This document shows positions 1 through 20,000 of a stretch of DNA of 20,000 bases, piece after piece. The notes beneath the pieces were generated by a model. It made no database searches. It was not told the origin of the DNA and worked only from the letters and a program-made list of their open reading frames with translations. Each line of letters starts with the position of its first letter. The first letter of the stretch is position 1. The stretch spans positions 793,130 to 813,129 of the forward strand of contig AP026146.1 in NCBI GenBank assembly GCA_030295235.1. Reading direction: 5' to 3'. The position numbers and the translations under genes were made by a program. Source of the DNA: Fistulifera solaris (lineage: Eukaryota).

Positions 1-607
1 TCTTGTCCTCGACTTGTGGAACCACCATCAAAAGAGGCCTTCTCTTGTCTGCATGGTCAAACTCCCAGTACACGGACGAGATAAAACTCTTGTAGCGCGA
101 GCTTGCAAGCTCGGAAGCAACAAAGGACGCAAGAATATTCCGTTTGTCCAGGTATCTATTTCGCAGGTAGTCTTTAGGATCGAATAACGAGTTCGGCATG
201 ACAACAGCCATCTTGAATGTCGGCAATACATTTCCGTTTCCGCGGTATTTTGTCATGTATTGATGAGATTGCAAATAGCAATCGAGTGATTCTGCCCAAG
301 GAAGTTCCATGGACTCAGCTGCTAGGTCGGAAATAAGCTGTGTCGGCAGTTGTGCAATGTACGGTTCGGAGTCGCTGTTTGTTAGAATCGTTGGTTTGAT
401 TCGCTTGATGGAAGATTGAAGCTTTTCTAGATAGTCTCGAGCCTCTGGAGCCCAACTGACGCATCCATCGTCATGCTCATCCAGCGACAAACGACATTCC
501 TTTACAAGCAATTCGAGTTGCATCCGCAATAAATTCGATTTGTGTAGATCGTGCACTGCGTCGGCCAAAAACTCGGCGTCTTTCTGCACGTCATCGACTT
601 GCTTCAT
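1..607 (-). CDS. NOL6: Nucleolar protein 6 / U3 snoRNP protein Utp22 (Nrap family), N-terminal ~202 aa; the gene continues off the left edge
   Basis: My manual translation from the ATG at 607 is open to position 1: MKQVDDVQKDAEFLADAVHDLHKSNLLRMQLELLVKEC...FKMAVVMPNSLFDPKDYLRNRYLDKRNILASFVASEL...DKRRPLLMVVP. It matches recalled Nrap/Utp22 motifs LYKSNLFKLQ and MPxSLFxxKDYLNxRYxxKR. It is absent from the ORF track because there is no stop inside the window. Confidence 0.88.
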   Translation of the reverse strand, partial: MKQVDDVQKDAEFLADAVHDLHKSNLLRMQLELLVKECRLSLDEHDDGCVSWAPEARDYLEKLQSSIKRIKPTILTNSDSEPYIAQLPTQLISDLAAESMELPWAESLDCYLQSHQYMTKYRGNGNVLPTFKMAVVMPNSLFDPKDYLRNRYLDKRNILASFVASELASSRYKSFISSVYWEFDHADKRRPLLMVVPQVEDK

Positions 608-968
608 TTTTAAGAAGGAAGGATGAAGACGTGAACAGAGTGATGAAAGGGAGGGGAAACGAATAGACAAGACAAAGGTGTATCTTCTTGCAACAAGTCC
701 GAGATGTGCAACAACAAAACAAAAAAATCTTCGTTCATTTTTCTTTGGCTATTTCGCGCCGTTGGAAAAGGTTATGAGTTTATTCATGTTGTGTTCTTCG
801 TATTCCTCCACGGCTGCTTCTCGGTCATGAATTTAGACGTAAGATTCTAAGGTTACTCGCAGACGCAGAGGCAGACGGCATTAACCCACGCTTGTTCGGC
901 AAGTCAGAAATAATTTTAGGTTTATTGTTTATGCACTTCCCTAACTTCCTCCGTGTCTGAGTTATCTT

Positions 969-2444
969 TTAAAAGTTGAAATGGAAACGGGCGTTTCCTC
1001 CATTGAAACCTCTATGGTGTTGTGACCCAGTATGAAAGTTTTGACGGAAGAATTCGTGTGCAGAACGGGCTCCATGTCCCCCTTGATTGTCGAACACATT
1101 CTCCCCCCGGTCGTATTTGGCCCTATTTTCTTCATCACTCAGTACTTCATAGGCTTCGGAAATATCTTGGAATTTCTTTTCGGCAAGCTCTTTGTCCTCG
1201 TTTTTATCAGGATGCCATTGAAGAGCGAGCTCGCGGTAGGCCTTCTTGATCTCTTTCTTACTCGCGTTTCTAGACACCCCGAGTATTTTGTAGTAATTCT
1301 TCTCCTTTGATTGTTTCAGCGCAATCTGAGCGTCCCGCAGTTTTTGCTTTGCTGTTTGTTGTTCTTGGACCCGATCTTCTGTTACTTCTACGGCACGCTG
1401 GAATGTTCGAACCGCTTCTTCGTATTTCTCTGCGTTCTGCTGAATCTCACCCAATGCCCAAAGAGTTTCAGTCGTTTCACCCGAGTCCTCCACATGAGCT
1501 TGGGCCACTTTAAGTGCATGTGCATGATCACCAGCTTTTGAGTACGCACGAGCAAGTGGAATTTGGAGAGACCTTGCAAACGCCGTGTGTGTCTCATCGA
1601 CCGCAATGGCTTGCAACCAGAATTCGAGAGCTTCCTTGTATTTTCCGTCATTGAAGGCATCGTCTCCCTTCTTCTTCTTCTTTTCAGTAGTCTTCAATGC
1701 CTTGTGTCCCTTTTTACATTCCTTGTGCTCTGGATCCAGTTTAAGGCCTTCTCGATAATGCAAAATCGCTTGTTCGTGTTCTCCTAATCTATGATAAGCC
1801 TGTCCTCGCAAGCGATACGCCTCGAGGTGCTGTGCATTCTGTTTGAGTAGTTTGCCGGTGTCACTAATCGTACCATAGTAGTCTCCCAAATGAAAGAGGC
1901 TCTGCGCTTTCGGCCAGCGCAAATCGTCGCCTACCTCTACCATTCCTAGTGCCTGTTCATAAAAGAAAACAGCAGACTTGTAGTCACCCTGAACAAACGC
2001 GGCGTTGGCTTGCTCCATAGCTGCCTGACAGTCTGTCGCCGTTTTCATTTCCTTATAAAAATCTGCCGATCCCTCGCTGCTGTGCTCATTCAAGTACTTC
2101 TGATACTCCTCGACGGCTTGCACGCATTGACCCAGTTGCACTAATAATCTCGCTTTCATCGGCAAATACGTCTTGTCGAGTTCCGCCGCATTGCGAATGT
2201 CGTTTAAGGCAGCGTCGTATTGACGCTGTCTGCTACGCACTTTGTACAGCTGATAGTGATTAATTGCTTCATGTGGCTCTTGCGATACAGCTTGCAAGAG
2301 ATATTTAATGGCTTGAGGGTAATCTCTCGATTGTGCGACGGCTTCTTCCGCTGCGCGTCGTAATTTACCCGCGCTCCAGTCCTCCGTTACTTGTGCGCTA
2401 CTCACAGCGATAAAGAATAGTTGAACAAGGATACGAGAGATCAT
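969..2444 (-). CDS. DNAJC3: DnaJ homolog subfamily C member 3 (P58IPK/ERdj6), ER-luminal TPR plus J-domain co-chaperone, ~491 aa
   Basis: Probable start is the ATG at 2444, giving a signal peptide [17 protein letters not shown]. Tandem TPRs follow (e.g. [32 protein letters not shown]), then a J-domain NYYKILGV...ALQWHPDKN...AYEVLSD and a G/F-rich tail ending FHFNF. The frame is intact with no introns. Confidence 0.95.
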
Positions 2445-2853
2445 GATGGTAACTGTGGGAGGTGTTAATGGACCAGTGCTTGCTTTTTCTTTGTTGATGT
2501 CCTCTGCCTTGGGTCTTCGGCGGTCACAACGAATATGACGAAATGAACGACGACACACAACGACCGCCCGCATCGCTGCATCGCTGCTGGTAAACCGGTA
2601 CTGCAGGTTAACTAAAAAATATACAATAGCTATCCGTTGCATCAAATGACTATAGAGAGAATGAGGAGTCGTTGAGAGATGAGAACGCATGACGCGTGCA
2701 GCCGCACTGACGTCGATGTCAACTTTCTAGCTGAAGCTTTCTTGCTAAGGCGCCCCCATCGAAAGGTAAATAAAACACTCGAGAAAGCTTTCATAATAAT
2801 GCGTAACTATGTAGATTAAAACGATATTTATCAGAGTTGGGCACCGGCGAGTT

Positions 2854-5800
2854 TCAATTAAATTGGTTAGCCATCAAAGAGTCGCTGAGCCAGTCTGTTA
2901 CCGCACGATGGATTTGACCAACATGCTTGGCGCTTACTTTTTCAAGAGACTTTGCAGGCGGACCCGACCAGAATGAAGATTTGGGTGCCGATTCTATAGG
3001 CGAAGGATCGTCTTTCACCACCACTGGCTCCTTTACAGCTACGGTGCGAAAGAATGTCGACACAGTTTCCAAGCAATCAGAAGAAGAAGAAGAAGAAGAA
3101 GAAAAGTCCAATGGTCGGCGTTTTGTTCTGCCACCCACTCGATTCCAAATCTACAGAAATAATTGGAACTGGTTTGGCCGGAATGTTAGGAGAAACGCTT
3201 GACGGAACAGACGGTCGCATACAAGGTAAAGACACTCCAGCCCATACAGCTAGAATGGCCAAGGGAATAACACCAGCCAAGAGAATCTCCTGGCGCTTCT
3301 GCTTTGAAGGATCGGTCAAAGGAGCAACGGTGTCTATTGTAGGCGGCACCTCAATATCAGTCTGACCGTGCGATGCCAAAAATGTTTGCACACTACGCTC
3401 AACGCTCAGGACTAGGTCCTTCGCCTTGGAGTCGGACAATCGCTTTTCTTCTTCAGCACGGAGAACAGCCATCTCTGACCTGCGCTTGGTTTCAGCAATA
3501 GCTATCTCAAGTTGTCCGATCTTTTTTTTGCCATTTGGATTCGTTGAGTCGATTTTCTTCATCAGCTTTGCTCAGGCACGACTGCAAAAATTCAGCTACT
3601 TGGTTTGACACCTCTAAACGACCTTCGACTTCAGCTAGTTGTCGCATTAGGTCATCAACTTTCTTAACGTGATCACGACTGCTCCGATTCTGGGCTTCGA
3701 GTTCTTCTTCTTTCAAGCGCAATAGCATCGTCAAATTGTTCAGCTTGGCTTCAACATCCTTTCTTTTCTCCTTCAGTTCACGTTTCTCATCTTCAACATT
3801 GGAAAGTGATGTCTGTAATGTCTCTACCCGGCGACCGCTTTCGGCTAATTGAGTTTCCATTTCGACTATTTTCTTTTGAGAACGTGCTTCGCTGATTCGC
3901 TTCTCCTCCTCAAGTCTGCTAGAGCAGGTCCGACTAAACTTAGTAATCTTGTCGGACTCCGCAAGCTGACCCTCAACCTCTACAATATGAGCAATAAGCT
4001 CTTCCATTTTAGCCGCTTGCTCGCTAATACTCTTGTCCCTGGCAGCAATTAATTGGTCCTTTTCGCGTAATTGGCTATGGAATAGTTCGAGTTGACCTGT
4101 AAGCTCCTCGAGGCGGGAGGCGTGTGTTGAACGCAATTCTAGGGATTGGTTGAGATTCACTCGTAGTAGCTGAACCTCTTTGGTTGAGTCTAACAATCGC
4201 GAATCAAGTTCATGAATTTGCTTTTGAGGTCAGCCTCCATTTTTGCTTTTCTTCTTCTATGGCGTTGATTCTGTTCTGAGGAGACGAGGAATGGCCCTTA
4301 ATCTCAGCCAGGGCCGATTCCAACGTCGTCACTCGCAGCTGAAATGATTTTAACTCTGCTTCCAACTTCACACATTGTTCACCACGCTCTCTGTAAAGTT
4401 CGGCCTCTTCTGCATGTTCGGCAATGCACTTTGCGAGCTCAGACCTAGATGCTTCAAGCTCATCAGCAAGAGACTGCTCCGTCTGCTGGGCTTGCTCGAA
4501 ACGGTTTTGCAATGTGGCATATTCCGTCTGAGAAAAAGCCCTGTCCGCCTCCATACCGGCCAGCAGGTTCGTCAGCTCACTAATCCTAGCCTCTAATGCA
4601 CATCTGACGTCTTCCAAGACATCAGGCTGCGATTCGAAGTCATCTAACTGCTTCTGAAGGCAAGACATTTGATTCTCAAAAACCTTTACAGCTCGACCCT
4701 GCAATTCGCTGTCCTCTACTGCTCTCTTCAAGGCTTCTTCTTGAAAAGAGTACTTCTCTTCGGATGATAGTAGAGATACTTTGAGTTCTTCAACCTCATT
4801 CTCAAGAGCGTCTACTTGTGCTTGGAGCGCTGGTGCTTCGTTTTCTAGTTGAGCCTGTTGAAACACTTCGTTTAACTGCGAGAGCTGTTGCTCTAGTTCA
4901 AGTGATTTTTGTTCAGCAGACTCGAGTGCTTGTTGCACTTGCTGGACATTTTCTTTAGACAAAATCGCCTCTTGTTGCGACGCTTCAAGCATCGACTGCA
5001 GGTCTTGGATAATGGCCGACCTTCCATCATCTGACGATCGAGTCGTTGCATCGCTTGCTTCCGCCAGTTGTTTTTGCAAATCTTCGATTTTTGCGTCCGA
5101 CGCTTCCTTGTCATCAAGAGCTTTTTCGAGTGCTACTTTTGCCAAACCAGCAACCTGGTCTATTTCCGCTAGTTTTGACTCCAGCTCTGCGATTTGATCC
5201 ACCAGTTTGAGCCTATCAGCTTCTGCTTCACGAAAAGCTTCGTTTGATCGGCCCTTCATTTCTTCAAGTTGTGCTTTGTAGTCAGATAGCTCCTTTTCCG
5301 CATCTTGTTTCATTTTCAATTTCCCATCTTGCTGCTGGCGAAGATCGTCGAGAGCGTTTTCCGAAGCTTGAAGCTCGGCTCCTTTCTCTGCCAGCTGTTC
5401 AATTAAATCATGAATTTGGGCTTTCAGCTGTTCTCGTTCTTCTTTTCGTTCACTTTGTGCTCGTTCAAGACTAGCACACGATTCCGCAAGCTTTGCTTTG
5501 AGATCGTCAATTGTTCTCTCCAGCAGAATTACATTATCCTCTGCGACTTGCTTGGCCGACCTGACTTCGTCTAAGACATCCGCCCAATCTTGTGCTTGCT
5601 TTGATACACAGGCAGCTTTCTCTTCCATCTGCTGAATGTGAATGTTACGCTGCTCCAGAGTTTTAGTAAGCGAGTTGGCATGTTCTACGGATGCTCTCAA
5701 CTCTGATTCTTTTTGGTTGACTTGTTCCTCCAAGACGTATAGGTTGGACTCCAAATTTGCGAGCGCCGTCTGCTTTCCCGCTAATTCTTCTTGCGCGTAC

Positions 5801-7095
5801 ACGTACGCCGAGCATGTCTCTGTCAACTTGTCTTCTGTCGTTTTCAAGTGAGACTGTAGACTGATGACGTCGGAGGTCAAGGATGAAATTACACTTTTGC
5901 TCGAAAGCGCGGCATCCTCCATGCCTTGTAGTTCGGATTCTTTTGTCACCAGAGTCGACTGCAGCATACCCAGTTCCTGCGACAATTGCTCTTTAGCTGC
6001 AGCTTGCGCTTGAACTGACAATTCAAGTCGGTCCATGTTTCTCTTCGTCTCTTCTAATGCTGTCATGGTATCATTCAGAGCAGCTTCTTTATCCTTGAGT
6101 CGTCTTGCCAAGGCATCACGCTCTTCTTCCGCCGAACGCGCCAAGAAACGAAGATGTTCGATAAAGCCTTCGTCTTCATAGTCAGAAGCTCCCATCACCC
6201 GATTCTTGCTCTGCTGCAAATCCGCAAGCTGCGTCGCGAGTTGAACAATCTGTGTTGCTTGATCAAGATTCTTCTTTTCCAACAGGCCGATTTTGTCATC
6301 ACGGATCTTTTGAACTTGCTTAAGCTCCATGATGTGCGACTCTAGCCTTACTTTTTCTTCAATCATAGAGCGTTTTTCTTCTTCGGAGTGGGATAGGTGT
6401 TCTTGCAAGAAGTCTGCAACATTACTGCTCATTGGGAGTTGGCGTTGAGGCTGGGTCGTCAGGAAGCTAGAATCATTCGGAGCTGACTTCTCTGTAACAA
6501 GTTTGCTTTGACTCAGTAGAGTTTCCATGTGTGATAGTTTTTGCTCTAGTTGTTTCCGATCGGCAGCGATAGCCAAGTCGCTGTTTTGAAGCGCCTTCAA
6601 AGTGTCCTGATAGGAACCGTCTAATTTTGCCCGAGCACCTCCATTTGCAAGATGAGCTCTTGAATTTTGACTGACTTCTTCTCCAGCTCGTTCTCGAGTG
6701 ATCCGATGCGGGAATCCTTGCTTTCTAGCTGCCGAAGTAGGGCGTCGAGTTCGGTCGATAAGTCATCTTCGTTGCGAAATTCCATGCGACTTTTCAAGTT
6801 ATCCAGTTGCTGGCCTAATTCTTTCGCCTTGGCTTCTTGCTGCATACGCCGAAACTGCAAGGAAGACGAGACTGTAGCCATTTTCTCTTCTTTTGCAATG
6901 AGATATGATGCGTGTTTTAATGTCAACAAGGATTTTGAACTGTCGGAAGATGTTTCGATGCCTGTGCCGCTGAGAACGTTCCTCTGACAGCCCCCAACTT
7001 GGGGGTGATGACCGCGATCTTCCCATCTCTTTGTTCGCTGTTCGCCGAAAACGGCGTATCAAAATGTATTGCCACGCTATCTCACTGGGCCTCAT
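2854..7095 (-). CDS. Large coiled-coil protein with a C-proximal transmembrane helix (~1400 aa reconstructed), broken by about 5-6 frameshifts (pseudogene or assembly indels)
   Basis: ORFs 6621-6929, 4210-6600, 3507-4196, 3077-3562 and 2854-3138 join into one E/Q/K/L/A-rich heptad protein via frameshifts near 6640, 4225-4245, 3525 and 3110-3130. TM segment: ILLAGVIPLAILAVWAGVSL. The start at ATG 7095 (MRPSEIAWQYILI, needing one more shift near 7057) is tentative. Confidence 0.75.
3080..3103 (+). repeat. (GAA)8 microsatellite; encodes poly-Ser in the probable true C-terminal frame of the minus-strand coiled-coil gene
   Basis: Read directly as gaa x8; translates as DFSSSSSSSSD in ORF 2854-3138. 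Confidence 0.9.
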
Positions 7096-7599
7096 TGAGG
7101 TCAAGAGTTTACTAATAACGAATAACCACTGGCTTTCCTAAAAGCCCAACGAACTTGCCGTCAATCGTTCACTTTGATTTAACCTGTCTATCTTTGGGAG
7201 TGGGGGCAATAGTCTGAATACCGTATGGAATCCGAAGTATTGAATTAGTGCCTCTGAGCTCTGAGCCTTTGAGAGAACGCAGACAGGGTCATAAAAGGTA
7301 TGGTGGAAAGTCTACAAAGTATGGGGAAAGGATTGGAGAAATAAATGTGAAACGTCATTACGGATACAGTAGATAAGATTGTCCGCTCAACCGGTCTTTC
7401 TGGTCATTATTCCGAAAGGTGAAAGGAAAAAGACTCGACATTCGACACCAAATCGCAAACCGCACCTCATCGTTGTCTTTTTGCTGTCTTTTTTCGCGAA
7501 AAAAGTCACTTGCATAGGTGAACGCTTTCAGCAACAACAAAATCGAAGGCATTATCAATTGATCGATAGGTTATCAATAGCAAGCGGATACATTCAGGG
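7096..7599. promoter_or_regulatory. Putative bidirectional promoter between the divergent coiled-coil paralogs
   Basis: Positional only: ~500 bp between two divergently oriented coding regions. No specific motif identified. Confidence 0.3.
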
Positions 7600-10171
7600 A
7601 TGAGTTCTCGAAGCGATGACCATCTGCTTCAGCAGTTGCAGCAGTTGCAAAAGAACTAGCGCAAAAAGAAGTCGCCTTGGGCCAACAAGACATTCTCTGC
7701 AAAGATCAGGCGAACAAGATCGAAGAGTTGGTCAAACAGATGGCTGAAATGGAAGATCATTTGAATCATAGTTACAATCAGACGCTCGAGTCTCTCTATG
7801 CGGGCATGATGCAGGCAAAGAGGAGAAAGAAGAGCTCATGGAACAAATGGCCGAATTGGAGTCTCAAGTTGAAGCCGCAAAAGAAGTCAAGGAAATGATC
7901 CTAGAACAACCGGCAACTACAGCAGAAGATTCGGAAGAACTTCTATCTCTTCGCGAGAAGCTTGCCGACTTGGAGAAGCGCTTGGAAGAATCGAATCAAC
8001 AATTGCGCTTTTTGGAGGGATCGGCGCAAAAAGCCCAGGACGAGAAGCGCCATTATGAAGAGCGAGCCCTGACTCTACAAGCCGAGATCCTAAAACTCAA
8101 CGATATCCTCAAAGAAAAAGAAAGCGCTCTTGCCATGGCAGAAATGAGCGCTCAGAAGGAAAGCTCAAATGACGGCATCTGCACGTTTGATTCAAGCCAC
8201 TACACCTGCCGTAGGGGCGCCCGTTTCTTATTCAAACACAAGCGACGAGCTTTGCACACGACTTGCTGAGTTAGAAAGTCGTCTTGGCGTGTCCAACAGA
8301 GTTGCAGACTTCTTGCAGAAAAGCTTACAAAAGGCAGAGGAGCAATCGCATCACTTCAAAAATCAAAAATCGCAACTGGCAGCTGAACTCGAGACGATCA
8401 AGCGTCAACTTTTGGAGAATGCTTCGAAACTAAAAGAATCGAATGAAAAAGCCAATAAACAAGAACTTCAGATCCAAGAACTGATCAAAAAACTTGAAGC
8501 TGCTGAAAAGTCGCTCAGTTCTACTTACCAACACCGTGAAGCAAAGGTTCAAGAAGCGGTCGAGTCAGCCAATTCCGGCCAAAAGGAACTGCGCCACAAG
8601 ATTTCGCAGCTCGAGTTCCGTCTCACAGAATCCCGTCGATTCGCTGAATTTGTTCAGAGTAGCCTGAACAAATTGAAGATTGAAAAGGAGACTAATGAGG
8701 CAAAGAGCAATGCGACGATTGCCAATCTTGAATTCAAACTAAAAGAAGGAAGCCGTGTCAGTCAGTTCGTGCAGCAAACCTTGGAACGAAAGACAAGTGA
8801 GTTTAAGCAGCTAGAGTTGGCATCGATGGGCGAAAAGAAACAATTGGAGTTCAAAGTGGCCGAAGCTTCGCGCATGACTGTGTTTTTACAGAATAAGCTC
8901 AAGGAAACGGAGAAGAAGTCATCCGCAGAAATTGCAAATCTTCAGTTCAGACTTACCGAAGCTACACGCATGACACAGTTTCTCACGACGAACGCTAACA
9001 AAGCGGCTGAAAATATGCGAAAGCAGCGCGACGAAATGAATTTGCTTGAAAAGCAGCTAGAGACAACTCGCGGAGAGCTAGCTGCGGCAAAGTCGGCCTC
9101 GAAAGCTAAAGACGGAATTCTTGCTGCTCATAGCGAAACAGTTACGGAATTGCGACGCAAAGTTGGAGAGCTCGAAAGCCGATTGTCGGTATCAAACCGC
9201 GTATGTGATTTTCTGCAGACCAATCTCAGCAAGGCGGAAGAAATGAAGAGGATGGCAGAAATGCGCCGCGACGATGTTGAGAAGCAATTGTCAATTCTCA
9301 CGAATCAGCTTTCAGAAACACAAAGTAAGATGCAAGTGTTGTCGCAGATGAGCGATGACCAAGCCAAGAAAATCGCAACCCTGATGAAAGAGATCGCAGA
9401 TACAACCGACAGTCTCACCCAGACTCACAAGAGTGTCTTGGCGGAAAGGAATACTGCTTTGGAGACCAAAGAAGAGGAGACAAAATATCTTGCAGCCCAA
9501 ATTGCTCAATTAGAGTTTCGTGTAACAGAGTCACAGCGCTTATCTACTTTTGTGCAATCCAAAATGAAAAGCTTGGAGACCGACAAGAACGAGCAGGCTG
9601 CAAAGTACGAAGCTGAGATAGCTCAACTCAAGTTCAAAGCAACAGAAAGTTCGCGCATGGCTGTGTTTGCTCAGGCGGCTGTTACGAAAGTCGGCGAAGA
9701 AAAGAAATCGATTGAGACGAAGGCAGCTAGAGAAAAGGCAAAACTAGAGTTCAATTTGGCGGAAGCAAAAGAATGACGACTTTTCTGACGAATAAGCTGA
9801 AGGATACTGAGAACACGTTACAAGGTTGTCTGAAAGACCTTGAGTTCAAATTGACAGAGTCGAATCGAGTCTCCAAGTATCAGCAAACTTCTCTTGCACG
9901 TCTTGACAGAGAAAAGCAGTGTCTGGTAAGTGAAAAGGCTGAACTAGAATTCCAGATAGACCAGTTGAAGCAGAATCTCGAAGAAAAAGAACTAGAGCTT
10001 TTCGCCCGCGACAACTATACTTCTGAATTTAAGAAGAGGATTAGCGATTTGCAATCTCAGATGGCAATGGCAGAAGGAAAGCTTTCGGTAGCGTATCGCA
10101 TGAACGATTTCTTGACGAAAAGCTTAAGCCAGGCCGAAGAAGAAAAAAGAATGCTTCAGTCGGGACACTAA
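7600..10171 (+). CDS. Large repetitive coiled-coil protein (~857 aa reconstructed), paralog of the minus-strand gene, broken by 4 frameshifts
   Basis: ATG 7600 (MSSRSDDHLLQQLQQLQ) joins ORFs 7677-7898, 7838-8269, 8169-9776 and 9773-10171 via shifts at A-runs near 7650, 7818, 8160 and 9768. It carries about 11 copies of a LE[F/S][R/K]L.[E/V]S.R[M/V]..F[L/V]Q..L motif. The true start could lie further upstream. Confidence 0.78.
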
Positions 10172-10602
10172 GGTCAAAGTCAGCGAGTTGCTGTGCACGC
10201 CTCTGTCCGGTGTTTAACAACCATTAAGTTGTTCCAGATATAAAATATAGCTCTTCATAATAACTTACTTCCCCCGAGGAACTCGATAGTAAATTCCGCA
10301 ATTTATTGTTCATTGTTGATTATTCAATGCCACTGGTATTTTTGTTTGATCGACGCACTTTCTCTTGCTACATAATACGTAGTATCGGGTAAGGCTCAAG
10401 GAGACGAGTTGGAGAAAAAGATTTTTTCCGGAGAATGCCCAACTGGAAGATACGGGAATAAGGCCCTGACTGTTGCATTGTACTTATGTGTACACCCTTT
10501 TCTACACTAATAGAAATTGTCGATCCACTATATAGTATAATGTACTATAAAGTTTTAAGCCTTATCCTATATAGCGCGCAAGCCGAAAATTACATAAACA
10601 CT

Positions 10603-11421
10603 AACTTTCATCAAAATCTGATGAAAGTGTGCAACTTCTCATCATGCAACGGAAACTTTCATCAAAATATGATGAAAGTGTACAACTTCTCATCACGAAT
10701 GACTATTGATCAGTCACGAAAGAAAAGTTCATCACAAAAATCATTAGAGTTAAAATCGTTCGTCGCTTCCAGGTACCGGTACTCATCGCACATCGGACGG
10801 ATGCTGCGTTTTGACTTTACGCGGCGTCAACCTTTCTTGCTAGCTCTTTTTGATGTATCCCATCTATCCTAATGATTTTGTCGTCTTCTTGAAAAATGTG
10901 CTTCCAAACGCTTCTTGTGAAAAAGCCATCAGGGTCATCTGTCAGCTGCAAGTCTCGAATAAGGTGGGCGTATTCAATCGGCGACGATCCGTAATAAGCC
11001 TTGAATCGTCGAATTTTGGTTGGGAGTTTCGTGTTTCAAACCGGCGCAAAAAGGCCAGCCCTCGAGATTTCTTCGGGGGTAAGAACCAACATAGTAACGT
11101 TTACTGAGTGATATGAGAATGTTTTTGTTGATGGAGAACGCATGTTTTGTAAAATCGAAAAGGTGCGAGTGTTTTTGGTTTTTGGCAACTCGCCAATCCT
11201 TAATGCACTCGGTGACTGGATAACGTCTAAGTGAAGAACAACTTTCATCAAATTTGATGAAAGTGTACAACTTTCTCATCATATTCTGATGAAAGCATCA
11301 CTTCACCTTGAAGTGGAGAACTATACTGATATTTGATATTTATTCCTAATTCCTAAATTCCTCAAGTCAGCAACGGAAACTTTCATTCCTATTTGATGAA
11401 AGTTCTACACTTTCATCATAT
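10603..11421. mobile_element. Probable non-autonomous DNA-transposon (MITE-like) relic with clusters of a palindromic ACTTTCATCA-N4/5-TGATGAAAGT motif near both ends
   Basis: Hairpin copies at 10604-10628, 10655-10679 (51-bp direct repeat), 11241-11264, ~11270-11296 and ~11379-11403. Segment 11401-11421 is an inverted near-copy of 10667-10687. No clear terminal inverted repeat, target-site duplication or transposase was seen. Confidence 0.45.
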
Positions 11422-11922
11422 ATCTTTGTGACGCGCACGGCAGCGTCTTTAATATAAGCATTAGATATAAGCCTAAATTAATTTAGCGTAACCGATAATG
11501 AAACGGATGAATGTGGCACTCAATTGTACTGTTTTTTCAATGTCATGTAACGTGGTGTGACATTTCCCGCATCTTCCTGGGAATCTCTAATTGCAAAACT
11601 TTTGGGAAACACGGCCCTCCGCGCGTTTTCGCGGGCCTACCTCACGTTGTTCTTGTCTCTTCTGAAAAAACCGGGCTCGCTCTATATGAATAGATGATAA
11701 TTTATATGATATAAATCCGTTGATGATTTGTGTTCACGACCTTACTATTTTCGCCTTTTACGATGGTCTTCTGCAAAAAAATCATCACGCAGAGTTGCCT
11801 CAAGTACTTCATTGAAAAGATAGGAAGGGTCATCAAGATGCTAAATTGAAGTATGATAATGGTTTACAACAAAGATTATCAACAGAACTCTAGTTTGTAA
11901 ATAACATAAATGTTACAAAAGC

Positions 11923-12130
11923 TCCAACTATTAAAAGATTTCCAACTATTGCTGAGATAGCAAATATTGCAACACTTCCAACGATTGCAAAACGTCAACT
12001 TATTTCACACTTCCAACTATTGTAGGACTTCAAACTATTGCAAACTTCCCACTTCTTACTTGTCACACATCTCACTTCTATCTCACTTCAAAGCGTCTCA
12101 CTTCTCAGATTTCACTTCTCACTTCTCACA
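11923..12130 (+). repeat. Degenerate 18-bp units (TCCAACTATTG...) followed by a pyrimidine-rich TCTCACTTC low-complexity stretch
   Basis: Units at 11923, 11941, 11959 and 11977 are in 18-bp phase and resemble the adjacent minisatellite. tctcacttc-like words recur several times at 12050-12130. Confidence 0.75.
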
Positions 12131-12140
12131 TCCTAACATG

Positions 12141-12634
12141 TCCACCTATTGCAACATGTCCCCCTATTGAAACACGTCAGCTTATTGCAGAACGTCCAAC
12201 TATTGCAGAATGTCCGACTATTGTAACATGTCCGACTATTGCAACATGTCGGACTATTGAAACATGTCCGACTATTGCAACATGTCCAACTATTGCAACA
12301 TGTCGGACTATTGACTAACGTCCGACTATTGCAGAACGTCCGACTATTGTAACATGTCCGACTATTGCAGAGCGTCCGACTATTGCAGAACATCCGACTA
12401 TTGTAACATGTCCTACTATTGCAGAACATCCAACTATTGTAACATGTCCGACTATTGCAGAACGTCCGACTATTGAAACATGTCCGACTATTGCATCATG
12501 TCCGACTATTGCAGAATGTCCGACTATTGCAGAGCGTCCGACTATTGCAGAATGTCTGACTATTGCAGAACGTCCGACTATTGCAGAATGTCTGACTATT
12601 GAAATATGTCCGACTATTGCAGAACGTGCGACTA
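12141..12634 (+). repeat. 18-bp minisatellite, 27 full units, consensus TCCGACTATTG-CAGAACG / TCCGACTATTG-CAACATG
   Basis: First unit at 12141 and a partial last unit at 12627, which is exactly 27 x 18 bp with no net indel. The 11-bp core is near constant and the 7-bp tail varies. Confidence 0.95.
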
Positions 12635-13516
12635 ACAGAATCACACTTTTGTAACTTTCATCCTTTTATCTCTTGCTATTTTCTTCTTCTGAAAACACAT
12701 TGTTGTTATGCTGCGTTTTCACTTGTAAGGTAAAGCCTCACTCACCACACTATTCACTTACAAAGGTTTGCATTTGAATATCGGTATCGTTTGCACTCGG
12801 ATGGCAACCTGCAAATTTTGTCAATCGAGTCTTTTATGATGCAGGATGCAGGTGCCAAATTATTTGGGTGATTAGTAACGGGTGTTTATTTTCAAATTCA
12901 TTTATTTGATGTTGGCAGTTCTTGACAAATCTTTCACGTCGGAATTCGTTGTGGCGGTATATAATACCCCCTGAGTAGCATTTACATCATACATATAGTA
13001 TCTTAGTAGCATGCTCACGACAGGATTTGAGTCACGAAGCCTGCCATTTTCAATTCGACTGTAAATATAATAGTAAAATAAATACGCCGCAAGCCGCAAG
13101 CAGCTGGGTCTCTTTTGCTAAAAGAAAAATAAAAAAGCTTAAACTCGCCCATTATTACTGCCGATGACGAACCTATCATCGTCGGTAACTGTTCGACCCG
13201 TGGCGACTCTAGACTGTACCAGTACCACTTTCATCACACATTGCGTCTGAACGAACACGCCTCGGGACACCACGTAACAGCAGCCATCGACAAGCGGCAC
13301 ATTCCTTCATCACGACGGCCCAACATTATTAACAGTAACCCACAACGAGCCTTCCGCTGATGACACGCAGCAGTATTGAACACACAGCACCACCCGTCTT
13401 CACTGCTTCGCAATGTATACACGAAAAAGCCTCCTAGTAGCGGCCACCAACACGAATTCACCACGTCTCCGGTGCCGTCCGACATGTTCTGCGTTAGTAT
13501 TTTTGAATAAAACCAG

Positions 13517-14400
13517 GCGATGGAAAATATTGTTTAACCGGGGGGCGTTGATCTAACGGTTCGTTTATGGAATCCCAGTCGACTGGATCCTGCGTTTCCT
13601 CCGCGTCCGTGGGCCGGCGGGGATGATATCCCAATCGATGCAACTCCGAGAGCTCTTCCTATTCAAGTGTACGAAGGCGGTACCACTTATCCTATTTAGG
13701 CCATCGTTGTCGACGAGAAATCATCTGTAGTAGCGTCAGCTTCGGAAAAAAACTGTTGTCGTTTCTGATGTTGTTCTGAAACAAGCCAAAGCGAAGATTA
13801 CAAGGTCACAACGGCCGCGTGAATGCTGTTGCAATTAGCAAAGACTCCGAGACTTTCCTCTCCGCGTCTTATGATGCAACTGTTCGGGATATGGGATGGG
13901 CGAAGCAGGAGTTTCGAGCCATTACAGATCCTGAAGGAGGCGAAGGACTCTGTGACGGATGTCCATGTTGTGCAGGATGACAATGAAGCACTGATTCGGA
14001 CCGCCAGTGTTGACGGCGTCACGAATCTTGGGAAGGGATTTTGCGGTGCGACGATTTCTCAAGTCCAATAACTAACATGGCACAGGCCTTACGATGGTCA
14101 GTATTTGGTAGTGTCGTGCTTAAATGGAACCATTCGCTTAATGGAGTGGCACTCAGGTAAGCTGGTCAACACGTCGAGAAGCATCATGCAGCCGGACAGT
14201 ATGGACTGATGTGTGGCGTCCGCGGCCGATGATTCAACAATAATAACAGGATCGGGAAGGCGGCCAATGCATCTTGTATGATCGGGTGCATGGTATGCGT
14301 GTTCAAAGTCTTATTGGACATTCGCGCCCAACGTCGCACTTGCTATTCACCCGCAAGGTCCAATAATTCTGTAGTCGTAACAGCCAGCTACGGCCGAGAG
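13517..14400 (+). pseudogene. WDR83: WD-repeat protein 83 (MORG1) pseudogene
   Basis: Reconstructed across frames: DGKYCLTGG.DLTVRLWNP...RRLQGHNGRVNAVAISKDSETFLSASYDATVRIWDGRSRSFEPLQILKEAKDSVTDV...TASVDG...DDFSSPITNMA..DGQYLVVSCLNGTIRLME...ADDSTIITGS...LIGHSRP...VVVTASY. This matches recalled WDR83 motifs (DGNYCLTCGSDKTLKLWNP; EPVQTLDEARDGVSSV). It has an in-frame TAG at 13697-13699 and roughly ten frameshifts. A putative splice acceptor CAG ends at 13516. Confidence 0.88.
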
Positions 14401-14589
14401 CGTTATTGTTTACCGGCCATACATCGTCCGGGGGCGTTCACTCTTGTGACCTATGAAGAGCTCAAGTGCGCGCTATAATCAAAGCTAAATCGGCATGACA
14501 ACCATTGATAAGCGAAAATGTCATCGTTATTTTCTCACTAGTGAGGTGACAGCTGGCTAACCTTTTTTCATGACTGATTAGCGGTGGCT

Positions 14590-15815
14590 ATGTAACATGT
14601 CACAGCAATTGCAGAAGATCAGCGTCCAGCGCTTCGTTACTCGTCCATTTTGCTCTGAGGTGCCTTCAGGGAAATGGATTTGATCGCTTCCACGAGTCCT
14701 AGATCTTGCACCCTTTAGCAGCCGTTCGAGGCTTGAGAATCTGAACAGCAATCATAAGGCGGTACCTGGACCAATGCACCTGACACTTCTGTGATACTAT
14801 CCAACGCACTGCAGAGCAAGGTTACTTAGGCATCGGATATCTCGCTATCAAGATATTCACCAGCTTGTAGTATTCTCATCAAAGAGTGTTGAAAAGGAAG
14901 GCACTACGGCTTGCCTTACTTCAGATCAATCAACTCATCTCGACTGACTCTTTTGAGCTTATAGACATCTAATTAGTGAGACAAGTCCATGCCACGAATG
15001 CGACCCGCTGCTGACGTGTGAAGGGGACTTTCTACTGACCCAAGGTTTGTTCGACCGGGTAGCTTGTTAAATGAGCATTGACTGTCTTTGCTAGAAGTGG
15101 CGGTGTTTGCATTCAAACTGGTAATAGAGCATTGTTATCTTTGATCCGCCAAATCGACTTGGTAGATTTAAAAAATAATGACAATGAAAGCATAAATATG
15201 AGGAATGCGTTGCTGAAGTAAGTAATATGTAAATGATTATAGTAGTTCATACGAATCTTATTTGTCGGTGCAATTGGAAGCTTTACTTGCCAAGGTGAAA
15301 AAGGTTAGAGAGCCGAGACTTCCCTTTTTCCTTGGCAAATTTTCAATTGAAGACAACTCCTCATTCTGTTTGGTTCCCGGAATGATTGCACTTGGACCTT
15401 GGTCTTCATCCGGTGCCGGCAACCGAGGAGCTACAATGTCCTGCAACAAATCAAAAGCGATAGCAACTTTGAGACCGACTTGAAATGGGATCGAGTCAGG
15501 CACAATTACTCAAATCGTGCGGAGATCCTTGTTCTTATGAGATTCAAAATGGGCGTTAAGCGCTTCTTCCAACACTTTAATGCTGGTAGTCAATGCAAAA
15601 TACTCATTTTATTCTCCTTCATCAAAGATTTCGAAATAAGCTCTTTCGCTGCTTTCATACGACTCCATGTGAATCAATTTATTGTTTGCGTCCTTAATTT
15701 TATTCAGTGGCGTGGTGAAGCTTTGAAGTACATGGTGATTCGACAATGCCGGTGAAGGATTCTTCTCCGCGCGCGTGCTTTCACGCCCTCTCTTGCTTGT
15801 GCCCAGCGTGTCCAT
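14590..15815 (-). pseudogene. Decayed protein-coding sequence of unknown family, transcribed away from the telomere
   Basis: From ATG 15815 (MDTLGTSKRGRE) one frame stays protein-like through in-frame stops at 15609-15611 and 15510-15512 to 15258; ORFs 15609-15986 and 15258-15503 share this frame. An AT-rich, intron-like segment follows at ~15157-15252, then further stop-interrupted protein-like text (LMRILQAGEYLDSEISDA*VTLLCSAL). Confidence 0.55.
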
Positions 15816-16003
15816 GTTGGTTATCTTGAATGTTGGTCGACTTGAAGATAAGGCAAATGCTGCAACCTGCAATGGGGCTGACAAAGGGAAAATGACAAGT
15901 GCAAGCTTCGATTTACCGTCATTATTTTTTTGTTGTCGCTTTCGAGGGGAGCGAGGCAGCGGGACGCGGGACGCAGGACAGCTCAAGAACTAATCCGTGA
16001 CCC

Positions 16004-19000
16004 GAAAGCGTAAGTGTGCAAAAGCGTAAGTGTCCAAAATTGTAAGTTTTGAAAAGCGTAAATGTGCAAAAGCATAAGTTTCCAAAAGCGTAAGTGTCCA
16101 AAAGCGTAAGTTTCCAAAAGCCTAAGTTTTCAAAGCATAAGCTTCCAAAAGCGTAAGTTTGCAAAAGCCTAAGTTTCCAAAAGCGTAAATGTCCAAAGAG
16201 TAAGTTTTCAAAAGCGTAAGTGTGCAAAAGCGTAAGTTGCCAAAAGCGTAAGTGTGCAAAAGCGTAAGTTTCCAAAAGCGTAAGTTTCCAAAAGCGTAAG
16301 TGTGCAAAAGCAAAAGTGTGCAAAAGCATAAGTTTTCAAAAGCGTAAGTGTGCGAAAGCATAAGTTTCCAAAAGCGTAAGTGTCCAAAAGCGTAAGTTTC
16401 CAAAAGCGTAAGTGTGCAAAAGCGTAAGTTTGCAAAAGCGTAAGTGTGCAAAAGCGTAAGTTTGCAAAAGCGTAAGTGTGCAAAAGCGTAAGTTTTCAAA
16501 AGCGTAAGTGTCTAAAAGCGTAAGTTTTCAAAAGCGTAAGTGTCCAAAAGTGTAAGTGTCCAAAAGCGTAAGTGTCCAAAAGCGTAAGTTTGTGAAAGCG
16601 TAAGTTTGCAAAAGCGTAAGTTTTCAAAAGCGTAATTGTGCAAAAGCGTAAGTGTGCAAAAGCGTAAGTGTGCAAAAGCGTAAGTGTCTAAAGGCTTAAG
16701 TTTTCAAAAGCGTAAGTTTTCAAAAGCGTAAGTTTTCAAAAGCGTAAGTTTCCAAAAGTGTAAGTGTGCAAAAGCGTCAGTGTCTAAAAGCGTAAGTGTG
16801 CAAAAGCGTAAGTTTCCAAAAGCGTAAGTGTGCAAAAGCGTAAGTGTCTAAAAGCATAAGTTTCCAAAAGCGCAAGTTTTCAAAAGCGTAAGTGTGCAAA
16901 AGCATAAGTGTGCAAAAGCGTAAGTGTCCAAAAGGGTAAGTGTGCAAAAGCGTAAGTATCCAAAAGTGTAAGTGTCCAAAAGCGTAAGTGTGCAAAAGCG
17001 TAAGTTTTCAAAAGCGTAAGTGTGCAAAAGCATAAGTGTGCAAAAGCGTAAGTGTCCAAAAGCGTAAGTGTGCAAAAGCGTAAGTATCCAAAAGTGTAAG
17101 TGTCCAAAAGCGTAAGTGTGCAAAAGCGTAAGTTTTCAAAAGCGTAAGTGTGCAAAAGCGTAAGTGTGCAAAAGCGTAAGTGTCCAAAAGCGTAAGTGTG
17201 CAAAAGCGTAGTGTGCAAAAGCGTAAGTTTGCAAAAGCGTAAGTGTGCAAAAGCGTAAGTTTCAAAAGCGTAAGTGTCCAAAAGCGTAAGTGTCTAAAAG
17301 CGTAAGTTTTCAAAAGCGTAAGTGTGCAAAAGCGTAAGTTTGCAAAAGCGTAAGTGTTCAAAAGCGTAAGTTTCCAAAAGCGTAAGTTTTCAAAAGCGTA
17401 AGTGTCCAAAAGCGTAAGTTTCCAAAAGCGTAAGTTTTCAAAAGCGTAAGTTTTCAAAAGCGTAAGTGTGCAAAAGCGTAAGTTTGCAAAAGCGTAAGTG
17501 TGCAAAAGCGTAAGTGTGCAAAAGCGTAAGTGTGCAAAAGCGTAAGTTTGCAAAAGCGTAAGTTTTCAAAAGCGTAAGTTTTCAAAAGCGTAAGTGTGCA
17601 AAAGCGTAAGTTTGCAAAGCGTAATTTTCCAAAAGCGCCAAGTGTGCAAAAGCGTAAGTTTCCAAAAGCGTAAGTTTTCAAAAGCGTAAGTGTGCAAAAG
17701 CGTAAGTTTGCAAAAGCGTAATTTTCCAAAAGCGTAAGTGTGCAAAGTGTAAGTTTCCAAAAGCGTAAGTGTCCAAAAGCGTAAGTTTTCAAAAGTGTAA
17801 GTGTGCAAAAGCGTAAGTGTGCAAAAGCGTAAGTTTGCAAAAGCGTAAGTGTGCAAAAGCGTAAGTTTTCAAAAGCGTAAGTGTGCAAAAGTGTAAGTTT
17901 GCAAAAGCGTAATTTTCCAAAAGCGTAAGTGTGCAAAAGCGTAAGTGTGCAAAAGCGTAAGTGTCCAAAAGCGTAAGTTTTCAAAAGCGTAAGTGTCTAA
18001 AAGCGTAAGTTTTCAAAAGCGTAAGTGTCCAAAAGCGTAAGTGTCTAAAAGCGTAAGTTTTCAAAAGCGTAAGTGTGCAAAAGCGTAAGTTTGCAAAAGC
18101 GTTAGGGTTAGGGTTAGGGTTAGGGTTAGGGTTAGGGTTAGGGTAAGTGTCCAAAAGCGTAAGTGTCTAAAAGCGTAAGTTTTCAAAAGCGTAAGTGTGC
18201 AAAAGCGTAAGTTTGCAAAAGCGTAAGTGTTCAAAGCGTAAGTTTCCAAAAGCGTAAGTTTTCAAAAGCGTAAGTGTCCAAAAGCGTAAGTTTCCAAAAG
18301 CGTAAGTTTTCAAAAGCGTAAGTTTTCAAAAGCGTAAGTGTGCAAAAGCGTAAGTTTGCAAAAGCGTAAGTGTGCAAAAGCGTAAGTGTGCAAAAGCGTA
18401 AGTGTGCAAAAGCGTAAGTTTGCAAAAGCGTAAGTTTTCAAAAGCGTAAGTTTTCAAAAGCGTAAGTGTGCAAAAGCGTAAGTTTGCAAAAGCGTAATTT
18501 TCCAAAAGCGCCAAGTGTGCAAAAGCGTAAGTTTCCAAAAGCGTAAGTTTTCAAAAGCGTAAGTGTGCAAAAGCGTAAGTTTGCAAAAGCGTAATTTTCC
18601 AAAAGCGTAAGTGTGCAAAAGTGTAAGTTTCCAAAAGCGTAAGTGTCCAAAAGCGTAAGTTTTCAAAAGTGTAAGTGTGCAAAAGCGTAAGTGTGCAAAA
18701 GCGTAAGTTTGCAAAAGCGTAAGTGTGCAAAAGCGTAAGTTTTCAAAAGCGTAAGTGTGCAAAAGTGTAAGTTTGCAAAGCGTAATTTTCCAAAAGCGTA
18801 AGTGTGCAAAAGCGTAAGTTTCCAAAAGCGTAAGTGTCCAAAAGCGTAAGTTTTCAAAAGCGTAAGTGTGCAAAAGCGTAAGTGTGCAAAAGCGTAAGTT
18901 TTCAAAAGCGTAAGTGTGCAAAAGCGTAAGTTTTCAAAAGCGTAAGTGTGCAAAAGCGTAAGTTTGCAAAAGCGTAAGTTTGCAAAAGCGTAAGTGTCTA

Positions 19001-19847
19001 AAAGCGTAAGTTTCCAAAAGCGTAAGTGTGCAAAAGCGTCAGTGTCTAAAAGCGTAAGTGTCCAAAAGCGTCAGTGTCTAAAAGCGTAAGTGTCCAAAAG
19101 CGTAAGTTTTCAAAAGCGTAAGTGTGCAAAAGCGTAAGTGTGCAAAAGCGTAAGTTTTCAAAAGCGTAAGTGTGCAAAAGCGTAAGTTTTCAAAAGCGTA
19201 AGTTTTCAAAAGCGTAAGTGTGCAAAAGCGTAAGTTTGCAAAGCGTAATTTTCCAAAAGCAAGTGTGCAAAAGCGTAAGTTTCCAAAAGCGTAAGTTTTC
19301 AAAAGCGTAAGTGTGCAAAAGCGTAAGTTTGCAAAAGCGTAATTTTCCAAAAGCGTAAGTGTGCAAAGTGTAAGTTTCCAAAAGCGTAAGTGTCCAAAAG
19401 CGTAAGTTTTCAAAAGCGTAAGTGTGCAAAAGCGTAAGTGTGCAAAAGCGTAAGTTTTCAAAAGCGTAAGTGTGCAAAAGCGTAAGTTTTCAAAAGCGTA
19501 AGTGTGCAAAAGCGTAAGTGTGCAAAAGCGTAAGTATCCAAAAGTGTAAGTGTCCAAAAGCGTAAGTGTGCAAAAGCGTAAGTTTTCAAAAGCGTAAGTG
19601 TGCAAAAGCGTAAGTGTGCAAAAGCGTAAGTGTCCCAAAGCGTAAGTGTGCAAAAGCGTGGTGTGCAAAAGCGTAAGTTTGCAAAAGCGTAAGTGTGCAA
19701 AGCGTAAGTTTCCAAAAGCGTAAGTGTCCAAAAGCGTAAGTGTCTAAAAGCGTAAGTTTTCAAAAGCGTAAGTGTCCAAAAGCGTAAGTGTCTAAAAGCG
19801 TAAGTTTTCAAAAGCGTAAGTGTGCAAAGCGTAAGTTTGCAAAAGCG
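16004..19847 (+). repeat. Telomere-associated satellite, ~235-240 units of 16 bp: AAAAGCGTAAGT plus GTGC/TTTC/TTCC/GTCC/TTGC/GTCT
   Basis: Read directly. The 16-aa periodicity (48 nt = 3 units) of the spurious ORFs confirms the 16-bp unit. The array starts sharply at 16004 and abuts TTAGGG at 19848. Confidence 0.97.
18102..18143 (+). repeat. Interstitial telomeric tract (TTAGGG)7 inside the satellite, same orientation as the terminal tract
   Basis: aaaagcg-(ttaggg)x7-taagtgtcc. Confidence 0.97.
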
Positions 19848-20000
19848 TTAGGGTTAGGGTTAGGGTTAGGGTTAGGGTTAGGGTTAGGGTTAGGGTTAGG
19901 GTTGGGGTTGGGGTTGGGGTTGGGGTTGAGGGTTGGGGTTAGGGTTAGGGTTAGGGTTAGGGTTAGGGTTAGGGTTAGGGTTAGGGTTAGGGTTAGGGTA
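19848..20000 (+). repeat. Telomeric repeat tract (TTAGGG)n containing a block of TTGGGG variants
   Basis: 9x TTAGGG (19848-19901), 4x TTGGGG, TTGAGGG, TTGGGG (19902-19938), 10x TTAGGG (19939-19998), then TA. The G-rich strand runs 5'->3' toward the end, as expected for a right chromosome end. Confidence 0.97.

What the first reader, a model, noticed from the sequence alone, without database searches (positions are those of the whole stretch)
17990..18807. Fossil chromosome end: buried (TTAGGG)7 at the same junction as the terminal telomere, then re-extended with satellite
Seen in sequence: (a) The telomeric tract is inserted cleanly into one unit, AAAAGCGT-(TAGGGT)7-AAGTGTCC, with GT microhomology at both junctions. 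(b) The seven variant units preceding it (GTCT, TTTC, GTCC, GTCT, TTTC, GTGC, TTGC) are in the same order as the seven preceding the terminal telomere at 19848, with an identical TTTGCAAAAGCG|TTAGGG junction. (c) The tract is flanked by a perfect 80-bp direct repeat (18022-18101 = 18144-18223). (d) The sequence after it, 18144-18807, copies 17271-17934. Inference: a short telomere, healed by telomerase on the GCGT of the satellite, invaded the satellite and was extended by BIR or t-loop copying, then re-capped at the same word. That would be a dual telomerase plus satellite-recombination end-maintenance system with a preferred healing site.
Basis: partly seen in the sequence, partly recalled or inferred. 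Interest (0 to 1): 0.85.

Follow-up and report, generated by a model that had tools for sequence, protein, structure and literature searches.

The report
Buried telomere tract in diatom subtelomere
A diatom chromosome end carries seven telomere repeats buried 1.7 kb inside its 16-bp satellite, most likely a scar of end repair by recombination, a kind of structure already known from yeast, humans and green algae, and not yet confirmed by sequencing reads.

Summary
All four sequence observations hold. The window ends in a 16-bp satellite (16005-19848) capped by TTAGGG repeats. An exact (TTAGGG)7 sits at 18102-18143; removing its 42 bp restores a normal satellite unit. The seven variant units before it equal the seven before the terminal telomere. 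An exact 80-bp repeat flanks it. The 664 bp after it copy 17271-17934, differing only by four single-A length changes.

Every unit contains the GCGT word, yet both junctions share about 118 bp of variant order. That points to one junction made once and then copied, not to a preferred telomerase healing site. Against a regular 47-unit higher-order repeat, the only extra DNA is 122 bp: the end word plus seven telomere repeats. Two routes fit about equally: an old, short chromosome end re-extended by microhomology-primed copying, or a templated insertion from the terminus during break repair.

Nothing here shows a dual maintenance system: there is one internal tract and a normal telomerase-type cap. 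An assembly or read artefact (about 0.2) could not be excluded, because no genome and no sequencing runs were available. The host is Fistulifera solaris or a close relative. This is a new member of a known kind, of moderate interest.

The parts
16005..19848 (+). 16-bp subtelomeric satellite array (consensus AAAAGCGTAAGTGTGC), about 241 units. Proximal units are degenerate and distal units more homogeneous.
   Evidence: TRF: period 16, 241.4 copies, 87% matches. Non-canonical units are 50% and 43% in the two proximal 480-bp bins and 7-29% in the distal bins.
18102..18143 (+). Interstitial telomere tract, exact (TTAGGG)7, in the same orientation as the terminal telomere and in phase with the satellite unit it interrupts.
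19848..20000 (+). Terminal telomere, at least 25 TTAGGG repeats, cut by the window end. It contains a block of TTGGGG/TTGAGGG variants at about 19902-19938.
   Evidence: TRF: 25.3 copies, 95% matches; sequence.
17983..18101 (+). Seven-unit word (GTCT TTTC GTCC GTCT TTTC GTGC TTGC + AAAAGCG) immediately before the internal tract.
   Evidence: Identical to 19730-19847 apart from one A-run length difference.
19730..19847 (+). The same seven-unit word immediately before the terminal telomere.
18022..18101 (+). 80-bp end word 'R5' (GTCC GTCT TTTC GTGC TTGC), left copy flanking the internal tract.
   Evidence: Exact match to 18144-18223. The word occurs 4 times in the array: 17271-17350, here, 18144-18223, and about 19768-19847.
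18144..18223 (+). R5, right copy flanking the internal tract. The 18143/18144 junction (GGGT|AAGT) is the only telomere-to-satellite junction in the window.
17271..17934 (+). Block B (R5 plus 37 units), the source or paralogue of the sequence that follows the internal tract.
   Evidence: 662 identities, 0 mismatches, 4 A-run gaps against 18144-18807.
18144..18807 (+). Block B', a copy of B that starts directly after the internal tract.
18808..19506 (+). Distal array not derived from a recent copy of the proximal array. It contains a third, slightly diverged copy of part of B at 19173-19421.
   Evidence: 17549-17800 against 19173-19421: 248 of 252 aligned columns identical.
17057..17343 (+). 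Block X+R5, near-identical to the last ~340 bp of the array (19507-19847). The terminal copy carries an extra ~47-bp three-unit duplication.
   Evidence: 2 substitutions, one 47-bp gap, and homopolymer-length differences.

Best explanation
The internal (TTAGGG)7 is a genuine subtelomeric interstitial telomere tract, a repair scar.

Proposed history:
1. The satellite-to-telomere junction was made once, by telomerase adding repeats onto the ...GCGT of a satellite unit.
2. Recombination within this very dynamic array later placed a second copy of that junction inside the array. The copy comprised the last 5-7 units plus seven telomere repeats.
3. A 3' end finishing in ...TTAGGGT was joined to, or primed on, satellite at GCGT|AAGT through 2 nt of microhomology.

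Against a regular 47-unit (about 751 bp) higher-order repeat, the net extra DNA is 122 bp: R5 plus seven telomere repeats.

Two routes give this product:
- Route 1 (slight lean, about 0.35): an earlier chromosome end lay at 18101. Its telomere eroded to seven repeats. It was then extended by microhomology-mediated break-induced replication, or by joining, using a closely related longer array.
- Route 2 (about 0.25): a break just before the internal R5 was repaired by copying R5 plus seven repeats from the chromosome's own terminus. The new strand was then rejoined to the other broken end by microhomology.

What is shown: the anatomy, the identities and the periodicity. What is inferred: telomerase origin of the first junction, the order of events, and the repair pathway.
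For: - The tract is exact, in phase and co-oriented with the terminal telomere.
- The left flank matches the terminal junction over 118 of 119 aligned columns, then diverges at the eighth unit. The 7-unit word occurs only twice in ~240 unit positions, both times before telomere repeats.
- The right flank starts exactly at the first base of the same 5-unit word that ends the left flank (80-82 bp exact repeat).
- The three copies of the B sub-block are spaced 873 bp and then 748 bp apart. That is 47 units each once the 122 bp are removed.
- The array shows other very recent segmental duplications: 42 identical units, and X/X'. Its distal part is more homogeneous than its proximal part. Both fit active unequal exchange or break-induced replication.
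- A random chimeric join would need the right phase (about 3 of 96 phase combinations) and the R5 unit (3-4 of ~240). This is my estimate.
- The same satellite occurs at another locus in a named Fistulifera solaris record (P0121), so related templates exist.
- Precedents: in Chlamydomonas telomerase mutants a terminal telomere became internal in a subpopulation of nanopore reads through 4-bp microhomology (PMC10620057, passages). In yeast, 145 of 234 tandem Y' junctions carry internal telomere tracts of 20 to ~500 bp (PMC13177704, passages).
Against: - No independent data were available. No whole genome is held and no sequencing run was listed, so no read spanning 18.0-18.3 kb was seen.
- The consensus looks like noisy long-read sequence. 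A-run length differences are the only differences between the copies. A homologue aligns to 7653-9862 across at least three frame changes.
- For route 1, the sequence after 18807 is not what copying from the same array predicts. A second, near-identical array must be assumed.
- For route 2, the 47-unit duplication must have existed beforehand and an unusual donor must have been chosen.
- The sequence does not separate the two routes. Two nucleotides of microhomology is weak evidence.
Confidence: 0.6

Rival explanations
1. Assembly or library artefact. The internal tract does not exist in the chromosome. A chimeric long read, or a consensus built from a mixture of molecules that end at 18101 and molecules that continue, joined one telomere-bearing end to satellite from the same or another end.
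For: - The sequence has the error profile of long-read-only consensus. All 5 differences among the recent copies are single-A length changes. A homologue aligns across at least 3 frame changes in 2.2 kb.
- The closest named organism's published chromosome-scale assembly was built from MinION reads with Canu and nanopolish only. Its authors report a telomere-like tract in the middle of another contig, with two read populations there (10.1101/2021.11.10.468027, passages). I did not establish that this window comes from that assembly.
- No read-level check was possible.
Against: - The junction has no extra bases or adapter remnant.
- It is exactly in unit phase.
- It restarts at the first base of the same 5-unit word that precedes the tract. 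For a random concatenation I estimate the chance at about 1 in 1000.
- The internal tract is 42 bp, while the terminal tract is at least 153 bp. A chimera of two natural ends should carry a full-length telomere.
- The orientation is direct, not the fold-back typical of template/complement read-through.
- From what I recall of overlap and consensus stitching, it would not produce a second R5 copy.
Confidence: 0.2
2. Telomerase has a preferred healing word in the satellite and capped the chromosome there twice independently. The organism routinely alternates telomerase capping with satellite copying as a dual end-maintenance system.
For: - Both satellite-to-telomere junctions fall after the same word, and GCGT offers a 2-nt match to the telomere repeat.
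- A seed-primed healing idea has been proposed for Chlamydomonas Sultan repeats (PMC8287924, passages).
- The array shows several recent duplications.
Against: - GCGT is present in essentially every unit, so a sequence preference cannot explain why seven variant units upstream are also identical. Copying explains it.
- R5 is followed by satellite, not telomere, at 2 of its 4 occurrences.
- There is only one internal tract in 3.8 kb, and the cap is an ordinary tract of at least 25 repeats.
- With only two junctions that are not independent, no preference can be inferred.
Confidence: 0.07
3. A classical 'short ITS'. Telomerase added seven repeats at an internal double-strand break in the array and the two ends were re-ligated, with no involvement of the chromosome terminus.
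For: The tract is a clean, exact insertion of 7 repeats with no loss of flanking bases and with short microhomology. [quoted passage not shown]
Against: - It does not explain the 80-bp duplication flanking the tract.
- It does not explain why the break fell after the very 7-unit word that also precedes the terminal telomere. That word occupies 2 of ~240 positions, so the chance is about 1 in 240.
Confidence: 0.05

Closest known systems
Yeast subtelomeric internal telomere tracts between X and Y' and between tandem Y' elements
   Same: A short telomere-repeat tract lies co-oriented with the terminal telomere, inside subtelomeric repeats. Distal to it is another copy of the same subtelomeric element. 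It is explained by recombination or break-induced replication at short telomeres. Tract lengths of 20 to ~500 bp were found at 145 of 234 tandem junctions (PMC13177704, passages).
   Different: Here the repeated element is a block of a 16-bp satellite (a ~750-bp higher-order repeat), not a 5-7 kb gene-bearing element. Only one tract is seen. The telomere-to-element junction shows 2-nt microhomology, not a conserved element boundary.
Chlamydomonas reinhardtii subtelomeres (Sultan arrays) and rearrangements in telomerase mutants
   Same: This is a unicellular alga with tandem subtelomeric repeats abutting the telomere. Expansion by unequal sister exchange or break-induced replication has been proposed, and so has healing at a seed (PMC8287924, passages). 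Nanopore reads showed a new telomere becoming internal when extra sequence was added beyond it through 4-bp microhomology (PMC10620057, passages).
   Different: Sultan units are roughly 850 bp (size recalled, not seen in a call) and carry a clear telomere-like seed. The diatom unit is 16 bp with only a GT match. The Chlamydomonas events were seen in telomerase mutants and confirmed by reads. Here the genetic background is unknown and reads are lacking.
Mammalian short ITSs inserted at double-strand breaks
   Same: An exact run of a few TTAGGG units is inserted cleanly with microhomology (PMC6410037, section 2.1).
   Different: Those insertions have unique, unduplicated flanks unrelated to a chromosome end. 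Here the flanks are an 80-bp direct repeat, and the left flank copies the terminal junction.
Human subtelomeric duplicon boundaries with degenerate (TTAGGG)n islands
   Same: Telomere-like islands inside subtelomeres are read as traces of earlier ends or exchanges (PMC6410037, section 2.1).
   Different: The human islands are degenerate and old. This tract is perfect and its flanking copies show zero substitutions, so the event is very recent.

Membership tests
Subtelomeric ITS between repeated subtelomeric blocks (yeast Y'-type / relic end) | Internal telomere-repeat tract in the same orientation as the terminal tract | tested here: met
   All TTAGGGx3 matches are on the + strand, at 18102-18143 and from 19848 onward.
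Subtelomeric ITS between repeated subtelomeric blocks (yeast Y'-type / relic end) | Embedded in subtelomeric repeats within a few kb of the chromosome terminus | tested here: met
   The tract lies 1.7 kb from the terminal telomere, inside the 16-bp array 16005-19848.
Subtelomeric ITS between repeated subtelomeric blocks (yeast Y'-type / relic end) | The block distal to the tract is a copy of a block proximal to it | tested here: met
   18144-18807 matches 17271-17934: 662 identities, 0 mismatches; 42 identical units.
Subtelomeric ITS between repeated subtelomeric blocks (yeast Y'-type / relic end) | Physically present in chromosomal molecules (spanning reads, exonuclease-resistant signal) | not testable with these tools
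   No genome is held. No sequencing run was listed, so read laying could not be used.
Short ITS inserted by telomerase at an internal break | Clean insertion of a few exact repeats with no loss of flank | tested here: met
   Removing the 42 bp restores a canonical unit.
Short ITS inserted by telomerase at an internal break | Flanks are otherwise continuous, unduplicated sequence unrelated to a chromosome end | tested here: not met
   An 80-bp direct repeat flanks the tract. The left flank equals the terminal junction over 7 units.
Seed-primed telomere healing hotspot (as proposed for Chlamydomonas Sultan) | Telomere-like seed in the repeat unit that runs seamlessly into the telomere | tested here: inconclusive
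   Only a 2-nt GT overlap (GCGT / GGGT) at the junction. It is present in nearly every unit.
Seed-primed telomere healing hotspot (as proposed for Chlamydomonas Sultan) | Independent junctions at the same unit phase in different upstream contexts | tested here: not met
   Only two junctions are available, and they share 7 upstream variant units, so they are not independent. Other chromosome ends could not be examined.
Telomerase-independent, satellite- or recombination-based end maintenance (ALT-like, roll-and-spread) | Repeated tandem modules of subtelomeric block plus telomere tract, or satellite in place of telomerase repeats at the very end | tested here: not met
   There is one internal tract only. 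The terminus is an ordinary TTAGGG tract of at least 25 repeats.
Telomerase-independent, satellite- or recombination-based end maintenance (ALT-like, roll-and-spread) | Extrachromosomal telomere or satellite circles; heterogeneous ends over time | not testable with these tools
   This needs C-circle or 2D-gel assays, or time-series long reads.
Chimeric-read / assembly artefact | Junction at an arbitrary position and phase, possibly with adapter or foreign bases | tested here: not met
   There are zero extra bases. The junction is in unit phase and falls at the first base of the same 5-unit word that precedes the tract.
Chimeric-read / assembly artefact | No, or only one, read spans the junction | not testable with these tools

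The most novel reading that the evidence does not exclude
Chromosome ends in this diatom lineage are routinely rebuilt by recombination within a shared 16-bp satellite. Critically short telomeres prime on, or are joined to, satellite and get buried. Internal TTAGGG islands would then recur at many ends, and telomerase and satellite copying would act as complementary maintenance routes in wild-type cells.
Probability: 0.1. Interest if true: 0.65.

Novelty: new member of a known kind. Interest (0 to 1): 0.35.

Why it matters
If the tract is real, it is a datable, base-resolved scar of chromosome-end repair in a diatom. My four literature searches turned up no description of subtelomeric satellites or internal telomere tracts in diatoms.

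It would show that diatom subtelomeres undergo the same microhomology- and homology-driven end rearrangements seen in yeast and Chlamydomonas. A direct-repeat telomere tract 1.7 kb from the end would also be a built-in site for terminal deletion or duplication. That is relevant to strain stability and to the design of artificial chromosomes in an industrial oil-producing diatom.

If it is an artefact, it flags a mis-built chromosome end in a long-read assembly.

Tried and rejected
- Whole genome of the window: none is held. Other chromosome ends could therefore not be encoded as unit strings.
- The look-up of sequencing runs on 13000-19900: none was listed. Read laying could not be run, so no read-level test was made.
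- Satellite-to-telomere junction word in metagenome contigs: 39 loci came back. 0 of 39 contain the satellite 10-mer, so all are unrelated.
- Same word in genome contigs: 0 matches.
- Degenerate two-unit satellite pattern: 0 in genome contigs and 0 in viral contigs.
- The search of earlier findings by place, by sequence and by words: nothing.
- Protein search with the minus-strand reading frame spanning the internal tract, hoping for an independent assembly that carries the junction. One hit, P0121, has satellite but no telomere part. The 'longer' search found none.
- Rfam on the whole window: 0 matches.
- Rejected: simple intramolecular or sister copying from 17271 onward, because the match ends at 18807.
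- Rejected: deriving the 18101 end from the present array by a single crossover between paralogous words. The predicted unit order differs from the observed one by two units (read).
- Rejected: rolling-circle copying of an 873-bp circle. Only 1.76 periods are present and the second is not followed by the expected units.
- Diatom long-read assembly papers PMC8147415 and PMC9266582: the passages seen contained nothing on subtelomeric satellites or internal telomere tracts.
Full report
**What the window is**

The last 4 kb of the window form a chromosome end. A 16-bp satellite (consensus AAAAGCGTAAGTGTGC, 241 copies, 16005-19848) runs directly into TTAGGG repeats at 19848. The window cuts these off at 20000.

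Upstream lie ordinary eukaryotic genes. A TPR/DnaJ protein is encoded at 969-2690 on the minus strand, and an Nrap fragment at 2-670. The DnaJ protein is 97% identical to a protein named for the diatom Fistulifera solaris: 477 of 491 residues, no gaps, substitutions scattered. The next hits are other diatoms. So the host is F. solaris (possibly its other subgenome) or a very close relative. TTAGGG/CCCTAA is the telomere repeat reported for F. solaris (10.1101/2021.11.10.468027, passages).

**Checking the observation**

Every element of the finding is in the sequence.

- TRF finds a perfect period-6 tract at 18101-18144.
- TTAGGGx3 occurs only there and at the terminus, always on the + strand. 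It occurred in none of 200 shuffles.
- Deleting 18103-18144 (42 bp) restores the canonical unit AAAAGCGTAAGTGTCC, so the tract sits exactly in phase.
- I tokenised the array by its A-runs. The seven units before the internal tract equal the seven before the terminal telomere, and the eighth differs.
- At base level, 17983-18101 and 19730-19847 agree at 118 of 119 aligned columns. The one difference is the length of an A run.
- 18022-18101 equals 18144-18223 exactly, and the match extends to 82 bp.
- 18144-18807 against 17271-17934 gives 662 identities, no mismatch and four one-base gaps. All four are AAAA versus AAA.
- As units, this is a run of 42 identical consecutive units. The next longest run anywhere in the array is 9. 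In 300 shuffles of the units the longest run averaged 4.7 and never exceeded 7.

**Structure of the array**

The 5-unit word that ends the array (R5: GTCC GTCT TTTC GTGC TTGC) occurs four times.
- At 17264 and at 18145 it is followed by more satellite (a GTTC unit).
- At 18015 it is followed by the internal tract.
- At 19762 it is followed by the terminal telomere.

The 7-unit word occurs twice, both times before telomere repeats.

Three copies of one sub-block start at 17648, 18521 and 19269. The spacings are 873 bp and 748 bp. The second spacing is 47 units. The first is 47 units plus 122 bp, which is exactly R5 (80 bp) plus the tract (42 bp).

So the array can be read as a regular 47-unit higher-order repeat with a single 122-bp extra module, 'end word plus seven telomere repeats'.

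Three further observations bear on the history.
- The last ~340 bp of the array (19507-19847) nearly repeat 17057-17343. There are two substitutions, an extra three-unit duplication and homopolymer-length differences.
- The stretch 18808-19172 has no recent copy upstream.
- Proximal units are much more degenerate than distal ones: 50% and 43% non-canonical in the first two bins, against 7-29% further out.

Together these describe an array that is turned over rapidly at its distal end.

**What this says about mechanism**

*One junction, copied.* Nearly every unit contains GCGT, so a telomerase preference for that word cannot explain why about 118 bp of variant order upstream is also shared. Had the internal tract landed at a random unit boundary, the chance of hitting the 7-unit word would be about 1 in 240. 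The two satellite-to-telomere junctions are therefore copies of one junction. Also, R5 is followed by satellite in two of its four occurrences, so it does not by itself attract telomere addition.

*The truly new junction is 18143/18144 (GGGT|AAGT).* A 3' end finishing in telomere repeats was joined to, or primed on, satellite with 2 nt of overlap. This is what microhomology-mediated break-induced replication or end joining would give. That statement rests on established knowledge of those pathways; the pathway itself is inferred.

*Two routes yield the observed product.*
A chromosome once ended at 18101. Its telomere shrank to seven repeats and was extended using a closely related, longer array. 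The terminal junction came along with the template, so no re-capping 'at the same word' is needed. The weakness is that the sequence after 18807 is not what copying from the same array predicts, so a second near-identical array must be assumed. The satellite does exist at another locus: a named F. solaris protein (P0121) has a C-terminus that is translated satellite, and its N-terminal domain is absent from this window.
- Route 2. A break just before the internal R5 was repaired by invading the chromosome's own terminus at the paralogous word. R5 plus seven telomere repeats were copied, the new strand was released, and it was joined to the other broken end by microhomology. This needs no second array and explains the flanking R5 repeat directly. 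It does require that the 47-unit duplication already existed.

I could not find a sequence feature that separates the two routes. I lean slightly to route 1 because it has direct precedent.

**Could it be an artefact?**

The consensus looks like noisy long-read sequence.
- The only differences among the recent copies are single-A length changes.
- A 748-residue homologue (P0122) aligns collinearly to 7653-9862 in frames 3, 2, 3, 2. That implies at least three frame changes in 2.2 kb. A real pseudogene would look the same.
- The published chromosome-scale assembly of the closest named species was built from MinION reads with Canu and nanopolish only. Its authors describe a telomere-like tract in the middle of another contig, where reads fell into two populations (10.1101/2021.11.10.468027, passages). 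I did not establish that the window comes from that assembly.

Against a random chimera:
- the join has no extra bases;
- it is in unit phase;
- it restarts at the first base of the very word that precedes the tract (my estimate: about 1 in 1000 for a random concatenation);
- the internal tract is 42 bp, while the terminal one is at least 153 bp;
- the orientation is direct.

From what I recall of overlap and consensus stitching, I see no way for it to create a second R5. I put the artefact reading at about 0.2.

It could not be tested. No genome is held, no sequencing run was listed, and scans of the public collections found no other copy of the satellite.

**Comparison with known systems**

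This belongs to a known kind: telomere tracts buried inside subtelomeric repeats.
- In yeast, tandem Y' elements are often separated by internal telomere tracts: 145 of 234 junctions, 20 to ~500 bp long. These tracts take part in recombination and break-induced replication (PMC13177704, passages).
- In Chlamydomonas, Sultan arrays are thought to expand by unequal sister exchange or break-induced replication and to contract by seed-primed healing (PMC8287924, passages).
- In Chlamydomonas telomerase mutants, nanopore reads caught a new telomere becoming internal when sequence was added beyond it through 4-bp microhomology (PMC10620057, passages).
- Mammalian short ITSs are clean insertions of 2-25 repeats at repaired breaks (PMC6410037, section 2.1 read in full). 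This tract shares the clean insertion. It fails the 'unrelated, unduplicated flanks' feature.
- The window offers nothing for a telomerase-independent or dual maintenance system. There is one tract, not tandem modules, and an ordinary telomerase-type cap.
- Work showing that internal telomere tracts interrupt break-induced replication and seed new telomeres (PMC7736798; search listing and start of abstract only) suggests a consequence. A real tract here would be a hotspot for terminal truncation at 18101.

**Novelty and verdict**

A buried end is possible. A preferred healing site and a dual maintenance system are not supported.

My four searches found no description of subtelomeric satellites or internal telomere tracts in diatoms. 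A confirmed case would therefore be a first example for the group, but of a well-known phenomenon. Supplementary files of the F. solaris preprint were not seen and might show chromosome-end structure.

Interest 0.35; novelty: new member of a known kind.

Noticed in passing
window 19902-19938: The terminal telomere has a block of variant repeats (four TTGGGG, one TTGAGGG, one TTGGGG). It follows nine perfect TTAGGG repeats and is followed by at least ten more. These could be real variant repeats or base-calling noise. The internal tract has none.
   Followed up: no
window 7653-10219 (+) and 3077-6600 (-): Two coiled-coil genes are each split into three adjacent reading frames. For the first, a 748-residue homologue (P0122) aligns collinearly in frames 3, 2, 3, 2. 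This indicates frame changes from consensus indel errors or from pseudogenisation.
   Followed up: partly
window 11923-12634: A second, unrelated-looking minisatellite lies in an AT-richer, gene-poor stretch between the last genes and the 16-bp array. It has an 18-bp unit (TATTGCAGAATGTCCGAC) in about 25 copies at 12183-12634, with degenerate 18/35-bp and 7-bp repeats before it.
   Followed up: no
protein P0121 (named Fistulifera solaris record): This annotated 103-residue protein has a heme NO-binding N-terminus. Residues 63-103 are translated 16-bp satellite (75-86% identical to window translations). So the satellite abuts a gene at another locus, and the gene model runs into it.
   Followed up: partly
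window 16005-16960 versus 16965-19848: There is a gradient of unit degeneracy. Half of the proximal units are non-canonical, against 7-29% of the distal ones. This fits homogenisation or growth at the telomere-proximal end of the array.
   Followed up: partly
loci L008, L010, L012, L014, L018 and others: Many of the unrelated metagenome hits share one repeated element. In it, a conserved ~50-bp sequence ends in AAAAGCG and is followed by a short degenerate TTAGGG/TTTAGGG run and then a conserved 'TTTTAATTCGTTTTACA' stretch. It looks like a dispersed repeat of some host genome with a telomere-like core.
   Followed up: no
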